In this document: piece by piece, positions 1 to 64,000 of the stretch
Numbering within the stretch: the stretch's first letter is position 1
How the letters are laid out: each line of letters starts with the position of its first letter
Origin: Desulfobacteraceae bacterium
GTDB lineage: Bacteria; Desulfobacterota; Desulfobacteria; Desulfobacterales; RPRI01
Reading direction: 5' to 3'
NCBI GenBank assembly: GCA_011391695.1
Contig: JAABQB010000008.1
Coordinates: 2,719 to 66,718 of the forward strand
DNA length: 64,000 nucleotides
Position numbers and translations under genes: made by a program
Notes under the pieces: generated by a model
What the model saw: the letters and a program-made list of their open reading frames with translations, nothing else
The model's database searches: none
What the model was told of the DNA's origin: nothing

Positions 1-2
1 GA

Positions 3-428
3 GAAGAGAAAGTTTACAGCGAGGGTGATATAAACATCACGGTTGAACTGAAAGGATGGAAGATCAGGCCGTTTATCTGCTACGATTTGAGATTTCCGTG
101 CTGGACAAGAAATCATAACAATTCATACGACGTTGCTGTATTTGTTGCGAACTGGCCTGAAAAGCGCTCCTATCACTGGAAAACACTTCTTTTAGCAAGG
201 GCGATCGAAAACCAGTGTTATGTCATAGGCGTAAACCGGGTAGGAAAAGACGGGAACGGCTACTATCACAGCGGGGATTCATCCGTAATCGATCCTGCCG
301 GAAACATAATCTTCCGAAAGCAGGATGAAGAATCGATTTACACGGCTTCGCTCTCATATCCGGTTTTGCAGGAATACCGCAAATCCTTTCCGGCCTGGAT
401 GGATGCAGATGGATGCGGACTGCAATGA
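3..428 (+). CDS. Nitrilase-family amidohydrolase (omega-amidase/YafV-like), 5' truncated by window edge
   Basis: Frame is open from base 3 (EEKVYSEG...PFICYDLRFPCW). Contains the nitrilase ICYDLRF nucleophile motif and ARAIENQCYV. Confidence 0.9.
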   Translation, partial: EEKVYSEGDINITVELKGWKIRPFICYDLRFPCWTRNHNNSYDVAVFVANWPEKRSYHWKTLLLARAIENQCYVIGVNRVGKDGNGYYHSGDSSVIDPAGNIIFRKQDEESIYTASLSYPVLQEYRKSFPAWMDADGCGLQ

Positions 429-1498
429 TTAGAACTGAGCTTGAAAGAAAAATCCTTCACGGCCTTGCTCTGGAATGGGAGAATGCCCTCTATCTTCTTG
501 ATTCAAAATACCGCGAATTGATGCGGTTGCCTGCCTTCAGCCTGAAAAATATGAAAAGAAGGCTGGGATACTGGTCGGGCGATAAAAATGAGATCTGCAT
601 AAACCGGGAATATGCATTATCGCGCAACTGGGATTCTGTAAGGCGAATATTGCTTCATGAGATGGCTCATCAGCTTGCCGAACAGGTTTTCGGAGCTCAG
701 CAGACAGAAACTCCTCACGGGCCATTGTTCCGGAAAGCCTGTTATCTTTTAAGGGCCGATTATAAGGCATCTGAAGAATATATATCCGATGACGGCAACT
801 CCGGTATGATGGGGCGGATAAAGAAGCTTTTTGCCCTTGCGGAAAGCAGTAACCGGAACGAAGCCGAATCTGCCATGAGAAAAGCTCATGAACTGGCGGC
901 AAAATACAATATTGAAATTCTTGCACAAAACACAAACCGCAATTTCACAAGCGTATTTGCAGGAACTCCCGGTCTTAAGCATCCCCGTGAAGAATATTTT
1001 CTTGCCCAGCTTCTGAGGGATTACTATTTTGTCTGGACCATCTGGGTTCCCGCATACGTGATAGAAAAGCAGAAGATGGGGCGTGTACTTGAATTGAGCG
1101 GAACACCTGATAATATCTCGATAGCCTCTTATGTCTATGATTTCATCAGGCGATACATTGATAACTGCTGGACCGAATACAACAGCCTCAACCTTCTGAA
1201 CCGTTACCGAAAGACCGATTTTGCATCGGGCATAATAAAGGGTTTTACCTCAAAATTAAAATCCAACAGCAAGATTAAGTCCCTTCCAGGGAGCGCGCTG
1301 ATAAAAGTCGGCGATCCCCTGCTGAAAGAATACGCTCAATACAGATATCCACGGACTGTATCGATTTCACGAAAAGGTTCAAGCTGCTGCGCAAATATTC
1401 TTCAGGATGGAATAAATATCGGAAAGGAGCTTGTTATTTCAAAAGGCATCACAAAGTCGGGCGGCAGTACGAGATTTCTTTTAGGGTGCAGCGAGTAA
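425..1498 (+). CDS. SprT-like zinc metalloprotease fused to DUF2786-type domain
   Basis: LLHEMAHQ (HExxH) plus HGPLF; IKKLFALAESSNRNEAESAMRKA resembles DUF2786. ATG 425 overlaps the upstream TGA (ATGA). Confidence 0.75.
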   Translation: MIRTELERKILHGLALEWENALYLLDSKYRELMRLPAFSLKNMKRRLGYWSGDKNEICINREYALSRNWDSVRRILLHEMAHQLAEQVFGAQQTETPHGPLFRKACYLLRADYKASEEYISDDGNSGMMGRIKKLFALAESSNRNEAESAMRKAHELAAKYNIEILAQNTNRNFTSVFAGTPGLKHPREEYFLAQLLRDYYFVWTIWVPAYVIEKQKMGRVLELSGTPDNISIASYVYDFIRRYIDNCWTEYNSLNLLNRYRKTDFASGIIKGFTSKLKSNSKIKSLPGSALIKVGDPLLKEYAQYRYPRTVSISRKGSSCCANILQDGINIGKELVISKGITKSGGSTRFLLGCSE

Positions 1499-1506
1499 CA
1501 AAATCG

Positions 1507-2196
1507 CTATAATTTACCGGATCTGAATATCGACCTTGCAATTGCAAGGTCTGCCGGAGTGGTAATTTTGATGTTATTTATGCTTCCGCTTATAACCTTT
1601 ACCTTCTCGCCCAGTCTTTCCACAAGGGATGCGTCATCAGTTCCTGTAAAGCCATCTTTTCTGGCGCTCTCATGGGCTTTTTTTATAAGAGCATAATTAA
1701 AAGCCTGGGGGGTCTGGGCAAGCCATACGGCATCCCTTTTCATTGTCTTTTCAATATATCCAGAACCGTTTACAAACTTTAAAGTGTCGGAAACAGGCAA
1801 ACCGAGAATACAGGCTCCATGCAAAACAGCCTGCTTTGCGCATTCTTCTATTTGATCCGGGCTGACAAATGGGCGGACTCCGTCGTGTATTACAACCATA
1901 CTCTCTTTATCATCCACTGCCAGAAGTCCGTTATAGACCGAATCCTGGCGTTTTAAACCGCCTGCAATAATATCGGTTTTTTTATGAATTTTAAGAGGAT
2001 CGATTATTTCATCTATGCAAAACCGGAAGTCATCGGGAGGAATAACAAGGATAATTCGGTCAACTGTTCTGCACGAATCAATGACTTTGAGTGTCCAGTA
2101 CAAGACAGGGAAGCCGTCAATTTCTATATACTGCTTGCGTACCGCCCCTTTCATTCTTATGCCTTTTCCGGCGGCTACAACTATTGCATAGACCAT
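1507..2196 (-). CDS. ispD: 2-C-methyl-D-erythritol 4-phosphate cytidylyltransferase
   Basis: AAGKGIRM, RQDSV, IHDGVRP, QTPQAF, TDDASLVE, NIKITTPADL motifs. Confidence 0.96.
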   Translation of the reverse strand: MVYAIVVAAGKGIRMKGAVRKQYIEIDGFPVLYWTLKVIDSCRTVDRIILVIPPDDFRFCIDEIIDPLKIHKKTDIIAGGLKRQDSVYNGLLAVDDKESMVVIHDGVRPFVSPDQIEECAKQAVLHGACILGLPVSDTLKFVNGSGYIEKTMKRDAVWLAQTPQAFNYALIKKAHESARKDGFTGTDDASLVERLGEKVKVISGSINNIKITTPADLAIARSIFRSGKL

Positions 2197-2219
2197 AGCA
2201 TAAAATTCTAATAATCATA

Positions 2220-3530
2220 CTATTTTAAATATTTCAGCTCTTTGGGAAGTGGTATTCCCTTTCCCATGCTGTCTTCCCCGTAATTTACACTTGCAAGAAT
2301 CTTTATATCGTTTAAGGCGCGCACATCACCTTCAAAAGCAACCGCAGACATCTTTTCTTTTTGAATCTTGCCTCCTGCCCATTGTATATCAAGAACATTG
2401 CTTGCATCAAATCTGTCTGAACCGACACAAAGTTCCACCTGACCTCCGAAATGCTGCACTATTCTGGCAACAAGAAGGCTTGGCCTGCTGTGAAAACCAA
2501 GGGATACCGGAACTCCGACCGAAATGGTTGAGCGCTCTATGTTCTCATTTAATATTTCTTTCGCAAGATTTTTTCCGTTTGTTAAAAATTGGCAGACATA
2601 AAACAGGCCGTAATTAATAGTCCGGTCTAAAAGTATATTGGGATCCATAAAAGATGAAAGCTTCTCCTGGACAATTTTGTATATGTTCTTATAGCCAGCA
2701 TCATGCAAATGTCTCTCATAAAAATGGAGGAGCCGCCCTATTATCTGCAGAAGATGGAATACCACCGAAAAATAACTGCGCAGTTGTTTTAATTTCCTGT
2801 TACCAAACTGGTATCCACCGTGTATCACATATGTATCAAATGATGATTGAAGATTGTGCACCACCATTTCAAAACGCCTGATTTCAACCTCATTGATTCT
2901 GTCTGGAACAATGGAGTTTAATTCATCAACATCATACGGTTCGAAAAAAGCATACTGATCGAAGCTTGCGGCAATATTCAGAAATTCACTTGCTATTTTA
3001 ACTATATTTTTTTTTTGTTGATCCCTGTTTTCATCGTCTATGTCGTATTCCAGTTTCTCCCCTGTTGAAAGGCTGGGAAAATCGGCTGGGCTGAAACTTT
3101 CTTCCGGCACAGGAATGCCAAGACGTTGCGCTTCTTTAATTATCGAAGGAGATATTTTGACAAGAGCTTCGGTAAAGAAATCGAGGACCACATTCCCTTC
3201 ATTACTGAATTTTTCAACATCGGGAAGATCATAGAAAGGAAGCCTGTTCAAAATGTGGGACTGTGAATAACAGGCAAGGCTCAAATGCCTTACTGCGGCC
3301 GAAAGCTCCCTGTAGTAATACCAGTTCCTGGTGTTTTTTGCCCCGTGGAAATCAAGAAAATCTTCAAGAAGCTGGGAAGAAGATATAAAGGTGGAATAGA
3401 ATTTTTTTACAAGAAATTGCCTGGGATCGTCATGGCTTAAAAGTGACAGGCAGCATTTAAGGTAATCTCTGGAGAAGATACCGACCTTTTCTGCAAAAGA
3501 TCCGTCTATTTTGTTTTCCTGTAATTGCAT
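2220..3530 (-). CDS. Large protein with C-terminal HPr-like phosphocarrier domain
   Basis: C-terminal GFHSRPSLLVARIV matches the HPr His15 motif (GLHARP). The N-terminal ~340 aa are unrecognised. Confidence 0.7.
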   Translation of the reverse strand: MQLQENKIDGSFAEKVGIFSRDYLKCCLSLLSHDDPRQFLVKKFYSTFISSSQLLEDFLDFHGAKNTRNWYYYRELSAAVRHLSLACYSQSHILNRLPFYDLPDVEKFSNEGNVVLDFFTEALVKISPSIIKEAQRLGIPVPEESFSPADFPSLSTGEKLEYDIDDENRDQQKKNIVKIASEFLNIAASFDQYAFFEPYDVDELNSIVPDRINEVEIRRFEMVVHNLQSSFDTYVIHGGYQFGNRKLKQLRSYFSVVFHLLQIIGRLLHFYERHLHDAGYKNIYKIVQEKLSSFMDPNILLDRTINYGLFYVCQFLTNGKNLAKEILNENIERSTISVGVPVSLGFHSRPSLLVARIVQHFGGQVELCVGSDRFDASNVLDIQWAGGKIQKEKMSAVAFEGDVRALNDIKILASVNYGEDSMGKGIPLPKELKYLK

Positions 3531-3566
3531 GGCTTATCGGAACCGCGCTTCTTCAATAAATTAAAA

Positions 3567-3948
3567 CGGCCGGAGCAACCCGTAAGCCGAATTCTGTTTC
3601 CGGTCCGGGTTGCCCCGAAACGGACAACGACCATTCATCTTTGGATGCAGATTGCCCTGCATCTCTTGCGACCTACCCGGGAGCTCGGACGGGCAACCCT
3701 CAAGCACTCCCCTATTTGGTCTTGCACCGGGTGGGGTTTGCAAAGCTTCCCCGGTCACCCGGAGAACTGGTGCGCTCTTACCGCACCTTTTCACCCTTAC
3801 CCTGCAATTAATGCAGGGCGGTATATTTTCTGTTGCACTTTCCTTCGCGTCGCCACGACTCCACGTTATGGAGCACCCTGCCCTGCGGTGTTCGGACTTT
3901 CCTCAGGATCAGGATCTGACCCTGCGGTCGTTTAGATTGCTCCGGCCG
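3567..3948 (-). ncRNA. rnpB: RNase P RNA (type A)
   Basis: Minus strand has GAGGAAAGTCC near the 5' end and AACAGAATTCGGCTTA near the 3' end. The termini (cggccggagcaa / ttgctccggccg) form P1. Confidence 0.97.
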
Positions 3949-3952
3949 GATA

Positions 3953-4669
3953 TCAAGCCTTTCCCCAGTAAATTATTCTCTGACAATGGGGGCAGAATTT
4001 TATGCTGTCAAACCGCTGAAGTTCATTATACATCTGGGGAGGAATATTCATGTTGCATCCAAGGCAAATTGAATCTAAAACCGGGGCAATTGCAGTCCCC
4101 TTGGTCAACCCCTTGACGGTATTGAACTTTAACATTAAATCCTTATCGACATTCTTTGCTATACTGCCCCGTTTTTCATTAAGTTCTGCAAGATCGATCT
4201 CACCCTGCCCGATCTTTTCCCCTATTATCTCTTTCTCCCTGTCAATTCTCTCTTTTGTTTCAAGGAATTCCTTTTTCAGGGCAACCATTCCTTTCTCTGT
4301 AGCCTCAATTACATCGAGGCTTTTTAACATTTCATCTTCGACCAGTGAATTTTTTGCCTTGATGTCATCGATCTCCTTCAATATCGACTGGTATTCCTTA
4401 TTAGTCTTTACAGCGGCCAGCTTCTCCTGGCTTTTCCGGAGCATTGAAAGGTTGGCCTGGTAATCCGACTCATTTAAGCGATATTTTTTTCTCAATTCGT
4501 CGACAAGCGACTTTTTCATTTCCATATCCTGTTCGGCGTCCCTTATTTCTTTATCAAGGATTGCCATCTTTCCAGGAATAACTTCAAGGGCTGATTTGAT
4601 CTTATCAATATTGCTTTCGATTTCCTGCAGCTGAACTACAATGCCTATTTGTTCCCTCATGTTAATCAT
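3953..4669 (-). CDS. Coiled-coil protein with C4 zinc ribbon (DUF164/CT398-like)
   Basis: Long coiled coil followed by CLGC...CPHC. Typical position between nif3 and rnpB. Confidence 0.88.
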   Translation of the reverse strand: MINMREQIGIVVQLQEIESNIDKIKSALEVIPGKMAILDKEIRDAEQDMEMKKSLVDELRKKYRLNESDYQANLSMLRKSQEKLAAVKTNKEYQSILKEIDDIKAKNSLVEDEMLKSLDVIEATEKGMVALKKEFLETKERIDREKEIIGEKIGQGEIDLAELNEKRGSIAKNVDKDLMLKFNTVKGLTKGTAIAPVLDSICLGCNMNIPPQMYNELQRFDSIKFCPHCQRIIYWGKA

Positions 4670-4705
4670 ATCTTCTTATATCATAAAATCAGTTATGCGC
4701 CCGTT

Positions 4706-5824
4706 TCACAAGATGCGAAACGGGTCACGTTCAATACTGCATGCCTTAACCAATACCTCGAAACCTGCTTTCCTTATCATAGCCCTGAGTCTTTTAGCCA
4801 GAGCCCCAACAACTATATGTTCCGATGCGAAATGTCCTATATCAATGAGCCCACGGCCCTCTGCTTCGGCAGTTCTTGCATCATGATATCGTATATCTCC
4901 TGTAATGTAAACCTGGGCATCCGATTTAATGAAATGTTTCATAAGCGATGACCCGCTTCCTGTGCAAACTGCGGCATGAGTTACGAAAAGCTCCTGGCTT
5001 CCTGCAATCCTTATACTCTTTAAAGCAAGCCTTTCCTTTATTTTCTGAGCAAAAAGGAGAAAACTCATTTTTTCCTCTAGTTCGCCCACGCGCCCCAAAC
5101 CATCAGAATTACCATATTCATAAAGCGGATAAACATCATAAGCTATCGTCTCATATGGGTGACTTTCTCTTATATGTGCAATGATTGCAGGAATATCCTG
5201 TTTGACGGCAACCGCTTCAATTCTAGCTTCATCCACATCGGATATTTCGCCTCTTTTCCCTGTAACAGGCTTTGCCGAAGATCCAGGTCTGAAAGTCCCT
5301 TTCCCTCTGCTCCTGAAAGAACAGCAAGTATATGAGCCTATTATTCCTGCGCTTGTTTCAAAGAGCGCTTCAAGAATCTTTGTTTCGTATTTGACGGGAA
5401 CATAGACTACGAATTTACACCTTACGGATGAGTCAGTCCCGCTCAACGCCCTTGTATTTTTGAGGCCAATGCGTGATGCAAGAAGATCATTCAGACCATC
5501 TTTGGCAGAGTCAAGATTGGTATGAGCTGAAAAGATTGACAGTCTGTTAACTGCCGCCATTTGAATAAGGTTGCCTTCAACAGATCCAAAATCGATACAT
5601 TTTAAAGGATTCATGATCAGGGGATGGTGAGTAACCAGGATATCAACCTTGCTCCGGCATGCTGCAGCTATAACATCAGGGGAAGGATCCAGGGCAACCC
5701 ATGCAGTTTTGACCGGCCAATTCTTTCTTCCAACCTGAAGACCCGGATTGTCCCATTTTTCTGCAAGCATGGATGGTGCAATTTTTTCAATTATCTTTAT
5801 AACATCAGATACTGTGGCTTGCAT
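4706..5824 (-). CDS. Nif3-like dinuclear metal centre protein with PII-like insertion
   Basis: WDNPGLQVG, THHPL, HTNLD, HPYE, TGDIRYH and GHFASE motifs. Confidence 0.93.
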   Translation of the reverse strand: MQATVSDVIKIIEKIAPSMLAEKWDNPGLQVGRKNWPVKTAWVALDPSPDVIAAACRSKVDILVTHHPLIMNPLKCIDFGSVEGNLIQMAAVNRLSIFSAHTNLDSAKDGLNDLLASRIGLKNTRALSGTDSSVRCKFVVYVPVKYETKILEALFETSAGIIGSYTCCSFRSRGKGTFRPGSSAKPVTGKRGEISDVDEARIEAVAVKQDIPAIIAHIRESHPYETIAYDVYPLYEYGNSDGLGRVGELEEKMSFLLFAQKIKERLALKSIRIAGSQELFVTHAAVCTGSGSSLMKHFIKSDAQVYITGDIRYHDARTAEAEGRGLIDIGHFASEHIVVGALAKRLRAMIRKAGFEVLVKACSIERDPFRIL

Positions 5825-5890
5825 GGGATAATCTCATCATTTTGATGATCCTTTAACAATTTGCAGAATTGCTGTAGATTCTCAGGAATC

Positions 5891-5926
5891 ATAAAAAAAG
5901 GCGTGGTTTCATGCAACCACGCCTTT
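5891..5926 (-). terminator. Rho-independent terminator downstream of rpoD/tRNA-Ile2
   Basis: AAAGGCGTGGTT/AACCACGCCTTT 12-bp stem followed by a T7 tract on the minus strand. Confidence 0.75.
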
Positions 5927-6021
5927 AAATTAAAAAACTGGTTTTCTTGGAGTAAAACAAATATACCATATTGCGATGACCTTTAAAAATACAAGTCATC
6001 TCCTTTCTCCAATAATAGTGT

Positions 6022-6142
6022 GAGACCTCTATTTTACTCTGTTTGCATAAGACTTTGGGTTCTGGTCTCTGGTTTCATAAACCCAAGTCGTTATTATCGC
6101 CTTTTTGGACTTGAGCAAAAACGGAAGTTCTAAAAAAGTCTC
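6022..6142 (-). mobile_element. Degenerate MITE copy (GAGAC-terminus family)
   Basis: Minus strand GAGACTTTTTTAGAACTTCCGTTTTTGCTCAAGTCCAAAAAGGCGATAAT aligns with the 6253-6395 element. The other end is GAGGTCTC. Confidence 0.6.
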
Positions 6143-6148
6143 AAGGTA

Positions 6149-6221
6149 TGGGCCCACCTGGGATCGAACCAGGGACCGACCGGTTATGAGCCGGTGGCTC
6201 TACCAGCTGAGCTATGGGCCC
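6149..6221 (-). tRNA. tRNA-Ile2 (anticodon CAT, lysidine type); CCA not encoded
   Basis: GGGCCCATAGCTCAGCTGGTAGAGCCACCGGCTCATAACCGG...GGGCCCA. The acceptor stem and position after rpoD favour Ile2 over Met. Confidence 0.88.
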
Positions 6222-6252
6222 TCAACACACCTTAACGCCTGACTTTCTATAT

Positions 6253-6395
6253 GAGACCTTTGCATAGCACCCCCTTTTGCCCGACTACTGTGTCAGGCTC
6301 AAATTCTAATCCTCGAAATACTCCAATGTATTCCTGCGGTTAAAATTATCGCCTTCCTTGTACTTGGCCAAAATTGGACGTTCTTCAAAGGTCTC
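6253..6395 (-). mobile_element. 143-bp MITE with IS5-like terminal inverted repeats
   Basis: Ends GAGACCTTTG / CAAAGGTCTC, flanked by TATAT on both sides. No ORF. Homologous copies at 6022-6142 and 51098-51353. Confidence 0.8.
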
Positions 6396-6420
6396 TATAT
6401 TTGTATTGATACTTTGTCAA
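6392..6420 (-). promoter_or_regulatory. Putative sigma70 promoter of tRNA-Ile2, -10 region interrupted by MITE
   Basis: Perfect TTGACA at 6420-6415. The -10 position 17 nt away falls on the MITE junction. Confidence 0.5.
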
Positions 6421-6456
6421 GCTCTACATTTGAAGGCTTCGTAAAAATTCATTCTT

Positions 6457-8313
6457 TTACATTTCAATGAAGTTTTTTAACTTGCGGCTTCTCGTTGGAT
6501 GTCTCAGTTTTCTTAACGCCTTGGCCTCTATCTGCCTTATGCGCTCACGCGTCACCTGAAAATCCTGGCCGACCTCTTCCAGCGTATGGTCAGCCCTTTC
6601 TCCGATTCCGAATCTCATTCTAAGGACCTTCTCTTCGCGCGGAGTCAGCGTTGCAAGTACCTTTCTCGTCTGCTCTGCAAGGTTCTGGTTTATCGCCGCT
6701 TCGGAAGGAAGCATGAATTTTTTATCTTCAATAAAATCACCAAGATGGCTGTCTTCCTCTTCACCTATCGGTGTTTCCAGGGATATTGGCTCCCTTGCTA
6801 TTTTCAAGACCTTGCGCACTTTCTCCAGGGGAATTTCCATCTTTTCAGCAATCTCTTCGGGTGTCGGCTCGCGCCCCTGCTCCTGAACAAGACATCTTGA
6901 TGTCCGGATCAGTTTATTTATCGTTTCGATCATGTGCACCGGTATGCGTATGGTTCTTGCCTGATCCGCTATTGCCCTCGTTATTGCCTGCCTTATCCAC
7001 CATGTTGCGTAAGTACTGAATTTATACCCCCGACGGTATTCAAACTTATCAACGGCTTTCATCAGGCCAACGTTTCCTTCCTGGATCAGATCCAGGAACT
7101 GAAGGCCTCTATTTGTATATTTCTTTGCTATACTGACAACAAGGCGCAGGTTAGCCCTCGTCAATTCGCTCTTGGCTATTTTTGCATTCAGGCGCCCTTC
7201 TGCAACAGAAGACATGATTTTTTTCAGTGTACGGCAATTTGATTTTACTTCATGCTCTCTTTCATGCACATGCTCCTGGTTTTTTTTGAGTTCATCGTAG
7301 AGAGATGAAGCTTCATCCTTCCCAAGCTTGCAGCGTGACCTTGACCATTTTATGAAATTGCTCTTGGATTTAAGATTGGCACGAAGCTCTGATATGGAAG
7401 ATTCTACTTTATCAGCATAATTCGATATGGTTTTTTCCTTGGATTCGAACCAGCAGATATGGTCTTTCATGATCGCCTCAAGCTTGTCCAGAACACTGCT
7501 TTCAAGCCTCCATTCTTTAAGGAGATCAAATATTTTATTGTTGTTGACCGAAATCAGCTTCTTTATTCGCCGCACTTCGTCCTTGTCAAGTTTGGGAGAA
7601 TAGATTCTATCACGCAGTAACTTGTTCTCTTCATGTATCTCTTTTATTGAATGGATAGCCCTGATAAAATTTTCAATCTGGAGCATTTCATCAACGTAAG
7701 TATCGCCTTCGTCAAAATCCTTAAGGACATGTTTAGGCCTTTGCATTCCTCCTTCTATCTGCATCCCGAGATCTGTGACATATTCAACACATGTCACCGT
7801 ATTAATCAGAGCCCTTAATACCTCCTGCTCCCCGTCTTCTATTTTTTTGGCGATATCGACTTCCCCTTCCCTGCTCAAAAGAGTAACAAGCCCCATCTCC
7901 CTAAGGTACATTTTTACCGGATCAGTCACTGTTCCGAAATTTGCAAGAGCCGAGTCTACCCCTCTTTTTGTCTTTTTTTCTTTTAATCCTTTTTCACTTT
8001 CAGGCATTTTATCTTTACTATCATCAACCAATTCAATGTCCTGTTCGTTAAAAAGCATTAGTGTCTCATCTAACTGTTCCAGGGAAATAACATTTTCAGA
8101 TAATTCTTCATTAAGCTCTTCATAGGTTATAAAACCCTTGCTCTTTCCTTTTGATACCAAATCTTCAAAACTATTTTTATTTCTCTTTTTTAGACTTTTG
8201 GTCTTTGATACCGATCCCTTTTTTCTGCCCCTTTTACTTATTTTATGGGTCTCTTTTGTCAGGGCCTGCTTCTTTGTCTTCTTTCCCTTTTTTTGAACTA
8301 ATTTATCTGTCAT
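6457..8313 (-). CDS. rpoD: RNA polymerase primary sigma factor
   Basis: [63 protein letters not shown]. Confidence 0.98.
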
Positions 8314-10103
8314 TGGGTTTCGCCTCCCGCAGCGTTCAGGTTATTCAATCTCTTTTTTCTTGCCTGAATTTGCTTTTCTCTCAACAGTTCCAAAAGCAAC
8401 TTATCATCCTTTATTTCTTCAGCAGCTTTAATTTTATTAGTACTCGTATCTTTCTGCCGTTCCCGGCAATCTTCAAACTGAGCCACCAGTTTCATACAAC
8501 CATCGTGATCCCATGCATCTTCATTGATAGCAAGAAACGCTGCTATGCGGTTTTTCTCATCATCGTCAAAAACATGAATCATGTCAGTGGTGTGCCGAGT
8601 TCCCAGATTTTGCTGTCTGATAATATCATATCCGACAGACTTTAATATATCATCGGTAAAATTATTCAATACATTACGTTTTATTATTTCCGGTATTATG
8701 GCCGGAAACTGGAGCATCATAGAAATAATCCGTCTTTCAATTCTGCTGCCTCTTTCATTTCCGTTTACGGTAATGGACTCTGAACCGGAGATAGCCTTAG
8801 TTTCTCCGATCCTCTCACGGATTGCGGCTTCATCAATATCTGTTTTTTCAGCAAGTTCCTTTATATACAAAGATCTTTCAATATTATCTCCGACGGAAGA
8901 TATAATATTCTTTAATTCCGATATAATACGAATTTTCCCCTCGATCGACATGCCATGTTTTTTAATTGCTCGGTTTATCAGAAAAGAGACCGAACCGAGA
9001 GCTCCTGAAACAGCATTTTTAAAAGATTCGGCGCCAAATTCAACAAGGTATGAATCAGGATCGTATCCTGAAGGAAGTACGAGAATCCTTGCATCCGCGT
9101 ACCCTTTATCGAATATCTCGGTACTCCTGTATGCTGCCTTTATTCCTGCGTCATCTGAATCGTAAACAAGGATAAACTTACCCTCTTTGCCCACAATTCC
9201 CCTTAACATCTTCACATGCTCGGGTGTGATAGCAGTCCCAAGTGTGGCCACACAATTTTTAATTCCATGCTGATGGAGAGTAAGAAGATCGAAATAACCT
9301 TCGACAATATATACTGTTTCTGTAATTCTGCATTCGCTTTTTGCAGCATTCAGACCATACAGGGAACGACTCTTGTTAAAAACTACGGTTTCAGGAGAAT
9401 TAAGGTATTTAGGAAGTGAATCATCCATGACACGCCCCCCAAAGCCAATAACCTGAGAGCCGGCATCAAAAATGGGAAAAATTATCCTATCCCTGAAACG
9501 ATCGTAAAATCCGGCTGAACCATTTTTTTTTATTATCAACCCGGCTTTCTCAAGCAAAATGGGGGAATGCTTATCTTTTTTTGTCATGTAATTTAAAAGA
9601 GCATTCCACCCTTCCGGAGCATATCCGAGATAAAAACCACGCACAGTCTCTTCAGAAATCTCCCTTTTGAGAAGATAATCACGAGCTTTTTTTCCGGCGT
9701 TGCTTTCAGTCAGGCATTTTGAAAAAAAAATCATTGCCTGCTTATTAATAGATAAAAGGTTTTCCTTTTCACTTGTTTTTTGTTTCTGTTCCGGTGTAAT
9801 TGCATCCTCCGGAATATGTACCCCATATTTTTCTGCTATATATTTAACAGCTTCAGGAAAAGAATACCCTTCTTTTTTCATCAAAAAAACAAATACATTT
9901 CCACCTGTACCGCATCCAAAGCAATAAAATATCTGTTTCTCATAACTTACGGTAAAGGAAGGCGTTTTTTCCGAATGAAACGGACAAAGACCAACATGGT
10001 TTCTTCCCGCTTTTTTTAAAACCACAGATTCGGAAACGATATCAACAATGTCTGCCGCATTTTTTATTTCATTTATCTTTTCTTCGGGAATAAAAAAAAC
10101 CAA
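8310..10103 (-). CDS. dnaG: DNA primase
   Basis: CHC2 zinc finger (CPFH...CFGC), [13 protein letters not shown] and TOPRIM YDSD. ATGA overlap with rpoD. Confidence 0.98.
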
Positions 10104-10356
10104 GAGGAGAAACCTCCAACTTATTGAACTGAAATGAAATATAACGATGGAAGGTCATTAAAAATAGGGCTGGTTTTCAACAATTTCCAATATCCAAGAA
10201 AATGATTCACATATTAAACAGCGGACTATTATCAAAATACCCGGGGCAAACCGTCAACTGCTACTTGCGTAATCAGATTTTGAAATTAATCATCGCAGTT
10301 ATATGTGTCAAGATATTTTAAATATTATTATCAGAAATATTCTCTGCAATAAAGGA

Positions 10357-11097
10357 TCAATGATTTGCATGTTTTTGCTTTGAAATACGTACAGCATCTT
10401 TAAAATCAAGCGTTCCGCTATAAATAGCCCTGCCCGTGATAACCCCCACAACACCATATTTCTCAATTTTAAGCAGGTTATAAATATCTTCTTTTGTTGA
10501 AACACCGCCGGAAGCAACAACCGGTATTGATACCGATTCCGCAAGGTAACGCGTTTCCTCTATATTCGGTCCCGTCTGCATTCCATCCCTGTAGATGTCG
10601 GTAAAATTGATAGCAACCACTCCACAATCTTCAAATTTTTTCGCAAGATCTATGGCCTTCATCGTCGTTGTTTTAGTCCATCCTTCTATTGCAACAAGAC
10701 CGTTTCTTGCGTCAATACCAACAACTATCATTCCGGGATAGTGTCTGCACGCATCTTTTACCAGCCCTGGATTTCTATGTGCCTCCGTTCCGATTACAAC
10801 CCTTTTTACACCAATATCTGCAAACATGCCGATGGTCTCTTCATTCCTTATTCCGCCACCAACCTGTATATCAACCTTAACATTTGCAAGTATCTCTTTT
10901 ATGGCCTCAAGATTCCTGGGAGACTTTTCAAAAGCACCGTCAAGATCAACCACATGAATTAATTCTGCTCCTTCATTCTCCCATCTGCATGCCATCGCTG
11001 AAGGATTGTCTGAAAAAACAGTCTCTAAATCCTTTTCACCCTGCCTGAGCCTGACACATTTGCCGTTTTTAATATCTACTGCCGGTATTATAATCAT
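10357..11097 (-). CDS. hisA: ProFAR isomerase
   Basis: IPAVDI...CVRL, HVVDLDGA, QVGGGIR, TDIYRDG, SGGVS motifs. Confidence 0.96.
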   Translation of the reverse strand: MIIIPAVDIKNGKCVRLRQGEKDLETVFSDNPSAMACRWENEGAELIHVVDLDGAFEKSPRNLEAIKEILANVKVDIQVGGGIRNEETIGMFADIGVKRVVIGTEAHRNPGLVKDACRHYPGMIVVGIDARNGLVAIEGWTKTTTMKAIDLAKKFEDCGVVAINFTDIYRDGMQTGPNIEETRYLAESVSIPVVASGGVSTKEDIYNLLKIEKYGVVGVITGRAIYSGTLDFKDAVRISKQKHANH

Positions 11098-11107
11098 TTA
11101 TTTATAC

Positions 11108-11258
11108 CTTCGCAAAAAGTCAGAAAACGACTTTTTACTTGGCGGGAAAGGGCTTCCCCTCTCCCGCCGCTTGAAGTAAATTCAAGCGGTTCCACCCTCA
11201 CCCCAGGCCGTGGCTTATCAACCCTCGGCCTGTTGATGGACTTGTTACCAGTCCATCA
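11108..11258. repeat. Cluster of stacked hairpins including AAAAAGTC/GACTTTTT repeat-type termini
   Basis: CGCAAAAAGTC..GACTTTTT, GGCGGGA..TCCCGCC, CCGCTTGAA..TTCAAGCGG, TGATGGAC..GTCCATCA. Confidence 0.55.
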
Positions 11259-11942
11259 TTTCTTGAATAATTTCATAAGCAGGTCATCAAGACCCGAAGT
11301 TGCAAGGTCGTCTGCAGAAACCCACTCCCCTTTCCTTTTTATAAAAGAACCTATTTCAAAAAGATTTTCGCTTAATGAGTGTTGTGTCTCATTTACATGC
11401 CCTGACCATAGAACACGGCCGCTTGAAACGCCTACAAGATGCAGATCAAAGGCAACTGAAGCCGGTGAAACAACCGAATAAGTTGTTCCAATCCGCTCAC
11501 TGAAACGGTACAAATGACCTATCATCACCGCATCAGCCCCCATTAATCGTCCGCCTTCTATCAGCTTGTTAACTTCATGTGTCCTCGATTCCTTGCCACC
11601 TTTAAAATCATCTGATTGTATTTGGGTCTGATTTGGATAAACAATATTAATATCTGTATTGCTTTTAACAAATGAAACAAGATGTCTTGTTAGAATTACA
11701 TCAGCGCCTTCCTTTATGGTTCCGGAAATAAATACTTTTCCACAAATAGGGCACCTCGCATTATTTCCCTTTCCATAACCGGCCGATATATCGTCAAAAG
11801 GCATAACGAGAACTTTTTTAATGCCATCAAGGGGAGACAACGGTTCAGAAATGATTATACCGGTCTTGCAGGCTGCAAGCAATAACGGCATAAAAAGAAA
11901 AAAGCAGAGCGTTTTTAAACAACGACGTTGCTTGCTTTGCAT
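11256..11942 (-). CDS. Putative lipoprotein (CsgG/DUF799-like fold suspected)
   Basis: Basic N-terminus, hydrophobic stretch and LAAC lipobox; VLVMPF strand; CPIC motif. Confidence 0.65.
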   Translation of the reverse strand: MQSKQRRCLKTLCFFLFMPLLLAACKTGIIISEPLSPLDGIKKVLVMPFDDISAGYGKGNNARCPICGKVFISGTIKEGADVILTRHLVSFVKSNTDINIVYPNQTQIQSDDFKGGKESRTHEVNKLIEGGRLMGADAVMIGHLYRFSERIGTTYSVVSPASVAFDLHLVGVSSGRVLWSGHVNETQHSLSENLFEIGSFIKRKGEWVSADDLATSGLDDLLMKLFKK

Positions 11943-11988
11943 AATATGACTCCGGCAGAGAAATAAAAGATACAGGATTTTTTTCCTG

Positions 11989-12576
11989 TTACAAAACCCC
12001 TTTTGTTGATTGGATTCCTTTTATACGCTCATCAATTGAAGTTGCCTGATCAAGAGCCCTTCCCGCAGCTTTGAAAACAGATTCGATTATATGGTGTTCA
12101 TTCTGACCGTAGAATACGTTGATGTGCAGATTCATGCCTCCCTGGGTTGAAAAAGCCCTGAAAAATTCCCTTCCGAGACCTATATTAAAATTCCCTCCCT
12201 GAAATGGAGTTGGATTCACATTGTAAACCATATAAGGGCGGTTAGACAGATCAATGGTAACAGAAGCCATGGCATCGTCCATCGGAAGAACAGCATGTCC
12301 GTAGCGCCTGATGCCTTTTCTGTCGCCAAGCGCTTTTTTAAATGCATCCCCCAGCACAAGGCCCACATCTTCAATTGTATGATGCAAGTCGACCTCAAGA
12401 TCACCCCTTGCGGTTATAAAAAGATCAAAAAAACCATGCACCGAAAAGAGAGAAAGCATGTGATCAAAAAAGGGGACCCCGGTATCTATTTCGTGTTTGC
12501 CTGTTCCGTCCAGACAAAGCTTCATGGTTATAGCTGTTTCTTTAGTCTTTCGGTCAACATCAGCTGTACGGTTCAT
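11989..12576 (-). CDS. hisB: Imidazoleglycerol-phosphate dehydratase
   Basis: RKTKET, FFDHML, HHTIEDVG, NEHHIIES and STKG motifs. Confidence 0.97.
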   Translation of the reverse strand: MNRTADVDRKTKETAITMKLCLDGTGKHEIDTGVPFFDHMLSLFSVHGFFDLFITARGDLEVDLHHTIEDVGLVLGDAFKKALGDRKGIRRYGHAVLPMDDAMASVTIDLSNRPYMVYNVNPTPFQGGNFNIGLGREFFRAFSTQGGMNLHINVFYGQNEHHIIESVFKAAGRALDQATSIDERIKGIQSTKGVL

Positions 12577-12606
12577 AAGCAACCTATAATTATATTATGA
12601 AATGTC

Positions 12607-12682
12607 TGGTGGAGATGAGGGGGTTCGAACCCCTGGCCTCGGCGTTGCGAACGCCGCGCTCTCCCAACTGAGCTACATCCCC
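12607..12682 (-). tRNA. tRNA-Ala (CGC)
   Basis: GGGGATGTAGCTCAGTTGGGAGAGC; anticodon arm CGGCG-TTCGCAA-CGCCG; ends TCCACCA. Confidence 0.95.
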
Positions 12683-12696
12683 ACATTTTTTACTGT

Positions 12697-12725
12697 TTAT
12701 TACCAAATCGGAAAGAAACGGTCAA
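12697..12725 (-). promoter_or_regulatory. Putative sigma70 promoter for tRNA-Ala
   Basis: TTGACC-17-TAATAA on the minus strand. Confidence 0.55.
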
Positions 12726-12818
12726 TTTAAAAAAATTTATTTTTAAGGCAAAAGATGATAAATTAACTTGATTGTATATAAAAAGCAGTTAAATTTAAAA
12801 CCACGGGGGAACCTATAA

Positions 12819-14549
12819 ATGGGCTACAAGGTTATTCTTTCCGATGCTTTCAAGCGTTTTACACTGGATCAGGACAAGATAAAAACACCTGGTGAAACTG
12901 TTGAATATTTCAAAAATAAATTGAAAACGCTTGATCTTGACATTCTTGAAAGCACTGCAAGAATAGACAATGGCAGGCTTGGCATACCAGTATATTTCAG
13001 CAGATGCGGGAAAGACGCATCATCCATAACCGGAACAAAAAAACAGATGGGGAAAGGAGCCACACCAGCTCAGGCAGAAGCAAGCGCAGTTATGGAGCTT
13101 GCAGAAAGATTCAGCTTTTTCTCTTTTTGCAGGAATCCAGGCAATTTTTTCCATGAAAAATATATAAATATAAAGGAAAACGCAATATCCTTTGAAATGA
13201 TCGCAAGTTCGGTCCATGATTCTTCCGGAGATATAGAAAAAGCACGAAAGATATTCGAGAACATGACATTGAAATGGACATGGGCTTATAATCTTACAAG
13301 AAAGCAGGAAGTCCTTATCCCTTTCAACTGGTTTTATATGATCAACGAATTCAATGGCCCATCAGCAGGAAACTGCGTCGAAGAAGCATTAAGCCAGGGA
13401 ATATGCGAAATTATTGAAAGACACGTCTCGTCATTGATTAGCAGAAACAACCTTGATGTTCCGGGAATTGACCCTGATTCGGCCACCGACCCGATGGTTG
13501 TCGAAATGATAAATAAATATAGAGTTGCCGGAATAAGTTTACATATCTCGGACTTCTCCCTTGAAACAGGCCTGCCTACAGTAGGTGTGCTCGCTTATGA
13601 TCCGTCAACTTTTCCTGAAAAGAGTGAAATAGTATGGACAGCAGGAACAACGCCGGACCCGCAAAAGGCACTCAGCCGTGCGCTTACCGAAACGGCCCAG
13701 CTTGCCGGCGACTTCAATTCATATTCAAATTATGTTGCAAGCGGCCTTCCTAAGTATAAAAGAATCGAAGATGCTTCATATATAATAAATCCAAAGACAA
13801 CAAAAAGCATTCAGAGCCTGCCTGATCTTTCCGACAGCAATATAAAAGTGGAGGTTGAAAACCTCATATCTGTTCTTGCAAAGAACGGGATGGAAATAAT
13901 AGTTGTAAACACGACACATCCCGAGCTTCAAATACCGGCATTTTATACTGTTGTTCCAGGAGCTCATTTCAGGGAAAGAGCAATCGGGACAAGCGTTGGC
14001 TTGTTCTGTGCCAAGATAACTGTTGAAAACTTTAAACCTGAAGATGCAATCAATGAATTAACAAAGATCGGAGAAGCACTTCCCGGAAAGTATTATATAC
14101 ATTTTTATATCGGCCAGACTCATCTTTCACTAAATGATCCGGACTCTGCGCTTTCCAGCTTCAGACAGGCGATCGAACTGGATCCTCCCTTACAGGACAT
14201 TCCAAGCATATATTCATATATGGGTATATGCCTGAAAAATATGGGAAATTATAAAGAAGCCATCGATGTTCTGAAAAAAGGCGAGTATTACGATAACGAA
14301 CGCACGGATATTTATAATCTCATGGGGTTTTGCCACTTTATGCTCAAAGAACATGAAATGGCGATAGAGAATTTCAAGAAGGTTATTAAAATCGACCCCG
14401 GTTCGGCAATTGACTACGCAAACATTGCATCGAATTACCGTGATATGGGAGAAAATGAAAAAGCTATTTATTACTATAAGGTAGCGCTTGAGCTTGACCA
14501 TTCAATTGAGTTTGCCAAAGTATCTCTTGCCAGGCTGCTTCAGGTCTGA
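12819..14549 (+). CDS. YcaO-family ATP-dependent enzyme with C-terminal TPR repeats
   Basis: MGKG..QAEASAVMELAER, NGPSAGN..EEA...ICEIIERH and RALTE ATP-binding motifs. About four TPRs in the last ~150 aa. Confidence 0.88.
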   Translation: MGYKVILSDAFKRFTLDQDKIKTPGETVEYFKNKLKTLDLDILESTARIDNGRLGIPVYFSRCGKDASSITGTKKQMGKGATPAQAEASAVMELAERFSFFSFCRNPGNFFHEKYINIKENAISFEMIASSVHDSSGDIEKARKIFENMTLKWTWAYNLTRKQEVLIPFNWFYMINEFNGPSAGNCVEEALSQGICEIIERHVSSLISRNNLDVPGIDPDSATDPMVVEMINKYRVAGISLHISDFSLETGLPTVGVLAYDPSTFPEKSEIVWTAGTTPDPQKALSRALTETAQLAGDFNSYSNYVASGLPKYKRIEDASYIINPKTTKSIQSLPDLSDSNIKVEVENLISVLAKNGMEIIVVNTTHPELQIPAFYTVVPGAHFRERAIGTSVGLFCAKITVENFKPEDAINELTKIGEALPGKYYIHFYIGQTHLSLNDPDSALSSFRQAIELDPPLQDIPSIYSYMGICLKNMGNYKEAIDVLKKGEYYDNERTDIYNLMGFCHFMLKEHEMAIENFKKVIKIDPGSAIDYANIASNYRDMGENEKAIYYYKVALELDHSIEFAKVSLARLLQV

Positions 14550-14835
14550 TTTGCCTGAACAAACTCTGATAATCATCCATTCCCTTTCTAACGTCCATCA
14601 TCCGAAGACTCTTGACAGTATAATACAATAATCAATGCGCAAAAATAGGCCCTTTGGAACCAAATATTAAAAAATATGGCAATATCTTGTAAATTATAAG
14701 ATTTTATGATATTAAGTATTCCAGTATGGAACCTGAACAGGAAAGCATGGCATTAGTAATTATCTCGGTTTAAGATAACATTTATCAATTTCGTTTCATT
14801 TATTGAAATTCATATTTTTAGAAGGAAAACAGGCT

Positions 14836-14982
14836 ATGTCAAAAAAACATCCTGAATGCCCGCTATATAATCCATTAAATTGCAAGGAATATTACAATCC
14901 AAAGCTTTGCGCTTTTGTAAGAAAAGACAAGATATGTCTTAAAAAGAAGAAGCCAAAAACAAAAGCAAAAGATAAGGAATGA
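14836..14982 (+). CDS. Unannotated 48-aa Cys4/Lys-rich microprotein
   Basis: AGAAGGA RBS upstream; MSKKHPECPLYNPLNCKEYYNPKLCAFVRKDKICLKKKKPKTKAKDKE. Below the ORF-track length cutoff. Confidence 0.7.
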   Translation: MSKKHPECPLYNPLNCKEYYNPKLCAFVRKDKICLKKKKPKTKAKDKE

Positions 14983-15048
14983 TATAAAAAGAAACTGGCA
15001 AAGGGGAGTATGTTAATTATTAATAAATTTTGACTTTAACAAAAAAAA

Positions 15049-15618
15049 TCACGCGTGCCCCGCTGTTGCGGAAAGAAGCGCCGGGTCTATTCCCATTTTT
15101 TTCACAGTCTCTTCCCACCGGATTTCAGCCGGTAATTTAAAAATAATATCCTCTGATACCGAACAGGTAAGCCATGAATTATCCTTTATCTCTGATTCAA
15201 GCTGGCCCGGCCCCCACCCTGCACATCCAAGCGCAATAATATAAGACATGGGCCCATTTCCTCCCGCAATAGCCTGGAGTATGTCCATTGTGTTGCTCAT
15301 GGCAAGATTCCGGGTAATCATAAAACAACCTCTCCATGTAAACGGCGCCGAATGGAGTATGAATATTTCACCTGTATGAACAGGCCCGCCGATGTATACT
15401 GGTATTGAATCAGCCCCAGGGATATGCTCGATATTAAGTTCATCAAAAATATCTTTTCCGGTAAGAGAGGAAGTCATCCTGTTTATGACTATTCCAAGCG
15501 CACCTTCTGAATTGTGTTCAGAAATACAGGTTACTGTCCGGTAAAAATTAGGATCAGCAAGAGCAGGCATGGCTAAAAGAAAATTTCCTTTAAGTGTGAC
15601 CTGCAGGTTGTCTTCCAT
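15049..15618 (-). CDS. YqgE/AlgH family protein
   Basis: LLAMP..DPNF, GALGIVIN, GGPV, LGCAGWGPGQLE.EI..NSW. Confidence 0.93.
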   Translation of the reverse strand: MEDNLQVTLKGNFLLAMPALADPNFYRTVTCISEHNSEGALGIVINRMTSSLTGKDIFDELNIEHIPGADSIPVYIGGPVHTGEIFILHSAPFTWRGCFMITRNLAMSNTMDILQAIAGGNGPMSYIIALGCAGWGPGQLESEIKDNSWLTCSVSEDIIFKLPAEIRWEETVKKMGIDPALLSATAGHA

Positions 15619-15648
15619 ATCAACTCCGGTAATGTTTCATTATATTTC

Positions 15649-15930
15649 TTAAGAATTATGCACTTTATTGAGTTTTTTTAGCTGTTCAATCCTGTTATTA
15701 CACAATGCAAGATCAAACCACTTGCAAAATAAAGGAACAAGACTTTTTTGAAGTTCCTTCTCACTCGCCGACTTCATTTTCTCAAGTTCTAAAAGGGCAT
15801 CCGAAACATCGTGTCTGTCCGGATCCTGTTTCAACAAATTATTATATATCCCGACCGCATTGTCATACAATCCCTGCCTTGCATATATTTTCGCCATAGT
15901 CACTGTATTTAAATCACTTGCCTCAACCAT
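15649..15930 (-). CDS. Small TPR-like hypothetical protein
   Basis: TVTMAKIYARQGLYDNAVGIY TPR-like helix pair; RBS present; co-oriented with neighbours. Confidence 0.65.
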   Translation of the reverse strand: MVEASDLNTVTMAKIYARQGLYDNAVGIYNNLLKQDPDRHDVSDALLELEKMKSASEKELQKSLVPLFCKWFDLALCNNRIEQLKKLNKVHNS

Positions 15931-16008
15931 TCCTGCATTCCCCCAAGTTGCCGTTTAGTTTCCATCCGGAAATGTCATAGTCCCTTAAATTTATTTTCTG
16001 GATCGATA

Positions 16009-16323
16009 CTATTTAATTTTTTCAGGCACACCGGAATCTTTAGTATTGTCAATTTTGAATATGATTTCGTTTTTACCGATCATGCCCAATTCCTGCCTTG
16101 CAACATTTTCTATATATTTAGGATCGTGTTTTAATCTATTTATTTCATTATACATTAAATCATTCTGCCGGACGAGTTCCTCATTCGTCTTTATTAGAAC
16201 GTTCCTGTCTTTTTTCAGGCGGTTGAACTCAAGCAGGGTATTCTCTCCGAAAAATATCAGAATAAGAAATGAAAATACCACAACAAGCCCGATACCAATT
16301 AATATTTTATGCTTTTTAGTCAC
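16009..16323 (-). CDS. ftsB: Septum formation initiator family protein (FtsB/DivIC)
   Basis: Single TM segment, coiled coil, IENVARQELGMI.KNE. Confidence 0.85.
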   Translation of the reverse strand: MTKKHKILIGIGLVVVFSFLILIFFGENTLLEFNRLKKDRNVLIKTNEELVRQNDLMYNEINRLKHDPKYIENVARQELGMIGKNEIIFKIDNTKDSGVPEKIK

Positions 16324-16326
16324 CTT

Positions 16327-17892
16327 TTATGCATCCCTTCTGGCTCTTGCATATAAATTTTTAATCTCATTGCTGTTAAACAAATAAGAAAAAAAACCGT
16401 AAGATATTATTCCGGTTAATATGCAACAGCTTACACTTAGAAAGAGCCCGCTGAAAGATATATTTCCAGCAGGCATAATGACTGATGCAACCATCCAAAC
16501 AATTACACCCATAATCACCGAACATGCGGCAATTTTTATAACCGATTTTTTTAGTTTATTCTCATCCAAAGGCCCTAATTTTATTCCGAGGGCCCTATAC
16601 AGAAGAATTACGTTCAGCATTGAAGATAAAGAATTCGCCAAAGCAAGCCCTCCGTGTTTAAGGGGAATCATAAGCAGAAGGCTTAAAACAATATTTGTTA
16701 ACAAGGATATGACAGCAATCCGTACAGGCGTCTTTGTGTCATTCAAAGCATAAAATACTGCAATAATTATTCTAACAGATGAAAACGCCCATAATCCGAT
16801 ACTATAGTATAAAAGGGCCTGGGCGGTCAATCTAACGGTTTGGGTATTAAACGCACCTCTTTTAAAAAGGAGCATAATAATTGGCTCTCTTAAGATGATG
16901 AGACCCGCCATGCAAGGCAAAGTAATAAAAAATACCATTCTCATTGAATATAAAAAAGTATCCCTGACTGCTGCCATATTATTTTCAGATGCCTGCCTGG
17001 AAAGAGAAGGAAATATCACCGTAGCGGCAGCAATTGCAAAAATCCCTAAAGGAAACTGAACAAGCCTGTCGGCATAATACAGATAAGAGACGCTGCCCTC
17101 GGGCAGAACCGATGCCAGAATTGTTCCGATAAATATGTTTATCTGGTACACCGCGGCGCCAAATATCGCCGGGAACATTAGCACCCCTATCTTTTTAAGG
17201 CCCGGATGGTATATCTCGGTTTTATTCCAAAAATATATCCCTTTTTTTATAATAAACGGAACCTGGAGCATTAGCTGGAGAAAACCTCCGGCAAGCACAC
17301 CAAAAGCAAGTATTCTGGCAGACTCTCCCGTGTGGGGAGAAATAAATAAAAGCGCTGTTATCATTGAAACATTCAACAGTACCGGCGCAAAAGCCGGCGC
17401 CGCAAAATTACCAAGCACATTCAGTATTCCCATAAACAGAGCCGTAAGAGAAATGAAAAAAATATAGGGAAACATTATGCGGGTAAGGGAAACTGTAAGC
17501 GAGTATTTGTCCGGATCATCAATAAATCCCGGCGCTATCAAACGAACAATAACAGGAGAAATAATTATCCCCGCAGTTATAACAGCAACAAGAATGACTG
17601 ACAAGAGACGAACTGCAGATCCTGCAAGGCTGAAAGCTTCATCTTTTCCTTTCTTTACTAAATATTCAGAGAAGACAGGAATGAAAGACATACTCAGCGA
17701 ACCTTCTGCAAATAGCCTGCGAAAGATATTAGGTATCCTGAATGCAACAAAAAAAGCGTCCGAATAAAGACCGGCACCAAAATACCTTGCTATTACAATA
17801 TCTCGCACAAATCCTAATATGCGGCTTAGCAGCGTAGCGCCGCTCACCACACCCGCTGCTTTTGTCAAACGGTCTTTTTCCAACTCAGGCAT
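16327..17892 (-). CDS. murJ: Lipid II flippase
   Basis: SRILGFVRD, AFRIPNIFRRLFAEG, YADRLVQFPLG; multi-TM. Confidence 0.97.
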   Translation of the reverse strand: MPELEKDRLTKAAGVVSGATLLSRILGFVRDIVIARYFGAGLYSDAFFVAFRIPNIFRRLFAEGSLSMSFIPVFSEYLVKKGKDEAFSLAGSAVRLLSVILVAVITAGIIISPVIVRLIAPGFIDDPDKYSLTVSLTRIMFPYIFFISLTALFMGILNVLGNFAAPAFAPVLLNVSMITALLFISPHTGESARILAFGVLAGGFLQLMLQVPFIIKKGIYFWNKTEIYHPGLKKIGVLMFPAIFGAAVYQINIFIGTILASVLPEGSVSYLYYADRLVQFPLGIFAIAAATVIFPSLSRQASENNMAAVRDTFLYSMRMVFFITLPCMAGLIILREPIIMLLFKRGAFNTQTVRLTAQALLYYSIGLWAFSSVRIIIAVFYALNDTKTPVRIAVISLLTNIVLSLLLMIPLKHGGLALANSLSSMLNVILLYRALGIKLGPLDENKLKKSVIKIAACSVIMGVIVWMVASVIMPAGNISFSGLFLSVSCCILTGIISYGFFSYLFNSNEIKNLYARARRDA

Positions 17893-17953
17893 AAATATTT
17901 CCCGCTAAAAATAAAACAGGTTGCAAATTCATTCCGGTTTAATCTAATATCCC

Positions 17954-17982
17954 TTGACAGGCTGTATACTATTTTGTATTAA
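17954..17982 (+). promoter_or_regulatory. sigma70 promoter of rpsT
   Basis: TTGACA-17-TATTAA with TG extension. Confidence 0.7.
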
Positions 17983-18019
17983 AGCGCTCTTAAAAAAAAT
18001 AACAAAAGGAGTATGAATT

Positions 18020-18286
18020 TTGGCAAATCATAAATCTGCTTTAAAACGTGCACGGCAAAATGACAACAGGCGCTTGCGCAACAAGTCTTCCAGGACTGCA
18101 GTAAAAAACACTGTTAAGGATTTGAGAACTGCGGCAAATAACAAAGAGGACAAGGAATCTGCAGCTAAAAAACTTGATACCGCAAAGTCGGTAATTGACA
18201 AGGCGGCAAAAAAAGGCATCCTTCACAAAAGAACTGCGGCACGGAAAATATCCCGCCTTACAAAACTTGTAAATTCTGCAAATTAA
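18020..18286 (+). CDS. rpsT: 30S ribosomal protein S20
   Basis: ANHKSALKRARQ...KGILHKRTAARKISRL; TTG start after AAAGGAG. Confidence 0.98.
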   Translation: MANHKSALKRARQNDNRRLRNKSSRTAVKNTVKDLRTAANNKEDKESAAKKLDTAKSVIDKAAKKGILHKRTAARKISRLTKLVNSAN

Positions 18287-18293
18287 TTGTTAC

Positions 18294-18330
18294 GCTTTGC
18301 CGGAGCTTTTCCTTTTCCGGCAAAGCTTTT
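18294..18330 (+). terminator. Rho-independent terminator after rpsT
   Basis: GCTTTGCCGGA/TCCGGCAAAGC stem followed by TTTT. Confidence 0.75.
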
Positions 18331-18435
18331 ATCATCTCTGTCTCAAAGGGAAGTCACCTGCTCTAAAAAAGCGGGTCAACCCACAGCCCCGCTTCAAAAG
18401 ACTGATCTTCCGGTAAGCAGTCCGGTCAAAATTAG

Positions 18436-18969
18436 CTAAAAACTATCCGTCAGCCGGTTATAAACATTTTCTGCAAGTCGTTTTGAAAGAAGCTCGATAG
18501 CAGTGCTCTTGTTTTTTTCGGTTTCATACTTGTCCGCCGTAACGGTAAACGCCTGATCTGCCGCAATGCCTTTTCTGGTCCAGATAATTTTGCCGCTTTT
18601 ATCTTTTAATTTCAAACTAAGAATAACCGTTATGCGCCTTTCAAGAGAAGTTTGAGCACTCTTACGTGAAATCGCCTCATCATTGGCAGATTCAATTATC
18701 CCGGTTAAATATGCGTCAGCATCATCAATTTTTGCCGCAACCTTGCCGTTTCTTATAAATTCATAGATAATATCGTTTGTGATTGTTTTTTCAATGCCGC
18801 TTTCGACGGTTTTGTTCTCAAGAACTGCTATGCTTACTCGCTTGACGGATGAAGGCAGATCACCCCCTCCTACAAACTTGTAACCGCATGCAGAAAACAA
18901 AAATCCGGCAATAACCGTTAAAACCACTGCAACTCTTAAATTTATCAAAACTGTTCCTCCACATTTCAT
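18436..18969 (-). CDS. lptE: LPS assembly lipoprotein LptE family
   Basis: Lipobox FSACGY; position directly downstream of leuS. Confidence 0.8.
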
Positions 18970-21557
18970 GTTACGATGTTTACAAGCTTTTTCTTTACAA
19001 CGATAACCTTTTTAACTTGCTTGTTATTTATAAATTTCTTTACATTATCGTCCGACAAAGCTCTTTCTTTTATTGTATCATCTCCGGAATCCGGACTCAC
19101 GCTGAATTTACTTCTCAGTTTTCCGTTAACCTGAACCACTATGAGAATATCATCTTTGATAAGGGCATCCTTTCTGTAAACAGGCCAGGATGCAAGGAGA
19201 ACACTTGATTCATGTCCCAGAGCTTCCCAGATCTCCTCGCTGAAATGAGGAGCAATCGGTGACAATAGAAGTGCTATTGATTCTATTGCGAATCGGATTA
19301 CCCCTGCTTCCTCCTTGACATCTTTTTTTAACTCAATCCCGTATATCATATTTACAAGCTCCATTACAGCGCTTATGGCCGTATTGAAATGGAACCTCTC
19401 TTCTATGTCATTTGTAACTCTGCGTATAGTGTGATGCGTCTTCTTGTACAATTCCCGCAAATCACCCTTAAGCTGTCTCGGTTCACCGACAAATGATCCT
19501 GCATCTCCTATTACATCCATGTACGTTCTTACAAGTCTCCATACACGTGCAAGGAACCGGTATCCTCCCTCAACACCCTGCTCATTCCATTCGAGGTCTC
19601 TTTCAGGAGGAGCTGCAAAAAGGCAAAAGAGCCTTGTGGTATCAGCGCCATATTTATCAAGCAGGTAATTGGGATCTATGACATTCCTTTTTGACTTGGA
19701 CATTTTTTCAACCCGCCCGATCAAAACTTCCCTGCCGCATTTTTTGCATGTACGGTTATCTGATTCCCCTTCAGCCTCCTCTGGAAATAAGTATCCGTGC
19801 TCAGGACAAGAAACGGTCTCCTTGCACACCATGCCCTGGGTTAAAAGCCTTGTGAAAGGTTCTTTGTATTCAACAAGCCCGAGATCTTTTAAAACACGGG
19901 TGAAATACCTTGAATAGAGAAGATGTAAAATAGCATGTTCGACTCCTCCTATGTACTGGTCTACAGGCATCCAGTAATCAACGGCTTTCTTGTCAAAAAG
20001 CCCGTCTCCGAATTTTGGACTGCAGTAACGTTCAAAATACCATGAAGATTCGACGAAGGTGTCCATGGTATCAGTTTCCCTTCTGGCATCTTCCCTTCCG
20101 CATCCGGGACATTTTGTCTTTGTGAAGTAGTCAAGCAATGGGAGGGGCGACTGTCCGCCTTCAAGCAGTGCCGAATCTTCGGGAAGCAATATCGGAAGAT
20201 CCTTTTCATTAACGGGAACAATTCCGCAGCGTTCGCAATGAACTACAGGTATCGGCGCTCCCCAGTAGCGCTGCCTTGATATACCCCAGTCTCTTAACCT
20301 GAAGCTTACAGTTTTTTTCCCAATACCTTTTTCTTCAAGAAAGGCCGCAATATCATCAAGAGCTCTTCTGTTGCTGATGCCGTTAAACTGCCCTGAATTA
20401 GTCATGATTCCATCACCGGCATATGCTTCGGTCATGGTAGCCGGATCAAGGTCGCTGTCATCAGGCTTGACAACAACAACAATCTCCATGCCATATTTCT
20501 TAGCAAAATCGAAATCCCGCTGGTCGTGCGCAGGTACAGACATGACAGCGCCGGTGCCATATTCCATTAGAGCGAAGTTGGCTGTATATATAGGCATGCG
20601 TCTGCCATTCACCGGATTAATACACCAGGCCCCCGTGAAGACGCCCTCCTTTTCATAATTTTCAATCGCCCTGTTCGATCTTTCCTGCAGCGATATTCTT
20701 TCAACAAATTCCAGGACATTCTTCTCCTCGCCGGTTCCCCTTGAGAGCCTGGTTACCAGGGGATGCTCCGGAGCAAGGCACATGAAAGTTGCCCCGAAAA
20801 CAGTGTCCTGCCTTGTTGTGAAAACAGGAATATTCTCATCCATGTTTTCAACGGGAAAACTGATTTGTGCCCCTACGCTTTTTCCTATCCAGTTTTTTTG
20901 CATTGTTGTGACCTTTTCCGGCCATCCCGGAAGCATATCACAGTGTGCAAGAAGATCCTGGGCATAATCTGTTATTTTAAAAAACCATTGCCAGAGTTTT
21001 TTCTGCCGGACCGGCTTCCCGCATCTCCAGCACATGCCGGCTTCAACCTGCTCATTGGCAAGAACCGTTTGGCAGGAATCGCACCAGTTGACAAAGGACT
21101 CCTTTCTGTAAGCATTACCTCTTTCAAGCATTTTTAAGAAAAGCCACTGTTCCCAGCGGTAATATTCCGGTCTGCAGGTTGCAATCTCTCTGTCCCAGTC
21201 ATAGGAAAAACCCATTCGCTTCAGCTGCATGCGCATGTAATCGATATTTTGATATGTCCAGATTGCAGGATGAGTCTTGTTCGATATCGCAGCATTTTCA
21301 GCAGGCATTCCGAACGCATCCCATCCCATCGGATGGAGCACATTGAATCCCTGCATTCTCTTATATCGTGCAACAACATCACCTATTGTATAATTTCTCA
21401 CATGCCCCATGTGAATTTTTCCGGAGGGATAAGGAAACATCTCAAGAAGATAATACTTTTTTTTATCAGATTCCTCGGAGACTTTAAAGAGACCTGATTT
21501 ATCCCAGCGGGATTGCCACTTTGCTTCTAAAACCTTCGGATCGTACTTGTCTTCCAT
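18966..21557 (-). CDS. leuS: Leucyl-tRNA synthetase
   Basis: [13 protein letters not shown] (HIGH), [15 protein letters not shown]. Confidence 0.98.
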
Positions 21558-21871
21558 TATTAATTCCGGCCCCTTTATAACTTTTAGCCAAATTCAGATG
21601 GCTTTATATTTTTAAATAATGTATTAATAAACCCGACCGTTAAAACAGTGCCTTCTAATGCCATAATATAATATAAATAGCAAGGACGGGTGAATTTTTT
21701 TCAGATTGCATTTTGGGATCATCTCCAACCAATCAGGAGAAGAATCCAAATAATTTATTTGACTTACAGCCGGCAATTACATATTCAGATAAAAAAATAA
21801 GTTCCAATCACGCATAAATAAATGATTGAAATTAGATAGATAGAACAAATCTATAACCAAGGAAAAGATAC

Positions 21872-23338
21872 ATGAGCAGCAAGATATTGATTAATGCGCT
21901 TGACCCCGCAGAATGCAGAATAGCAAAGGTTAAAGACAGCAAACTCGAAGAATTTCATATTGAAAGTGCGGCAAGAGAGATCACTCACAGCAACATTTAC
22001 AAGGGAATTATTGTCCGCATAGAACCCAGCCTGCAGGCTATTTTTGTCGATTACGGAGTCGAACGCCACGGCTTTTTACAAAAACATGAAATACACAGCG
22101 ATTATTTTCAGGACAGCGATTCGGGAAACCGTTCAATTACAGGCATAGTCAAACAGGGTCAGGAACTTCTGGTGCAGATAACAAAAGACCCTTTTATGAA
22201 AAAAGGGGCGATGCTTACCACATACATTTCCCTGCCGGGAAGGTTCATTGTCCTTATGCCGGGAAGCGAAGGACTTGGTGTGTCCCGTAAAATCGAAGAC
22301 GAAGAGGAACGTAAAAGGCTGAAAGAAATAATAAGCACAATAAAAATCCCCGAAGAATTCGGCATTATTGTCAGAACAGCGGGCATAGGTTGCACAAAAG
22401 CGCAGATATCCGGAGATCTTGCTTATCTTTTAAGGCTCTGGAAGAATATAAAGGGAAACGTAATGAAGGTTAAATCCCCTGCCCTGTTATATAAGGAAAG
22501 AAACCTAGTGGTCCGGTCAATACGGGATTATTTCACTCCGGATGTGAATGAAATCCTGATTGATGATCCGGCCGTTCATCGCGAAGCCAAAGATTTTATA
22601 AAAATAATATCCCCGAAACATTCAATGATTGTAAAGCTATATAAGGAAGATAAACCGATATTCACAAAGTTTCAGCTCGAAAGCCAGATTGACTCCATTT
22701 TTGAGAGCAAAGTCAAACTCAAATCGGGAGGTTCCATTGTTATCGAGCAGACGGAAGCCCTTGTATCCATAGATGTCAATTCAGGTAAGGCAACCCAGGC
22801 AAAATCGGTTGAACAGACGGCCCTTGTTTCAAACCTTGAAGCTGCTGAAGAGATAGCGCGTCAGCTCCGTTTGAGGGACTTGGGTGGCCTGATAGTTATT
22901 GACTTTATAGATATGAGAGATTCAAAACATAATCTTGAAGTCGAAAAAAATCTGAAAACTTTTGTTAAAGACGATAAGGCCAGGATCAAGTTCGGAAAGA
23001 TTTCACGGTTCGGAATAATGGAGATGTCAAGGCAAAGGATAAGACCGTCGATCGAATTTGGAAGCTTTGAACCGTGCAAACATTGCCGTGGAAAAGGAGT
23101 TACACCATCTCCTGAAACCCAGGGGCTCAGCTTTTTGCGCAAACTCAATCTTGAAATATTAAAGGATGAAATAGCCGGCGTAAAAGGAACCGTTCCGTCC
23201 AATGTCGCAGATTATCTGTTAAATAAAAAACGCAAAGAAATACTTGATCTCGAAACCAGACGCAACTTGAACATACGCATCGAGGGAAGCGATACCATGT
23301 TCCCTGGCGATTTTGAAATCATCAGTGAAAAGACGTAA
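21872..23338 (+). CDS. Rne/Rng family endoribonuclease (catalytic domain, no long C-terminal scaffold)
   Basis: S1 domain, SIDVNSG, DLGGLIVIDFIDM, Zn-link CKHC. Confidence 0.93.
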   Translation: MSSKILINALDPAECRIAKVKDSKLEEFHIESAAREITHSNIYKGIIVRIEPSLQAIFVDYGVERHGFLQKHEIHSDYFQDSDSGNRSITGIVKQGQELLVQITKDPFMKKGAMLTTYISLPGRFIVLMPGSEGLGVSRKIEDEEERKRLKEIISTIKIPEEFGIIVRTAGIGCTKAQISGDLAYLLRLWKNIKGNVMKVKSPALLYKERNLVVRSIRDYFTPDVNEILIDDPAVHREAKDFIKIISPKHSMIVKLYKEDKPIFTKFQLESQIDSIFESKVKLKSGGSIVIEQTEALVSIDVNSGKATQAKSVEQTALVSNLEAAEEIARQLRLRDLGGLIVIDFIDMRDSKHNLEVEKNLKTFVKDDKARIKFGKISRFGIMEMSRQRIRPSIEFGSFEPCKHCRGKGVTPSPETQGLSFLRKLNLEILKDEIAGVKGTVPSNVADYLLNKKRKEILDLETRRNLNIRIEGSDTMFPGDFEIISEKT

Positions 23339-23340
23339 TG

Positions 23341-23369
23341 TTGACACCCTCTTTTGATTCCTGTATCAA
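23341..23369 (+). promoter_or_regulatory. sigma70 promoter of purB-yajC-secDF
   Basis: TTGACA-17-TATCAA with TG extension. Confidence 0.6.
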
Positions 23370-23388
23370 AGGCGCAAAAGAAAATATA

Positions 23389-23496
23389 AGGGTTCAGGGA
23401 TTCAAGGTGTCAAGGGTTCCAGTGAAAAGGACAGATAGCTGGAACTTCTGAATGCATACGTTTGAACCCCTGAATCCTCGAATCCTTGACCCCTTA
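23389..23496. repeat. 8-mer-unit inverted repeat element (family 1, copy a)
   Basis: Four AGGGTTCA-like units, then AGTGAAA, a spacer and four TTGAACCC-like units. Confidence 0.8.
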
Positions 23497-23517
23497 TTTA
23501 AATTACAGGTTGAAAAT

Positions 23518-24819
23518 ATGATAAAAAGATACACAAGAAAAGTTATGGGTGACATCTGGACCGATGAAAACAGGTATAAAACCTGGCTGAAGGTTGAAAT
23601 ACTCGCCTGCGAAGCTATGGCTGAAGGCGGAAGAATTCCGAAGACCGCTGTTGGCACGATTAAAAAAAAGGCTGACTTCAATACCGACAGAATCAACGAA
23701 ATCGAGGAAATTACAAAGCACGATATTATAGCTTTCCTGACAAATGTTGCGGAATATGTCGGTCATGACTCAAGATACATACATCTGGGGTTAACTTCAT
23801 CAGACATTCTCGATACGAGCATGGCCTGCCTTCTTAAAGAAGCCGGTCGAATAATTCTTTCCGGCTGCGATAATCTCATGGAGGCAATCAGGGAAAAGGC
23901 ATTTAAATATAAAGACACATTGATGATTGGCCGTTCCCATGGAATCCATGCTGAGCCAATCACTTTCGGCCTCAAACTGGCCGTCTGGTATGATGAAATG
24001 AGGAGGAATAAAAAACGGTTTAAAAGCGCTGTTAAAACCGTAAGCTACGGGAAAATATCAGGCTCTGTCGGCACCTTTGCAAACATCTCTCCGCAGGTCG
24101 AGGAATATGTGTGCAGGGGTCTTGGTTTAAAACCGGCTCCGGCCTCTACCCAGATCATACAAAGAGACCGGTATGCGGAATATTTCACGAGCCTTGCCAT
24201 AATGGCATCTTCCATTGAAAAGATGGCTCTTGAAATCAGGCACCTTCAAAGAACAGAAGTTCTTGAGGCCGAAGAATACTTTTCAAAAGGGCAGAAAGGC
24301 TCCTCGTCGATGCCCCATAAGAGAAACCCGGTGGGCTCGGAAAACATGTGCGGCCTGGCAAGAGTCATAAGGTCAAATGCCATGGCAGCCCTTGAAAACA
24401 TACCCTTGTGGCATGAGAGGGATATAAGCCATTCGTCTGTTGAAAGAATCATAGCACCGGACAGCACCATACTGATGGATTATATGCTCAACAGGTTTGC
24501 CGGCATAATCAAAAATCTTGTCGTTTACCCTGAAAGAATGGCTGATAATCTCAACAAGCTTAAGGGGCTTATCTTTTCCCAGCAGCTTCTTCTTGCTCTT
24601 GCCGAATCCGGCATATCCCGTGAAGATGCATATCAGATGGTACAGACGCATGCCATGAAAGTATGGAATGGGAAAAAGAATTTTAAAGCCCTTATTGCCG
24701 GAGACAAAAAAATATGCGGTCTGCTCGGAAAGGAAAAAATTGAAGAAATATTTGACGTAACATATCATTTAAAGTATATCAGCGCCATTTTTGAACGTGT
24801 TTTCGGCAGCAGGGGTTAA
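23518..24819 (+). CDS. purB: Adenylosuccinate lyase
   Basis: GSSSMPHKRNP signature and RSHGIHAEP. The ORF-track extension to 23452 runs through the repeat. Confidence 0.97.
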   Translation: MIKRYTRKVMGDIWTDENRYKTWLKVEILACEAMAEGGRIPKTAVGTIKKKADFNTDRINEIEEITKHDIIAFLTNVAEYVGHDSRYIHLGLTSSDILDTSMACLLKEAGRIILSGCDNLMEAIREKAFKYKDTLMIGRSHGIHAEPITFGLKLAVWYDEMRRNKKRFKSAVKTVSYGKISGSVGTFANISPQVEEYVCRGLGLKPAPASTQIIQRDRYAEYFTSLAIMASSIEKMALEIRHLQRTEVLEAEEYFSKGQKGSSSMPHKRNPVGSENMCGLARVIRSNAMAALENIPLWHERDISHSSVERIIAPDSTILMDYMLNRFAGIIKNLVVYPERMADNLNKLKGLIFSQQLLLALAESGISREDAYQMVQTHAMKVWNGKKNFKALIAGDKKICGLLGKEKIEEIFDVTYHLKYISAIFERVFGSRG

Positions 24820-24881
24820 TTTTTTTATCATTAATATTTTATAACTTTATTATATCCATATAAGGATAAGGAGGTCTTATT

Positions 24882-25250
24882 TTGACAAGTTTAGCATACG
24901 CAATGGGCACGGGTGGAGCGGCTTCTGGGCAGGGCGCCGGCGGTCTTACGGCATTCATTCCGCTGATTCTCATGTTCGTAATTTTCTATTTCCTGCTTAT
25001 CAGGCCGCAGCAGAAAAAGGCCAAGGAACACCGCGAAATGATCGCGAGCCTTAAAAAGGGAGACAGAATTATCACAAGTGGCGGTATTTACGGCACAATA
25101 ACTGGCGTGGAAGATAATACCATAACCGTGGAAATCGCCGAAAAAGTACGTGTCAAGGTAAGCCGTGGAAATGTAGCAGGTCTTGCCCAGGCATCACAAC
25201 CGGTTCAACCCGCAAAAGGCAAGGAAGCTGAAAAAGACAAAACAGGTTGA
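24882..25250 (+). CDS. yajC: Preprotein translocase subunit YajC
   Basis: FYFLLIRPQQKK, LKKGDRIITSGGIYG. Confidence 0.95.
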   Translation: MTSLAYAMGTGGAASGQGAGGLTAFIPLILMFVIFYFLLIRPQQKKAKEHREMIASLKKGDRIITSGGIYGTITGVEDNTITVEIAEKVRVKVSRGNVAGLAQASQPVQPAKGKEAEKDKTG

Positions 25251-25314
25251 TAATTTAGTAATTTAATAAGTCATAAACAGGCTGTTTGAAGTCTTAAATG
25301 AAAGGAACGGATCA

Positions 25315-26892
25315 TTGAAGATTTTTTCATGGAAATCGATTTTGTCTGTTGCGGTAATAATCGCCTCGGTTATTTATATCCTTCCCACAATAAAACCAGG
25401 TCTATGGCCGCATAAGAAAATAAATCTTGGTCTTGATTTACAGGGAGGAATGCATCTTGTTCTTGAAGTTGAAACTGACAAAGCTGTTGAGAGCACGATC
25501 GAGCGTATATCAAATGACCTTAAGGGATTACTAAGAAGCGAGCATATAATCTTTACCGGTATCGAACGGATAGAAGGAACAAAAATATCGGTAGTACTGC
25601 AGGGTCAGGAGAATATTGATGGGTTTGAAAAGATTCTCGACAAGGAGTTCAGGGATCTGAGGATTCTTTCACGTACCAAGGATAATGATCTTCTTACGAT
25701 AAAAATGGATCTACCAGAAGCAGAGACCGATAACATAAAGAAACTGGCTACAGCCCAGGCGCTTGAAACCATCAGAAACCGCATAGACCAGTTCGGCGTC
25801 AGTGAACCTGATATCCGTATCCAGGGCGAAAAAAGGATTCTCATCCAACTCCCGGGAATTACAGATACCCAGAGAGCAAAGGAGCTGATAGGCAAAACCG
25901 CCCTTCTCGAATTCAAGCTCCTTGATGAATCCCGTGATGCTGAAACAGCTGTTTCTGAAGGCGCTCCTCCGGGCTCTGAAATCCTTTACGAGATAAGAGA
26001 AGACGCCCAAACCAAGCGCGTAATAAAAAGGCCTTACCTTGTAAAAAAAGGAGCGCTCCTAACCGGCTCATATCTTACGAATGCATCCGTCCAGATAGAT
26101 TCACAATATAACGAACCCTATGTTTCCATAGATTTCGACAAAAAAGGAGCGAGGATATTTGAAAACATAACTGAAGAAAACGTTAAGAAACGCCTTGCAA
26201 TAGTTTTGGACAACAAGGTTTATTCCGCCCCGGTAATACAGGAAAAAATTTCGGGAGGCCACGCCCGGATCACCGGAAGTTTTACAACTGAAGAGGCGCG
26301 CGACCTTGCCATAGTTCTTCGCGCCGGGGCTCTTCCCGCACCGGTTGTAATTCTCGAAGAAAGGACGGTGGGCCCGTCACTGGGAACCGACTCCATTAAC
26401 AAGGGGCTCTTTTCCATGTGGATCGGAGGTCTGCTTGTTATGATTTTCATGGCTGTTTATTACAAATGGTCTGGTGTTGTTGCGGATATCGCCCTCATGT
26501 TCAACATCGTAATACTTGCTGCAGCTCTTGCTGCTTTCCAGGCAACCCTGACCCTTCCGGGTATTGCAGGAATAATTCTTACCATAGGCATGGCTGTTGA
26601 TTCCAATGTTTTGATATATGAAAGAATAAGGGAAGAATCGGCCGTAGGAAAAACGCCCCGGGCGGCGCTCGATGCCGGTTTTGAAAGGGCGACCCTGACG
26701 ATCCTTGACTCGAACATTACAACTCTTATAGCAGGTCTAGTCCTTTTCCAGTTCGGAACCGGACCTGTCAAGGGGTTTGCCGTAACCCTCAGCATCGGAA
26801 TTTTATCAAGTGTTTTTACCTCGCTCATAATGACACGTGTAATATTCGACTATTTTCTGCTAAGCAGAAAGGTAAAACGAATCAGCGTATAA
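25315..26892 (+). CDS. secD: Protein translocase subunit SecD
   Basis: LGLDLQGG, RNRIDQFGVSEP, LRAGALPAP, GMAVDSNVLIYERIREE. Confidence 0.97.
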   Translation: MKIFSWKSILSVAVIIASVIYILPTIKPGLWPHKKINLGLDLQGGMHLVLEVETDKAVESTIERISNDLKGLLRSEHIIFTGIERIEGTKISVVLQGQENIDGFEKILDKEFRDLRILSRTKDNDLLTIKMDLPEAETDNIKKLATAQALETIRNRIDQFGVSEPDIRIQGEKRILIQLPGITDTQRAKELIGKTALLEFKLLDESRDAETAVSEGAPPGSEILYEIREDAQTKRVIKRPYLVKKGALLTGSYLTNASVQIDSQYNEPYVSIDFDKKGARIFENITEENVKKRLAIVLDNKVYSAPVIQEKISGGHARITGSFTTEEARDLAIVLRAGALPAPVVILEERTVGPSLGTDSINKGLFSMWIGGLLVMIFMAVYYKWSGVVADIALMFNIVILAAALAAFQATLTLPGIAGIILTIGMAVDSNVLIYERIREESAVGKTPRAALDAGFERATLTILDSNITTLIAGLVLFQFGTGPVKGFAVTLSIGILSSVFTSLIMTRVIFDYFLLSRKVKRISV

Positions 26893-26955
26893 ACAGCAGA
26901 AATAACTGTATTTACGGCTTTTACAACAATATAATTTTCTTGAGGCAACCGTTAA

Positions 26956-27996
26956 ATGGAAATAATAAAAAAAGGGATTAATATAGACTTTATAGGCAAA
27001 AGACGCATCGCCTATACTCTATCATCATTGGTGATACTCATCGGCATTCTTTCTCTTGTTTACCACGGAGGGCCCAAGTACGGAATCGATTTTGCCGGAG
27101 GAACCCTTATCCAGATCAAATTCAGTTCTCCTGTTGGAATCGACACTATCAAATCGGGACTTTCGGCTGCAAATCTTTCCAATTCATCGCTCCAGATGTT
27201 TGGAGACGAAAAAGAGAATGAATTCCTGGTAAGGACCAACACACCCGTCATGGCAAACAAGGAATTCTCCCGGTCACTTGTTGAAGCTTTAAAAACAACA
27301 ACCGGGAACGTTGCGGAAATACGACGCATTGAAATGGTGGGACCGCAGGTCGGAAAAGACCTGCAGCAGAAAGCTCTTTTTGCAATATTTTACTCACTTG
27401 TATTCATAGCGGTTTATATCTCGGGCCGCTTCGAATTCAAATGGGTGCTCAGCATTATAATCGGGGCCTCGCTTTTCGGCGCAGTATATTTCTTTTCCCT
27501 TTTTAACTTAAACATGGGAATACTTATAGCCACAGCTCTTCTGGTCACATTTATTATATTCTGGCTGCTTAATTTGAAGTATGCCATGGCTGCTATAGTT
27601 GCGCTTGTTCATGATGTCATGATTACAGTCGGAATGTTTTCGATATTGGACAAGGAATTCAACCTGCCGATTATAGCCGCCATACTGACCATTATCGGGT
27701 ACTCGCTCAATGATACGATAGTTGTCTTTGACCGTATTCGTGAAAATATTAAAAAATACACCAAAACCCCTTTTATTGAGATAATAAACAGAAGCGTGAA
27801 TGAAACCTTAAGCCGGACAATCCTTACATCGGGAACGGTTTTTCTCGTTGTCATAGCCCTTTTTATCCTTGGCGGAGAAATTATTCATGATTTCGCATTT
27901 GCCATGCTCATCGGGGTGATTACCGGAACCTATTCTACCATATATGTTGCAAACCCTATTCTTATTGCATGGCAGGGTAAAAATAAAAAAAGATGA
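26956..27996 (+). CDS. secF: Protein translocase subunit SecF
   Basis: GIDFAGG, VGPQVG, GYSLNDTIVVFDRIRE, TLSRT. Confidence 0.97.
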   Translation: MEIIKKGINIDFIGKRRIAYTLSSLVILIGILSLVYHGGPKYGIDFAGGTLIQIKFSSPVGIDTIKSGLSAANLSNSSLQMFGDEKENEFLVRTNTPVMANKEFSRSLVEALKTTTGNVAEIRRIEMVGPQVGKDLQQKALFAIFYSLVFIAVYISGRFEFKWVLSIIIGASLFGAVYFFSLFNLNMGILIATALLVTFIIFWLLNLKYAMAAIVALVHDVMITVGMFSILDKEFNLPIIAAILTIIGYSLNDTIVVFDRIRENIKKYTKTPFIEIINRSVNETLSRTILTSGTVFLVVIALFILGGEIIHDFAFAMLIGVITGTYSTIYVANPILIAWQGKNKKR

Positions 27997-28031
27997 CGAT
28001 ATATTAATAATGCTTGCTGCAGCACCTTATT

Positions 28032-29132
28032 ATGGAAAATATTCTGCCATGGTTTACCTTGAAAAGTGTCCCCGGTGTCGGTAATCATCTTTATAAGAGG
28101 ATAATCAATAGATTCAAATCACCGGCGGCCGCATTAGGAGCATCCCGCGATGAGCTTATGCAGATAGAGGGTGTTTCGGACAGGCTCGCAAGCGCCATTA
28201 TAAAACACAGGACGCCCGAACATGTAATAAAAGAGATAGATCTTATATCTGAAAAAGGCTTCAGGATTGTGACCATGGCAGCCCCGGATTATCCTCCCCT
28301 CCTCCTGGAAATACCCGATCCGCCTCCCTTTTTATATGTTTCCGGAATTCTCGACAGATCTTCAAATAATATAGCTGTTGTCGGATCACGGAATGCAACG
28401 GATTACGGCGTTTCAATGACAAAAACATTATGCGCCGATCTCGCTTTTTATAACATAACGGTTGTAAGCGGAATGGCAAGAGGAATAGACACAGCCGCTC
28501 ACGAAGGAGCTTTGGATGGAAAAGGAAAAACAATAGCGGTTCTTGGAAGCGGTCTTGAAAGGATTTATCCGGCTCAGAACAAAAAGCTCTTTAAAATGAT
28601 ATCGGAAAACGGCGCTGTAATATCTGAGTTTTCTCTCATGGCCGAACCCGACGCATTCAACTTCCCTGCAAGAAACAGGATAATAAGCGGTATTTCATTA
28701 GGAACTGTTGTAGTGGAAGCTACAAAACAGAGCGGATCACTGATTACCGCCCGGCTTGCGGCGGAACAGAACAGGGAGGTTTTTGCCGTGCCAGGGAGTA
28801 TCCGGTCGTTTAAAAGCACCGGCACTCATACATTGATAAAGCAGGGAGCAAAACTGGTTGAGAACGCGAAGGATATAGTTGATGAACTTTTATTTTCTAT
28901 CAGGCCAAAAGAGGATATAAACGAACAGGGAGAAAAATGCCTGCATAGAAACCTTTTCTTGTCGGAAGAGGACTCGCTGGTTCTAAAAGCCCTCGGACCC
29001 TATCCTGTTCACATAGATGATCTTATAAGAAAAATTAAAATGGAGCCCGGCAAGATCATGAGCATACTGTTAAAGCTTGAACTGCAGGATTTAATAAAAC
29101 AATCACCTGGAAAATTATTTAATTTGACTTGA
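28032..29132 (+). CDS. dprA: DNA-processing protein DprA
   Basis: VVGSR, VSGMARGIDTAAH, FPARNRIISG, SGSLITA. Start uncertain (TTG 28014 possible). Confidence 0.95.
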   Translation: MENILPWFTLKSVPGVGNHLYKRIINRFKSPAAALGASRDELMQIEGVSDRLASAIIKHRTPEHVIKEIDLISEKGFRIVTMAAPDYPPLLLEIPDPPPFLYVSGILDRSSNNIAVVGSRNATDYGVSMTKTLCADLAFYNITVVSGMARGIDTAAHEGALDGKGKTIAVLGSGLERIYPAQNKKLFKMISENGAVISEFSLMAEPDAFNFPARNRIISGISLGTVVVEATKQSGSLITARLAAEQNREVFAVPGSIRSFKSTGTHTLIKQGAKLVENAKDIVDELLFSIRPKEDINEQGEKCLHRNLFLSEEDSLVLKALGPYPVHIDDLIRKIKMEPGKIMSILLKLELQDLIKQSPGKLFNLT

Positions 29133-29157
29133 AGAATAAATAGAGAGGAAAAATTTC

Positions 29158-31425
29158 GTGAGTAAACCGCTTGTTGTTGTCGAATCACCCACAAAAGTGA
29201 GAACGATTAAAAAATATCTTGGAAATGGTTACAAAGTAGTATCAACGGTAGGACATATAAAGGACCTGCCTTCGAAAAAAATCGGGATTAATATTGAAGA
29301 GGGTTTTCAGCCCGAATATGTTATTATTCCCGGAAAACAGAAGGTAATATCCAATCTTAAAAAAGAAGCCGGCGACTCTATCGATATATATCTTGCGCCC
29401 GACCCGGACAGGGAAGGTGAGGCAATAGCCTGGCATACTGCGGATATTTTGAAAAAGAAGGGAAGAAATTTTCACCGGGTTCTTTTTCATGAACTGACCC
29501 GAAATGCCATACTTGCTGCGATTGCAGCCCCTGAGAATCTGAATGAAAGCAAATTTGAAGCCCAGCAGGCACGACGGATTTTAGACAGACTGGTAGGATA
29601 TCAGGTCTCTCCTCTTCTCTGGAAAAAGGTAAAAAGAGGTTTAAGCGCCGGGCGCGTTCAATCAGTCGCCCTTCGTATCATATGTGAAAGAGAGCGCTCA
29701 ATCCAATCTTTTATATCCGTGGAATACTGGTCGATAACGGCACATCTGGATACCTTTGATAAGTTATCCTTTTCGGCGAAACTAGTAAAGAAAAACGGGG
29801 AAAAGATCGATATTTCAAATGAAGAAACTTCTTCGGGCATAACCAGGGAATTATCCGGCGCCACTTTTACTGTTGAAAAGGTCCTTAAAAAATCGACATT
29901 AAGAAACCCTCTTCCGCCTTTTATTACAAGCAAGCTGCAGCAGGATGCCATAACAAAGTTAAAATTCTCCGCTAAAAAAACCATGACGGTTGCACAGCAG
30001 CTTTATGAAGGGATAGACCTCGGCCCGGGTGAACCGGTCGGCCTGATAACCTATATGCGAACCGATTCCACCAGGATATCGAGGGAGTCCGCCGAAGAAG
30101 CATTAAAACTTATAAGAGAAACCTTCGGAGATAAATATTCTCTTAAAGAACCAAGGTTTTTCCGCAACTCAAAAAGAGTGCAGGACGCACATGAAGCCAT
30201 ACGGCCTTCTTCCGTTTACAATACCCCTGAACAAGTTGCTCCGCACCTCTCAAAAGACCAGCTTGCACTCTACACTCTCATATGGAAGCGGTTTATGGCA
30301 TCCCAGATGACACAGGCTGTTATAGACAAGGTCACCGTCTCGATATCTGCCGGCCCATATATCTTCAACGCGAACGGCTCTGCGGTCAAATTTCCCGGGT
30401 TCATGTCACTTTACATATCAGCTGATGAAGATACGGAAGAAGAAAAGAAAAAAATGCTTCCTGACCTTTCAGAAGGCGTGGTCTTAAATCTTAATAAACT
30501 TGAGCCAAAGCAGCATTTTACACTTCCTCCCCCGAGATTTTCCGAAGCCTCCCTTGTAAAAGAGCTTGAAGAAAACGGAATCGGCCGTCCGAGCACTTAT
30601 GCCGCCATTCTGTCAACGATAAGGGAAAAAGGCTATGTCGATTTTGTAAAGGGCTATTTTAACCCGAGTGAACTCGGATTCATTGTAAATGATCTCCTTA
30701 TAGAAAGCTTTCCGAATATATTCAACGTGGATTTCACAGCCAAAATGGAAGACGATCTTGACCGTATAGAAGGCATGGAAGCCAAGGCGCTTGATGTCCT
30801 GAGCCGTTTCTACAAATCATTCAAGAATGAGCTGGATAAAGCATCTGAAGAGATGCTCAGTGTCAAAGGAGTGGGTTTCCCGACCGGTCTCAAATGCCCC
30901 GAATGCGGAAATGAGCTGAAAATAAAGGTCGGGAAAAACGGCCATTTTCTTGCATGCAGCGGTTATCCTGAATGCTCCTATTCCAGGGATTACAAGAGGG
31001 ATGAAAAGGGCGCGATCCAGCCGGTCTCACAGTCGTCAAGTGAAGCTACAGACCTGGTTTGCGAGAAATGTCACAAACCAATGGTGCTGAGGCATGGAAA
31101 GTACGGAGATTTTTTTGCCTGCTCCGGATATCCTGAATGCAGAAATACCCTGTCATCCAATTCAAACGGACGGATACAGACTACAGGAGTCAAATGCCCC
31201 GAGAATAATTGCTCCGGTGAAATATTTGAAAAAAAATCAAAAAGAGGTAAAGTTTTCTTCGGATGCAGCCGTTATCCCGAATGTACATTTGCAACATGGG
31301 ACAAACCTGTAGCAAAAGAATGTCCGTCGTGCGGTGCAAAGTTTCTTCTCGAAAAAACTACAAAGAGAAGCGGTTCATTATATTATTGTGCTGCAAAAGA
31401 TTGCGGATATAAGGAAAATAATTGA
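29158..31425 (+). CDS. topA: DNA topoisomerase I
   Basis: VVVESPTK, PDPDREGEAI, SAGRVQS, LITYMRTDS, GIGRPST; C-terminal zinc ribbons. Confidence 0.98.
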   Translation: MSKPLVVVESPTKVRTIKKYLGNGYKVVSTVGHIKDLPSKKIGINIEEGFQPEYVIIPGKQKVISNLKKEAGDSIDIYLAPDPDREGEAIAWHTADILKKKGRNFHRVLFHELTRNAILAAIAAPENLNESKFEAQQARRILDRLVGYQVSPLLWKKVKRGLSAGRVQSVALRIICERERSIQSFISVEYWSITAHLDTFDKLSFSAKLVKKNGEKIDISNEETSSGITRELSGATFTVEKVLKKSTLRNPLPPFITSKLQQDAITKLKFSAKKTMTVAQQLYEGIDLGPGEPVGLITYMRTDSTRISRESAEEALKLIRETFGDKYSLKEPRFFRNSKRVQDAHEAIRPSSVYNTPEQVAPHLSKDQLALYTLIWKRFMASQMTQAVIDKVTVSISAGPYIFNANGSAVKFPGFMSLYISADEDTEEEKKKMLPDLSEGVVLNLNKLEPKQHFTLPPPRFSEASLVKELEENGIGRPSTYAAILSTIREKGYVDFVKGYFNPSELGFIVNDLLIESFPNIFNVDFTAKMEDDLDRIEGMEAKALDVLSRFYKSFKNELDKASEEMLSVKGVGFPTGLKCPECGNELKIKVGKNGHFLACSGYPECSYSRDYKRDEKGAIQPVSQSSSEATDLVCEKCHKPMVLRHGKYGDFFACSGYPECRNTLSSNSNGRIQTTGVKCPENNCSGEIFEKKSKRGKVFFGCSRYPECTFATWDKPVAKECPSCGAKFLLEKTTKRSGSLYYCAAKDCGYKENN

Positions 31426-31450
31426 TAATCATTAAACGCGGAAAATCTGC

Positions 31451-32293
31451 ATGAAATTCGGCGGCTACGAGTGTGCTTCCATAGAACTTGGAAATTTTTT
31501 TCTTGATGGCGGAGCCATGTTTGGCGTTGTTCCCAAAATACTCTGGGAAAAGAAAATTCCTTCTGATGATAACAATCTCATCCCCATGAAAGCAAGATCC
31601 CTCCTGATACGGGGAAAAGGGAGAAACATCCTTGTGGATACAGGCCCCGGGAAAAAATTATCTGAAAAAATGAAAAAACAATATGGTATTGCCGACCATT
31701 CAACCGACGTAAATGTATCCCTGTCAAAACATGGCCTGACATGCGACGACATAACTGATGTAATTATAACCCATCTTCACTTTGATCATGCGGGAGGATC
31801 AACAATAATTGAAAACGGGAATGCTGTCCCCGCATTTCCAAACGCAAAATATTACATTCAAAAAACACAGTTTGAAACGGCGACCAACCCGGGACCCGGG
31901 GAAACCTCAAGCTATACAAAAAATGATTTTGTGCCACTTAAAGAATCGGGTGTGCTGAAAATGCTCGCCGGGTCATGTCTGTTTTCAGACGGCATCGAAA
32001 TTCTCGTCACAAACGGCCATGCAAAAGGTCAGCAGCATCCTCTTATAAGGGGAGAATCAGCTTCGCTCTTTTTTTGTGCCGATCTCATTCCGACATCTGC
32101 ACATATCCCCGCATCATGGCATATGGCGTATGACAATTATCCTTTAACCATTATTAAGGAGAAAGAAGAGATCCTTTCAAGAGCGCTTAAAGAAAACTGG
32201 ATCCTCTTTTTTGAACACGACCCTTATATAATTGCAGCCACAATCAGGCAGGGCAGAAGAAGCATGGAACCGGATGAAATAATCGCGTTATAG
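31451..32293 (+). CDS. MBL-fold metallo-hydrolase (YtnP-like)
   Basis: DGGAMFGVVPK, THLHFDHAGG, FEHD. Confidence 0.9.
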   Translation: MKFGGYECASIELGNFFLDGGAMFGVVPKILWEKKIPSDDNNLIPMKARSLLIRGKGRNILVDTGPGKKLSEKMKKQYGIADHSTDVNVSLSKHGLTCDDITDVIITHLHFDHAGGSTIIENGNAVPAFPNAKYYIQKTQFETATNPGPGETSSYTKNDFVPLKESGVLKMLAGSCLFSDGIEILVTNGHAKGQQHPLIRGESASLFFCADLIPTSAHIPASWHMAYDNYPLTIIKEKEEILSRALKENWILFFEHDPYIIAATIRQGRRSMEPDEIIAL

Positions 32294-32427
32294 TCTGAAA
32301 CTCCCGTTTTTTTATCTGCGCAACTCCGCGTTTTTGATTAATACAGAATTTTCACAATAATATCTTGACAAGGAAAATGAACACTGTTAGTCATGTGTAA
32401 AACTTCAGGAGATTTATTAGATTTAGA

Positions 32428-32526
32428 ATGAACTATTCAGACATTAACAACCTTATTAGCATTATTATCGTCCTCGTGGTCGGGATGCTTCTCCCCCTGC
32501 GAGGAAAGAGGTTGGTAATGGCTTAG
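32428..32526 (+). CDS. ilv operon leader peptide (32 aa)
   Basis: MNYSDINNLISIIIVLVVGMLLPLRGKRLVMA with an Ile/Leu/Val run, upstream of ilvD and a terminator. Confidence 0.85.
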   Translation: MNYSDINNLISIIIVLVVGMLLPLRGKRLVMA

Positions 32527-32548
32527 CTTTTAAACATATTTAAAATAC

Positions 32549-32591
32549 AAAAACCGTTATCAGCCGAAAAAGCTGATAACGGTTTTTTTTT
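32549..32591 (+). terminator. Attenuator terminator of the ilv-leu operon
   Basis: 16-bp stem AAAAACCGTTATCAGC/GCTGATAACGGTTTTT with T tract. Competing antiterminator at 32510-32524. Confidence 0.85.
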
Positions 32592-32603
32592 GGAGAAAAT
32601 CTT

Positions 32604-34274
32604 ATGAAAAGTGATCTGGTTAAAAATGGTATAGAAAGAGCTCCTCACAGAAGCCTCTTTAAAGCGATGGGATACACCGACAGGGAAATCGGAAGACCTC
32701 TTATCGGAATAGCTAATTCAGCCAACAGCATAATTCCCGGACATGTCCATCTTGATAAGATAGTTGAAGCTGTCATGGCCGGAGTTTACATGGCCGGAGG
32801 GACTCCGGTTGATTTCGGGGTAATCGGAGTTTGCGACGGCATCGCAATGAACCATGAAGGAATGAAATATTCACTTGCAAGCAGGGAGTTGATAGCCGAT
32901 TCGATTGAAGTCATGGCAACCGCGCACCAGTTTGACGCTTTAGTGCTTGTTCCCAATTGCGACAAAATTGTGCCCGGTATGATGATGGCGGCAGCCCGCC
33001 TTAATCTTCCATCAATAGTGATAAGCGGAGGGCCTATGCTCGCGGGGCGCCATCCTGATAATCCATCATCTGAAAAAATCGATCTTATCAGCGTTTTTGA
33101 ATCTGTAGGAGCTGTCCTTTCAGGCAATATGAGCGAAAAAGAGCTTTCTTTGATAGAAGAAGCGGCCTGCCCTACATGCGGTTCATGTGCAGGAATGTTT
33201 ACTGCAAATTCCATGAACTGTCTGACAGAAGCAATCGGCCTGGGTTTACCCGGAAACGGAACCATACCGGCTGTTATGTCGGCCCGCTTGCGGCTTGCCA
33301 AAGAGGCCGGCTTTCAGATTATGAACCTGCTTGAGAAAAATATAACTCCCCGGAAAATATTGACCGGGAAAGCTTTCCGGAACGCCATTACTGTCGACAT
33401 GGCCCTTGGCTGTTCGACAAATACCGTTTTACATCTTGCGGCCCTTGCTGCAGAGGCAGAAGTTAACTTCGATCTTAAGATTATAAATGAAATAAGCAAG
33501 GCCACTCCACATATATGCTCATTGAGTCCCGGCGGGAAACATCATCTTGAAGACCTTGACAGGGCAGGAGGAATACCGGCTGTAATGAAAGAACTTTCCG
33601 GGGCAGGATTGATTTACGATGATTGCATAACTGCCACAGGAAAGACGGTTAAAGAAAATATTGAAAGCGCAAGGATTATTGATAACTCTATTATCCGTCC
33701 ATCAGGCAGCCCCTATCATAAGGAAGGAGGGCTTGCTGTTCTTTATGGAAATCTGTCCCCGGATGGATGTATCGTTAAACAGACCGCTGTTCTTGATGAA
33801 ATGCTGAAGCACGAGGGGCCGGCAAGGGTTTTTGATTCGGAAGAAGATGCGACTAGATCCATTATGGCAGGAGATATCCGAAAAGGTGATGTTGTTGTAA
33901 TACGTTACGAAGGCCCAATGGGCGGTCCCGGAATGCGTGAAATGCTGACTCCGACATCTGCCATTGCCGGCATGAAATTAGACGCCCATGTTGCTCTATT
34001 GACTGACGGCCGCTTTTCAGGAGGAACCAGAGGAGCATCCATCGGGCACATCTCTCCGGAAGCCATGCAGGGTGGCCCGATTGCCGTCATTAAGGAAAAT
34101 GATCATATCGCCATCGATATTCCCGGCAAATCAATAACACTCAAGGTTTCGCAGGAGGAAATCACAAAAAGGTTATCGGCATGGTCAAGGCCTGAACCAA
34201 AGATATCTCATGGCTATATGGCAAGGTATTCACGGATGGTTTCTTCAGCAGACAGAGGAGCAGTAATCAAATAG
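32604..34274 (+). CDS. ilvD: Dihydroxy-acid dehydratase
   Basis: [38 protein letters not shown]. Confidence 0.97.
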
Positions 34275-34300
34275 ATATATCGCGAGCATGGAGATAGTAG

Positions 34301-36004
34301 ATGGAAAAGATGGAGAACAGAACACTGACAGGAGCCCAAATCCTGATGGAGATATTGAAGAGCGAAGGTGTCGATACAATCTTCGGATATCCCGGTGGCG
34401 CGGTTATAGATATTTATGACGCGCTTTCAAAAACAGATATCAGGCATATCCTTGTGCGGCACGAACAGGGAGCAGTTCATGCCGCCGACGGATATTCAAG
34501 GGCAAGCGGCCGGGTTGGCGTATGTTTGGTTACTTCAGGTCCGGGAGCAACCAACACGGTAACGGGTATAGCATCGGCATTCATGGATTCCATACCTGTT
34601 GTAGTTCTAACAGGGCAGGTACCGACACATTTGATTGGCAATGATGCTTTTCAGGAAGTTGACATAGTCGGAATCACAAGGTCGTGCACCAAGCATAATT
34701 ACCTTGTCACAAAGGCTGAAGATCTTGCGGGAACTTTAAAAGAAGCTTTCTATCTGGCAAGATCAGGCCGCCCCGGTCCTGTTCTTGTTGATATCCCAAA
34801 AGATATTGCAAGAACCATGGTTCAATTTACGATGCCTGAAGAATCTAATCTCAAGTCATACAGGCCTACTTACAACCCGAACATAAAACAGCTGCAAAAG
34901 ATCATTTCTTTAATCGAAGAATCTGAAAAGCCTGTTATTTTTGCAGGAGGAGGAGTAATTCTTTCAAAAGGTTCGAAGGAACTCACGGAATTTGCCAGGA
35001 AAACAAAGATTCCGGTTACGGCTTCCCTTATGGGGCTTGGCGCATTCCCTGGATCTGATCCGTTATGGCTCGGCATGATAGGCATGCATGGCACTTTCAG
35101 GGCCAATATGTCTGTGGGAGCCTGCGATCTTCTGATAGCTATAGGTGTGCGTTTTGACGACCGCGTTACAGGAAAAACCGACTCCTTTGCTCCAAATGCA
35201 AAAATAGTACACATAGATATTGATCCGACGTCGATACGCAAAAACATTCCTGTATCAGTTCCTGTTGTCGGAGACTGCCGGATTGCTCTTGATCAGCTTA
35301 ATCAGATGACAGGCAAGGCTGATTCCGGCAACATTACCAAAAAAAGACAGAAATGGTTTAACCAGATCAACAGATGGAAAATTACGAAGCCTCTTTCATA
35401 CAAACAGAAAGAAACGATAATGCCTCAATACGTTATTGAAAATCTTTTTAATATGACGAAGGGAAAAGCAATAGTTACGACTGAAGTTGGTCAGAACCAG
35501 ATGTGGGCAGCACAGTATTACCACTTTGACAAACCGGGCCATTTCATCACATCAGGAGGCCTGGGATGCATGGGGTTTGGACTTCCTGCTGCTATAGGGG
35601 CACAGGTAGCATGTCCCGGAGAACTTGTTGTGGATATTGCAGGTGACGGAAGCATACAGATGAATATACAGGAACTGGCAACCGCTGTTCAGTATTCCCT
35701 TCCGGTCAAGGTGGTCATATTAAACAACAGATATCTTGGTATGGTAAGGCAATGGCAGGAGCTGTTCTACGATAAACGCTACTCTTATACATGCATGGAT
35801 CATTCTCCGGATTTTGTTAAGCTTGCCGAAGCTTACGGTGCTGTTGGTTTAAGAGCAACAAAACCGGAAGAGGTCGTGCCTGTCCTTAAGAAGGGTCTTA
35901 ACTCGGATAAAACAGTCATAATGGATTTTCATGTTGAAAGAGAAGAAAACGTATACCCTATGGTTCCTGCCGGAGCGCCTTTAACTGAAATGCTCCTGGT
36001 TTGA
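34301..36004 (+). CDS. ilvB: Acetolactate synthase large subunit
   Basis: FGYPGGA, RHEQGA, TSGPGATN, GDGSIQMN ThDP motif, GMVRQWQ. Confidence 0.97.
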   Translation: MEKMENRTLTGAQILMEILKSEGVDTIFGYPGGAVIDIYDALSKTDIRHILVRHEQGAVHAADGYSRASGRVGVCLVTSGPGATNTVTGIASAFMDSIPVVVLTGQVPTHLIGNDAFQEVDIVGITRSCTKHNYLVTKAEDLAGTLKEAFYLARSGRPGPVLVDIPKDIARTMVQFTMPEESNLKSYRPTYNPNIKQLQKIISLIEESEKPVIFAGGGVILSKGSKELTEFARKTKIPVTASLMGLGAFPGSDPLWLGMIGMHGTFRANMSVGACDLLIAIGVRFDDRVTGKTDSFAPNAKIVHIDIDPTSIRKNIPVSVPVVGDCRIALDQLNQMTGKADSGNITKKRQKWFNQINRWKITKPLSYKQKETIMPQYVIENLFNMTKGKAIVTTEVGQNQMWAAQYYHFDKPGHFITSGGLGCMGFGLPAAIGAQVACPGELVVDIAGDGSIQMNIQELATAVQYSLPVKVVILNNRYLGMVRQWQELFYDKRYSYTCMDHSPDFVKLAEAYGAVGLRATKPEEVVPVLKKGLNSDKTVIMDFHVEREENVYPMVPAGAPLTEMLLV

Positions 36005-36048
36005 TTTGTAATGTATGGATCACCTCCAAAAGAGTTAGAGATTATATT

Positions 36049-36208
36049 AGGAATCAAGGGTTCAAGGATTCTAGAATTCAAGTGAAAGGGAAGCCTGTTA
36101 GAATTTAGTCAGAGATATAAGATAGATTGAAAAGGGTACGCAAGAAGTTGATATAATAATCAGAAAACAAACACTCGAACCCTTGAACCCTTGAATCCTG
36201 GAACCCTT
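36049..36208. repeat. 8-mer-unit inverted repeat element (family 1, copy b)
   Basis: AGGAATCA AGGGTTCA AGGATTCT AGAATTCA AGTGAAA ... GAAAACAAACACTCGAACCC TTGAACCC TTGAATCC TGGAACCC. Confidence 0.8.
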
Positions 36209-36248
36209 TCTCTCAAAATATTAATGAACAAAAAAGGAACTGATTTTT

Positions 36249-36728
36249 ATGCCAGAAGAAAAGCATGTGCTGACAATGCTTGTAGACAACAAACCCGGGG
36301 TTCTTTCAAGAGTTGTCGGTCTTTTCAGCGGAAGAGGATTTAATATTGAAAGCCTCTGCGTAGCTGAAACTATTGACCCGCTTATATCAAGAATCACGGT
36401 TGTAACAAAGGCAACCGAATCGGGAATAGAGCAAATTGAAAAACAGTTGAACAAGCTCATAAATGTAATCAAGCTCAGGAAGGTTTCCGGGCCGAAATCG
36501 GTTCAAAGAGAAATGGCACTGATATATGTGATGGCAAAAAATGGCCAGCGCGCTGAAATATTGAGAATTGTTGATATATTCAGGGGGAAGATAATTGATG
36601 TCGGTACAGACCATTTTGTTATCGAAGTAACCGGAGATGAAGAGAAAATATCAGCAATAATAAATCTTCTCAAACCAATGGGAATTAAGAAAATATCCAG
36701 AACTGGCATCATCGCCCTGTTCAGATGA
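36249..36728 (+). CDS. ilvN: Acetolactate synthase small regulatory subunit
   Basis: ACT domain LVDNKPGVLSRVVGLFSGRGFNIESL. Confidence 0.95.
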   Translation: MPEEKHVLTMLVDNKPGVLSRVVGLFSGRGFNIESLCVAETIDPLISRITVVTKATESGIEQIEKQLNKLINVIKLRKVSGPKSVQREMALIYVMAKNGQRAEILRIVDIFRGKIIDVGTDHFVIEVTGDEEKISAIINLLKPMGIKKISRTGIIALFR

Positions 36729-36740
36729 TTTATAAAGATT

Positions 36741-36845
36741 CAGGCGTATAGACTGTAGGCTTTTAGACTGTAGCAACACTCCATGCAGGACCATACAAAG
36801 ATTCTATCTTGCACAACGACTAACAGCCTTCAGCCTAAACACCTG
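36741..36845. repeat. Inverted repeat element of a second family (AGGCTGAAG-like units)
   Basis: 26-nt imperfect inverted repeats: CAGGCGTATAGACTGTAGGCTTTTAG versus the reverse complement of CTAACAGCCTTCAGCCTAAACACCTG. Confidence 0.75.
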
Positions 36846-36888
36846 TGGAGTTAACAGGCTTTAATACACGTAAAACAAGGAGAAACCG

Positions 36889-37938
36889 ATGGCACTGATA
36901 GATTTTGGAGGAGTTTTGGAAGAAGTAATAACATCCGAGGAATTTTCTCTCGGGAAAGCTAAAAGCATACTGAAGGATGAAACTGTTGCCGTGCTGGGAT
37001 ATGGCGTACAGGGACCGGGACAGGCCTTAAATCTAAGAGATAACGGCATCAATGTTATTGTCGGCCAGCGTGAAGAGAGTAATTCATGGGAACGCGCAAA
37101 AGCCGATGGCTTCATTCCCGGCAGGACCCTGTTCCCGCTGGAAGAGGCAGCAAAAAGAGGCACGGTTATTCAATTTTTACTATCGGATGCCGGTCAGGTT
37201 AAGGCATGGCCTCAAATAAAGAAGTGTCTTAACCGGGGAAATGCGCTCTGTTTCTCCCACGGATTTTCTATTGTATATAAGGATCAGACAGGCATCATTC
37301 CCCCTGAAGATGTTGATGTTATACTTGCAGCACCGAAAGGATCAGGACGAACAGTCCGCACAAACTTTCTGAACGGAAGCGGAATAAACGCGAGTTTTGC
37401 GATACATCAGGATTACACAGGAAGAGCAAAGGAAAGAATTCTTGCCCTTGGCATTGCTATCGGCTCCGGCTATCTTTTTCACACCACCTTTGAAAGAGAG
37501 GTTTACAGCGACCTGACCGGTGAACGGGGAGTTTTAATGGGATGTCTGGCCGGCGTAATGGAGGCACAGTACAATCTTTTGAGAAATCACGGGCACAGCC
37601 CCAGCGAGGCATTTAATGAAACTGTTGAAGAACTGACGCAGAGCCTGATACGTCTTGTAGCCGAAAACGGTATGGACTGGATGTTTTCCAACTGCAGCAC
37701 GACAGCGCAAAGAGGCGCACTTGACTGGGCGCCCAAGTTCCGCGACGCAGTAACCCCGGTATTTGACAATCTTTATCAGAGCGTTATATCAGGAAAAGAG
37801 ACAAAAAGGGTTCTTGATGCGAACAGCACTTCCGACTACAGGGATAAGCTGCAAAAGGAACTGGATGAAATCCGTAATTCCGAAATGTGGAAAGCAGGAG
37901 CCGCTGTAAGATCATTAAGGCCTGAAAACAGGAAATAA
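36889..37938 (+). CDS. ilvC: Ketol-acid reductoisomerase
   Basis: GYGVQGPGQALNLRD, FSHGF, APKGSG, SDLTGERG, CSTTAQRGALDW. Confidence 0.95.
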   Translation: MALIDFGGVLEEVITSEEFSLGKAKSILKDETVAVLGYGVQGPGQALNLRDNGINVIVGQREESNSWERAKADGFIPGRTLFPLEEAAKRGTVIQFLLSDAGQVKAWPQIKKCLNRGNALCFSHGFSIVYKDQTGIIPPEDVDVILAAPKGSGRTVRTNFLNGSGINASFAIHQDYTGRAKERILALGIAIGSGYLFHTTFEREVYSDLTGERGVLMGCLAGVMEAQYNLLRNHGHSPSEAFNETVEELTQSLIRLVAENGMDWMFSNCSTTAQRGALDWAPKFRDAVTPVFDNLYQSVISGKETKRVLDANSTSDYRDKLQKELDEIRNSEMWKAGAAVRSLRPENRK

Positions 37939-37964
37939 AATGAGGAACATTTTGGGAGAGTGCA

Positions 37965-39569
37965 ATGGAACCTGTCCTTTTATACGATACGACATTAAGA
38001 GATGGAACTCAGGGAGAAAACATCAGTTTTACCGCTGATGAAAAAATAGTTATTGCAAGAATGCTTGACGATATAGGCATACATTACATTGAAGGAGGAT
38101 GGCCCGGTTCTAACCCCAGAGATAAGCAATTCTTCGACCTCGCAAAGCGAACAGAGTTTATTAATTCACGTCTTACTGCTTTCGGCTCAACCCGCCGGCC
38201 CGGCATCTCTCCTGATGATGATCAAAACCTTATAGCTCTCATTAACAGCGGAACCCCGGCCGTTGCGGTTTTCGGCAAAACGTGGGAACTTCACATAGAG
38301 CAGATAATGGAAAACACCCTTGAGGAAAATCTTGTAATGATAAGAGACTCCGTAGAATTCCTGAAGAACAATGACCGCGAGGTTATATATGATGCCGAAC
38401 ATTTTTTCGACGGATACAGGGAAAACCGAGACTATGCCCTGAAAACCCTTGATGCGGCAATAGAAGGCGGGACTGATTTCATTGTTCTTTGCGACACAAA
38501 TGGAGGGAGTCTCCCCTTTGAAATTGAATCAGCAATAGCCGATGTTCAAAAAGCTCTTGGCAAAAAATACCGTAAAAGAAATCAGGGCGGCAATATCAGA
38601 ATAGGAATTCATACACACAATGATTGCGGACTGGCTGTGGCAAATTCGATTATTGCCGTAAATACCGGTGCCGTAATGGTCCATGGAACTGTGAACGGAT
38701 ACGGAGAAAGATGCGGTAATGCTGACATGACGTCTCTCATACCCATATTATGCGCAAAAATGGAGAGGAAATGTTTACCAAAGGAAAGTCTTTCAAAATT
38801 GACAAAATTGTCGCGTGCTGTGAGTGAAATGGCCAACATGATTCCGTTGAGCAGCAGACCCTTCGTCGGAAAAAGCGCTTTTGCGCACAAAGGAGGAATT
38901 CATGTCAGCGCTATCATGAAAGAGCCGAGGGCTTACGAGCATATGTATCCCGAAATTGTTGGAAACACCCGCCGTGTTCTTGTGTCCGACCTTTCAGGAA
39001 AAAGCAATGTGGAATACAAAGCAAGGGAGCTTGGCTTAGAGCTTGGAGGCAATGGATTTAACAGCCGCAAAATTGTTTCTGAAATAAAGCGCCTTGAACA
39101 GGAAGGGTATCAGTTTGATGTGGCCGATGGTTCCTTCAAAATACTGGTCGAAAAGTTTACCGATCAGTTCAAACCCCTTTTCGATCTCGAATCATTCAGG
39201 GTTACAGTTGAAAAAGACAGGGATAAGCCATGTTCTGCGCATGCAACAATCAAAATTTCTGTTGGAGATAAAAACGAAATAACTGCCGCGGAAGGACACG
39301 GCCCGGTTGGAGCTTTGGATAACGCCCTGCGCAAGGCTCTTGGAAATTTCTATCCTGATCTTGAATCAATGCGCCTTGTTGACTTCAAGGTAAGAGTAAT
39401 TGACGGCCGCGAAGGTACTGCCGCAAGAGTAAGAGTTCTCATTGAATCACGAGACAAGGATGACATCTGGAGCACCATGGGTGTTTCTGAAGATATTATC
39501 GAAGCAAGCTGGCATGCACTCGCGGACAGTTTTCAGTATAAATTGGCAAAAAAGGGGAAAATGCAATGA
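37965..39569 (+). CDS. cimA: Citramalate synthase
   Basis: DTTLRDGTQGE, EGGWPGSNP, DAEHFFDG, HKGGIHVSA, SDLSGKSN. Confidence 0.92.
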   Translation: MEPVLLYDTTLRDGTQGENISFTADEKIVIARMLDDIGIHYIEGGWPGSNPRDKQFFDLAKRTEFINSRLTAFGSTRRPGISPDDDQNLIALINSGTPAVAVFGKTWELHIEQIMENTLEENLVMIRDSVEFLKNNDREVIYDAEHFFDGYRENRDYALKTLDAAIEGGTDFIVLCDTNGGSLPFEIESAIADVQKALGKKYRKRNQGGNIRIGIHTHNDCGLAVANSIIAVNTGAVMVHGTVNGYGERCGNADMTSLIPILCAKMERKCLPKESLSKLTKLSRAVSEMANMIPLSSRPFVGKSAFAHKGGIHVSAIMKEPRAYEHMYPEIVGNTRRVLVSDLSGKSNVEYKARELGLELGGNGFNSRKIVSEIKRLEQEGYQFDVADGSFKILVEKFTDQFKPLFDLESFRVTVEKDRDKPCSAHATIKISVGDKNEITAAEGHGPVGALDNALRKALGNFYPDLESMRLVDFKVRVIDGREGTAARVRVLIESRDKDDIWSTMGVSEDIIEASWHALADSFQYKLAKKGKMQ

Positions 39570-41104
39570 GTGAACGCATATATATTTTCGACACCACCTT
39601 AAGAGACGGTGAACAATCGCCGGGCGCAAGCATGAATACAGCAGAAAAATTGAGAATCGCATTGCAGCTTGAAAAACTTGGCGTTGATGTTCTTGAAGCC
39701 GGCTTTCCGGCAGCGTCAGATGGTGATTTTGAATCTGTTTCAAAAATAGCGGAAAAATTAAAAAATACAGAGGTAGCCGCTTTAGCTCGCACATCCCGAT
39801 CCGATATCGACCGGGCTTGGGAAGCACTTAAAGGAGCCGCAAAACCGAGAATACACACATTTATCGCGACTTCAGATATTCATATGAAATACAAGCTGAA
39901 TATGAGCAGAGACGAGGTCATACGGAAAGCGGTTGAAGCGGTCCGATATGCAAGGTCTTATACGGATAATGTTGAATTTTCGGCGGAAGACGGTTCGAGG
40001 AGCGACCGTGATTATTTATGCAAAGTTTTTGAAGCTGTTATTGAAGCCGGTGCAAAAACCGTAAATCTTCCTGACACTGTTGGTTATGCCATACCATCCG
40101 AGTTCGGCAACCTCGTAAAATATGTAATTAATCACACCCCGAATATTTCAAAAGCAATATTAAGCGTTCACTGTCATAATGATCTCGGGCTTGCAACAGC
40201 CAACACCATTGAAGCAATTTCAGCAGGAGCAAGACAGGCAGAAGTCACTATAAACGGAATAGGCGAAAGGGCGGGAAATGCCTCTCTTGAAGAGCTGGTG
40301 ATGACTCTTCACACAAGACCCAATTATCTCTTATTCTCTTCGAACATAAAAACGGAATTTATTTATCCTACAAGCAGACTCGTAAGCATGATAACAGGTA
40401 TAACGGTTCAGCCGAACAAGGCGATTGTCGGCGCCAACGCATTCCTTCATGAAGCAGGAATTCATCAGGATGGTATGCTCAAAAACCCGATGACGTATGA
40501 AATAATGAAACCTGAAACAATAGGGCTCAGTAAAAGCAGGCTTGTCCTCGGAAAACATTCCGGAAGGCATGCTCTCCGCACACAGTTAAAAGAGCTTGGA
40601 TATGACCTTTCCGACGACGAGCTTAAAATCATATTCTCCAAGTTCAAGGAGCTGGCGGACAAGAAGAAAAATGTTGTTGATGAAGATCTGGAGGTTCTCG
40701 TAACAGAGGGGATTCTCCGCACGACTGACACCTTCAGGCTGGAATATCTTCATGTAACAAGCGGAACCACAGTTTTACCGATGGCAAGCGTCAAGCTTTC
40801 AATCAACGGCCGTTCAGTAAAGGGAGCAGACTATGGAAACGGTCCCATAGATTCGGCTTTCAAAACTATAGCAGCCCTTACCGGAACAAACTCTGAGTTA
40901 TTAAGATTTTCAGTAAGCGCAATCACGGGCGGAACTGATGCCCAGGGTGAAGTTACAGTGCGTTTAGAAGAAAACGGACTCATCGCTCTTGGGAGGGGTG
41001 CAGATCCGGACATTATTACAGCAAGCGCCAAGGCTTATATAAATGGCTTAAACAGGCTTGAGTATCTGAAAAACCATCCAACAAGAACACCGGAAGCATT
41101 ATAG
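39566..41104 (+). CDS. leuA: 2-isopropylmalate synthase
   Basis: DTTLRDGEQSPG, HCHNDLG, GERAGNA, HEAGIHQDG, LGKHSGR. Confidence 0.96.
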   Translation: MSERIYIFDTTLRDGEQSPGASMNTAEKLRIALQLEKLGVDVLEAGFPAASDGDFESVSKIAEKLKNTEVAALARTSRSDIDRAWEALKGAAKPRIHTFIATSDIHMKYKLNMSRDEVIRKAVEAVRYARSYTDNVEFSAEDGSRSDRDYLCKVFEAVIEAGAKTVNLPDTVGYAIPSEFGNLVKYVINHTPNISKAILSVHCHNDLGLATANTIEAISAGARQAEVTINGIGERAGNASLEELVMTLHTRPNYLLFSSNIKTEFIYPTSRLVSMITGITVQPNKAIVGANAFLHEAGIHQDGMLKNPMTYEIMKPETIGLSKSRLVLGKHSGRHALRTQLKELGYDLSDDELKIIFSKFKELADKKKNVVDEDLEVLVTEGILRTTDTFRLEYLHVTSGTTVLPMASVKLSINGRSVKGADYGNGPIDSAFKTIAALTGTNSELLRFSVSAITGGTDAQGEVTVRLEENGLIALGRGADPDIITASAKAYINGLNRLEYLKNHPTRTPEAL

Positions 41105-41112
41105 AAGTGAAA

Positions 41113-41229
41113 AGGGTTCAAGGGGGCAAGGGTTCGGGGATTCAAGTGAAATGATGAGCATAATGCCTTGATAAAAACTTCAGCAAGCAAACACTTGACC
41201 CCCTGAATCCTCGGCCCCTCGAACCCTTA
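41113..41229. repeat. 8-mer-unit inverted repeat element (family 1, copy c)
   Basis: Four left units, AGTGAAATG, a short core encoding ALIKTSASKHLTP*, four right units. Confidence 0.82.
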
Positions 41230-41236
41230 TAGTCTC

Positions 41237-41767
41237 CTATTCTTTTTGAAGATCTATAGCCAGTTTTACAACTTCAGCAACCTTTTCATTCGGAACCCGT
41301 CCGCGGAAAATATACTTGCAAACGCGGTTTTTATCCAGAAGAATAACATTTGAAGTATCTTTTCCAAGACCCCAGGCATTCCTTAACGACGCATCATAAT
41401 CGAAAAGAATTACTGTATTATATTTTTTTGCTTTCATGTCTGCAATCGCCCGGATAAGCGCATTCGGCTTCCATGTGGCAGCACAATCGGCAAAGCCTAT
41501 TCCCTTGTAAGTTTCATCCTTAAGAAGACCGTCATCTTTTGCCTTTTTCATGGCATCAGTAAAATGTTCGTTCAAATCCTTTTCATCTGGGTCAGCATAA
41601 GTCACGAGCAGAACCTTTCCCGCCCAGGATTCCATGGTAAATACCTTGTCATCTGCATCCTTAAAAGACCAGTCCGAAGCTTTTGCCCCGATCTTTAGTT
41701 CATCAGCAAATGCGGCGCCTCCGGCAAGAAAAACAAACGCTATCAGCAAAAATAAAAATCTTTTCAT
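41237..41767 (-). CDS. YtfJ-like exported thioredoxin-fold protein
   Basis: Signal peptide after GGAGG RBS; AWGLGKDTSNVILLD resembles the YtfJ family. Confidence 0.65.
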   Translation of the reverse strand: MKRFLFLLIAFVFLAGGAAFADELKIGAKASDWSFKDADDKVFTMESWAGKVLLVTYADPDEKDLNEHFTDAMKKAKDDGLLKDETYKGIGFADCAATWKPNALIRAIADMKAKKYNTVILFDYDASLRNAWGLGKDTSNVILLDKNRVCKYIFRGRVPNEKVAEVVKLAIDLQKE

Positions 41768-41797
41768 TAAAAAAACCTCCTTCTTCATAGTTAATGT

Positions 41798-42724
41798 TCA
41801 ATTCTTCGTATCAAGTGTGCCCGTAATTTCAGAAAGAGATGAAATGTTTCTCTCAGCCAGATATTTTTCTATCCCTTCTATTATATCAATAGTTGCCCTC
41901 GGGTTAACAAAATTTGCAGTTCCGATTTGAACGGCCGTTGCTCCTGCAATAAAAAACTCGATGGCATCTTCAGCGGAAAATATTCCTCCAACGCCTATGA
42001 CCGGAACTTTCACTTTCTGAGCGACCTGCCAGACCATTCGCAATGCAATTGGCTTGATCGCAGGCCCTGAAAGCCCTCCCGTGATATTAGCAAGTCTCGG
42101 TCTCCTTGTATTAATATCTATTGCCATGCCCGTTATGGTATTTATCAGAGACAGCGAATCGGCGCCGGCCTCAACCGAACTCTCTGCTATTTCTGTAATA
42201 TCCGTTACATTGGGAGAAAGCTTGACAATAAGAGTTTTGGTCGTTTTTTCCCTGACCGCTTTAGTTACGTTATAAGCCGATTTTGCTTTTATTCCAAAGG
42301 CAATTCCGCCCTTTTTTACATTTGGACAGGAGATATTAACCTCGATTGCCGTGATGTCTTCGGTATCCTCAATAATTTCAGCAAGCCTTGCATATTCATC
42401 TATGCTTTCCCCATAAATATTTACAATGATCGGGGTGGAGAGAGTTTTAAGAAAAGGAAGCTTTTTATTGATAAATATATCAATACCTACATTTTCAAGA
42501 CCTATTGCATTCAGCATTCCGCATGGCGTTTCGACAATGCGGGGCGGCTTGTTTCCCTTGGAGGGTTCGAGAGACAGGCCTTTGACTATTATAGCTCCTA
42601 TCCGGTTTAAATCAACCAAAGACCTGAACTCTTCACCGTATCCGAATGTGCCTGAAGCTGTAATTACCGGGTTCTTGAGCGTTATACTACCGATCTTTGC
42701 TCTCAGGTCTGGCTGTTTACTCAT
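41798..42724 (-). CDS. pyrD: Dihydroorotate dehydrogenase (family 1B catalytic subunit)
   Basis: ASGTFGYG, NAIGLEN, NISCPN, KLSPN, GGLSGPAIKP. Confidence 0.95.
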   Translation of the reverse strand: MSKQPDLRAKIGSITLKNPVITASGTFGYGEEFRSLVDLNRIGAIIVKGLSLEPSKGNKPPRIVETPCGMLNAIGLENVGIDIFINKKLPFLKTLSTPIIVNIYGESIDEYARLAEIIEDTEDITAIEVNISCPNVKKGGIAFGIKAKSAYNVTKAVREKTTKTLIVKLSPNVTDITEIAESSVEAGADSLSLINTITGMAIDINTRRPRLANITGGLSGPAIKPIALRMVWQVAQKVKVPVIGVGGIFSAEDAIEFFIAGATAVQIGTANFVNPRATIDIIEGIEKYLAERNISSLSEITGTLDTKN

Positions 42725-42743
42725 AAGGGACACCGATATTTCA

Positions 42744-43955
42744 TTACCCGCCAATTGCTCCGGCCATCTTGAATATTGGAAGGTACAGTGCTATAACCAT
42801 ACCCCCGATGGTTACACCAAGAAAAACAAGCATGAAAGGCTCAATCAGCGCAGTCAGGTTTTCAACAGCCTGATCAACCTCGTCGTCGTAGAAATCCGCA
42901 ATCTTTCCAAGCATTGCATCAAGGGCGCCGGTTGACTCTCCCACTGCGATCATCTGGCATACCATCGAAGGGAAAACGCCGCTTTCCAAAAGAGGATCGG
43001 CCATGGTCCTGCCTTCCGTAATACCTGATCGTACATCATATACGGCCCTTTCTATTGACTTGTTTCCGGCGGTCTTCGCTACAATATCAAGCGCCTCCAA
43101 TATGGCAACTCCGCTTGAAAGCATGGTTCCCATAGTACGGGTAAACTTGGCAACAGCTACTTTACGTAAAAGAATTCCAAAAACAGGGAGCCTGAGGAAT
43201 ATATCATCCATAATAATGCGTCCTCTTTCAGTTTTGTAGAATCTTCTGTACGCAAATATAAAGAGGATAACAGCCACGATAAGATAAACTATCTTTGATT
43301 TAACAAACTCGCTTGCTTTGACTAATATCTGTGTTGGAACCGGAAGCTCGCCGCCAAAATCAGCAAACATATCCTGAAATACAGGAATAACGAAAACAAG
43401 AATTACCATAAGTACGAGAGCGGCAATAATTAACGTAACTATAGGGTACACCATGGCCCCCTTTACCTTGCCTTTTAATTTTGCCGCTTTTTCCATAAAT
43501 GCGGCAAGCCGCTGTAAAATCACATCCAGTATGCCGCCGGCCTCACCCGCGGCTATCATATTCACAAAGAGATCGTCAAAATGATTCGGATATTTCTTCA
43601 GGGCTTCGGCAAGAGTTGATCCGCTTTCAACTGTTTCTTTAATCTTTTTCAGCATAACTTTAAAAGTCTTGTTTTCCTGCTGGGAATAAAGAATATCGAG
43701 ACACTGAATAATAGGAAGGCCTGCATCGATCATGGTGGAAAATTGTCTGGCAAAAAGAATAATGTCCCCTTCCTTAACGCTGGGTTGAAGAAAAGCAATG
43801 TTTTCGAAAAGATCCTTGGGTTTCAACTTTACTTTTATCGGGGTGATTTTCTGGGCATTAAGCCTGCTCTTTACAGCTTCTTCGCTAGATAGCTCCATCT
43901 CCCCTTTTAGGATCTTGCCTTTTTTGTTCTTTCCTGTCCACTTATAAATGGGCAT
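42744..43955 (-). CDS. pilC: Type IV pilus inner-membrane platform protein
   Basis: Two T2SS-F domains (FARQFSTMIDAG, AGEAGG, VGESTG). ATG 43955 follows AGGAGG. Confidence 0.93.
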   Translation of the reverse strand: MPIYKWTGKNKKGKILKGEMELSSEEAVKSRLNAQKITPIKVKLKPKDLFENIAFLQPSVKEGDIILFARQFSTMIDAGLPIIQCLDILYSQQENKTFKVMLKKIKETVESGSTLAEALKKYPNHFDDLFVNMIAAGEAGGILDVILQRLAAFMEKAAKLKGKVKGAMVYPIVTLIIAALVLMVILVFVIPVFQDMFADFGGELPVPTQILVKASEFVKSKIVYLIVAVILFIFAYRRFYKTERGRIIMDDIFLRLPVFGILLRKVAVAKFTRTMGTMLSSGVAILEALDIVAKTAGNKSIERAVYDVRSGITEGRTMADPLLESGVFPSMVCQMIAVGESTGALDAMLGKIADFYDDEVDQAVENLTALIEPFMLVFLGVTIGGMVIALYLPIFKMAGAIGG

Positions 43956-44053
43956 GATAGACCCTCCTTGCTGTAGGAAAAAATACGGAAACCAAATTAA
44001 TCGGAACAAAACTGCAAAATGTCTGGTATAAAATCAAAAGTAAGAATGAGAAC

Positions 44054-45007
44054 CTATTCTTTTTCACTCTTTACAAAATAAAAGACCCCTCTTGGCATGC
44101 TGATTTTTGTTATTTCTCCATTTTCACAAAGTTTATCAAGATGTCTTTTTGTATCGTTTTCATTAATATTCAATACGCGGGAAATATCCTCCGCGGTACA
44201 TGGTCTTCTTTTAACTGTTGATATGATGTATTCTCTTAAATCTTTGCCTGATATCTTTCCGGCTGCATCCGGCCTATGAACAACCTGGGCGTTATGAAGA
44301 TATCCTGCAACACTTGTCAGAAAAGACTCTTCAACAGGTTCAATCCATGTTTCTGTCCCCGGCCTGTCAATAGTATTCAAATGGACTCTGTCAGGCCTGA
44401 CAAGCTTCAGTATATCTTTTATCTTTTTAAGTTCTATATCGTTATCGTTCAACCCTTTGACGATAAAGACTTCAACCCATAATTGATTTGAATAAATTTT
44501 TCTAAAACCGATCAGCCCGTCAATTATTTTGGATATTTCAAGATCTTTATGCGGCCTGTTGATACGAATAAAATTTTCAACAGATCCGGCATCGAGCGAA
44601 ACCTTTACGACATCCGCATCAAGAACCCGTGTTCTGACCTCAGGATCATACAAGAGGGTTCCATTAGTCAGTACAGCCACAAGATAATCCGGATATTCGC
44701 ATTTCAAAAACCGGATCAGGTCGCCAATTTGTTTGTGGAGAGTTGGTTCACCCGAGCCGGAAAAGGTAACAAAATCAATCCTTGGCCCCAGTGATAAAAA
44801 ATCCTTCAACTCGGATTTGACCTTTTCGACAGGGACATACTCTTTTATATCAAGAGTGAGATTCTCTGTCCTGCCGCATTCACAGTATATGCAGTCAAGT
44901 GTACAGGTCTTTGAGGGCAAAAGATCCACGCCCAGAGAAATCCCAAGCCGCCTTGACGGTACGGGACCGAAAAGATACCTGTATCCTGAATTCAGTTTAT
45001 TATCCAT
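44054..45007 (-). CDS. Radical SAM protein (COG0731-like)
   Basis: FGPVPSRRLGISLG, CTLDCIYC (CxxxCxxC), SGSGEPTL. Confidence 0.9.
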   Translation of the reverse strand: MDNKLNSGYRYLFGPVPSRRLGISLGVDLLPSKTCTLDCIYCECGRTENLTLDIKEYVPVEKVKSELKDFLSLGPRIDFVTFSGSGEPTLHKQIGDLIRFLKCEYPDYLVAVLTNGTLLYDPEVRTRVLDADVVKVSLDAGSVENFIRINRPHKDLEISKIIDGLIGFRKIYSNQLWVEVFIVKGLNDNDIELKKIKDILKLVRPDRVHLNTIDRPGTETWIEPVEESFLTSVAGYLHNAQVVHRPDAAGKISGKDLREYIISTVKRRPCTAEDISRVLNINENDTKRHLDKLCENGEITKISMPRGVFYFVKSEKE

Positions 45008-45182
45008 TTATGTACTAATGTATCAGAATCTTTGTATTTATAACATAATTGCAACAAAACAACAATAGTTTTAAATAATATCTTGAGCTTGATAAACTTC
45101 CTCATATATGTATATGATAAAATTTCATATTTGGACAAATCATCAAACAGGGTTAGCTGCCTTATATCACTAAAAGGGAATT

Positions 45183-47861
45183 ATGATGGAAGCAATACAA
45201 AATCCTGAAAACAAGGGTATCACAATCATAACAACCCATACGAATGCCGACTTTGACGCAATAGCTTCCATGCTTGCGGCACAGAAACTTTATGCCGGTT
45301 CTCTGGTTATTTTCCCCGGCTCACAGGAAAAAAGCCTGAGAAATTTTTTTATAGATTCAATGGTCTATCTTTTTAACATGGCAGATTTAAAAAAGATAGA
45401 TTTTTCAAACATCAAAAGGCTTGTTCTGGTTGATACACGACAGGCAGGCAGAATCGGAAAGCTGTCATCCGTTCTTGAACGCGATGATCTTGATATTCAT
45501 ATATACGATCACCACCCGCCCGCAGCTAATGACATAAAAGGTCACTATGAAGTATATCGTCAGACTGGCTCAACAGTCACAATACTTGCCGGAATTTTAC
45601 AGGAAAAAGACATAAATATTACACCTGATGAAGCAACAATAATGTGTCTTGGCATCTATGAAGACACCGGTTCTTTTACATTTCCCTCCACTACCGAAGA
45701 TGATTTCAAAGCGGCGGCCTTTCTGCTTTCAAGGGGTGCAAATTTGAACGTAATCTCAAATCTTATTTCCAGAGAAATAAATCCAAAGCAGATTTCGCTG
45801 TTAAATGACATGATACAGGCCTCCATGAAATATAACATAAATGGTATTGAAATTGTTGTTACTACCATATCCTCGGACACCTATATTCATGATTTCGCCT
45901 TTCTTGTTCACAAGATGGCCAGGATGGAAAATCTTGACGCCATATTTGCCATTGCCCAGATGGAAAACAAAATATACCTGGTGGCAAGAAGCAGGATATC
46001 GGAAGTTGATGTCGGAACTATTGTCACGCCCTTAGGCGGCGGAGGGCACACATTTGCAGCTTCTGCCACGATAAAAGGCAAAACACTCGCGCAGATTGAA
46101 CAGAAGCTGATCGAAGTTCTTTATGATAAAATCAAGGCGAGAAGAATGGCAAGACAGCTGATGTCTTCTCCACCCATTATGATAGGCCGTGACATATCAT
46201 GCAAAGAGGCAAGTGATATTCTGACGCGTTACAATATAAACGCTCTGCTTGTAACTGATAAGACAGATGATAAAGTCAACCTTATCGGTTATATCACCCG
46301 GCAGGTTATCGAAAAAGCACTTTACCATAAACTGGATCATGTCTCTGTCGGGGAATATATGACCACTGAAATTGAATCGGTAGGACCGGATGCCGAACTT
46401 CTGGAAATCCAGAACAAAATTATAGAAAACAAACAGCGCATTCTTCCTGTTATAGATAAAAGCACTATACTTGGAGTTGTAACGCGGACAGATCTTTTAA
46501 ACATTCTTGTAAGGCAGTCGCAGCAGAATTACTCCGAACTTTCAGATCAGCCGAGAGAACAGGTTAATGCAAGGACAAGAAAAATTGTCAAGTTTATTGA
46601 AGAGCGTCTTTCGAAACATCGCATAGATCTGTTACGGAAAATAGGAAGGGTTGCGAATGAGATCGGCTGCGGAGCATATGTAATCGGCGGATTCGTCCGC
46701 GACCTTCTTCTTTACAGAAATAATGAAGACGTTGACATTGTGATTGAAGGAGACGGCATTGCTTTTGCAAAAAAATTTGCCCAGCTCGTAGGAGCACGTG
46801 TTCACATATATGGAAAATTCGGCACGGCAGTTGTAATTTTCCCGGATGGCTTCAAAATAGACGTTGCATCAGCAAGAATGGAATATTATAAATTCCCGGC
46901 CGCGCTTCCTACAGTTGAAATGAGTTCCATAAAGCTTGATCTCTTCAGGAGGGATTTTACCATAAACACACTTGCAATTCAGTTAAACCCTGAGAGATTC
47001 GGCACCCTGATCGATTTCTTCGCTGCACAAAAAGACATAAAGGAAAAAGCGATTAAAGTCCTGCATAATTTGAGTTTGGTTGAAGATCCGACACGTGTCT
47101 TCCGGGCAATAAGATTCGAACAGCGGTTCGGATTTACTATAGGCAAACTGACTTCCGGGTTGATAGAAAATGCTGTTAAAATGGATTTTTTCAAACGTCT
47201 AAGCGGCAGGAGGGTTTTTTCTGAACTCAAACAGATCCTTGGTGAGGAAAATCCCACGCCGTCGATAGTCCGGCTGAATGATTATGGCCTTCTGAAAGTT
47301 ATTCACCCTTCATTAACACTAAACAAGGATCTGATATCATCACTTAACTCTGTTAAACAGGTTCTGTCATGGCATGATTTGCTTTTTCTCGAGGAATCTT
47401 ATATGAAGTGGGCCGTTTATTTTATGGTCCTTTTCAGACATTGCGAAATTGATGTATCAAAGGAAATATGTGACCAGTTTGAAATAGCTCCGAAATATCA
47501 GGAGATATTCTGCAAAGAGCGTTTTGAGGCCGAAAGATGTCTTTACAGACTTGAAATTGATCATAAAATCAAAAATGAAGAGCTTTATAAAGAGCTTTCT
47601 GCATTCAGGATTGAACTAATCCTGTATATGATGGCTGTTGCCAGAAATGAAAGGGCAAAAAAGGCGATTTCCTTTTTTGTCACGCAACTCAGGCAGATAA
47701 AAATATCGGTATCAGGAAAAGACTTGAAAGAGATGCGGCTTGAACCGGGACCTCTTTACAGGATAATTTTACAAGCTGTTCTCGACGCAAAACTAAACGG
47801 GCAGCTTAAAACAAAAAACGACGAACTGAATTTTGTGCGGGATTATGCTCCAAGATCTTAA
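45183..47861 (+). CDS. DHH-DHHA1-CBS-tRNA nucleotidyltransferase fusion
   Basis: HTNADFD, YDHHP, GGGGH, CBS pair, GGFVRDLL..DVDIV, RRDFTIN, EDPTRVFRAIRF. Confidence 0.9.
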   Translation: MMEAIQNPENKGITIITTHTNADFDAIASMLAAQKLYAGSLVIFPGSQEKSLRNFFIDSMVYLFNMADLKKIDFSNIKRLVLVDTRQAGRIGKLSSVLERDDLDIHIYDHHPPAANDIKGHYEVYRQTGSTVTILAGILQEKDINITPDEATIMCLGIYEDTGSFTFPSTTEDDFKAAAFLLSRGANLNVISNLISREINPKQISLLNDMIQASMKYNINGIEIVVTTISSDTYIHDFAFLVHKMARMENLDAIFAIAQMENKIYLVARSRISEVDVGTIVTPLGGGGHTFAASATIKGKTLAQIEQKLIEVLYDKIKARRMARQLMSSPPIMIGRDISCKEASDILTRYNINALLVTDKTDDKVNLIGYITRQVIEKALYHKLDHVSVGEYMTTEIESVGPDAELLEIQNKIIENKQRILPVIDKSTILGVVTRTDLLNILVRQSQQNYSELSDQPREQVNARTRKIVKFIEERLSKHRIDLLRKIGRVANEIGCGAYVIGGFVRDLLLYRNNEDVDIVIEGDGIAFAKKFAQLVGARVHIYGKFGTAVVIFPDGFKIDVASARMEYYKFPAALPTVEMSSIKLDLFRRDFTINTLAIQLNPERFGTLIDFFAAQKDIKEKAIKVLHNLSLVEDPTRVFRAIRFEQRFGFTIGKLTSGLIENAVKMDFFKRLSGRRVFSELKQILGEENPTPSIVRLNDYGLLKVIHPSLTLNKDLISSLNSVKQVLSWHDLLFLEESYMKWAVYFMVLFRHCEIDVSKEICDQFEIAPKYQEIFCKERFEAERCLYRLEIDHKIKNEELYKELSAFRIELILYMMAVARNERAKKAISFFVTQLRQIKISVSGKDLKEMRLEPGPLYRIILQAVLDAKLNGQLKTKNDELNFVRDYAPRS

Positions 47862-48507
47862 TTTATACAAACTCTTTCTAATGTTGATTCCCCTAATTTT
47901 TTCCGTAACAGTTCACGAAGTTGCGCACGGTTATGTTGCGTATAGACTGGGGGACAATACTGCAAAGCTTGCCGGCAGGTTGACTTTAAATCCTCTGAAG
48001 CACCTTGATTTTGTAGGCTCTTTTTTATTGCCGGCCATTCTCAAGTTTATGGGTTCTCCAATTATTTTCGGTTATGCGAAGCCGGTACCTGTAAACTTTG
48101 CTAACCTTAGAAATTACCGTATGGGAACGATACTGGTTTCATCTGCCGGTGTACTCTCCAACCTTGCTGTTGCGATCATATCAGGCGCTCTTTTTCAGTT
48201 TCTCACGCAGGATGGAAATACGTTTTATAATCCGCGAACCGCCTCCATGATTTCAGACATAAATTATATGCTTTATTACAGCGTAATTATTAATTGTGTA
48301 CTTGCCATTTTCAATCTTATACCAATTCCGCCCCTTGACGGCAGCAGAATTCTGGGAATGTTTCTGCCAGAGGCAATGAGGATTAAATACGCCCGCATGG
48401 AGCGTTTTGGAATGGCAATTATTATTTTCTTTCTGGTGACAGGCCTTATTCAAAAAATCATAAGATACTTCACGGTACCTCTGGTCGGCTTTCTTATTGG
48501 AAGCTGA
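47845..48507 (+). CDS. Site-2 protease family (M50) protein
   Basis: HEVAHG, NPLKHLD, FNLIPIPPLDGSRI. Confidence 0.92.
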   Translation: MLQDLNLYKLFLMLIPLIFSVTVHEVAHGYVAYRLGDNTAKLAGRLTLNPLKHLDFVGSFLLPAILKFMGSPIIFGYAKPVPVNFANLRNYRMGTILVSSAGVLSNLAVAIISGALFQFLTQDGNTFYNPRTASMISDINYMLYYSVIINCVLAIFNLIPIPPLDGSRILGMFLPEAMRIKYARMERFGMAIIIFFLVTGLIQKIIRYFTVPLVGFLIGS

Positions 48508-48546
48508 CACGCACAATACATTTCAAAAGCACACAGGAGTTGTTAA

Positions 48547-49533
48547 ATGACTGACAAAAAACGGATATTGAGCGGAATGCGTCCTACCGGCCCACTTCAT
48601 CTGGGAAACCTGCACGGGGCGCTTTTAAACTGGATCAGTATGCAGGATGAATACGACTGTTTCTATTTCATTGCCGACTGGCACGCGTTAACAAGCGACT
48701 ATGAGAATACAAGCATGATTTCGGAATACACCAGAGAGATGATTATTGACTGGCTCAGCGCCGGTCTTTCACCAGATAAAAGCACAATGTTTATCCAGTC
48801 CCGCATCAAGGAACATTCCGAGCTTTTCCTGATCCTTTCCATGATCACTCCCGTGCCATGGCTTGAACGGAATCCGACATACAAAGATCAGATTGTCCAG
48901 CTCAGCAACAAGGATCTTTCAACCTTTGGATTTCTCGGATACCCGGTCCTTCAGGCGGCAGATATCATAATGTATAAACCATCCGGAGTGCCGGTCGGCA
49001 TGGATCAGGTTCCGCACGTGGAAATTACAAGGGAAATAGCCAGAAGATTTAACTATCTTTACGGGGAAGTCTTTCCCGAACCAGAAGCGATATTAACCAA
49101 AACACCCAAAATCCTGGGCCTTGACCGACGCAAGATGAGCAAGAGCTACAACAACGCGATATTTCTTTCCGATAAACCGGATGTTATATCATCAAAAGTT
49201 TCCATAATGATTACAGATCCGCAGCGAGCAAGAAAGACCGACCCTGGAGATCCGGACGTATGCAACGTTTTTGAATTTCACAAAATATACACGGATCAAG
49301 AGACAAGAAATGACATCTCTCCCAAATGCCGAAAAGCTGAAATAGGATGTGTTGAATGCAAAAAAATAATGGCAAGAAATCTCTCGAAGGCTCTTGAACC
49401 GATCAGGGAAAAAAGAGAATATTACGAAGCACATCCTGCCCTCGTTGATGAAATTATAGCGGACGGCATATTGAAAGCAAGAAAAGTAGCCGAAAGAACA
49501 ATGGAAGAAGTCAGGGCTTCAGTAAAAATATAG
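48547..49533 (+). CDS. trpS: Tryptophanyl-tRNA synthetase
   Basis: SGMRPTG.LHLGN, YPVLQAADI, KMSKS. Confidence 0.97.
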   Translation: MTDKKRILSGMRPTGPLHLGNLHGALLNWISMQDEYDCFYFIADWHALTSDYENTSMISEYTREMIIDWLSAGLSPDKSTMFIQSRIKEHSELFLILSMITPVPWLERNPTYKDQIVQLSNKDLSTFGFLGYPVLQAADIIMYKPSGVPVGMDQVPHVEITREIARRFNYLYGEVFPEPEAILTKTPKILGLDRRKMSKSYNNAIFLSDKPDVISSKVSIMITDPQRARKTDPGDPDVCNVFEFHKIYTDQETRNDISPKCRKAEIGCVECKKIMARNLSKALEPIREKREYYEAHPALVDEIIADGILKARKVAERTMEEVRASVKI

Positions 49534-49548
49534 CAAAGAAAAGCCGCC

Positions 49549-50274
49549 ATGTCCGAAGAATCAGAAGAAATTTATGAAGTTCATTTAAAAGACGTATTTG
49601 AAGGTCCGATGGATCTTCTCATTCATCTTATCAAAAAAAACGAGGTGGATATTTATGATATCCCGATCGCCCTTATAACCGATCAATATCTTCAGTACAT
49701 CGACTGGATGAAGTCTATGAACATCGACATAGCCGGCGATTTTCTTCTTATGGCAGCGACCCTGACTCATATTAAATCGAAAATGCTTCTTCCTATAGAT
49801 GAAAACGGAGCTGAAGATGAAGATGACCCGCGCATGGAAATTACAAGACCCCTTCTTGAATATCTCCAGATGAAATCGGCCGCGGCAAGACTTTCTGAAA
49901 GGGATATTCTGGGAGATAAGACTTTCAGCAGGATTCTTGACAGGAAAGATCTCCCGATAGATAATGAAGACAGGGTCATTAAAGTCGGCCTCTTTGAACT
50001 GATGGATGCTTTCCAGAAATTGCTTGAAAAGATTCCAGCTTCCAGGGGAATTGATTTTACAACCGATAAAATTTCCGTAAAAGAAAAGATTAACCAGCTT
50101 GTGGACATATTCGAAAAAAAAGGAAGCGTTACATTCGATCAGCTTTTTGATGAAAATGCCACAAAAAGTGAGCTTGTTGTAACTTTTCTTGCAATACTCG
50201 AAATGGTGAAACTCGCTCTGATAGGAATCATTCAGAATGTTCAGACAGGTGTAATCAGGCTTTTTTATTTATGA
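49549..50274 (+). CDS. scpA: Segregation and condensation protein A
   Basis: FEGPMDLLIHLI, FLLMAATL..IKSKMLLP, TFLAILEM. Confidence 0.95.
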   Translation: MSEESEEIYEVHLKDVFEGPMDLLIHLIKKNEVDIYDIPIALITDQYLQYIDWMKSMNIDIAGDFLLMAATLTHIKSKMLLPIDENGAEDEDDPRMEITRPLLEYLQMKSAAARLSERDILGDKTFSRILDRKDLPIDNEDRVIKVGLFELMDAFQKLLEKIPASRGIDFTTDKISVKEKINQLVDIFEKKGSVTFDQLFDENATKSELVVTFLAILEMVKLALIGIIQNVQTGVIRLFYL

Positions 50275-50295
50275 TCCTTGAACCCTTGACTCCTT
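50273..50295. repeat. Right-arm fragment of family 1 element (copy d)
   Basis: ATCC TTGAACCC TTGACTCC TT at the scpA/scpB junction. Confidence 0.5.
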
Positions 50296-50315
50296 TATCT
50301 CAACTTCAGGATACT

Positions 50316-50963
50316 ATGCATATTCCAGCCGAACAAGATCTGAAAAACATCATAGAGACACTGCTCTTTGTGGCAGACACTCCCCTTTCAACCGACCGGA
50401 TTAAAAGTATAGTTCCGGCTGACACTAAGGAAATTAAAGATGTCCTTTTCTTGCTTGCCAGGGAATATGAGGAGAGAAAGGGTGGATTTTTACTTTTTGA
50501 AGTAGCGGGAGGATACCAGATTCGAACCAGACCCGAATATGCCGAATGGATAAAAAAACTGGTTCAGCCAAACCCTCTGCGGATGAGCAAAGCCGCCCTC
50601 GAAACCCTCACAATTATTGCATACAAGCAGCCTATTATCCGGAGCGAAATAGAGCACATAAGAGGTGTCGACAGCGGGGGCATTCTCAGGATGCTGCTCG
50701 AACTCAAGCTGATACGTGTTCTTGGAAGAAAAGAAATACCGGGCCGCCCTCTTATCTATTCGACAACAAAACGTTTTCTTGAGATATTCGGGTTAAGGGA
50801 TTTAAAAGACCTCCCGACCCCTGAAGAAATCAAAGGTCTTGTGAATCCCCCGATTTCTGAAAGTCAACATCCGGATCAGCTTCCCCTTATAGTCACTGAA
50901 GATCCTGAGAGCGTTCCAAAAGATACTCTCATAAACGAGAATGAAAAAATTAACTTGACTTGA
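50316..50963 (+). CDS. scpB: Segregation and condensation protein B
   Basis: IETLLFVA, AGGYQIRT, SKAALETL.IIAYKQP, PGRP..YSTT. Start uncertain (50271 possible). Confidence 0.94.
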   Translation: MHIPAEQDLKNIIETLLFVADTPLSTDRIKSIVPADTKEIKDVLFLLAREYEERKGGFLLFEVAGGYQIRTRPEYAEWIKKLVQPNPLRMSKAALETLTIIAYKQPIIRSEIEHIRGVDSGGILRMLLELKLIRVLGRKEIPGRPLIYSTTKRFLEIFGLRDLKDLPTPEEIKGLVNPPISESQHPDQLPLIVTEDPESVPKDTLINENEKINLT

Positions 50964-51000
50964 AACTCGGAAAGCCGTTATTTTATTCAACAAGATCGCA

Positions 51001-51072
51001 ATTCCCGTGAAAAAGGGAATCAGGTTGTTTTGGTGCTTTCTATATGTCATTCCCGTGAAAACGGGAATCCAG
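51001..51072. repeat. Two REP/dRS3-like palindromes ATTCCC-N8-GGGAAT
   Basis: ATTCCCGTGAAAAAGGGAAT at 51001 and GTCATTCCCGTGAAAACGGGAATCCAG at 51046. Confidence 0.8.
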
Positions 51073-51097
51073 TTTCTTTTATATGAAGTCTCGCAAT

Positions 51098-51353
51098 GAG
51101 AGCTTCGCAGAACATTGAAGCTCCCCGCAGCAAGCTACGGGGAATCTTCGACCGTAGGGAATAGCGTCTATTTTTAATTCGCTCGCTAACCCCGCTGCAA
51201 GCAGCGAGGAATGCGCTCGCTGTTTCGGCTCAATTTTGCTCAAGTTCAAGGAAGGCGGTAATTTTAACCACAGGAATACATTTAGTATTTCGAGGATTAA
51301 AATTTGAGCCTGACGAAGAAATCGGGCAAAAGGGAGTGTTATGCAAAGGTCTC
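51098..51353 (+). mobile_element. GAGAC-family MITE interrupted by a nested element
   Basis: Left end GAGAGCTTCGCAGAAC. 51235-51353 aligns with the reverse complement of 6253-6395 and ends ATGCAAAGGTCTC. Confidence 0.75.
51114..51234. mobile_element. 121-bp nested non-autonomous element ('element A')
   Basis: Ends ATTGA/TCAAT; two internal CCCCG..CAAG..CG(G/A)GGAAT hairpins; partial second copy at 56606-56638. Confidence 0.65.
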
Positions 51354-51360
51354 ACAATAA

Positions 51361-51435
51361 GGGCGGTTAACTCAGCGGGAGAGTGCTACCTTCACACGGT
51401 AGAAGTCACTGGTTCAAACCCAGTACCGCCTACCA
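51361..51435 (+). tRNA. tRNA-Val (CAC)
   Basis: GGGCGGTTAACTCAGCGGGAGAGT; anticodon arm CTACC-TTCACAC-GGTAG; ends CCTACCA. Confidence 0.95.
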
Positions 51436-51443
51436 AAAATATC

Positions 51444-51478
51444 AAGGGGTTAGCCGTTTACGGTTAAGCCCCTTTATT
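51444..51478 (+). terminator. Hairpin/terminator after tRNA-Val
   Basis: AAGGGGTTAGCCG-TTTA-CGGTTAAGCCCCTT followed by TATTT. Confidence 0.55.
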
Positions 51479-51491
51479 TACAGGAGGTGCC

Positions 51492-52475
51492 ATGTTCAGG
51501 ACCAGAATAACCGAGTTGCTGGGAATTCAATATCCGATTATCGGCGGGACCATGATGGATATTTCGCTGGCCCCATTCGTGGCTGCAATTTCCAATGCTG
51601 GCGCGCTGGGCATTATCGCCTCGGCAATCTTCAAAGACCCGGAGAAGCTTCGTCTGGAAATCAGGAAAACCAGGGAATTGACCGATAAACCGTTCGCCGT
51701 AAATATCAATCTCTTCCCCCAGTTGATGCCGCCCGATAACCGCGCGTTTCTCGATGTGCTCTCCGCCGAGGGGGTAAGAATAGTCGAGACATCGGGCTAT
51801 CAGGCTCCGGTAGATCTGGTGACACTCTTCAAGGAATACGGCATGACCTGGATTCACAAATGCGTCGGGGTGCGTTACGCCAGGAAAGTGGCTTCGCTCG
51901 GCGCAGACGCCGTAACGGTTGTGGGATATGAAAATGGCGGGGCAACGGGGATATTGAACATCACCACGCTGGTGCTGGTGCCGTCGACGGTCGATGCGGT
52001 TCAGATTCCGGTCATCGGCGGCGGTGGCGTTGCTGACGGACGCGGACTCTACGCCGTTCTCTCGCTCGGTGCGGAAGCAGCCATAGTAGGCTCGCGCTTC
52101 GTACTTTCCGACGAATGCCCGGTGCATCCACATCTGAAGCAGGCGCTTTGCGAAGCCGACGAACTAAGCACCGACCTGATCATGTTCTCGGTCGGTTTCA
52201 CGCATCGCGTATGGATGAATGAGCCGGCGAAAAAGACCCTTGAAATCGAAAAAAGAGGGGGTTCGCTTGAGGAGATACTCCCCTACGTTTCCGGCGAAGC
52301 GGCGAGGAAGATGTACCAGACCGGCGATTTGAACGCGGGAACCATTTCCATATCACAGGGAATAGGCATTCCCAAAAAAATCATGCCAGTACGGGATATC
52401 ATCGAAGAGATGATCGGTCAGGCGCAGACGATACACAAGCGAATGACCCAAATAGGAGTTGGTGCAGGAATGTAA
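51492..52475 (+). CDS. Nitronate monooxygenase / FabK-like flavin oxidoreductase
   Basis: RITELLGIQYPIIGG, KPFAVN, GYENGG, GGGVADGRGL, GSRF. Confidence 0.9.
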   Translation: MFRTRITELLGIQYPIIGGTMMDISLAPFVAAISNAGALGIIASAIFKDPEKLRLEIRKTRELTDKPFAVNINLFPQLMPPDNRAFLDVLSAEGVRIVETSGYQAPVDLVTLFKEYGMTWIHKCVGVRYARKVASLGADAVTVVGYENGGATGILNITTLVLVPSTVDAVQIPVIGGGGVADGRGLYAVLSLGAEAAIVGSRFVLSDECPVHPHLKQALCEADELSTDLIMFSVGFTHRVWMNEPAKKTLEIEKRGGSLEEILPYVSGEAARKMYQTGDLNAGTISISQGIGIPKKIMPVRDIIEEMIGQAQTIHKRMTQIGVGAGM

Positions 52476-52525
52476 ACAGCCCGATGGCCATGACTAAATC
52501 ATTCATATCTGACAGGGAGGGATTT

Positions 52526-52804
52526 ATGAAGAGAATTCTTATTTTGACATGTGCGGTTTTCTTTGTTGCCGCGATCGCTTTCGCGGCAGGACCTAAGACT
52601 TATCAGGTGACCGGGCCGGTTCTTGAAGTTAAGGGAGATGTGATAGTTGTCGAAAAGGGAAAAGACAAATGGGAAATCACCCGTGATGCCTCCACCAAGG
52701 TAACCGGTGATTTGAAGGTGGGTTCCAAAGTGACAATCGAATATACCATGAAGGCGACGACCGTCGAAGTAAAGGAGGCAAAGCAGGCCGCACCGAAAAA
52801 GTAG
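52526..52804 (+). CDS. Small exported beta-barrel (OB-fold-like) protein
   Basis: GGGAGG RBS, AFA signal peptide, alternating beta strands. Confidence 0.75.
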   Translation: MKRILILTCAVFFVAAIAFAAGPKTYQVTGPVLEVKGDVIVVEKGKDKWEITRDASTKVTGDLKVGSKVTIEYTMKATTVEVKEAKQAAPKK

Positions 52805-52829
52805 TATTACCAACTGGGAATGAGTTCAT

Positions 52830-52872
52830 AAAAATGGCTGCTTCTGCCGATTACGCTGGGGCAGCCATTTTT
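52830..52872 (+). terminator. Terminator after the small exported protein
   Basis: AAAAATGGCTGC/GCAGCCATTTTT inverted repeat. Confidence 0.6.
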
Positions 52873-52965
52873 TCTGCCGGCGACACAGCAGCAGGAAGAT
52901 AGACCAATATGTGCTCCCACATACTGAACAGAATGAAGAAGTTCTAATTTCCTGTTCTAATTTCC

Positions 52966-52994
52966 TTGACAGGCAAGCGTCTCCCCGTTACACT
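52966..52994 (+). promoter_or_regulatory. sigma70 promoter of the HEAT/HD-GYP operon
   Basis: TTGACA-17-TACACT. Confidence 0.7.
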
Positions 52995-53056
52995 CCAACC
53001 GCTAAAAACAGCAAAACCAACTGATTTTCAATTAAAAAACTTCACAATATCCATCG

Positions 53057-55273
53057 ATGAATGATTTCAAAGGGAAAACGGGCCTAAACCCTTCATCGGT
53101 TGGGTCAATGCAGTTATTGCATATCATTACTGCCCTGAACCTGATCAGGATGAATCTTGGGATGTACCCGCCCGGCCACTCCCGAATTACAGAAAGCGTT
53201 GATTATGCATTTGATTTGATACAGAAGATCCTTCAGTGGAAGGTCGAATTGTTTATTGGTTTTGCCGGAGACACAATAACGTTCGGTGAAACCGCACCGG
53301 ATAAAGAAAAGAATAATTCCGTTTTCAGGGATTATGCTCACTGCCTGAACAATCTCCGTATTGTCTCTTTCACCATGCACCATGACTTGAATAAGAAAGA
53401 CCTGCTGGAGTTCAATCGAATTTTGACTTCCAAACCGGCCGATATCTGGGCCATGGGTAAAATCGAATCGGTATTTTCCCGTTCCGGCATCAAAGGAATC
53501 AAGGTAAAGGTCATCGATGCGGATTCCTTTCGTCCGGAGGAGAAGAAGGAGATCATCCAGACCAAGGTCGATCAGAAGGCAAAAGATGATCTTTTCTGGC
53601 AGGAATTCTTTGTCCGTCAGAAGCCAGAGGAGTTAAAAAGGAGTCCAAGCGACGGCATCCCGACGGATCAGGGAAAACCGGACACGGTTGAGGCCATCAG
53701 TCTTCTCAACCAGCAGCGGGAAAATTGGCCTTCGGCCGTCACCAGCTATGAGAAGATGCTTAATGAATATTTTTCTGAAATACCAAAAAGAAAACCTATA
53801 AGCACTGAAAAGTATGCAACACTGATCGGCGTCAACGCCCTTGTCAATGATCTAAATCCAGAATTAAAAAACCAACTTATCGATGTCGTGGAGCAACAGT
53901 TCAATCTTCACTCCGATACAGCGCTCATTGAGGAGAATTTGAAGTGCTTTCCCGATGCCGTATTCATGGATATTATCCGTCGGACAAATGAAAGAGGGGC
54001 TCAGATCTCTCCTGCTCTCGTCAATCTCCTCAAAAAAATGGCCGGCATCCATGAAGCAACCGTTCCAACAGACGAGCCAAAGGGAAAGGATTTTTCATCC
54101 GAGGATATGGAAACCCTTTTCAAACGCGAACAATATGAGAATTATGTATCTGAAGACTACGAAAGGTTATTGAAAAAGGCGGCGGGAACCTCCTCTTCCG
54201 GCAAAGATATCGATGAATCTCAATTCCCTCTCCGCAATTATCTGAAAACCCTTACCCATGAACATGTCGATTTCCAGATCTGTCAATTGATCCATTTCAT
54301 AATCGACGAGGTATCGAAAGAAGACTACCTATCAAGTTCCGAGAAGCTGAAAAGATCCATACCCGAACTTCTCAAAGCGGGTCGATTCTCATTTCTGATA
54401 ACCGTCATGGAGACCCTGCGCCGTCATGCAATTGAAAAGCCCGTCGAAATTATTCGCCAGAAAGCGCTGTCCCTTTTGGGTTCACTCTCGGAAAAGGAAA
54501 CCATAGCCAGGTATGTTGCACCGTTTATCCTCAAAGGAACAGAGGAACCCGCTGTGCTGACTCAATTTCTGATCTCAAGCAGTGTGCAGAACATATCCTG
54601 GCTTTTCGATCTTTACCTTGATCCGAAGGTGCCCTTGTCGGCAACGATTATCGAAATCATGAAAGGCTTTGGAAAAAGCGCGACCGAGGAGGCTGCAAAA
54701 CGACTGCCTGATCAGGATTCAGAAACAATAACACGTCTGCTTACGTTTATACGCGAAGCGGACGACAGATCTGTTTCGTCATCACTGAGGAATCTCTTCA
54801 ATCACGACGATTGGCCGGTGAGGAGAGAAATTATCAAGACACTCATTCAGTTTAACGATCCTGCTGTCATCGAACTTTTACAAAGAAGCCTTAAGGCCAG
54901 AGATCATAACGAGGTTTTGGAGGCCATCGGCCTGTCCTGCAGCTACCGGGTCGGTGATATGCTGAATGATCTGACATCCATGCTCAAGACCTTTGTCATT
55001 CGCGAGGAGGATGCAATACTTAATGAATGGATTGTCAGTGAACTTATGAAAACAGGACATCCGTCGGTTATTCCTCATTTGGAGAGAATTGCAGCGACAT
55101 GGTTCACCATCTCCCCGAAATATCTTTCCAGGATGAAAGTCACACTCTACAGGTATCTCCACCATTTTCCGAAAAATCAGATAAAGGAGCTTCTGCAAAA
55201 AGGGAAGAAATCCCGGAATGAGGAGATCAGGACGATCTCGGGAAAAATTTTGAAAGCGAGGGATAAAAAATGA
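53057..55273 (+). CDS. Large protein with C-terminal HEAT-like repeats
   Basis: 738-aa ORF; helical repeats such as LRNLFNHDDWPVRREIIKTL and LQRSLKARDHNEVLEAI. Confidence 0.75.
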   Translation: MNDFKGKTGLNPSSVGSMQLLHIITALNLIRMNLGMYPPGHSRITESVDYAFDLIQKILQWKVELFIGFAGDTITFGETAPDKEKNNSVFRDYAHCLNNLRIVSFTMHHDLNKKDLLEFNRILTSKPADIWAMGKIESVFSRSGIKGIKVKVIDADSFRPEEKKEIIQTKVDQKAKDDLFWQEFFVRQKPEELKRSPSDGIPTDQGKPDTVEAISLLNQQRENWPSAVTSYEKMLNEYFSEIPKRKPISTEKYATLIGVNALVNDLNPELKNQLIDVVEQQFNLHSDTALIEENLKCFPDAVFMDIIRRTNERGAQISPALVNLLKKMAGIHEATVPTDEPKGKDFSSEDMETLFKREQYENYVSEDYERLLKKAAGTSSSGKDIDESQFPLRNYLKTLTHEHVDFQICQLIHFIIDEVSKEDYLSSSEKLKRSIPELLKAGRFSFLITVMETLRRHAIEKPVEIIRQKALSLLGSLSEKETIARYVAPFILKGTEEPAVLTQFLISSSVQNISWLFDLYLDPKVPLSATIIEIMKGFGKSATEEAAKRLPDQDSETITRLLTFIREADDRSVSSSLRNLFNHDDWPVRREIIKTLIQFNDPAVIELLQRSLKARDHNEVLEAIGLSCSYRVGDMLNDLTSMLKTFVIREEDAILNEWIVSELMKTGHPSVIPHLERIAATWFTISPKYLSRMKVTLYRYLHHFPKNQIKELLQKGKKSRNEEIRTISGKILKARDKK

Positions 55274-56409
55274 GTTCCGCAGAGTTTCAAAAAACGATGA
55301 GCAGGATGGTCCCCCAGTTCACTGCGGCCGTTCAGAATGCAGGGATCTATCCGGACAACCATCCGCAGTCCCTTTCCTATATCCAGGAGACCTATCACGT
55401 AATGGAGGAGCTGTTTGAAGTAAAAGAAAAAATAACCCTCCTTCTCATTGGTGACAGCCTCATGTCAGATAATCGACCACTGACCATTACCGGCTCCTGT
55501 GAGACGGCCTTTGCCCAGATCTTTAGAAATAATGAGATAGAGCGTGTAACCTTCATCAAAGGTCTTACCCTTCTCCAGCTTAAGGAATTTATCCGGAACC
55601 TGTCTTCGGCAAGTGTTTCGGACATGCCTTCAATACGATATATCAAGTTCGGAAAACTCGAGATCAAGGAGCGTGAGGATCGGTACAAGGATCATGACGA
55701 TTCGCACGCAGCTGAGATCGACACGATTCACGACATGGAAACAAAGACCACGGACGAGAGAATTAAAAATATCTACCGGGAAGTCCTCGGTGGGGGGAAA
55801 ATCAACCTGGAAGACACAAGCGAGATTATCAGTCTTTTTATGGACAATCTCCACAGGGAGTCAAATCCTCTTCAGCTTCTCGCCAAAACAAAATCGAACG
55901 ACGAATACACGTTCACCCACACGGCAAATGTCGGCATCCTGACGCTGTTTTTCGCCGAATATCTCGGATTTAAAGGATCTTACCTCAACAATATCGGAGT
56001 GGCAGCCATTCTCCATGATACAGGTAAGGTCACGACTCCCGACAAGGTCCTTTCAAAACCGGGGCCTCTTACATTCGACGAGCGGGAGGAGATGGAAACG
56101 CATGCGATCAAGGGCGCTTTCAACCTGATGGAACAGGCAAATATACCCAATATTGCCGTTCTTGTTGCTTTCGAACATCACATGAAATATGACGGCACCG
56201 GTTATCCCCGCATCAAGGGCGATTGGGAACAGAATATCGTAAGCCAGATGATCTCTATCGCGGACGTGTACGATGCACTGCGGACGACGCGGCCGTACCG
56301 ACATGATCCTGTGCCGATGGACCAGATTATCCAGATCTTCATAAGTGGAAGCGGTACCAATTTCAATCCATATCTCGTCGAACGGTTTCTGAACCTGGTC
56401 AATAAATAA
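55270..56409 (+). CDS. HD-GYP domain phosphodiesterase
   Basis: DEYTFTH, LHDTGK, HAIKG, EHHMKYDGTGYP, ADVYDAL..RPY. ATGA overlap with the upstream gene. Confidence 0.92.
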   Translation: MSSAEFQKTMSRMVPQFTAAVQNAGIYPDNHPQSLSYIQETYHVMEELFEVKEKITLLLIGDSLMSDNRPLTITGSCETAFAQIFRNNEIERVTFIKGLTLLQLKEFIRNLSSASVSDMPSIRYIKFGKLEIKEREDRYKDHDDSHAAEIDTIHDMETKTTDERIKNIYREVLGGGKINLEDTSEIISLFMDNLHRESNPLQLLAKTKSNDEYTFTHTANVGILTLFFAEYLGFKGSYLNNIGVAAILHDTGKVTTPDKVLSKPGPLTFDEREEMETHAIKGAFNLMEQANIPNIAVLVAFEHHMKYDGTGYPRIKGDWEQNIVSQMISIADVYDALRTTRPYRHDPVPMDQIIQIFISGSGTNFNPYLVERFLNLVNK

Positions 56410-56489
56410 AATAGATTTCATTGCCGGGTTATCCGAAAATAGTCTCTACCCGCTGCTCGATGTTTGTCTCGCTTACCTGAACCCCGCCA

Positions 56490-56545
56490 ACTCCTGTCTT
56501 CCTCATCATTATACAAATTATCCGTCTTCTCCTCGATACCCTACC
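56490..56545 (-). pseudogene. Possible frameshifted remnant of an IS200-like (RAYT) transposase
   Basis: With frameshifts it reads G-I-E-R-R-R-I..Y-N-D-E-E-D-R, reminiscent of RAYT 'RGIERR.IF.DD.DR'. Short and uncertain. Confidence 0.3.
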
Positions 56546-56605
56546 CTCTTTTCTAAACGGCAGTAAACCGTAAAGCAAAAAACAATTGAAACATTAACAT
56601 CCATC

Positions 56606-56638
56606 ATTGGGGGGAATACGCTCGCTGTTTCGGCTCAA
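56606..56638. repeat. Truncated copy of element A
   Basis: GGAATACGCTCGCTGTTTCGGCTCAA matches 51208-51233 with one mismatch. Confidence 0.75.
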
Positions 56639-56650
56639 GGATAAAAGCTG

Positions 56651-57073
56651 TTATTCTGTTTTATGCCAATTTAAGACTTTGAAGTTCTCGAACAATTTGA
56701 AATCGTGAGTGTTCCGCGTGATCAGAATTAGATCATTAACTCTCGTGATTGCCGCGATCTGACCGTCCACAAAAGACGGCATCTTCCCCTGCATGGATAG
56801 CTTTGACCTCTGTTCCGCATGCCATTCTGCCGCCCGTTCATCATATGGAAGAATATCCACGTTCCTCAGTACGACATCCTCTAAATATGCTTTAAGCATC
56901 TCACGCTTACGGGAAACAGGAAGCCGAAGGCAGCCGTACAGTAGTTCATGCCATACCGGAGCAGCCGTCGCAATTTCGTCTTGATGTTTTTCGAGCATTG
57001 CTATCACATACCGGTCGGGGTTCACTTTCACAGCTTCAGATAAAACGTTTGTGTCAAGCAGGTATTTTATCAT
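56651..57073 (-). CDS. vapC: VapC-family PIN-domain toxin
   Basis: YLLDTNVLSE, ELLYG, DGQIAAI, LITRNTHDF. Confidence 0.92.
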   Translation of the reverse strand: MIKYLLDTNVLSEAVKVNPDRYVIAMLEKHQDEIATAAPVWHELLYGCLRLPVSRKREMLKAYLEDVVLRNVDILPYDERAAEWHAEQRSKLSMQGKMPSFVDGQIAAITRVNDLILITRNTHDFKLFENFKVLNWHKTE

Positions 57074-57351
57074 GAAAAGTCGACCTCCCGGCCTGAGAAA
57101 TCATCTCTAATGCTTTCAAATTCTTCTCCGGTAACAACCACACCTTCTTTTTCCACGTTTTTCCGCCAGGAATTCAATGCACTCCAGTATCCTTCTCTTT
57201 TCCGGTTCAGCCTTTGGTAATCTTTAATGGACAACAAAACAGCTACGGGCCTGCCATGCCGGGTCAGCTTGACAGCTTGTCCTGTTTCCACGGAATGAAT
57301 GAGCGATGTCAGCTTGTTTTTGGCATCGACTATCGTATACTGCTCTTCCAT
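57070..57351 (-). CDS. Phd/YefM-family antitoxin
   Basis: YTIVDAKNKLTSLI..VE.G..V.LTRHGRPVAVL; overlaps the toxin start. Confidence 0.92.
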   Translation of the reverse strand: MEEQYTIVDAKNKLTSLIHSVETGQAVKLTRHGRPVAVLLSIKDYQRLNRKREGYWSALNSWRKNVEKEGVVVTGEEFESIRDDFSGREVDFS

Positions 57352-57401
57352 GATTTATACCTCCCTTTGCCGCACAAGATGCTTTTTATGTATTTTTGAG
57401 G

Positions 57402-57430
57402 ATAATAGCCATTTTTATAGCCATTGTCAA
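57402..57430 (-). promoter_or_regulatory. TA operon promoter with overlapping direct-repeat operator
   Basis: TTGACA-17-TATTAT. AATGGCTAT occurs twice (12-nt period) across the spacer and -10. Confidence 0.75.
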
Positions 57431-57445
57431 GAAAGACCGTTGGTA

Positions 57446-57475
57446 AGCTAACGTTCGTGCTGAGCGTGCATGGCG
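57446..57475 (-). other. attC-like right half site
   Basis: Minus strand ...GCTCAGCACGAAC-GTTAGCT directly upstream of the TA promoter. No matching left half found. Confidence 0.35.
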
Positions 57476-57880
57476 GAACACCCGCCTGCCCAGAACTTAT
57501 CCGGTCCGGCAGGAACAGACCTGTTCACATAATAAAATTCATATCATGCGCAACAGTTTGTATTTTATTTGCATTTTAACCGGATTTTGTTAAAGGATAT
57601 TTGGAAATCGGGGGATAGGCGATATACGTAACTGAGAAACTGAATATTCGGTATTCGATTGGACGGTTAAACGGTACTCGTTACAGGTGTAGGTTGCCGG
57701 TTTAAAGGAGAAGAAAGCCAAGCATAATTATTAAGTTGCGTTGACAGAAACGGAATATTATCGGAACCCCTGATCGAATAATATCAATTTTTCCGGAAAT
57801 AGTGACCAAACCGTTGACCAAGTGCCCTTAAAAGCGAAAGAGGATTAACCGATGAACTGGCTAACCCTCTGTTTTTATTA

Positions 57881-57967
57881 TGGTGCCGAAGCGGGGACTT
57901 GAACCCCGATGGAGAACTCTCCACTAGACCCTGAACCTAGCGCGTCTACCAGTTCCGCCACTTCGGC
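57881..57967 (-). tRNA. tRNA-Leu (CAG)
   Basis: GCCGAAGTGGCGGAACTGGTAGACGC; anticodon arm CTAGG-TTCAGGG-TCTAG; long variable arm; ends GCACCA. Confidence 0.95.
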
Positions 57968-58081
57968 ATAAAAACAAATAAAATATTGATTTAAAATCGA
58001 GAGTGGGATAGTTAATTTTTTTCTGATAATTTGTCAAGTCTATTGTTGGAAGTCTATTTATTTGAATCTGGAAACTATGTA

Positions 58082-59017
58082 ATGATACTTATTGATGATA
58101 TTAACTCGATTACAAAACCGTTTGACAACGCTGTGATAACGATAGGTAATTTTGATGGTGTTCATTTAGGACACCAGGCTCTTTTCCATGAAGTTATTGA
58201 AAAGGCGGATGCCATAAACGGAACTTCAATAGCCATGACATTTAACCCTCATCCTGTGAGAGTCTTAAAACAGAACGGACATCCCCCGCTTATCACTGTT
58301 CACGAACAAAAGACAGAACTTATCGAAAAGACAGGTATCGACGTTTTGATCTGCATTCCTTTTACTTTTGATTTTGCATCAATATCGGCAGAGGATTTTG
58401 TAAGGGATCTTCTTGTTAAACGAATTGGGATGAAGGCAATTGTTGTCGGGAAAGACTACACTTTCGGGAAAAACCGTGAAGGAAATCTCGAATTTTTAAA
58501 GAGATACGCAAAGGAACATGACTTTGAAGTAATAGTAACCAACTGGATACCGATTTCAAACAACCTGCAGGGGCGTATCAGCAGCACAAAAATACGTGAA
58601 CTGGTGACAGACGGAAAAGTTGCCGAAGCCCAGCATCTTCTTGGCCGTTATTATCAGGTAAGAGGAACTGTCATGACCGGACGGAACAGGGGCGGGAGAC
58701 TTCTCGGATTTCCTACGGCAAACATAAAACTGCAGGATGAGCTTTGTCCCAAAACAGGAGTTTATGCCGTAACCGTCGAATACATGGAATCCAAGTATAA
58801 GGGTGTGGCGAATATAGGGTACAGCCCGACATTTGAGGATAATATTTTTACTGTTGAAGTTCATATTCTCGATTTCAACGAAAACTTATACGGATGTCAT
58901 ATCAGGGTAAATTTCATCAGCAGGATCAGGGATGAATTGAAATTTGCCGGTATTGATCAGCTTTCCGAACAGATAAGGAAAGATATAGATAAGGCGCGAA
59001 GGATATTGTCTCTGTAG
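58082..59017 (+). CDS. ribF: Bifunctional riboflavin kinase / FAD synthetase
   Basis: IGNFDGVHLGH, ISSTKIR, RGGRLLGFPTAN, NIGYSPTF, EVHILDF. Confidence 0.96.
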   Translation: MILIDDINSITKPFDNAVITIGNFDGVHLGHQALFHEVIEKADAINGTSIAMTFNPHPVRVLKQNGHPPLITVHEQKTELIEKTGIDVLICIPFTFDFASISAEDFVRDLLVKRIGMKAIVVGKDYTFGKNREGNLEFLKRYAKEHDFEVIVTNWIPISNNLQGRISSTKIRELVTDGKVAEAQHLLGRYYQVRGTVMTGRNRGGRLLGFPTANIKLQDELCPKTGVYAVTVEYMESKYKGVANIGYSPTFEDNIFTVEVHILDFNENLYGCHIRVNFISRIRDELKFAGIDQLSEQIRKDIDKARRILSL

Positions 59018-59031
59018 CCGTAAATAATATA

Positions 59032-60117
59032 ATGAACAGAAACACAGCCATCTCCCTTTTCATTGGAACTGCAATCTCTGTTGCAGCATTATACTTTGCC
59101 TTCAGGAATATTCCCCTTGATGATCTGTTCATATACCTTTCTTCCATAAACTATTTCTGGATAATCCCGGCTGTTGCGGTAAGCCTTTCAACTTTTATCA
59201 TAAGGGCATTAAGATGGCAGTCAATACTTGAACCTGTCCGGAAAATAAGCTTTATAAAGGCATTTCATCCCCTCATGACAGGCTTTATGTTAAACTGCAT
59301 ACTTCCGGGAAGAATAGGAGAGGCGGCAAGGCCTGCCATCCTGATGAAAAACGAAAATGTGCCTTTTTCGACAGGGGTGGCAACGGTCGCTGTTGACCGG
59401 ATATTCGATATTCTTTTTTTATTTATTCTTTTCACGGCCATAATGGCTGGCATAAGAATTGATCCTGAACTTACTGTTGATTTCGGAGGATACCGGCTGA
59501 ATAACGCGGATCTGATTACTGCAGGTAAAAATCTCGCCGTAACAGGCGCGATAATTGTTGCGGGCATTATTTTTATTTTTTCAGGTAAATCCAGAAAATA
59601 CATAGGTTTTATCATCATGAAATTACCTGCTGTTTTCTTCCTTGCAGGCTCAGCTTTCAAAAAGAAGATAGAAAATAAAATCTCTCTTCCAGCTCTTCAA
59701 ATCCTTGAAAATTTTTCAAACGGTTTTTTGCTGATAAAACACCCCCGGACAATATTGATATCTTCCTGCTACACTCTCGCAATCTGGATTCTTACCGCCC
59801 TTTCGTATTACCTGATGGCACTCGGCTGCCCGGGAATCAATCTCTCATTCATGGAACTTACCGCTGTCATGATTATAGTCTGTTTTTTCATAGCTCTTCC
59901 TTCCGCACCCGGTTACTGGGGTCTCTGGGAAGCAGGCGGTATTTTTGCAATGTCTCTTTTTGGGATTTCAGCAAAGGAAGCGGCTGGCTTTACTCTGACA
60001 AATCACGTAATACAAATGGTTCCGGTAATCATAATCGGTCTTGTTTCAGCAATAATAACGGGGGTAAATATACGATATTTCAATAAATCAGACAAAACAA
60101 TAAAGATGGACTCATAA
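59032..60117 (+). CDS. Lysylphosphatidylglycerol-synthase TM domain (UPF0104 flippase-like) protein
   Basis: RALRWQ, GFMLNCILPGRIGE, DRIFD, PSAPGYWG; multi-TM. Confidence 0.85.
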   Translation: MNRNTAISLFIGTAISVAALYFAFRNIPLDDLFIYLSSINYFWIIPAVAVSLSTFIIRALRWQSILEPVRKISFIKAFHPLMTGFMLNCILPGRIGEAARPAILMKNENVPFSTGVATVAVDRIFDILFLFILFTAIMAGIRIDPELTVDFGGYRLNNADLITAGKNLAVTGAIIVAGIIFIFSGKSRKYIGFIIMKLPAVFFLAGSAFKKKIENKISLPALQILENFSNGFLLIKHPRTILISSCYTLAIWILTALSYYLMALGCPGINLSFMELTAVMIIVCFFIALPSAPGYWGLWEAGGIFAMSLFGISAKEAAGFTLTNHVIQMVPVIIIGLVSAIITGVNIRYFNKSDKTIKMDS

Positions 60118-60130
60118 AATTCCATAATCA

Positions 60131-60256
60131 GACGGCAAAGTAAAAAGCTCATTATGCAAAGCGCGCGAATCTTGAGGAATGAAGCGTACATTTTGGTACG
60201 CTGCAATGACGAAAGGTGAAGCGCAACACAGCAGAATGACTTTTTAATAAGCCGTC
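60131..60256. mobile_element. 126-bp MITE/REP-like element with GACGGC-N5-AAAAAG termini
   Basis: GACGGCAAAGTAAAAAGCTC ... GACTTTTTAATAAGCCGTC; internal AGCGTAC/GTACGCT hairpin. Confidence 0.6.
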
Positions 60257-60277
60257 AATAAATGACGGAGTTTAACT

Positions 60278-60793
60278 ATGGCGCTACTTAACATACTTGC
60301 ATATCCGGATAAATTCCTGGCAAAAAAAGCAAAAACTGTTACAAATATAGACGGCGCTCTTCAGAAAATTATAGATGACATGGTTGAGACCATGTACGAT
60401 GCGCCCGGAATCGGTCTTGCGTCAATCCAGATAGGATGTGATAAGAGCATTATTGTATATGACCTGCGTTACGGTGAAAATGAACGTTCTCCCCAGGTTT
60501 TTCTGAATCCTAAAATCATTGAAACAAGCGGAGAAATCGTTTCAGAAAATGAGGGGTGCCTGAGTGTGCCGGATTTCAGGTCTGATGTAAAAAGGTCGGC
60601 ATCCGTTATCGTTGAAGCTCTTGACAGAGAAGGAAAACCTTTAAAGATAGAAGCTGAAGAACATCACGCGATTGTTCTGCAGCATGAAATTGATCATCTG
60701 AATGGAATATTGTTTATTAACAGGGTAAGCACTTTGAAACGTGAACTTTATAAAAGACACATCAAAAAACAGTTGAAGCAGGATGATAACTAG
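60278..60793 (+). CDS. def: Peptide deformylase
   Basis: GIGLA, EGCLS, QHEIDHLNG. Confidence 0.97.
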   Translation: MALLNILAYPDKFLAKKAKTVTNIDGALQKIIDDMVETMYDAPGIGLASIQIGCDKSIIVYDLRYGENERSPQVFLNPKIIETSGEIVSENEGCLSVPDFRSDVKRSASVIVEALDREGKPLKIEAEEHHAIVLQHEIDHLNGILFINRVSTLKRELYKRHIKKQLKQDDN

Positions 60794-61724
60794 GCAAAAA
60801 GTCATATTCATGGGCACTCCTGAATTTGCGGTACCGTCATTAAAAGCCCTGTATAATTCCGGCTATGAGGTTGCCCTTGTCGTAACACAGCCCGACCGTC
60901 CGCGAGGAAGAGGTCAGAAGGTACATTTTTCTCCGATAAAAGAGGCCGCTCTTGAGCTCGGATATGATATTCTCCAGCCATTATCAGTCAGAACTCCCGA
61001 ATTTTATAAAAGAGCGGCCGCTCTTTCTTCTGATATATTTGTTGTCGTTGCTTTCGGACATATCCTGCCGAAAACAGTTCTTTCAATTCCTCAAAAGGGA
61101 GCAATCAATCTTCATGCTTCCCTTCTTCCTAAATACCGGGGTCCTGCGCCGATTCAGAGAGCAATAATAAATATGGATAAAGAGACCGGCGTAACTGCCA
61201 TGCTGATGAACGAAGGACTCGATACCGGCGATATCCTGTTGTCCACCAAAACCAAAATCTCCTCGAAGGAAACCTCGTCTTCGCTGCATGATCGCCTCTC
61301 CCGGATAGCGGGAGACCTGCTGATAATGACTTTATCAGGTATCGGCACAAACAGCATAAAACCCGTACCGCAGGATAATTCTCTTGCCACATATGCCCCG
61401 ATGCTCAAGAAAAAAGACGGGCTTATAGACTGGTCAAAACCTGCCGAAGAGATAGAAGCATTCATACGCGGTATGACACCGTGGCCCGGCGCATTCACGT
61501 TTGTCGGAAGCAGAAGGTTAAAATTATTTGCTTCCGATGTGGTCTATATCGATTCAAAAGAAGATCCAGGAACGGTTACCGGAGAAGCACGGGATAAATT
61601 GTGGATTGCAACAGGAAAATATCTTTTATCAATTAAAGAAATACAGGAAGAATCAGGGAAACGGCTTTCCATAAAAGATTATCTGCGCGGGAGCATTATT
61701 TCCACCGGAATAATCCTCGGTTAA
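60783..61724 (+). CDS. fmt: Methionyl-tRNA formyltransferase
   Basis: FMGTPEFA, TQPDRPRGRG, NLHASLLPKYRG.AP, GLDTGD. Confidence 0.97.
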   Translation: MITRQKVIFMGTPEFAVPSLKALYNSGYEVALVVTQPDRPRGRGQKVHFSPIKEAALELGYDILQPLSVRTPEFYKRAAALSSDIFVVVAFGHILPKTVLSIPQKGAINLHASLLPKYRGPAPIQRAIINMDKETGVTAMLMNEGLDTGDILLSTKTKISSKETSSSLHDRLSRIAGDLLIMTLSGIGTNSIKPVPQDNSLATYAPMLKKKDGLIDWSKPAEEIEAFIRGMTPWPGAFTFVGSRRLKLFASDVVYIDSKEDPGTVTGEARDKLWIATGKYLLSIKEIQEESGKRLSIKDYLRGSIISTGIILG

Positions 61725-61763
61725 TCCTTTAGAGTGCTTAAATCTTAAGTACTTCAATAAGTT

Positions 61764-61928
61764 ATGCCAGTCAAAATCGGGGAAGTTGAAAGTATAATAA
61801 AATCCATGATAAAATTATTAGAAAACAAACACTTGAACCCTGCCGAAGGCCCGCCAATCTTTATAGCGGGAATCCCCGAACCCTTGAACCCTTTTCTTCA
61901 ACTGATTGGGAGAAGAACCTTAATATGA
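61764..61928 (+). pseudogene. 3' remnant of a putative four-helix-bundle gene plus family 1 right arm (copy e)
   Basis: KIGEVESIIKSMIKLLENKHLNP followed by TTGAACCC units. The frame runs to a TGA overlapping the rsmB ATG. Confidence 0.55.
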
Positions 61929-63280
61929 ATGATGCCCGAGGCCTTGCCCTTCATATCTTAAACACGCTCGATAAGAGCGATAAGACTCTTGACATCATTC
62001 TGGACGAGTTTCAGAAGGATCTTCTTCTTCCGAAAAGAGAAAGGGCTCTATTTAACGCTATTATATATGGTGTTTTAAGGTGGAGAAACAGGCTCGACTG
62101 GATAATAAGTCATCTTTCCAAGCTGCGCATCAATAAAACTAAGCCTGAAGTTTTAAATATTCTGCGCATCGGTCTTTTCCAGATAATTTATTTAAACAGG
62201 ATACCTGTTTCTGCGGCAGTAAACACTTCTGTTGAAATGGCAAAACATTCGGCAGGAGAACGCGGTGCAGGATATGTTAACGCCATATTACGGAAAGCAT
62301 CAAGGGAGTACGAAACCTTTCTTTTTCCGGATAATGTGAAAAAACCTGAACATGTCCTGTCCGTCAGCAAATCATTTCCTGGGTGGATGATAAAAAGATG
62401 GATCAAGCTTTTAGGAAAAAGCCGGACAATTGAGATGTGTGATGCCATTAATGAAATTCCCCCGATTACTATAAGAGCTAACACTCTTAAAACAAACCGT
62501 CGGGAATTAATCATCTGCATGGAATCGGATGTACGGAATATCAGGCCGACTGTTCATTCTGCGTTCGGAGTCTCTTTTTCAAATCCGGTAAAGAGCATTC
62601 ATGAAATGGAAGCCTTTAAAAAAGGCTGGTTCCAGGTTCAGGATGAAGCCGCTCAGCTTGTTACCATGCTCCTTGATCCAGGCCCCGGAGATTCGGTTCT
62701 CGATGCATGTGCCGGGCTTGGCGGTAAAACAGGACATATCGGTCAGTTGATGAAAAACAGCGGAAAGATAACAGCCCTCGATATCGATAAGGGCAGACTG
62801 GACAAGCTGAACAGTGAAATGGAAAGGCTTGGCATCACAAATGTTAAAACAGTTAGAGACGATATAGGTAATCCTCTCTTATTAAAAAACTATTTCGGAC
62901 ATTTCGACCGGATTCTCCTCGATGCCCCCTGCTCGAACATGGGTGTCCTTCGCAGGAACCCTGACGTAAAATGGAAGCTGCAGGAGAAAAATCTTATTCC
63001 ATACGGGAAAAGGCAGCTTCTTTTTCTTGATAACCTCGCAAACCTGTTGAAACCGTCGGGGATAATGGTATATGCCGTATGCAGCAACGAACCGGAAGAA
63101 AACGAAGAGGTCATAAAAGAATTTTTGATAAAGCGCCCTGATTTTGGTATTGATAATAAAGCGCTTTATCTGCCTTATAGTTTCGGCGCGTTATTGAACA
63201 GCAGCGGGTTTATTAAAACGTACCCACATATTAATAACATGGACGGTTTTTTTTCAGTCCGCCTGGTACGGCTGAAGTGA
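61925..63280 (+). CDS. rsmB: 16S rRNA m5C967 methyltransferase (NusB-RsmB)
   Basis: N-terminal NusB-like domain, VQDEAAQ, DACAGLGGKT, LLDAPCS, YAVCS. Confidence 0.95.
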   Translation: MNDARGLALHILNTLDKSDKTLDIILDEFQKDLLLPKRERALFNAIIYGVLRWRNRLDWIISHLSKLRINKTKPEVLNILRIGLFQIIYLNRIPVSAAVNTSVEMAKHSAGERGAGYVNAILRKASREYETFLFPDNVKKPEHVLSVSKSFPGWMIKRWIKLLGKSRTIEMCDAINEIPPITIRANTLKTNRRELIICMESDVRNIRPTVHSAFGVSFSNPVKSIHEMEAFKKGWFQVQDEAAQLVTMLLDPGPGDSVLDACAGLGGKTGHIGQLMKNSGKITALDIDKGRLDKLNSEMERLGITNVKTVRDDIGNPLLLKNYFGHFDRILLDAPCSNMGVLRRNPDVKWKLQEKNLIPYGKRQLLFLDNLANLLKPSGIMVYAVCSNEPEENEEVIKEFLIKRPDFGIDNKALYLPYSFGALLNSSGFIKTYPHINNMDGFFSVRLVRLK

Positions 63281-63319
63281 TTATAAAGGAAGGATCACCT
63301 CCAAAAAAGTTGGTGATCC

Positions 63320-63396
63320 TGGATTCAAGGGGTCGAGGATTCGAGGGTTCAAACAAAAGGCTGACAAATTATAACGAATTTTATAAAATAACCGAA
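63320..63396 (+). repeat. Left arm of family 1 element (copy f)
   Basis: TGGATTCA AGGGGTCG AGGATTCG AGGGTTCA, then a short frame LTNYNEFYKITE. Confidence 0.65.
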
Positions 63397-63419
63397 ATGC
63401 TTACACTTGGAGATAGAAC

Positions 63420-64000
63420 ATGAAACTGATAGCGCCTTCAATATTATCCGCCGACTTCTCACGGCTTGGAGAAGAGATCGAATCGGTTGAAAAAGCAGGA
63501 GCCGACTGGATCCATGTTGATGTGATGGACGGGCATTTCGTTCCGAACATAACCATGGGGCCCCTTGTTGTTGAAGCCGCCAGGCGGGTTTCTTCACTTC
63601 CGATCGATGTGCATCTTATGATAGAAAACGCGGACCGTTTCATACCTGATTTTGCCAGAGCGGGAGCTTCGTTTATCTCGGTGCAGGTTGAAGCGTGCAC
63701 TCATCTGAACAGAACGATACAGCTTATTAAGGAGCTTGGCGTAAAACCCGGTGTAGCGCTTAACCCGGCCACTCCCCTTTCAGCGATCGAATGGGTGCTC
63801 GAACATATTGACTTTGTCCTTATCATGAGCGTCAATCCAGGCTTCAGCGGGCAGGCCTTTATCAGAAACAGCATCGATAAAATTAAAGACCTTTCAGAAA
63901 TAATAAATAAAAAAGGCATTTCAACTCTTATTGAGGTTGACGGAGGAGTCAACAAGGATACCATAAAAGACATTTCCATTGCAGGGGCCAATGTTTTCGT
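63420..64000 (+). CDS. rpe: Ribulose-phosphate 3-epimerase, 3' truncated by window edge
   Basis: IAPSILSADF, HVDVMDGHFVPN, DVHLM, MSVNPGF, EVDGGV. Confidence 0.97.
   Translation, partial: MKLIAPSILSADFSRLGEEIESVEKAGADWIHVDVMDGHFVPNITMGPLVVEAARRVSSLPIDVHLMIENADRFIPDFARAGASFISVQVEACTHLNRTIQLIKELGVKPGVALNPATPLSAIEWVLEHIDFVLIMSVNPGFSGQAFIRNSIDKIKDLSEIINKKGISTLIEVDGGVNKDTIKDISIAGANVF

Follow-up and report, generated by a model that had tools for sequence, protein, structure and literature searches.

An IS5-family MITE with biased orientation in tRNA leaders and spacers of an uncultured Desulfobacterales lineage

Background

In bacteria, MITEs are mostly regarded as neutral debris between genes. 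Some MITE-type repeats, the Correia repeats of Neisseria and the ERIC repeats of enterobacteria, are co-transcribed as long RNA hairpins and have orientation-dependent effects, but we know of no preference of Correia or ERIC repeats for tRNA spacers. In eukaryotes, yeast Ty3 and Ty1 and Dictyostelium TRE insert just upstream of tRNA genes, which serve them as safe havens. These are retroelements guided by Pol III factors; they insert at fixed distances, and nearly all of their copies are found at tRNAs. IS5-group elements usually make target duplications of 4 bp.

A terminal dodecamer, GAGACCTTTGCA, is listed for ISNme1 and for IS5-derived MITEs (PMC4596501). Elements with such ends were encountered next to tRNA genes in the stretch of DNA analysed here, a window of 64,000 nt corresponding to positions 2719-66718 of its contig. 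The assembly from which it was taken, that of a Desulfobacteraceae bacterium, comprises 2.8 Mb in 116 contigs and is 98% complete.

Results

Element copies in the window

Four tRNA genes were detected in the window by ARAGORN: a tRNA with anticodon CAT at 6149-6221 (minus strand), tRNA-Ala, tRNA-Val(CAC) at 51361-51435 (plus strand), and tRNA-Leu. The CAT tRNA, also found with Rfam and lacking an encoded CCA, is labelled Met(CAT) by ARAGORN. Its identity as tRNA-Ile2 is plausible, because the other two CAT tRNAs look like initiator and elongator tRNAs and because the genome contains a strong match to PF01171, the PP-loop domain family that includes TilS.

A full element of 143 bp with terminal inverted repeats, GAGACCTTTG...CAAAGGTCTC, is located at 6253-6395 on the minus strand, 31 nt upstream of the tRNA(CAT) gene, and has 29 matches in the genome with 84-100% identity. 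It belongs to the subfamily designated A, and its minus strand is the sense running with tRNA(CAT). The identical pentamer TATAT is present on both sides, at 6248-6252 next to the tRNA and at 6396-6400 on the promoter side. On the other side of the tRNA, 6 nt past its 3' end, lies a decayed copy of the sister subfamily B (6024-6142, minus strand), which aligns to other B copies over the right ~50 nt and part of the core. The third copy, at 51098-51353 on the plus strand, is flanked by GCAAT (51093-51097) and ACAAT (51354-51358) and ends 7 nt before the tRNA-Val gene. [quoted passage not shown]

In this respect the initial annotation of the window, made from the sequence alone, proved accurate: the 143-bp element with its TATAT flanks, the third copy ending at 51353 in front of a tRNA starting at 51361, and the same orientation of all three copies relative to their own tRNAs were all confirmed, and the degenerate copy described downstream of tRNA-Ile2 is real, aligning to the ~180-nt subfamily B. 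A fourth copy is situated 1.4 kb past the end of the window with no tRNA nearby. Searches against Rfam returned tRNAs only; the element matches no RNA family known there.

Other repeats are found in the same surroundings. The tRNA-Val leader contains two CGTC-tagged REP-type hairpins, ATTCCC-N8-GGGAAT, at 50997-51079. This hairpin class, which includes dRS3 of Neisseria, has been defined before (PMC3733652). Such hairpins (CGTCATTCCCG-loop-CGGGAATCCAG) have about 44 matches across the genome, in which inverted pairs with a distance of 53 nt are frequent, and across congeners the tRNA-Val leader carries one to five units. A 334-aa protein combining an IS200-like Y1 transposase domain with a DnaA-C-type helix-turn-helix is encoded downstream of a MITE copy on another contig (C35:10087-11091, locus L364), and is possibly the REP-associated transposase for these hairpin repeats. 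A third MITE-like family, C, of about 150-190 nt with ends like ACGGCTTCGTAAAAAGTCATT, was seen at loci L138, L141, L176, L187 and L190. A solo 27-mer of it lies at 6429-6455 of the window by the rpoD stop codon; full copies are present by rpoD in congeners G001 and G003 and in the tRNA-His/tRNA-Arg spacer of G004, G014 and G002.

A MITE family of IS5 origin

BLAST searches against the whole assembly revealed 27 full A copies, seven full B copies and fragments, with 84-100% identity. The 2.8 Mb contain about 36 loci in total, with copies of 143 or ~180 bp, all without a transposase. Subfamily B (~180 nt) shares the first ~37 and the last ~50 nt with A. Its core is different and consists of short hairpin-forming 8-mer units of the GGTTTCTGG type in inverted arrays, as at C50:4594-4773 and at 6024-6142 of the window. 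B may therefore be an A-type MITE with a hairpin cassette of 8-mer units nested inside. The target duplication is 5 bp, variable in sequence, and perfect in 13 of 33 copies, and empty sites were found in congeners. From the variable 5-bp duplications and the many non-coding copies it follows that the element is a mobile MITE; by its ends it is a non-autonomous member of the IS5 family with the subfamilies A (143 bp) and B (~180 bp).

The IS5 assignment had already been suggested from the termini, and it is borne out by intact elements with the same ends. Intact elements of 1.2-1.3 kb, for example in Dehalococcoidia and in a genome of the same order, share the termini and encode an IS5-family transposase (NF033581, 306 bits; DDE_Tnp_1 and DUF772), and GAGACCTTTGCA is the terminus of ISNme1 (PMC4596501). 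A decayed IS in a congener is identical to the MITE over its first 16 nt and similar to it over ~37 nt. In the 98%-complete assembly studied, the search for an autonomous partner failed: its 116 contigs contain neither paired ends at a distance of 0.4-4 kb nor a complete transposase, although such a partner may have escaped detection, since repeats are often left unassembled. The sole trace of a transposase in the assembly is a gene for a 174-aa N-terminal fragment.

Members of the MITE family were detected in 29 of 41 related genomes, including all 16 congeners sampled and 12 of the 24 sampled genera of the order outside the genus, and the MITE has spread through an uncultured Desulfobacterales lineage. 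A scan of 596 Gb for the exact 16-mer terminus gave matches in many phyla. Since about 280 matches are expected by chance, single matches were ignored, and paired ends and full-length BLAST hits were used instead. At five loci in Dehalococcoidia/Chloroflexota (L004, L040, L053, L065, L066) the 16-nt terminus marks intact IS5-family elements of ~1.2 kb. The same terminus is found there on MITEs of ~100-126 bp with unrelated interiors, and 11 copies occur in one 8-kb stretch.

Association with tRNA genes

Five of the 36 copies are located within 35 nt of a tRNA, where 0.24 would be expected if copies were placed at random in the 405 kb of intergenic DNA (P ~5e-6); counted as three loci, the adjacency has P ~0.002. 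Accordingly, the association is real, and the genome-wide distribution of the copies is not independent of tRNA genes. The five are the A copy upstream and the B copy downstream of tRNA(CAT), the A copy upstream of tRNA-Val, and two copies on contig C39, an A copy separating tRNA-His from tRNA-Arg and a B copy, truncated on the left, directly upstream of tRNA-His. The other 31 copies (86%) lie away from tRNAs, for the most part a short way upstream of protein genes. When six other genomes were sampled without bias, 3-4 of ~165 copies proved to be tRNA-adjacent (~2%, ~3 times the expectation). Distances to the tRNA vary, with 0, 4, 5, 7, 12, 28 and 31 nt upstream and 6-58 nt downstream. Regarding the marks of a tRNA-targeting element, orientation is constant, but most copies are not at tRNAs and their position is not fixed.

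That a common MITE simply happens to be near tRNAs in this window is highly improbable. It is true that only three tRNA loci of the genome are involved and that most copies are found elsewhere, but the P values by copies and by loci are low, insertions recur independently in relatives, and the orientations, 12 of 12 in one count and 12:1 in another (see below), are too uniform.

The tRNA loci in congeners

Comparison of the tRNA loci among congeners indicated where the insertions have occurred. At the rpoD-tRNA(CAT) locus, 14 species show the arrangement TTGACA, an AT-rich box 15-17 bp downstream, about 25 nt and the tRNA, the two motifs being at a fixed distance from the tRNA gene. In the window, the putative -35 hexamer is TTGACA at 6415-6420 (minus strand); a strict consensus scan called no Ile2 promoter. 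The A copy of the genome studied is inserted inside the AT-rich (putative -10) box with duplication of ATATA. The tRNA-proximal duplication belongs to this original -10 region, and at the far junction the last two bases of the element and the duplication (6394-6399) restore a minus-strand hexamer, TATAGA, that is -10-like. The copy is absent in the two closest relatives, with flanks 92-96% identical, and the 6248-6252 site is empty in G005 and G008. By comparison, the B copy downstream of tRNA(CAT) is judged to be old: it is longer in G010, decayed in the genome studied and reduced to a ~26-nt remnant of the termini in G005 and G008. At this locus in G001, such a termini-only B remnant has a fresh A copy next to it.

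The simple state of the tRNA-Val locus is TTGACT-N17-TTATTT about 22 nt from the tRNA. A copies are present in this leader at 7 nt from the tRNA in the genome studied (G000), at 12 nt in G003 and at 5 nt in G002, and G007 has a relative with variant ends at 28 nt. At tRNA-His/Arg, the promoter is predicted as TTGAAA-N17-TAGAAA; the B copy upstream of tRNA-His, which has lost its left end, starts 5 nt past the -10 box, a state common to six species. The oligo-T spacer of 7-9 nt between tRNA-His and tRNA-Arg holds an A copy in the genome studied (TTTTT duplicated), a deleted A copy in G001 and an unrelated repeat of ~180 nt in three species. According to the order-wide scan, the spacer is also occupied in other families of the order. 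Assemblies tend to break at these tRNA loci.

Judged by conservation, the upstream copies appear to sit between the promoters and their tRNAs. The tRNA copies are polymorphic, often recent, and therefore are not conserved cis-elements. Retention as a cis-element in tRNA processing or expression, one of two readings offered in the initial annotation, is not supported: the closest relatives lack the Ile2 upstream copy, the conserved putative promoters of the tRNAs lie outside the element, and a promoter-like hexamer of the element itself falls on the least conserved alignment column.

Orientation and position of the copies

All 12 independent tRNA-adjacent events have one orientation, such that in the direction of tRNA transcription the end GAGACCTTTGAAGAAC comes first and the end ...GTTATGCAAAGGTCTC last. 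A pattern scan of 401 genomes of the order, using two patterns, one per orientation, with distance ranges of equal width, yielded 12 co-oriented cases and one reversed case next to tRNAs verified by ARAGORN. A bias in the same direction is seen in spacers between protein genes on the same strand, where co-oriented and reversed copies number 20:5 in the genome studied, 48:26 in six relatives and 68:31 in total (P = 2.6e-4), the gene contexts being taken from a crude home-made gene caller. One genome, G040, shows no bias (six co-oriented, eight reversed).

The two ends behave differently towards gene boundaries. A left end (GAGACCTTTGCATAAC) turned towards a gene start usually leaves 12-36 nt to the start codon, a position immediately outside the ribosome-binding site; turned towards a gene end, it is often 5 nt or less from the stop codon and sometimes supplies part of it. 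The right end shows no closeness to gene boundaries.

Signals within the element that might act on neighbouring genes were considered and rejected. A Shine-Dalgarno-like GGGGGTG with an ATG lies 13 nt inside the left end, and about 9 of 100 co-oriented copies give an open reading frame, as expected from frame chance. In a possible internal outward promoter (TTGTCC, then GATAAT/TAATTT), the third base of the -10 hexamer coincides with the least conserved alignment column, and a consensus promoter scan detected nothing within the element. The search for terminators in the disfavoured orientation returned one weak 5-bp hairpin versus 0.5 expected by shuffling. The downstream genes have no function in common, encoding among others an epimerase, L35, MvhD, HypF, an acyl-CoA dehydrogenase and an E1-beta-like protein.

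A hairpin conserved on one strand

The whole element folds as one rod hairpin. For 6253-6395, the predicted RNA fold of the minus strand, the sense of the tRNA, has -53.9 kcal/mol versus -40.2 kcal/mol for the plus strand, and the strand equivalent to the minus strand here gives the better fold in 27 of 27 copies of the genome. RNAalifold applied to 61 distinct copies from seven genomes gave 38 pairs with 97.7% of the cells paired and 15 pairs compensated, and the same pairs on the opposite strand were 88.2% paired; G.U pairs numbered 236 versus 18. These figures overstate independence and inflate the strand asymmetry somewhat, the copies having common ancestry and the favoured strand having served to derive the structure. 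All five pairing measures were better than in 500 of 500 shuffles and in every slid control. In a separate count on 109 copies with a structure derived from the consensus, 213 G.U stood against 60 A.C, or 24 against 8 by columns. The direction of the asymmetry in pairing is clear. RNA of the favoured sense is G-rich. That of the disfavoured sense is C-rich (C/G = 1.65) and looser, and would have the properties expected of a Rho loading site.

Active targeting during transposition might produce the pattern of sites and orientations at insertion rather than by later selection: the cognate IS5-family transposase, or a host factor used by it, would steer the element in a set orientation to DNA that is close to promoters or strongly transcribed, or to oligo-T spacers. 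Several observations fit. Tiny spacers have been struck independently, the 7-nt His-Arg spacer in several families and the tRNA-Val leader three to four times; two insertions are at, or 5 nt past, a putative -10 box; of the two ends, it is the left one that keeps close to gene boundaries (12-36 nt from starts, about 5 nt or less from stops); and the target sites show a weak NNTNT motif, which precedes A-rich sequence and has a left flank rich in pyrimidines. Furthermore, E. coli IS5 has been reported to prefer destabilised DNA at promoters (PMC5493358). A corresponding preference for AT-rich or destabilised DNA was rejected here, however, the sites being no more AT-rich than other intergenic DNA (0.626 vs 0.605, P = 0.21). 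The 86% of copies off tRNAs and the unfixed distance also speak against targeting, and the same spacers have collected unrelated repeats, the REP hairpins and families C and D, for which a shared permissive site is simpler than several elements with the same target. Targeting would also leave the conservation of a strand-specific hairpin unexplained. As a full account, we consider it unlikely. The suggestion of tRNA-targeted insertion in the initial annotation therefore holds in part: the association is real and the same spacers were struck repeatedly in relatives, but the bulk of copies elsewhere, the variable distances, the sharing of spacers with unrelated repeats and the ~2% in six genomes count against it.

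A conserved gene for a transposase N-domain

Outside the window, the 174-aa fragment mentioned above is encoded at C70:4281-4805 (minus strand; L129:1483-2007) and consists of the DUF772 part of an IS5-family transposase only. The gene is single-copy and located beside an initiator-like tRNA in seven congeners, where it encodes 164 or 174 aa; pairwise comparisons give a dN/dS of 0.07-0.22 at dS of up to ~2. The N-terminus of the protein is similar to the one encoded by the decayed IS described above, which matches the MITE at its end. The gene looks like a candidate for a domesticated DNA-binding domain related to the parent IS of the MITE and, as such, for a domestication event.

The gene would have a place in an exaptation scenario, in which the RNA hairpin is a working 5'-leader device (for instance for processing, stabilisation or anti-termination) and the element ends are bound by the N-domain protein, making up a regulated set. 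Covariation and strand-specific pairing as in a structured RNA, the syntenic DUF772-only gene of seven species with its dN/dS of 0.07-0.22, and the constant placement just upstream of ribosome-binding sites would agree with it. On the other hand, copies are polymorphic between close species, the downstream genes are without common function, the internal promoter-like hexamer is at the least conserved column, and a tolerance filter acting on master copies can generate the covariation even if the host derives no function from it. Exaptation thus appears quite improbable. If true, it would mean a bacterial regulatory set of tRNAs and operon-internal genes wired by a MITE, like the networks built from domesticated transposases in eukaryotes.

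Discussion

The explanation that we favour, with some reserve, is a MITE that is tolerated in leaders and spacers and filtered by orientation, a tolerance filter being combined with some target preference. The MITE inserts with a 5-bp duplication into short intergenic spacers, and the copies that persist are mostly those in leaders and spacers that are probably transcribed: from the -10 box or start site to the tRNA, between two tRNAs, or 12-36 nt before a start codon. Their orientation would place the G-rich, tightly folded rod hairpin on the transcript instead of the C-rich, looser strand, which might be disfavoured through Rho-type polarity or instability. Pre-tRNA flanks are removed in maturation by RNase P and 3' trimming. 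Flanks of tRNA genes would be over-represented because leaders, spacers and trailers are cut away, so that an insertion which permits read-through by RNA polymerase costs little, and the need for read-through would explain both the single orientation and the strand-specific hairpin. Oligo-T or AT spacers at tRNAs may in addition be favoured targets; the ~20-fold enrichment and three independent insertions in a 7-nt spacer lean towards some real preference. The upstream copy at Ile2 landed in the putative -10 box, with the hexamer formed anew at its far junction, and is predicted to add ~148 nt to the pre-tRNA leader.

Several independent lines of evidence show that pre-tRNA leaders and inter-tRNA spacers are places where a DNA transposon repeatedly lands or survives, which parallels in bacteria the safe havens that retroelements of eukaryotes have at tRNAs. 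RNA-like evolution on one strand together with orientation along transcription indicates that selection acts on the effect of the insertion on the host transcript. The putative tRNA promoters in these genomes can be 150-330 nt away from the gene. The family also offers natural material for studying how insertions in leaders avoid polarity.

Comparison with known systems

The closest relatives by their ends are ISs of the ISNme1/IS1106 type and their MITEs, ATR of Neisseria and BrickBuilt of Porphyromonas gingivalis, which have the same terminal dodecamer GAGACCTTTGCA (PMC4596501). They are likewise non-coding, intergenic and present in many copies, with a parent transposase of the IS5 family. 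The interior of the MITE described here is unrelated, its variable duplication is 5 bp and not the 4 bp usual in the IS5 group, the whole element forms one strand-specific rod hairpin, and there is a bias to tRNA leaders. With Correia and ERIC repeats it has in common a hairpin conserved on the strand that is probably transcribed (97.7% vs 88.2% paired, 15 pairs compensated, values subject to the shared ancestry noted above). Transposase lineage and target are different. As in REP/RAYT systems, a dispersed hairpin repeat is found beside a single-copy conserved gene derived from a transposase; in this case, however, the gene corresponds to the N-terminal DUF772 part of a DDE transposase without the catalytic domain, and its tie to the repeats is only putative. 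With Ty3, Ty1 and TRE the shared feature is clustering upstream of tRNAs, but here it is a DNA MITE that clusters, with ~14% of its copies at tRNAs and at variable distances.

Follow-up and report, generated by a model that had tools for sequence, protein, structure and literature searches.

Which substrate does a YcaO enzyme act on when it stands alone in its genome and carries a TPR array at its C-terminus? The question is raised by a gene in the window, a 64,000-nucleotide stretch of Desulfobacteraceae DNA that was analysed as a whole. An initial annotation, made from the sequence, had read the gene as a partner-less YcaO-TPR fusion of sulfate reducers that modifies a folded protein. This reading is partly supported, but the architecture is already known; no substrate had been named, and the comparative data now point to DsrC.

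Gene, domains and catalytic motifs

The features of the gene and its product are as follows:

12819..14549, + strand: complete YcaO-TPR coding sequence, 576 aa (P0001); open reading frame, translation, Pfam YcaO and TPR matches, clade with 60 full-length relatives
13041..13112, + strand: N-terminal nucleotide/Mg-binding block KQMGKGxTxxQAxASAxMELxERF, aa 75-98; family alignments
13047..13964, + strand: YcaO domain, aa 77-382; PF02624, TIGR00702, Foldseek
13362..13424, + strand: ATP-binding motif S182-x6-E189-x3-Q193-x3-E197-x2-E200-R201, followed by H202 ('ERH'); sequence read, alignment to solved YcaOs
13710..13754, + strand: conserved, poorly ordered loop DFNxxxNYVASGLPK, aa 298-312; family alignments, AlphaFold2 pLDDT
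13995..14543, + strand: C-terminal TPR array, aa 393-575, 11 helices forming ~5 TPR hairpins and a capping helix; Pfam TPR_1/2/8/12, DSSP of the model, Foldseek

Membership in the YcaO superfamily is indicated by a Pfam match over residues 77-382 (E 1.7e-75) and by scores of 254.8 bits against PF02624 (cut-off 25.7) and 120.1 bits against TIGR00702 (cut-off 75.65). Only ~75 aa precede the YcaO domain, and matches to TPR_1, TPR_2 and TPR_8 cover residues ~405-575. The AlphaFold2 model (pLDDT 90.2, pTM 0.86) comprises a YcaO fold, which Foldseek matches to LynD, MJ1094, MusD, E. coli YcaO and the M. kandleri YcaO with E-values of 1e-13 to 1e-18, and 11 C-terminal helices that superpose on consensus TPR proteins with an rmsd of ~2 A over ~181 columns. 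After ...VPGAHFRER the chain enters the TPR helices and ends with ...LARLLQV, without a Pro-rich tail; the TPR array thus stands in place of a PxP tail, as had been read from the sequence.

Both nucleotide-binding elements align with their equivalents in MJ1094, LynD, TruD, MusD and E. coli YcaO: the ATP motif with NGxxxGNxxxEAxxQxxxExxER of the solved YcaOs, and the N-terminal block with GKGA...ERFS of MJ1094 and E. coli YcaO. The pattern Sx6-7Ex3Qx3ExxER is formed by S182, E189, Q193, E197, E200 and R201, and the E..ER of the N-terminal block by E93, E96 and R97. The initial annotation had described the ATP-binding motifs as intact with ERH replacing ERD, and had named misaligned catalytic Glu residues as an outcome that would speak against it; the residues are as described, and the Glu residues do align. 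In two family alignments (A1 and A2), E189, E197, E200, R201 and H202 are invariant, as are K75, Q76, G78-G80, S89, A90, E93, E96 and R97 of the N-terminal block; full invariance of L94 and F98 is limited to A1, Q193 does not vary in one alignment and reaches at least 90% conservation in the other, and S182 is kept in most members. ERH is thus a family-invariant trait, whereas the structurally characterised enzymes have ERD and E. coli YcaO has ERY. A further conserved segment is the loop of residues 298-312, with D298, F299, L310 and K312 invariant in both alignments and Y305 fully conserved in one of them and to at least 90% in the second. It contains the sole segment of the model with a pLDDT below 50 (residues 302-311) and presumably acts as a substrate or active-site lid. 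With its motifs intact and its model confident, the gene product is proposed to be catalytically competent and functional.

The gene encodes the sole YcaO of its genome, which is 97.99% complete. In this assembly neither TfuA (PF07812) nor an E1-like cyclodehydratase partner (TIGR03603), fused or separate, was matched, which sets the protein apart from the TfuA-dependent class; the single SagB-type nitroreductase gene resides on an unrelated contig. The neighbours in the window are housekeeping genes (hisB, tRNA-Ala, yqgE/algH, ftsB, murJ, lptE and leuS). The claims that TfuA, E1-like and dehydrogenase partners are missing, and that RiPP tailoring or export genes are not adjacent, are thus borne out. 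None of the window neighbours qualified as a partner: the order hisB, YcaO-TPR, variable genes, cys48 (a small ORF described below), yqgE is retained within the taxonomic order only, and none of them is kept phylum-wide.

Comparison with characterised YcaO enzymes

Three groups of characterised YcaOs were compared with the window protein: (i) the azoline cyclodehydratases, (ii) the McrA-modifying enzymes of methanogens and (iii) E. coli YcaO. The chemistry cannot be read from similarity; MJ1094 scores 140 bits, TruD 126 and LynD 121, a margin that is too small.

The azoline cyclodehydratases (LynD, TruD, SagD/TOMM) share the YcaO fold and the ATP motif, and 4v1t and 4v1v are the top Foldseek matches of the model. 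The window protein, however, reaches only 116.3 bits against TIGR03604 (cut-off 219.25), is accompanied by neither an E1-like nor an RRE domain, fused or separate, and lacks the PxPxP C-terminus, a Pro-rich tail that is said to define the azoline-forming class; beside its gene, a dehydrogenase, protease, exporter or variable precursor is missing among the window neighbours. That the enzyme might nevertheless mature a RiPP-like small peptide into an azoline or thioamide product was considered for one four-cysteine ORF:

14836-14982, co-oriented with the enzyme gene, 286 nt downstream: cys48, 48-aa four-cysteine ORF; ORF, conservation

This ORF is real, with more than 90% identity across its first 29-35 residues; in 40 of 100 related loci searched, nearly all from Desulfobacterales, it follows the enzyme gene in the same orientation. 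Across the phylum, however, cys48 was found in just 15 of 401 sampled genomes as compared with 136 that encode the enzyme, at least one genome (G112) encodes it but not the enzyme, and its distance to the enzyme gene often amounts to megabases, or to 2-7 kb with cys48 next to yqgE. For a RiPP core its sequence would be unusually conserved, and the peptide carries a poly-Lys tail. Together with the missing partners and Pro-rich tail, these observations make a RiPP-like product very improbable, and cys48 was rejected as a family-wide substrate; it is a lineage-restricted ORF that may still have a role in its own lineage.

Among the solved YcaOs, MJ1094 (PDB 6PE3/6PEU) scores best by sequence profile (E 7e-40), and Foldseek TM-scores to the methanogen McrA YcaOs (MJ1094; M. 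kandleri, 6CI7) are 0.74-0.79 when normalised to the target. In the species of these two enzymes, thioamidation of the McrA glycine reportedly proceeds without TfuA and with sulfide. The methanogen enzymes act on a protein central to the energy metabolism of their organism. They differ from the window protein in being ~385 aa long and devoid of a TPR domain, the score of the latter against TIGR03266 is 127.1 bits (cut-off 365), and this bacterium is not expected to have McrA, their substrate.

The closest match in layout is E. coli YcaO (PDB 4Q84-4Q86), a 586-aa protein that consists of a YcaO domain and a ~150-residue C-terminal TPR-like domain and has neither TfuA nor an adjacent precursor; no other solved YcaO was aligned by Foldseek over the whole length, and hhalign assigns a probability of 99% over 420 columns. 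This enzyme thioamidates a folded ribosomal protein, uL16, at Met82 without TfuA, requiring only ATP, Mg and sulfide, and its TPR-like domain serves dimerisation (Rice et al. 2026, PMC13063428). The precedent, along with the missing partner genes, supports the earlier view of a partner-less YcaO whose substrate is likely a protein rather than a RiPP precursor, and by analogy the backbone modification would probably be a thioamidation. The relationship is nevertheless a distant one: identity to the window protein is ~25-27%, E. coli YcaO sits on a very long branch outside the clade, the sequence of its C-terminal domain is not that of a canonical TPR, and it occurs in Pseudomonadota regardless of sulfur respiration. 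The NCBIfam model of the E. coli type (NF040716) matches the window protein over residues 26-294 only, with 67 bits against a cut-off of 700.

A family of sulfate reducers and its genomic context

Full-length relatives with collinear YcaO domain and ~5 C-terminal TPRs are widespread in Desulfobacterota: in ~136 genomes, matches span query residues 1-575 with 34-72% identity, and the proteins are ~570-620 aa long. In a phylogenetic tree, all 61 full-length proteins form a single clade (support 99/95) in which the window protein is nested together with Desulfovibrio members (L060, L189), which are 38% identical to it over residues 1-573. Since the clade contains these members, it probably includes DVU2210, the 'YcaO-like TPR domain protein' of D. 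(Nitratidesulfovibrio) vulgaris Hildenborough (Zane, Wall and De Leon 2020, PMC7774982); orthology is deduced here via the other Desulfovibrio members, the direct comparison being confined to a 20-residue motif quoted in that study, SAGNTEEESILQGSCELVER, which fits the family pattern. Like the window protein, DVU2210 (~580 aa) is a stand-alone YcaO with a C-terminal TPR array from a sulfate reducer of the same phylum. The fusion is therefore not a new architecture but belongs to a known family that is biochemically unsolved.

Loss of DVU2210 together with loss of sat confers molybdate resistance, which revealed a second, Sat-independent sensitivity; one resistance mutation, S195R, lies within the ATP motif, sulfate respiration is normal in the deletion strain, and expression of DVU2210 in E. 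coli conferred no molybdate sensitivity (PMC7774982). This second route to molybdate sensitivity is the only known phenotype and does not reveal the biochemical function. The authors favoured adenylylation of molybdate (PMC7774982). More generally, the enzyme might modify no protein backbone at all and use ATP on a small oxyanion or metabolite, adenylylating or phosphorylating molybdate, or act as a regulatory ATPase. The position of the resistance mutation and the fact that molybdate sensitivity in a sat-deletion background is the sole phenotype would fit such an activity. All characterised YcaOs, however, act on a peptide or protein amide, the E. coli experiment gave no sensitivity, and the TPR array, the adjacency to dsrC and the covariation with the DsrC arm described below would be left unexplained, so that we regard this possibility as decidedly improbable.

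The phyletic distribution was examined in 400 genomes of the phylum, 202 of them dsrA-positive and ~198 dsrA-negative. YcaO-TPR is encoded in 136, of which 132 also bear dsrA; the only 4 dsrA-negative genomes with the enzyme have dsrA-positive close kin or a completeness of 61%. The enzyme is thus nearly confined, within the sampled phylum, to dsrA-bearing genomes, in agreement with the earlier attribution to sulfate reducers. Conversely, ~70 of the 202 dsrA-positive genomes lack it, which makes it dispensable for sulfate/sulfite respiration. Apparent matches to other YcaOs in these non-carriers (E 1e-28 to 1e-40) turned out to cover TPRs only and were discarded.

This distribution also bears on the possibility that the family resembles E. 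coli YcaO in thioamidating uL16, some other ribosomal protein or a translation factor, in which case it would be tied to sulfate reducers only because sulfide is available there. The shared overall layout without TfuA, the housekeeping neighbourhood of the window gene and the recurrence of translation-related neighbours elsewhere (an EF-G paralog in 6 loci, MnmA, an RNase D-like gene in 8 loci) are consistent with it. Ribosomal proteins are universal, yet the enzyme is absent from nearly all dsrA-negative relatives, and both the NF040716 score and the position of E. coli YcaO outside the family speak against it. The uL16 enzymes are, moreover, strongly acidic (pI ~4.4) and thereby complementary to the basic uL16 (PMC13063428), whereas the pI of the window protein is 5.36 and that of most of 20 family members examined 5.2-5.4. 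The family is just moderately acidic, and pI was dropped as a marker of a basic ribosomal substrate. Taken together, a ribosomal or translational target appears quite unlikely.

The most persistent neighbour of YcaO-TPR is dsrC, rather than dsrAB or dsrMK. In 16 of 60 diverse loci, dsrC adjoins the enzyme gene on the same strand, either upstream or downstream; these loci represent 11 families and at least three clades of the enzyme tree, and 9 further pairs identified from coordinates bring the total to at least 25 genomes. A 485-aa paralog in Thermodesulfobacteria is also located beside dsrC, and in one family (f41) YcaO-TPR, dsrAB and dsrC follow one another in that order inside 10 kb. In other lineages the gene shares an operon with genes for a NIL-domain di-[4Fe-4S] ferredoxin and a MnmA-type tRNA thiolase. 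A METTL21-type methyltransferase gene was not among the recurrent neighbours in the 60 loci. The genome of the window bears dsrA and dsrB on one contig (C72) and a canonical dsrC on another (C35). Neither in the window nor in 80 related Desulfobacterales loci were dsr genes found near YcaO-TPR; this search of genome contigs covered Desulfobacterales only, at 62-94% identity. The window itself adds no contextual support for a link to DsrC.

The C-terminal arm of DsrC

In dissimilatory sulfate/sulfite reduction, sulfur leaves dissimilatory sulfite reductase on a carrier protein, DsrC. The C-terminal arm of this carrier reads ...PSGPGKGACKMAGLPKPTGCV, with the arm peptide stretch ELFPSGPGKGACKMAGLPKPTGCV. 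In all 31 DsrC sequences from genomes that carry the enzyme, the protein ends in GPGKGACKMAGL, and in all 10 from dsrA-positive families without the enzyme, the arm reads GPAKGACK[LVI]AGL. The Ala/Val state is found in the DsrC of an archaeal outgroup (Pyrobaculum, PDB 1ji8), so that Gly/Met is the derived state. This covariation is confounded by phylogeny. The non-carrier families fall into 2-3 separate places of the DsrA tree, which was built from tblastn segments; one family (f34) appears in it twice, and because dsrAB is laterally transferred, the non-carriers could still form one organismal clade. Many further DsrC columns differ between the two groups.

These observations suggest that the substrate is DsrC rather than an antibiotic-peptide precursor, and we favour, at somewhat less than an even chance, a TfuA-independent, ATP-dependent enzyme that modifies the C-terminal arm of DsrC, as a folded protein substrate, to a thioamide. 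From the comparisons above we infer the identity of the substrate, the modified residue, the thioamide chemistry and the role of the TPR array in the following manner: The cytoplasmic enzyme would bind ATP and Mg and, like all YcaOs, phosphorylate the oxyanion that arises when a nucleophile attacks a backbone amide carbonyl. The target would be a folded cellular protein instead of a RiPP precursor, namely DsrC, attacked at its flexible C-terminal arm. The nucleophile would be the abundant free sulfide of the cell, yielding a backbone thioamide. Two derived residues are candidates for the site, Gly in GPGKG and Met in CKMAG; that the family performs a so far unseen arm modification of this kind, most likely a thioamide at one of these two positions, is a tentative proposal. 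The TPR array may hold DsrC, dimerise the enzyme, or both; recruitment of the substrate by the TPRs, as proposed initially, is conjectural, since the TPR-like domain of E. coli YcaO mediates dimerisation.

Alternatively, the adjacency to dsrC may reflect co-regulation, and the substrate may be a different component of dissimilatory sulfite reduction or a protein that interacts with DsrC (DsrAB or DsrK, for instance), or the enzyme may be an ATP-dependent assembly or repair factor. The strong co-occurrence with dsrA, the clustering with dsrAB in family f41, the common use of TPR domains as scaffolds of complexes and the occurrence of DVU2210 among the genes mutated in D. vulgaris lines evolving without sulfate respiration would all be accounted for. 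Against this speak the persistence of dsrC itself, not dsrAB or dsrMK, as neighbour and the location of the only dsr-protein feature found to track the enzyme in the DsrC arm, in a comparison confined to DsrC. We consider another Dsr protein unlikely as the target and retain DsrC as the preferred substrate.

Much of the carbon and sulfur cycling in anaerobic settings is powered by dissimilatory sulfate/sulfite reduction, a process that also underlies souring and corrosion. If true, a dedicated ATP-dependent editing of the DsrC arm would constitute a hidden layer in a pathway deemed mechanistically mapped, a modification at the centre of global sulfate respiration, and would assign a function to a conserved orphan enzyme family. 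With DsrC as the third thioamidated protein after McrA and uL16, this chemistry would no longer be limited to methanogens and enterobacterial ribosomes. Molybdate is used as the standard 'specific' inhibitor of sulfate reducers, and its second, Sat-independent target could likewise be explained. In the published DsrC structures and the literature searched, neither a thioamide on DsrC nor a link to a YcaO is reported; such a thioamide and an oxidation would be nearly isobaric. A direct test of the idea is feasible, as a knockout strain, crystal structures and an in vitro protocol for stand-alone YcaOs already exist. Should the link to DsrC be wrong, the gene would still be a well-defined marker of one lineage of the Dsr system; thousands of related sequences of the family are present in a public protein collection.

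The YcaO-TPR protein and its relatives

The YcaO-TPR gene of the window is flanked by housekeeping genes:

Upstream, other strand: rpoD, dnaG, hisA, a lipoprotein gene, hisB and tRNA-Ala(CGC)
12607-12682 (-): tRNA-Ala (anticodon CGC), between hisB and the YcaO-TPR gene
12819-14549 (+): YcaO-TPR coding sequence, an uninterrupted ORF of 576 codons
14836-14982 (+): cys48, a small gene with ribosome-binding site; its product (MSKKHPECPLYNPLNCKEYYNPKLCAFVRKDKIC...) has 48 aa, four Cys and a Lys tail
Downstream: the 48-aa Cys-rich ORF, yqgE/algH, ftsB, murJ, lptE and leuS

An AT-rich spacer of 136 nt, which presumably holds the enzyme's own promoter, separates the tRNA gene from the start codon. The closest named relatives are Desulfonema and other Desulfobacterales MAGs. 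Across the genome (2.8 Mb, 116 contigs, 97.99% complete) this is the single YcaO, no TfuA or E1-like cyclodehydratase partner was found, and the one SagB-type nitroreductase gene lies on an unrelated contig, confirming the initial annotation of a fusion protein without TfuA, E1-like or dehydrogenase partners.

Pfam assigns residues 77-382 to a YcaO domain (E 1.7e-75) and finds several TPR models across residues ~405-575. TIGR00702, the generic YcaO-type kinase domain, is the sole NCBIfam model over its cut-off; scores for the equivalogs stay far below their cut-offs, at 127 bits for methanogen McrA thioamidation (cut-off 365), 116 bits for the TOMM SagD type (cut-off 219) and 67 bits for the type of E. 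coli YcaO (cut-off 700). The ATP motif, S182-x6-E189-x3-Q193-x3-E197-x2-E200-R201-H202, and the KQMGKG...SAxMELxERF block upstream of it line up position by position with their counterparts in MJ1094, LynD, TruD, MusD and E. coli YcaO. Every family member in both alignments has ERH, whereas MJ1094, LynD, TruD and MusD have ERD and E. coli YcaO has ERY; the motif had therefore been read correctly in the initial annotation. A confident AlphaFold2 model built on 33 sequences (pLDDT 90.2, pTM 0.86) has 11 helices after its YcaO fold, forming five TPR hairpins and a cap; its sole disordered piece falls inside the strongly conserved loop 298-312. Foldseek matches it to MJ1094 (TM 0.74-0.79 on target), LynD, MusD and the YcaO proteins of E. 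coli and M. kandleri, and superposes the C-terminal part at ~2 A on consensus TPR proteins.

Database searching yields over 5,800 matching proteins, most of them equal in length; the fusion is not new as an architecture, and the window gene adds a member to a known, uncharacterised kind. The full-length family amounts to only ~20 clusters at 50% clustering, and all 61 full-length proteins form a single clade (IQ-TREE, support 99/95), in which the window protein is nested and outside which lie E. coli YcaO and a 485-aa paralog from Thermodesulfobacterium and Ca. Desulfofervidus. A Desulfovibrio member is 38% identical to the window protein across residues 1-573. The probable D. vulgaris Hildenborough member, DVU2210, has been named a 'YcaO-like TPR protein' (PMC7774982), and is among the genes mutated in D. 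vulgaris lines evolving in syntrophy. E. coli YcaO likewise carries a C-terminal TPR-like domain (~150 residues) and is the only solved YcaO that Foldseek aligns to the model over its whole length; hhalign connects it with the family at a probability of 99% across 420 columns, but at ~25% identity. A 2026 study demonstrated that it thioamidates the folded ribosomal protein uL16 at Met82, needing only ATP, Mg and sulfide; its TPR-like domain mediates dimerisation (PMC13063428).

Association with dsr genes

Among 400 evenly sampled genomes of the phylum, a full-length ortholog occurs in 136 and dsrA in 202; both occur together in 132. Since kin are not independent of one another, these counts describe a pattern and carry no statistical weight. 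A dsrA match is missing from only four carriers; each has dsrA-positive relatives in its genus or family, and one of the four genomes is 61% complete. YcaO-TPR is thus all but restricted to genomes with dsr genes, about one third of which lack it. Weak matches in further genomes cover the TPR only and were rejected as orthologs. One genome, G137, has a copy split into two adjacent frames (G137:C39:830-2496; L148, L152), which match query residues 16-204 and 200-570; this is a pseudogene created by a frameshift or else an error of assembly.

No neighbour is common to all of 60 loci spread over the family. The one that recurs far above chance is dsrC, ~100-250 bp away on the same strand in 16 loci (upstream in 5, downstream in 11). 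These loci come from 11 families and fall, on the enzyme tree, into no fewer than three separate clades. Genome-wide search coordinates add nine adjacent pairs, so that adjacency occurs in at least 25 of the 136 carriers. In family f41 YcaO-TPR, dsrAB and dsrC follow one another within 10 kb, and in four genomes of Thermodesulfobacteria the short YcaO paralog adjoins dsrC. The own genome contains dsrA and dsrB, and a canonical dsrC on contig C35; in the window YcaO-TPR is unlinked to dsr genes, and no such linkage was found in 80 loci of its order.

The DsrC arm as a candidate substrate

The DsrC sequences aligned were 31 from carriers, 10 from dsrA-positive families without the enzyme and 6 from non-carriers with close carrier kin. 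The C-terminal arm reads ...LFPSGPGKGACKMAGL[P/A]KPTGCV in 31/31 carriers and 6/6 recent non-carriers, and GPAKGACK[L/V/I]AGL in 10/10 distant non-carriers, so that two positions of an otherwise invariant reactive arm, one from Gly to Ala and the other from Met to Leu, Val or Ile, switch together with YcaO-TPR. The DsrC proteins crystallised from D. vulgaris, D. gigas and Desulfomicrobium norvegicum are of the Gly/Met type, which looks derived, because Pyrobaculum DsrC, like E. coli TusE, has Ala/Val. On the DsrA tree, families without the enzyme fall at two to three separate places; among them, f55 and f65 are nested beside the window's clade. Family f34 appears twice, with DsrA from different deep clades in L228 (G024) and L234 (G195), which indicates lateral replacement of dsrAB, for which co-evolution tests on Dsr genes must therefore allow. 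Because of this mobility, and because many further DsrC columns differ between the two groups, the covariation is suggestive of a link, not proof.

Co-occurrence, adjacency and covariation make activation of a backbone amide in a Dsr-system protein, most probably in the DsrC C-terminal arm, the best-supported, if unproven, reading. Sulfide would be the likely nucleophile, yielding a thioamide, since azoline-type features are absent, the enzyme is slightly closer to TfuA-independent thioamidases and sulfur-transfer genes occur among the neighbours. Known protein thioamides lie at Gly in McrA and at Met before Gly in uL16, the latter having passed as oxidation in routine proteomics (PMC13063428); a Met thioamide in DsrC would mimic oxidation likewise. 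The interpretation in the initial annotation, an uncharacterised modification of a folded protein recruited by the TPR, is supported in part; the array itself may act in recognition, in dimerisation or in both.

Some observations count against DsrC as substrate: YcaO-TPR is missing from a third of dsr-bearing genomes, the window locus is unlinked to dsr genes, and sulfate respiration does not require the enzyme. For DVU2210, molybdate activation has been proposed instead; a sat-deletion strain becomes molybdate resistant when DVU2210 is deleted or carries S195R in its ATP motif (PMC7774982). No paper in the literature searched ties DsrC to YcaO or thioamides. A hidden DsrC modification is an attractive, directly testable hypothesis at the level of the family.

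Other recurrent neighbours

In a second context (7 loci, 3 families) a downstream gene that overlaps YcaO-TPR encodes a NIL-domain di-[4Fe-4S] ferredoxin, and an MnmA-type tRNA 2-thiouridylase often accompanies it; Thermodesulfobacteria and families f103 and f49 have YcaO-TPR fused ahead of this ferredoxin(-MnmA) unit. The own genome, which also encodes RimO, keeps the pair apart from YcaO-TPR:

Contig C116 (L145:1032-2557 and onward): operon with overlapping stops, encoding the NIL-ferredoxin (142 aa), an MnmA-like tRNA 2-thiouridylase (366 aa) and a MiaB/RimO-like radical-SAM methylthiotransferase

The 485-aa paralog, with its shortened TPR region, stands beside dsrC (L061:17251-18708 (-); G285, G311, G198), and the full-length copy of these genomes stands with the NIL-ferredoxin instead, as if the two copies had divided their roles after duplication.

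Further neighbours are lineage-specific: (i) an EF-G paralog upstream in 6 loci; (ii) a secreted protein of ~550 aa (~520-600 aa, signal-peptide-like N-terminus, without Pfam family) downstream of the YcaO-TPR/dsrC pair in 8 loci of several families, followed in 6 by a RimK-like ATP-grasp gene; and (iii) an RNase D-like gene (3'-5' exonuclease and HRDC) directly upstream on the same strand in f100, f86 and f51, adjoined by a divergent Smr-domain gene.

L058, L178, L180, L182-L186, L188: gene set ~0.1-3.5 kb beyond dsrC
L160-L162, L164, L168, L170, L177, L179: RNase D-like/YcaO-TPR loci

Co-oriented downstream of YcaO-TPR in the window, cys48 was rejected as a general partner of the family: it occurs in 15/401 sampled genomes, including a non-carrier, and often lies far from YcaO-TPR, or beside yqgE with 2-7 kb of variable genes in between. 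No Pfam family was found for it. It is a real small gene of Desulfobacterales, usually beside yqgE/algH, with its first 29-35 residues >90% identical in most related loci and thus better conserved than the flanking genes.

Follow-up and report, generated by a model that had tools for sequence, protein, structure and literature searches.

A conserved four-cysteine, lysine-tailed microprotein gene of Desulfobacterales lies beside YcaO-TPR but appears to be independent of it

The locus and the microprotein ORF

The window, that is, the whole 64,000-nucleotide stretch of Desulfobacteraceae DNA that was analyzed, carries a short ORF between a YcaO-TPR gene and a gene for AlgH/YqgE. The features at this locus are as follows.

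12819..14549, + strand: YcaO-TPR gene of the DVU2210 type (Pfam YcaO, 1.7e-75, plus TPR repeats), a separate gene
14687..14715, + strand: predicted sigma-70-type promoter of the microprotein gene's own, the sole conserved block in the upstream alignments (-35 TTGTAA at 14687-14692; 17-nt spacer; extended -10 TG at 14707-14708; -10 TATTAA at 14710-14715)
14716..14835, + strand: 5' leader, with neither length nor sequence conserved across the order
14823..14826, + strand: Shine-Dalgarno AGGA within GAAGGAAAA, 9 nt 5' of the ATG
14836..14982, + strand: microprotein CDS of 48 aa; in the translation, residues 1-35 form a Cys4 core and residues 36-48 a Lys-rich tail
15049..15618, - strand: AlgH/YqgE (DUF179), convergent and downstream (Pfam DUF179, 2.8e-47)

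An earlier note on this DNA had described a four-cysteine, lysine-rich ORF of 48 codons, and every sequence feature that it named is present in the translation. The cysteines stand at residues 8, 16, 25 and 34, which gives the spacing C-x7-C-x8-C-x8-C, and the (Y)NP..C pattern said to be repeated occurs twice, as YNPLNC (residues 11-16) and YNPKLC (residues 20-25). The whole protein has 14 lysines and one arginine against five acidic residues (pI 9.7, net charge +10). The part beyond Cys34 is strongly basic, as the note had it, while the core, with its four thiolates and four aromatic residues, carries a net charge of +4. The mass is about 5.6-5.7 kDa, and neither a signal peptide nor a hydrophobic segment was found in the sequence. 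The ORF is co-oriented with YcaO-TPR, and 286 nt separate the YcaO-TPR stop (14549) from its ATG, again as had been claimed.

Shuffling of the 499-nt gap, which has 30% GC, produced an ATG ORF of 48 aa or more in 20% of cases. The length of the ORF is thus not significant by itself, and the proof of a gene lies in its conservation. The exact protein sequence is absent from a collection of 15 billion proteins, which fits an ORF that was not called in the source genome. Close relatives, such as that of Desulfobacterium sp. N47, stand in the databases as "hypothetical protein"; a protein this short is easily missed by annotation pipelines or left with that label.

Conservation of the microprotein

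On comparative grounds, the ORF is a real protein-coding gene. A word-indexed search returned 374 homologous clusters at 90% identity, most of them 88-100% identical to the microprotein over its first 29-48 residues, and an exhaustive HMM search returned 180 representatives at the 50% identity level. Close relatives agree without exception at about 30 of the first 40 positions. In 150 diverse representatives, each cysteine is retained in 142-150 sequences, the exceptions being mostly fragments. Residues 1-39 are near-invariant from Met1 onward, and variability is limited to the C-terminal tail, which in the homologs consists of KP, KA and KPK repeats of variable length (KPKPKPK, KAKAKA, KKKKPK). 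The family falls into two subfamilies by residue 13, which is Pro in 80 of the 150 representatives and His in 63. Two long proteins that share 90% clusters with the microprotein were considered as fusions and rejected, their sequences being unrelated to it.

The nucleotide changes have the pattern of a translated sequence. Across 35 distinct nucleotide versions, the entropy at codon positions 1, 2 and 3 was 0.35, 0.24 and 1.09, respectively, and pairwise codon differences comprised 8854 synonymous versus 3501 non-synonymous changes. For the invariant Cys and Pro residues, all the available codons are in use. These comparisons show strong purifying selection at the protein level, and the third-position wobble rules out a non-coding RNA as the cause of the conservation. 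The same ATG start is used in all 40 loci examined, and in nearly all of them a purine-rich tract (GAAGGAAA or AGGGGAA) stands as far before the start codon as the Shine-Dalgarno sequence of the window does. In a scan of one genome per species, homologs occur in 420 species.

In the same genome pairs, the microprotein core is more conserved than the neighboring housekeeping enzymes. Between the window and the related genome G038, the microprotein is 89% identical, as compared with 72% for YcaO, 71% for HisB, 72% for HisA and 62% for AlgH; between the window and G033, the microprotein is 97% identical and the neighboring genes are 63-70% identical.

Distribution

The family is almost confined to Desulfobacterales and is, by its known occurrences, lineage-restricted. 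Among the 80 loci listed, all labels are of the Desulfobacterales type or unresolved, bar one MAG labelled Hyphomicrobiales, and the genera include Desulfonema, Desulfosarcina, Desulfococcus, Desulfatibacillum, Desulfatitalea, Desulfatirhabdium and Ca. Desulfaltia. In an even sample of the phylum, 13 of 301 genomes have the microprotein. All but one of the 17 genomes in the window's genus keep it, and searches failed to find it in 6 of the 24 other families of the order, some of whose genomes are 97-98% complete. In four genomes without the microprotein (G021, G022, G034 and G035), no divergent copy was found at the syntenic site. As it was not found in at least six families of the order, the microprotein must be dispensable. 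Searches of phages, plasmids and IMG/VR returned no homologs.

A promoter of its own

By the upstream alignments, the microprotein gene is served by a conserved promoter of its own, of the extended -10 type. The motif TTG[TA][AC]A-N13-15-TGnTA was present in 63 of 99 distinct upstream regions, compared with 1% of shuffles, and it was found whichever gene lies upstream: YcaO-TPR, the dynamin-like gene described below, or pdxJ. Transcription is predicted to start near 14722, which would give a leader of ~114 nt in the window. Leaders in the family range from 26 to 220 nt and share no fold. The idea of a riboswitch or leader RNA was dropped because the leaders are unconserved and have no Rfam match; the Rfam scan of 12000-16000 gave only a tRNA gene at 12610-12682 (- strand, 69 bits), between hisB and YcaO-TPR, and a sub-threshold permuted-tmRNA-like match at 12341-12634 that overlaps this tRNA gene and is probably spurious. 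Between the microprotein gene and algH lie 66 nt, in which no intrinsic terminator was recognized. A genome-wide scan of the window's own genome for the promoter motif returned six sites only, upstream of unrelated genes, and gave no sign of a regulon sharing it.

Gene neighborhood

In the window, the surroundings are all housekeeping genes (rpoD, dnaG, hisA, hisB, algH, ftsB, murJ, lptE and leuS by Pfam, 4.7-23.3 kb). Across the family, the commonest order is a divergent dynamin-like gene, the microprotein gene and a convergent AlgH/YqgE gene, with YcaO-TPR lying 2.4-3.5 kb further upstream. In ten other families, the immediate neighbors are a divergent dynamin-like gene of ~750 aa upstream and the convergent AlgH/YqgE gene downstream; where YcaO-TPR is linked in those families, it is separated from the microprotein gene by the dynamin-like gene, often together with a ParA-like gene, and these intervening genes are on the opposite strand. 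AlgH is the most constant neighbor: of 78 species loci, 60 have it convergent at a distance of 450 nt or less. The other recurrent neighbors are the genes for the dynamin-like and ParA-like proteins, glycerate kinase and CopA. The CopA-type gene, encoding a heavy-metal P-type ATPase with HMA domains, was seen just beyond the dynamin-like gene in four families (L025, L026, L033, L035), 2.7-6 kb upstream of the microprotein gene; this proximity may be fortuitous, or it may point to some connection with metal handling. Distant homologs sit in unrelated contexts. The microprotein has no constant partner gene, which points to a self-contained function.

Linkage was counted in those named species loci whose upstream sequence reaches 3.9 kb or more, 59 in all. 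In 42 of them, the adjacent divergent neighbor was the dynamin-like gene. YcaO-TPR was directly adjacent to the microprotein gene in nine loci; in another 24 it lay less than 4 kb away, on the far side of the dynamin-like gene, and in 26 it was absent from the nearest 4 kb. The enzyme gene is within 4 kb in 33 of the 59 loci, but adjacency, as seen in the window, is the exception. We attribute the proximity in these 33 loci to vertical synteny, as more probable than a functional reason.

Only some members of the window's genus, and a few lineages besides, have the two genes directly adjacent. Among 41 related genomes, the microprotein gene lies directly 3' of YcaO-TPR in G038 and, within the window's genus, in 11 of 17 genomes (the window's included); in four genomes of the genus it adjoins pdxJ on another contig. 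Searches for the dynamin-like gene succeeded in 21 of the 24 other families of the order but came up empty in G038 and throughout the window's genus (17 genomes); these genomes usually lack the ParA-like gene as well (window 14550-14835; loci L021-L120). We infer that the adjacency arose by loss of intervening genes from an inherited block with the order hisA, lipoprotein gene, hisB, YcaO-TPR, ParA-like, dynamin-like, microprotein, algH. With the dynamin-like gene and usually the ParA-like gene missing, YcaO-TPR and the microprotein gene have been brought together in the window's genus.

An unlikely role as a substrate of YcaO-TPR

A Cys-rich microprotein beside YcaO-TPR looks like an obvious substrate candidate, and one of the two alternatives offered by the earlier note was that the adjacent enzyme modifies it, turning Cys to thiazoline or forming a backbone thioamide. 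Some observations favor this. In this genome, the two genes share a strand and lie within 286 nt of each other; across the family, YcaO-TPR is often upstream at the distances counted above, and the microprotein is rich in cysteine. YcaO enzymes modify full-length proteins, for example McrA and uL16 (PMC13063428), and DVU2210-type YcaO-TPR has no known native target (PMC7774982). Comparative genomics nevertheless argues against a substrate role, and we consider it very unlikely.

The two genes do not track each other. Across 25 families of the order, represented by one genome each, 16 had both genes, three only the microprotein, five only YcaO-TPR and one neither (Fisher p = 1), counts that match the expectation under independence. 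The microprotein occurs without YcaO-TPR in nearly complete genomes (G029, 98% complete in 10 contigs; G032, 97%; G018, 96%; G070, 97%) and in one that is closed and 100% complete (G141). Its identity to the window's copy is 82% in G029 and 91% in G032, so the constraint on the intact microprotein is independent of the enzyme. In the sample of 301 phylum genomes, a full-length YcaO-TPR is found in 105 and is thus ~8 times more widespread than the microprotein, which is missing from ~94 of these 105. Retained without the enzyme and rarer in the phylum, the microprotein is not a general substrate of DVU2210-type enzymes. The commonest arrangement separates the two genes by opposite-strand dynamin-like and ParA-like genes, and the microprotein gene has a conserved promoter of its own, though in this genome transcription may also read through from YcaO-TPR. 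Nor does the protein have the layout of a leader with a variable core: conservation begins at Met1 and the tail is the variable part. Within 4.7-23.3 kb of the window, Pfam found no genes for E1-like/Ocin-ThiF proteins, TfuA or dehydrogenases nearby. Compared with the known YcaO substrates (RiPP precursors, McrA and uL16), the microprotein is alike in being Cys-rich and, in this genome, beside a YcaO-TPR gene, but it differs in co-occurrence, operon structure, leader/core layout and partner enzymes, all of which are missing. Finally, the TPR-bearing YcaO of E. coli thioamidates the ribosomal protein uL16, to which it is unlinked (PMC13063428), so linkage is not to be expected of a YcaO protein substrate in the first place. 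On these comparisons, the microprotein gene is independent of YcaO-TPR, and the search for the target of DVU2210-type enzymes is pointed toward unlinked proteins, as with E. coli YcaO and uL16, which saves effort.

Comparison with known families

The microprotein had no match in Pfam at E <= 0.01 and none in NCBIfam at E <= 1, and the best match of a profile search against the PDB had E = 1.3. AlphaFold2 reached a pLDDT of 61 with 50 sequences and of 60 with 150, predicting almost no secondary structure, and a Foldseek search of the PDB with this low-confidence model returned nothing. The absence of a confident predicted fold is what a metal-templated mini-domain might give. No relevant description of the family was found in the literature. 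The analysis defines an unnamed protein family, found in ~420 species genomes, with an unusual cysteine spacing and a conserved, strong-looking promoter.

The spacing sets the family apart: CxxC is absent from all 150 representatives, and the cysteines are spaced 7/8/8. The microprotein resembles desulforedoxin and rubredoxin in its small size (36-54 residues), four cysteines, little regular secondary structure and occurrence in anaerobic sulfate reducers. Desulforedoxin has 36 aa, and very small Cys4 iron proteins have precedent in sulfate reducers. Those proteins, however, hold their metal in CxxC or CC knuckles, are acidic or neutral and lack a basic tail, whereas the cysteines of the microprotein are 7-8 apart; none of the desulforedoxin, rubredoxin and zinc-ribbon profiles matched it, and its spacing fits no known signature of zinc ribbons, rubredoxins or ferredoxins. 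The zinc-finger microproteins (archaeal, CPxCG-type) and the ribosomal proteins bL36, bL31 and bL32 are likewise below 70 aa, basic and provided with four potential metal ligands, and they bind nucleic acid or the ribosome. The microprotein differs from them in having no CxxC or CPxCG pairs and no Pfam or PDB similarity. A core ribosomal protein was considered and rejected, given that no copy was found in six of 24 families or at the four syntenic sites noted above. Near the dynamin-like gene of G022, a 57-aa CPxC...CxxC protein resembling Trm112/YcaR is encoded (L129:1582, - strand); it is unrelated to the microprotein family.

In composition, the Lys/Pro/Ala tail is like the histone-H1-type tails of the mycobacterial HupB C-terminus, Pseudomonas AlgP and chlamydial Hc1/Hc2, a likeness of composition and not of homology. 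H1-like bacterial Lys/Pro/Ala tails bind DNA. The tail of the microprotein differs from them in being only 10-30 residues long and in being attached to a Cys4 domain rather than to HU or a known DNA-binding fold.

Proposed function

The reading that we favor, by a little over even chances, is a stand-alone cytoplasmic Cys4 metal-binding module whose polycationic tail probably binds nucleic acid and which acts independently of YcaO-TPR. The alternative of the earlier note that named an independent metal- or Fe-S-binding, nucleic-acid-binding microprotein is plausible in this light, since it fits four cysteines retained at 95% or more, four aromatic residues and Lys/Pro/Ala tails. Metal binding, nucleic-acid binding and the cytoplasmic location are inferred. 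The gene would be translated and independently transcribed. Residues 1-35 would most likely wrap a single metal center, with the four near-invariant cysteines as ligands to Zn, Fe or a small Fe-S cluster and the four aromatic residues as a shield around it, and the Lys/Pro/Ala-rich tail would most likely tether the module to a polyanion, be it DNA, RNA or the ribosome. YcaO-TPR would neither make nor modify the microprotein, and their adjacency would reflect inherited gene order. More tentatively, and with a good deal less confidence, the core may be an undescribed minimal metal or Fe-S fold (thiolates spaced 7/8/8, no CxxC) which, joined to an H1-like tail, forms a redox- or metal-responsive nucleoid- or ribosome-associated protein specific to Desulfobacterales; less likely still, it would be an unlinked protein substrate of the orphan DVU2210-type YcaO-TPR in this order. 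At 5.7 kDa, the microprotein is within reach of peptide synthesis and is tractable for small-protein biochemistry.

Other roles were weighed against a nucleic-acid-bound metal module. The cysteines could instead serve redox or sulfur chemistry, either as a minimal Fe(Cys)4 or Fe-S carrier like desulforedoxin or as a thiol/persulfide relay, with the tail docking to a partner complex or membrane. A strictly anaerobic, sulfate-reducing taxon, four conserved cysteines amid Tyr and Phe, the precedent of desulforedoxin and a CopA-type P-type ATPase a few kb away in four families all speak for such a role. Yet no respiratory or sulfur-metabolism partner gene is consistently nearby, most of the phylum's sulfate-reducing lineages gave no match to the microprotein, and distant homologs occur in a mobile-element-like run and beside a cold-shock gene; together with the unmatched desulforedoxin and rubredoxin profiles, this makes a redox or sulfur role improbable. 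Its immediate divergent neighbor in 42 of 59 species loci, with which it has a common control region of 160-600 nt, suggests a different one, in which the microprotein would work with the dynamin-like protein or regulate it while its poly-Lys tail binds acidic membrane. Here, the genomes speak to the contrary: no dynamin-like gene was found in the window's genus (17 genomes, 16 of them with the microprotein) or in G038, yet the core is unchanged there, and the dynamin-like gene is present in G021, G022, G028, G034 and G035, which all lack the microprotein, the syntenic sites of four of them (all but G028) being without a divergent copy. On comparative evidence, the microprotein gene is thus independent of the dynamin-like gene too, and we give a partnership little credence, no more than a role as YcaO-TPR substrate.

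Least probable of all is a ribosomally made peptide like SCIFF, whose maturation would fall to an unlinked enzyme, for instance one of the radical-SAM type. The microprotein shares with SCIFF and ranthipeptide precursors a length of ~45 aa, richness in cysteine and an unusually high conservation over a large clade. To our knowledge, SCIFF genes always lie beside their own radical-SAM maturase, whereas an adjacent conserved maturase was present in none of ~100 microprotein loci and no radical-SAM gene is among the recurrent neighbors. The NCBIfam search gave no match to such precursors, export or protease genes were not found nearby, and the polycationic tail is unlike that of known precursors.

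Additional copies and distant homologs

Some genomes carry two copies of the microprotein gene: G017 (C7:19542-19682 and C8:444-584), G018 (two sites on C48) and G037 (two sites). The second copy in G018 and G037 is a divergent paralog with 55-62% identity; the better copy of G037 belongs to the His13 type and itself reaches no more than 70% identity.

One distant homolog lies directly past a cold-shock-domain gene. Another (L126:295-9330 and L127), of 49 aa and with the same cysteine spacing, lies 10 nt past a DUF932 gene, within a long series of small uncharacterized ORFs that all point the same way, together with genes for NADAR, HU and DNA ligase, a context that looks like a mobile element or a conjugative leading region. 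In L122:1549-2704 (also in L123-L125), the stop of a His13-type homolog overlaps the start of a 184-aa gene with a weak match to FlmR_OhkR_N, and a circularly permuted YpsA (SLOG) gene comes next; among the loci seen, only here does the microprotein gene look operonic.

Follow-up and report, generated by a model that had tools for sequence, protein, structure and literature searches.

The 105-base hairpin between ilvN and ilvC in an uncultured member of the Desulfobacterales is very probably the scar of an insertable cassette of about 450-480 bp, whose sole gene encoded a four-helix-bundle protein of the MRDHTKL clade (PF05635 / TIGR02436). The stub in the loop of the hairpin is the remnant of a member of that family and not itself a member, and the scar as it now stands is old and no longer codes for a protein. 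As far as sequence comparison tells, the hairpin-armed four-helix-bundle cassette is a widespread type, and the ilv scar is one instance of it. PF05635 genes are among the commonest unexplained small genes of bacterial genomes, and full-text literature searches outside the subscription journals returned neither a description of this architecture nor a published name for it.

The locus and the parts of the hairpin

The window referred to here is the whole stretch of DNA that was analysed, 64,000 nucleotides long (contig C105:2719-66718), from a 2.8-Mb genome in 116 contigs. The closest ilvC records come from Desulfobacteraceae and Desulfobacterales metagenome-assembled genomes (MAGs), which places the source as an uncultured Desulfobacterales member. 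The scar lies in the 160-nt ilvN-ilvC spacer of an operon with ilvD and ilvB upstream and two isopropylmalate/citramalate synthase genes downstream, all on the + strand. The ilvN gene is conserved in the genus (84-99% protein identity), and 80 ilvC orthologues were recovered in the Desulfobacterales. The host genome also contains an RNase III gene. Related genomes are given by handle (G279, G404 and so on), with G000 for the present genome. The features of the locus are as follows:

36049-36208, + strand: family-1 scar in the ilvB-ilvN spacer, with arms of the 8-mer GGTTCAAG; a separate element (inverted repeats I1-I3)
36249-36728, + strand: ilvN, acetolactate synthase small subunit, the upstream host gene (159-aa ORF; context)
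36736-36740, + strand: outer left end, a degenerate remnant; consensus GTAACTNCTCAGG, here ..AGATTCAGG (comparison with better-kept copies)
36741-36774, + strand: left arm, tandem 7-8-nt TAGGCTG / AGGCTGA units (direct repeat D5, RNA fold)
36775-36782, + strand: cassette leader AACACTCC, the 8 nt from arm to start codon (identical in G279)
36783-36800, + strand: 5' stub, first six codons MQDHTK, from MRDHTK (pattern search, alignment, orthologues in G279 and G404)
36801-36823, + strand: 3' stub, last seven codons and stop, from ..IRSMRND* (1-nt deletion common to G279)
36820-36845, + strand: right arm, inverted units CTAACAGCC / TTCAGCC / TAAACACCTG (sequence, RNA fold, orthologues)
36846-36855, + strand: outer right end, degenerate, TGGAGTTAAC; family consensus ..AGTAGTTAC
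36889-37938, + strand: ilvC, ketol-acid reductoisomerase, the downstream host gene (349-aa ORF; context)

The hairpin proper spans 36741-36845, and the whole element is slightly larger, at about 36736-36855, when its degenerate outer ends are included. In the RNA fold, 36741-36766 pairs with 36820-36845 over 21 bp, interrupted every 2-5 bp by a one-base bulge, in both the minimum free energy (MFE) and centroid structures, and these paired arms are exactly the imperfect 26-nt inverted repeats that an earlier note on this DNA had described. That note had also read the core as starting with ATG CAG GAC CAT ACA AAG ATT at 36783 and ending in CAC AAC GAC TAA, which is what the sequence has (the latter at 36812-36823), but it put the core at about 50 nt, and the distance from ATG to TAA is 41 nt. 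The TAA at 36821-36823 is part of the innermost unit of the right arm and is out of frame with the ATG at 36783. Units of the left arm follow the order TAGACTG / TAGGCTT / TTAGACTG / TAGC, reaching 36774, and the spacers orthologous to this one in G279, G404, and G401 have the arm at 85-94% identity. The right arm is one 7-nt unit shorter than in the same three genomes. A leader of the same type (AACACGCC) stands ahead of the start in a related scar, L115 of G364. The outer ends are eroded at the ilv copy (..TTCAGGCG / CACCTGTGGAGTTAAC, the right end also GGAGTTAAC), with no target duplication readable there, and the outer left end of the G279 orthologue reads ATAACTCAGGCGG. The gap between the end of the family-1 scar at 36208 and the present scar, which belongs to a second arm family (family 2), measures 533 nt, in agreement with the earlier claim of two scars of different families some 530 nt apart in one operon. 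Family-1 genes, decayed and intact, are bordered by the same arms as the family-1 scar.

A gene remnant inside recurrent arms

The fold of the scar alone is no better than chance (z = -1.06). Given this unexceptional score, it is the recurrence of the arm word that sets the scar apart from a chance hairpin. The arm 13-mer TAGRCTGWAGRCT occurs 49 times in the 2.8-Mb genome vs 0 times for the reversed control, and a BLAST search with the spacer finds the arms at more than 20 other sites of the genome and the core as a single copy. The start of the gene was searched for in 401 genomes of the order with a degenerate 20-nt pattern for M[RQKN]DHTK[LIF], the reversed pattern serving as control. This gave 49 matches in 37 of the 401 genomes against none for the control, with about two thirds of the matches inside such arms. 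The single match in the present genome falls within the scar loop, 8 nt past the left arm. Thirty of the loci were read, and these comprise 7 intact genes (118-126 aa), 6 broken genes, 7 stubs, 1 locus cut by a contig end, and 9 unrelated sequences. All 7 stub loci, the ilv scar included, retain just 7-10 codons inside the same arms.

The 22 nt at the 5' end of the core, with the 5' stub, align to the intact genes with a score that was reached by none of 2000 shuffles. For the 3' stub, the present genome taken alone gives a local alignment that is not significant (395 of 2000 shuffles) and a stop-anchored alignment with p ~0.02-0.04, while that of G279 alone is not significant. Because the present copy is weakly significant by itself, the identity of the 3' stub comes mainly from G404, whose IRSMRND is matched by the C-termini of the clade (LIRSMRPD*, LLRSMRKC*, and LIRSLRDD*). 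The 23-aa frame of the stub has no Pfam match, as expected for 6 + 7 surviving codons. Together, the 5' match and the in-frame MRDYIK-IRSMRND fusion of G404 bear out the proposal of the earlier note that the core is the scar of a four-helix-bundle gene.

Intact cassettes and their arm words

An intact gene of the same genus scores 117.6 bits against PF05635 (cut-off 33.8) and 117.2 against TIGR02436 (cut-off 24), and the closest solved relative of its protein is PDB 2GSC, the pentameric XCC0516. The clade comprises 6149 clusters at E <= 1e-20. Among the 120 best homologues of this gene, 86 start MRDHTKLR, so the subfamily beginning MRDHTKL that the earlier note had named does exist. Its further expectation, that such genes are bordered by the same repeats, agrees with what is found in the genus, in the order, and in other lineages. 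Within the genus, intact 118-119-aa PF05635/TIGR02436 genes of the MRDHTKL type stand inside the same arms at four loci (L032, L073, L088, and L093). Arm-flanked MRDHTKL genes occur elsewhere in the order (L008, L021, L024, L025, and L027) and in MAGs of other lineages, including Nitrospirae (L106, L109, and L110). Proteins of 80-85% identity together with the same arms are present in the other-lineage MAGs GCA_041484725.1, GCA_034722195.1, and the Nitrospirae GCA_026387615.1.

The layout of these genes is regular. In six of the seven intact genes, an upstream run of AGGCTGAAGG-type units is followed by a leader of about 10 nt, and the downstream arm starts at the stop codon or at most 9 bases away, with the stop sometimes lying within the first inverted unit. 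When an intact cassette of the same genus is folded in silico, the MFE and centroid structures both have the entire ORF enclosed by the arms. The three intact PF05635 genes in the present assembly all belong to clades other than MRDHTKL, and no intact cognate gene was found in the arm-richest genomes (G364 with 79, G301 with 72, and G000 with 49), which argues against dependence of the arms on a resident cognate protein.

The relation between protein clade and repeat unit was followed across 61 genes of PF05635, most of them from the 17 genomes of the genus. The flanked gene is a PF05635 gene in 61 of the 61 cases examined. Inverted tandem 7-9-mers border nearly all of these genes, with a unit that goes with the N-terminal class of the protein:

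N-terminus MRDHTKL: arm unit AGGCTGAAGG
N-terminus MLKNYKELKVWQKS: arm unit GGTTCAAGG (family 1)
N-terminus MATIQNFE: arm unit CTGGTTTC
N-terminus MEDKIRNF: arm unit AGTGAAT
N-terminus M.IKSYQDLEVWQK: arm unit CAGGGATCAGGG
N-terminus MEKSKTFKDLKMWQ: arm unit ATCGAAT

Protein identity and the sharing of arm 7-mers are correlated in non-syntenic pairs (Mantel r = 0.57, a value reached in 0 of 2000 permutations), where only pairs without shared outer flanks were used and related sequences share labels. Pairs above 70% protein identity commonly share arm words, and those below 50% do so at background level. The tracking of repeat unit by protein clade, which the earlier note had put forward as a check, is thus present across the 61 genes. 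As a pattern in the compared genomes, this covariation shows that a gene and its arms stay together; recognition of the arms by the protein does not follow from it. At least two of the arm families have the same outer ends, which hints at a common descent of the families.

History of the ilvN-ilvC spacer

Orthologous spacers in the genus preserve several states of the element. In G404, the spacer contains a two-armed element with a core in which MRDYIK is joined in frame to IRSMRND (ATC CGG TCT ATG CGC AAC GAC). The present genome and G279 have the same junction plus a common 1-nt deletion. What remains in the spacers of G402, G220, G253, and G090 is the left arm with its leader and a decayed 5' stub, which passes without a break into the ilvC ribosome-binding site; G401 has only the two arms around a 7-nt loop. 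Finally, G184, G143, G322, and G004 have a 40-nt spacer that represents the empty site; genome-wide, the arm word gives 0-2 matches in these four, which is the control level.

Because the orthologous spacers form a decay series, the history of the site can be read from them. As read in this way, the comparison shows that the cassette was inserted once, in sense orientation, in the ancestor of one genus subclade, and that this was followed by one internal deletion and then by lineage-specific erosion. The internal deletion joined codon 6 to the last seven codons of the gene. Later changes on the lineage of the present genome were the 1-nt deletion (with G279), the substitution R2Q, the loss of a right-arm unit, and the erosion of the outer ends. 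A single spacer therefore provides a natural time series of empty site, fused mini-gene, frameshifted stub, one-armed remnant, and arms only, and this series ties gene-less heptamer hairpins to gene-bearing cassettes.

The scar has changed slowly. Between the present genome and G404 or G401, the four-fold sites of ilvN and of ilvC have reached saturation, at 33-45% identity, and beyond the element the spacer is unalignable; identity is 85-88% in the arms and 73% in the single-copy core (30/41; p = 5e-6 against 0.38). This may reflect constraint, repair from other copies (plausible for the arms, hard for the core), or an element younger than the species split. The four two-armed orthologues contain no compensatory changes, and their arms barely vary. 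Pairing energies likewise give no sign of element-specific compensation, at -0.91 kcal/mol per nt for an element's own arms vs -0.93 for cross pairs (n = 10, p = 0.62). Since own arms pair no better than cross pairs, the stem itself may not be the selected feature.

Other copies, mobility, and orientation

Most family-2 copies in the present genome have tiny loops and no gene remnant. With intact family-2 proteins as queries, tblastn identified 3' gene remnants inside family-2 arms at C51:12596-12694 and C23:47768-47824. An identical left junction is found at three unrelated loci (C51, C23, and C27:42424), which points either to the copying of a deletion derivative or to a recurrent junction. 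A further locus, C24:46160-46240, is a more decayed orthologue of the MRDHTKLRA-LIRSMR.D* scars in G364, G401, and G384. The ilv leader and 3' end have their closest relative in L115 of G364, in which ATG CGC AAC GAC TAA comes immediately after the leader. In such genes the start (ATG CGY GAY) and the 3' end (ATG CGC AAC GAC) make up a short direct repeat, through which the entire gene could be lost more readily.

Several sites differ in their occupancy between sister species. The C51 site is empty in G402, contains a family-2 element in the present genome, and contains a family-1-like remnant in G090. G279 and G253 have elements of the CAGGAGTCAGAAT family there, that of G279 with boundaries identical to those in the present genome. 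The flank repeats of this site are AAACT, or AAATT(T) in G253, a local variant found on both sides. G279 lacks both the C22 and the C50 element, and G402 lacks the C22 element. The termini of better-kept copies are GTAACTNCTCAGG and its inverse (GTAACT..AGTTAC), a pair of ends common to at least two arm families. Several copies, a small sample, are flanked by direct repeats of 5-8 bp, where shuffled flank pairs give repeats of at least 5 bp in 3.5% of cases. Filled and empty sites, common ends, and flanking repeats are transposon-like properties.

The ends of IS66 elements start with GTAA, and these elements make 8-bp duplications. IS66 was considered as the mobilising transposase and rejected: the sole copy in the genome (contig C5) ends in GTAAGCGCCAAGG.., unlike the cassette ends, and some genomes without family-2 arms have IS66, which the arm-richest genomes lack. 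A search of the present genome for a larger element between GTAACT..AGTTAC ends found none, the single pair being 186 bp.

Orientation was called for the 61 intact cassettes from a fully open strand over the 360 nt beyond each arm. The upstream neighbour reads in the same direction in 28 cases and in the opposite direction in 0, and the downstream neighbour in 23 and 0, respectively, the rest being ambiguous; the clear calls are thus 51 for the sense orientation and 0 against it. The ilv stub also reads in the direction of ilvN and ilvC. Intact cassettes have a leader with a ribosome-binding site and no evident promoter.

A model for the cassette and its alternatives

From the outside in, the intact cassette begins with an outer end (GTAACTNCTCAGG), to which three to six TAGGCTG / AGGCTGA units of 7 nt, in tandem, and a leader of about 10 nt are added. 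Next comes the ORF, with its stop in the first unit of the right arm, then the inverted units and the inverted outer end. Being promoter-less, the cassette would be expressed from host read-through transcripts, which would explain the sense orientation of every clearly called intact copy. By likeness to the ORF-bearing intervening sequences (IVS) of 23S rRNA, the arms may close a long transcript stem around the ORF; RNase III cuts IVS stems and, by the same analogy, may cut here. Spread would resemble that of a small transposon, with defined ends, short target duplications, and gene-less derivatives. The scar would now most likely add no more to the ilvBN-ilvC mRNA than an imperfect hairpin of 21 bp around a 53-nt loop, and its conservation above the neutral level leaves room for either a retained role in RNA or DNA or repair from other copies.

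Two alternatives concern where the core came from. The hairpin could be a gene-less REP- or MITE-like element in which ATG and MQDHTKI stand in the loop by coincidence. The many tiny-looped copies lacking a gene remnant in this genome are what would be expected of such an element, as are the weak fold z-score and the stub without a profile match. This reading is nonetheless already contradicted, and we give it hardly any credence: the start pattern has no control matches in 401 genomes and its sole local match lies at the correct distance from the arm, shuffling never reproduces the 5' match, the G404 orthologue is fused in frame, and intact genes stand within the same arms. It is also conceivable that the arms and the fusion of codon 6 to the last seven codons circulate as a non-autonomous mini-cassette that entered this spacer separately or recently in each species. 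The arms and core are far closer than the four-fold sites of the neighbouring genes would predict, another deletion derivative has the same left junction at three unrelated loci here, and the same sites are re-used by different arm families. These points would sit well with a circulating form, but the core is single-copy in this genome, and the 1-nt deletion is common to the two closest species, as under vertical descent. A pattern for the junction, which would miss diverged copies, matches only the ilv copy of G404 among 17 genomes of the genus and nothing in a metagenome collection. Circulation of a mini-cassette is thus improbable, and a single insertion of a full cassette followed by deletion is the preferred reading.

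The other two alternatives concern what the hairpin does now. REP stems stabilise upstream mRNA in E. coli operons, and this offers a precedent for a stem taken over by the host, in which the ilv hairpin would be a processing or stabilising element that uncouples ilvBN and ilvC mRNA and is under selection. Such a takeover is compatible with the scar origin. It would fit the conservation of the element well above neutral in an otherwise unalignable spacer, the retention of the stem in all four two-armed orthologues, and the intercistronic position in a genome with an RNase III gene. We regard it as rather unlikely, as arms that hardly vary contain no compensatory changes, four close relatives have no right arm and hence no stem, and four other species are without any element. 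Gene conversion from the roughly 25 other copies could also explain the conservation of the arms, and the open frame varies among species, which leaves no conserved peptide. A regulatory leader, attenuator, or intrinsic terminator for ilvC is an idea naturally raised by a hairpin and short ORF directly upstream of ilvC in a branched-chain amino-acid operon. We attach the least weight of all to it, and it is already contradicted by a hairpin with no U-tract or terminator-like site and no Rfam family match, by a mini-ORF that is not enriched in Ile, Leu, or Val and is frameshifted between species, and by a spacer that, in 80 relatives, varies in length between 21 and 609 nt and is unrelated in content. 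A scan of the spacer found no promoter- or terminator-like site, and the three promoter-like sites found inside ilvN occur at about the rate of shuffled sequence.

A broader scenario can be built on the preferred reading of the ilv hairpin as a cassette scar, and we put it forward tentatively, as a possibility that may well prove wrong. Four-helix-bundle genes would be the sole cargo of unrecognised hairpin-armed transposable cassettes that live on host transcripts, with the protein as the element's own factor, recognising the arm words of its clade. Such cassettes would be the source of the ORF-bearing 23S rRNA IVS and, as they decay, of the heptamer arrays of cyanobacteria, Beggiatoaceae, and Geobacter, and some scars would be selected as operon hairpins. 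The sense orientation, the flanking direct repeats, and the slow evolution of the scar make read-through, mobility, and host use directly testable. There is also a practical side, as the arms can break assemblies or pass for regulatory repeats.

Comparison with known systems

Integron cassettes are like the present type in that they are promoter-less, are co-oriented with an outside promoter, and are bounded by imperfect inverted repeats that fold as hairpins. The present cassettes, however, lack an integrase or attI context, have a hairpin arm to either side of the gene, and are scattered as single copies in operons rather than gathered in arrays. The family-2 elements also resemble miniature inverted-repeat transposable elements (MITEs), which are short, multi-copy, and intergenic, with terminal inverted repeats, flanking direct repeats, internal-deletion derivatives, and presence/absence differences between close relatives. 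Unlike a MITE, the full-length cassette encodes a four-helix-bundle protein, and no partner transposase was found in this genome; in addition, the arms are arrays of 7-nt words instead of unique sequence, and the flanking repeat has an apparent length of 5-8 bp. REP/REPIN sequences and their RAYT genes share with the cassettes a gene within its own clade-specific inverted repeats and dozens of gene-less spacer hairpins. RAYT is an HUH (Y1) tyrosine transposase, whereas the cassette gene has no known catalytic activity. REP hairpins are not arrays of tandem words, and family-2 hairpins are abundant here without an intact cognate gene.

The STRR sequences of cyanobacteria are intergenic tandem heptamer arrays. 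Heptamer arrays in general are like the scar in having runs of 7-nt words in spacers near start codons, some of them as inverted pairs. The TAACTGA repeats of Beggiatoaceae (PMC4679880) and the heptanucleotide hairpins of Geobacter metallireducens (PMC2700814) were treated as possible regulatory sites, and these two papers contain 0 mentions of S23p or four-helix-bundle genes. A link of the cassettes to the arrays of Beggiatoaceae, Geobacter, and cyanobacteria is at this stage a lead. In the genus studied here, the four-helix-bundle gene at L089 is flanked by TAACTGA-type units.

PF05635 proteins are homologous to Avd (PMC10053308), the accessory protein of diversity-generating retroelements (DGRs), with which they share a fold, that of a nucleic-acid-binding pentamer of four-helix bundles. 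The intact same-genus gene gives weak matches to PF22296 and NF033474 (40.3 bits for the latter, cut-off 80). The cassette gene was rejected as a DGR component, as the Avd model scores below its cut-off and there is no retroelement context around the cassettes examined. PF05635 genes have also been described inside cas operons (PMC3936711), and the members found in operons, these included, may be passengers and not functional partners.

The closest parallel is provided by the ORF-bearing IVS of 23S rRNA, the origin of which has been an open question since 1993. In Coxiella burnetii, the 23S rRNA IVS has a 28-bp terminal stem that is cleaved by RNase III and a decaying S23p ORF (PMC4990558). 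In Leptospira and C. burnetii alike, these inserts place a PF05635-family ORF (S23p in C. burnetii) within terminal inverted repeats that form a stem of about 28 bp, as the cassette does with its own ORF and arms (PMC4990558). The IVS ORF is likewise in reductive evolution, and the element itself is considered selfish and perhaps mobile in the past (PMC4990558). There are differences as well. IVS occupy helix 9, 25, or 45 of 23S rRNA, whereas the ilv scar lies between protein genes. In the literature examined, IVS arms are not described as tandem 7-nt units, unlike those of the cassette, and target duplications, gene-less multi-copy derivatives, and clade-specific arms are unreported. RNase III cleavage, demonstrated for the IVS, is extended to the ilv scar by analogy. 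Relative to published work, the cassette is rated as akin to ORF-bearing, IVS-like selfish elements.

Insertion Sites

The spacer between ilvN and ilvC is an insertion hot spot. In the 80 Desulfobacterales whose 700 nt upstream of ilvC were surveyed (L124-L203), it ranges in length from 21 to 609 nt, and in many of them it is occupied by other tandem-word inverted repeats. Two species (loci L129 and L130) carry in this spacer what, by position and size, is a putative small toxin-antitoxin-type gene pair, which is adjoined by GTGAGAA-type repeats.

At the site on contig C51 of the source genome (G000), the insertion point is vacant in one species and filled in others of the same genus. The orthologous sites are as follows.

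Orthologues of the C51 site
L226, genome G402 (vacant)
L227, genome G279
L228, genome G253
L225, genome G090

The occupants belong to three different arm families, and the outer boundaries (GTAACT..AGTTAC) are identical in two of the elements, those of G000 and G279. This suggests that the site was re-used or that the interior of the element was replaced.

Deletion Derivatives and Decayed Genes

Three family-2 elements (the MRDHTKL-clade cassettes) at unrelated G000 loci share the same junction between left arm and gene interior, at about codon 88, and two of the three retain 19-33 C-terminal codons.

Family-2 elements with the codon-88 junction
G000:C51:12566-12757
G000:C23:47698-47855
G000:C27:42424-42500

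Either a deletion derivative has been copied or the same deletion has recurred. In L115 (G364:C227:15228-15297), a candidate deletion product, only the leader and ATGCGCAACGACTAA lie between the arms. The gene lineage of L115 contains a direct repeat, ATG CGY GAY (MRD) at the start and ATG CGC AAC GAC (MRND*) at the 3' end, and L115 looks to have arisen by deletion between the two.

In the family-1 element of the ilvB-ilvN spacer (window 36049-36208), ATCAGAAAACAAACACT lies just inside the right arm, and the stretch containing it recurs in two family-1 four-helix-bundle genes at other G000 loci, both of them decayed. The arm itself encodes the C-terminal residues (..KHLNP*) of intact family-1 genes.

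Decayed family-1 genes
G000:C24:28960-29043
G000:C50:72957-73067

Associated Genes and Repeats

An intact MRDHTKL cassette sits within a tyrosine-recombinase gene at positions 500-1100 of L106 (GCA_041484725.1) and L108 (GCA_041495265.1), with the Phage_int_SAM_4 part upstream and the LLGHASLKTTMIY motif downstream; the gene is without most of its catalytic domain.

The small contig C5 of G000 consists solely of a single-copy IS66-family element (G000:C5:1-3232; 531-aa DDE transposase), whose ends start GTAAGCG and which is unrelated to the cassettes.

A further dispersed repeat, CACAGATTCACACAGATGAACGCAGATAGATT, follows the GTAACTATTCAG end in G000, as the cassette elements do, and at the C22 site it is adjoined by a family-2 element.

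Positions of CACAGATTCACACAGATGAACGCAGATAGATT
G000:C17:~1070-1180
G000:C78:~7860 and 3073-3257
G000:C22:~8240-8285

A four-helix-bundle gene of a clade other than MRDHTKL (L089, G404:C81:6545-7862) is flanked by TAATCAG and TAACTGA units, the heptamer that was reported from Beggiatoaceae (PMC4679880) as a repeat abundant between genes.
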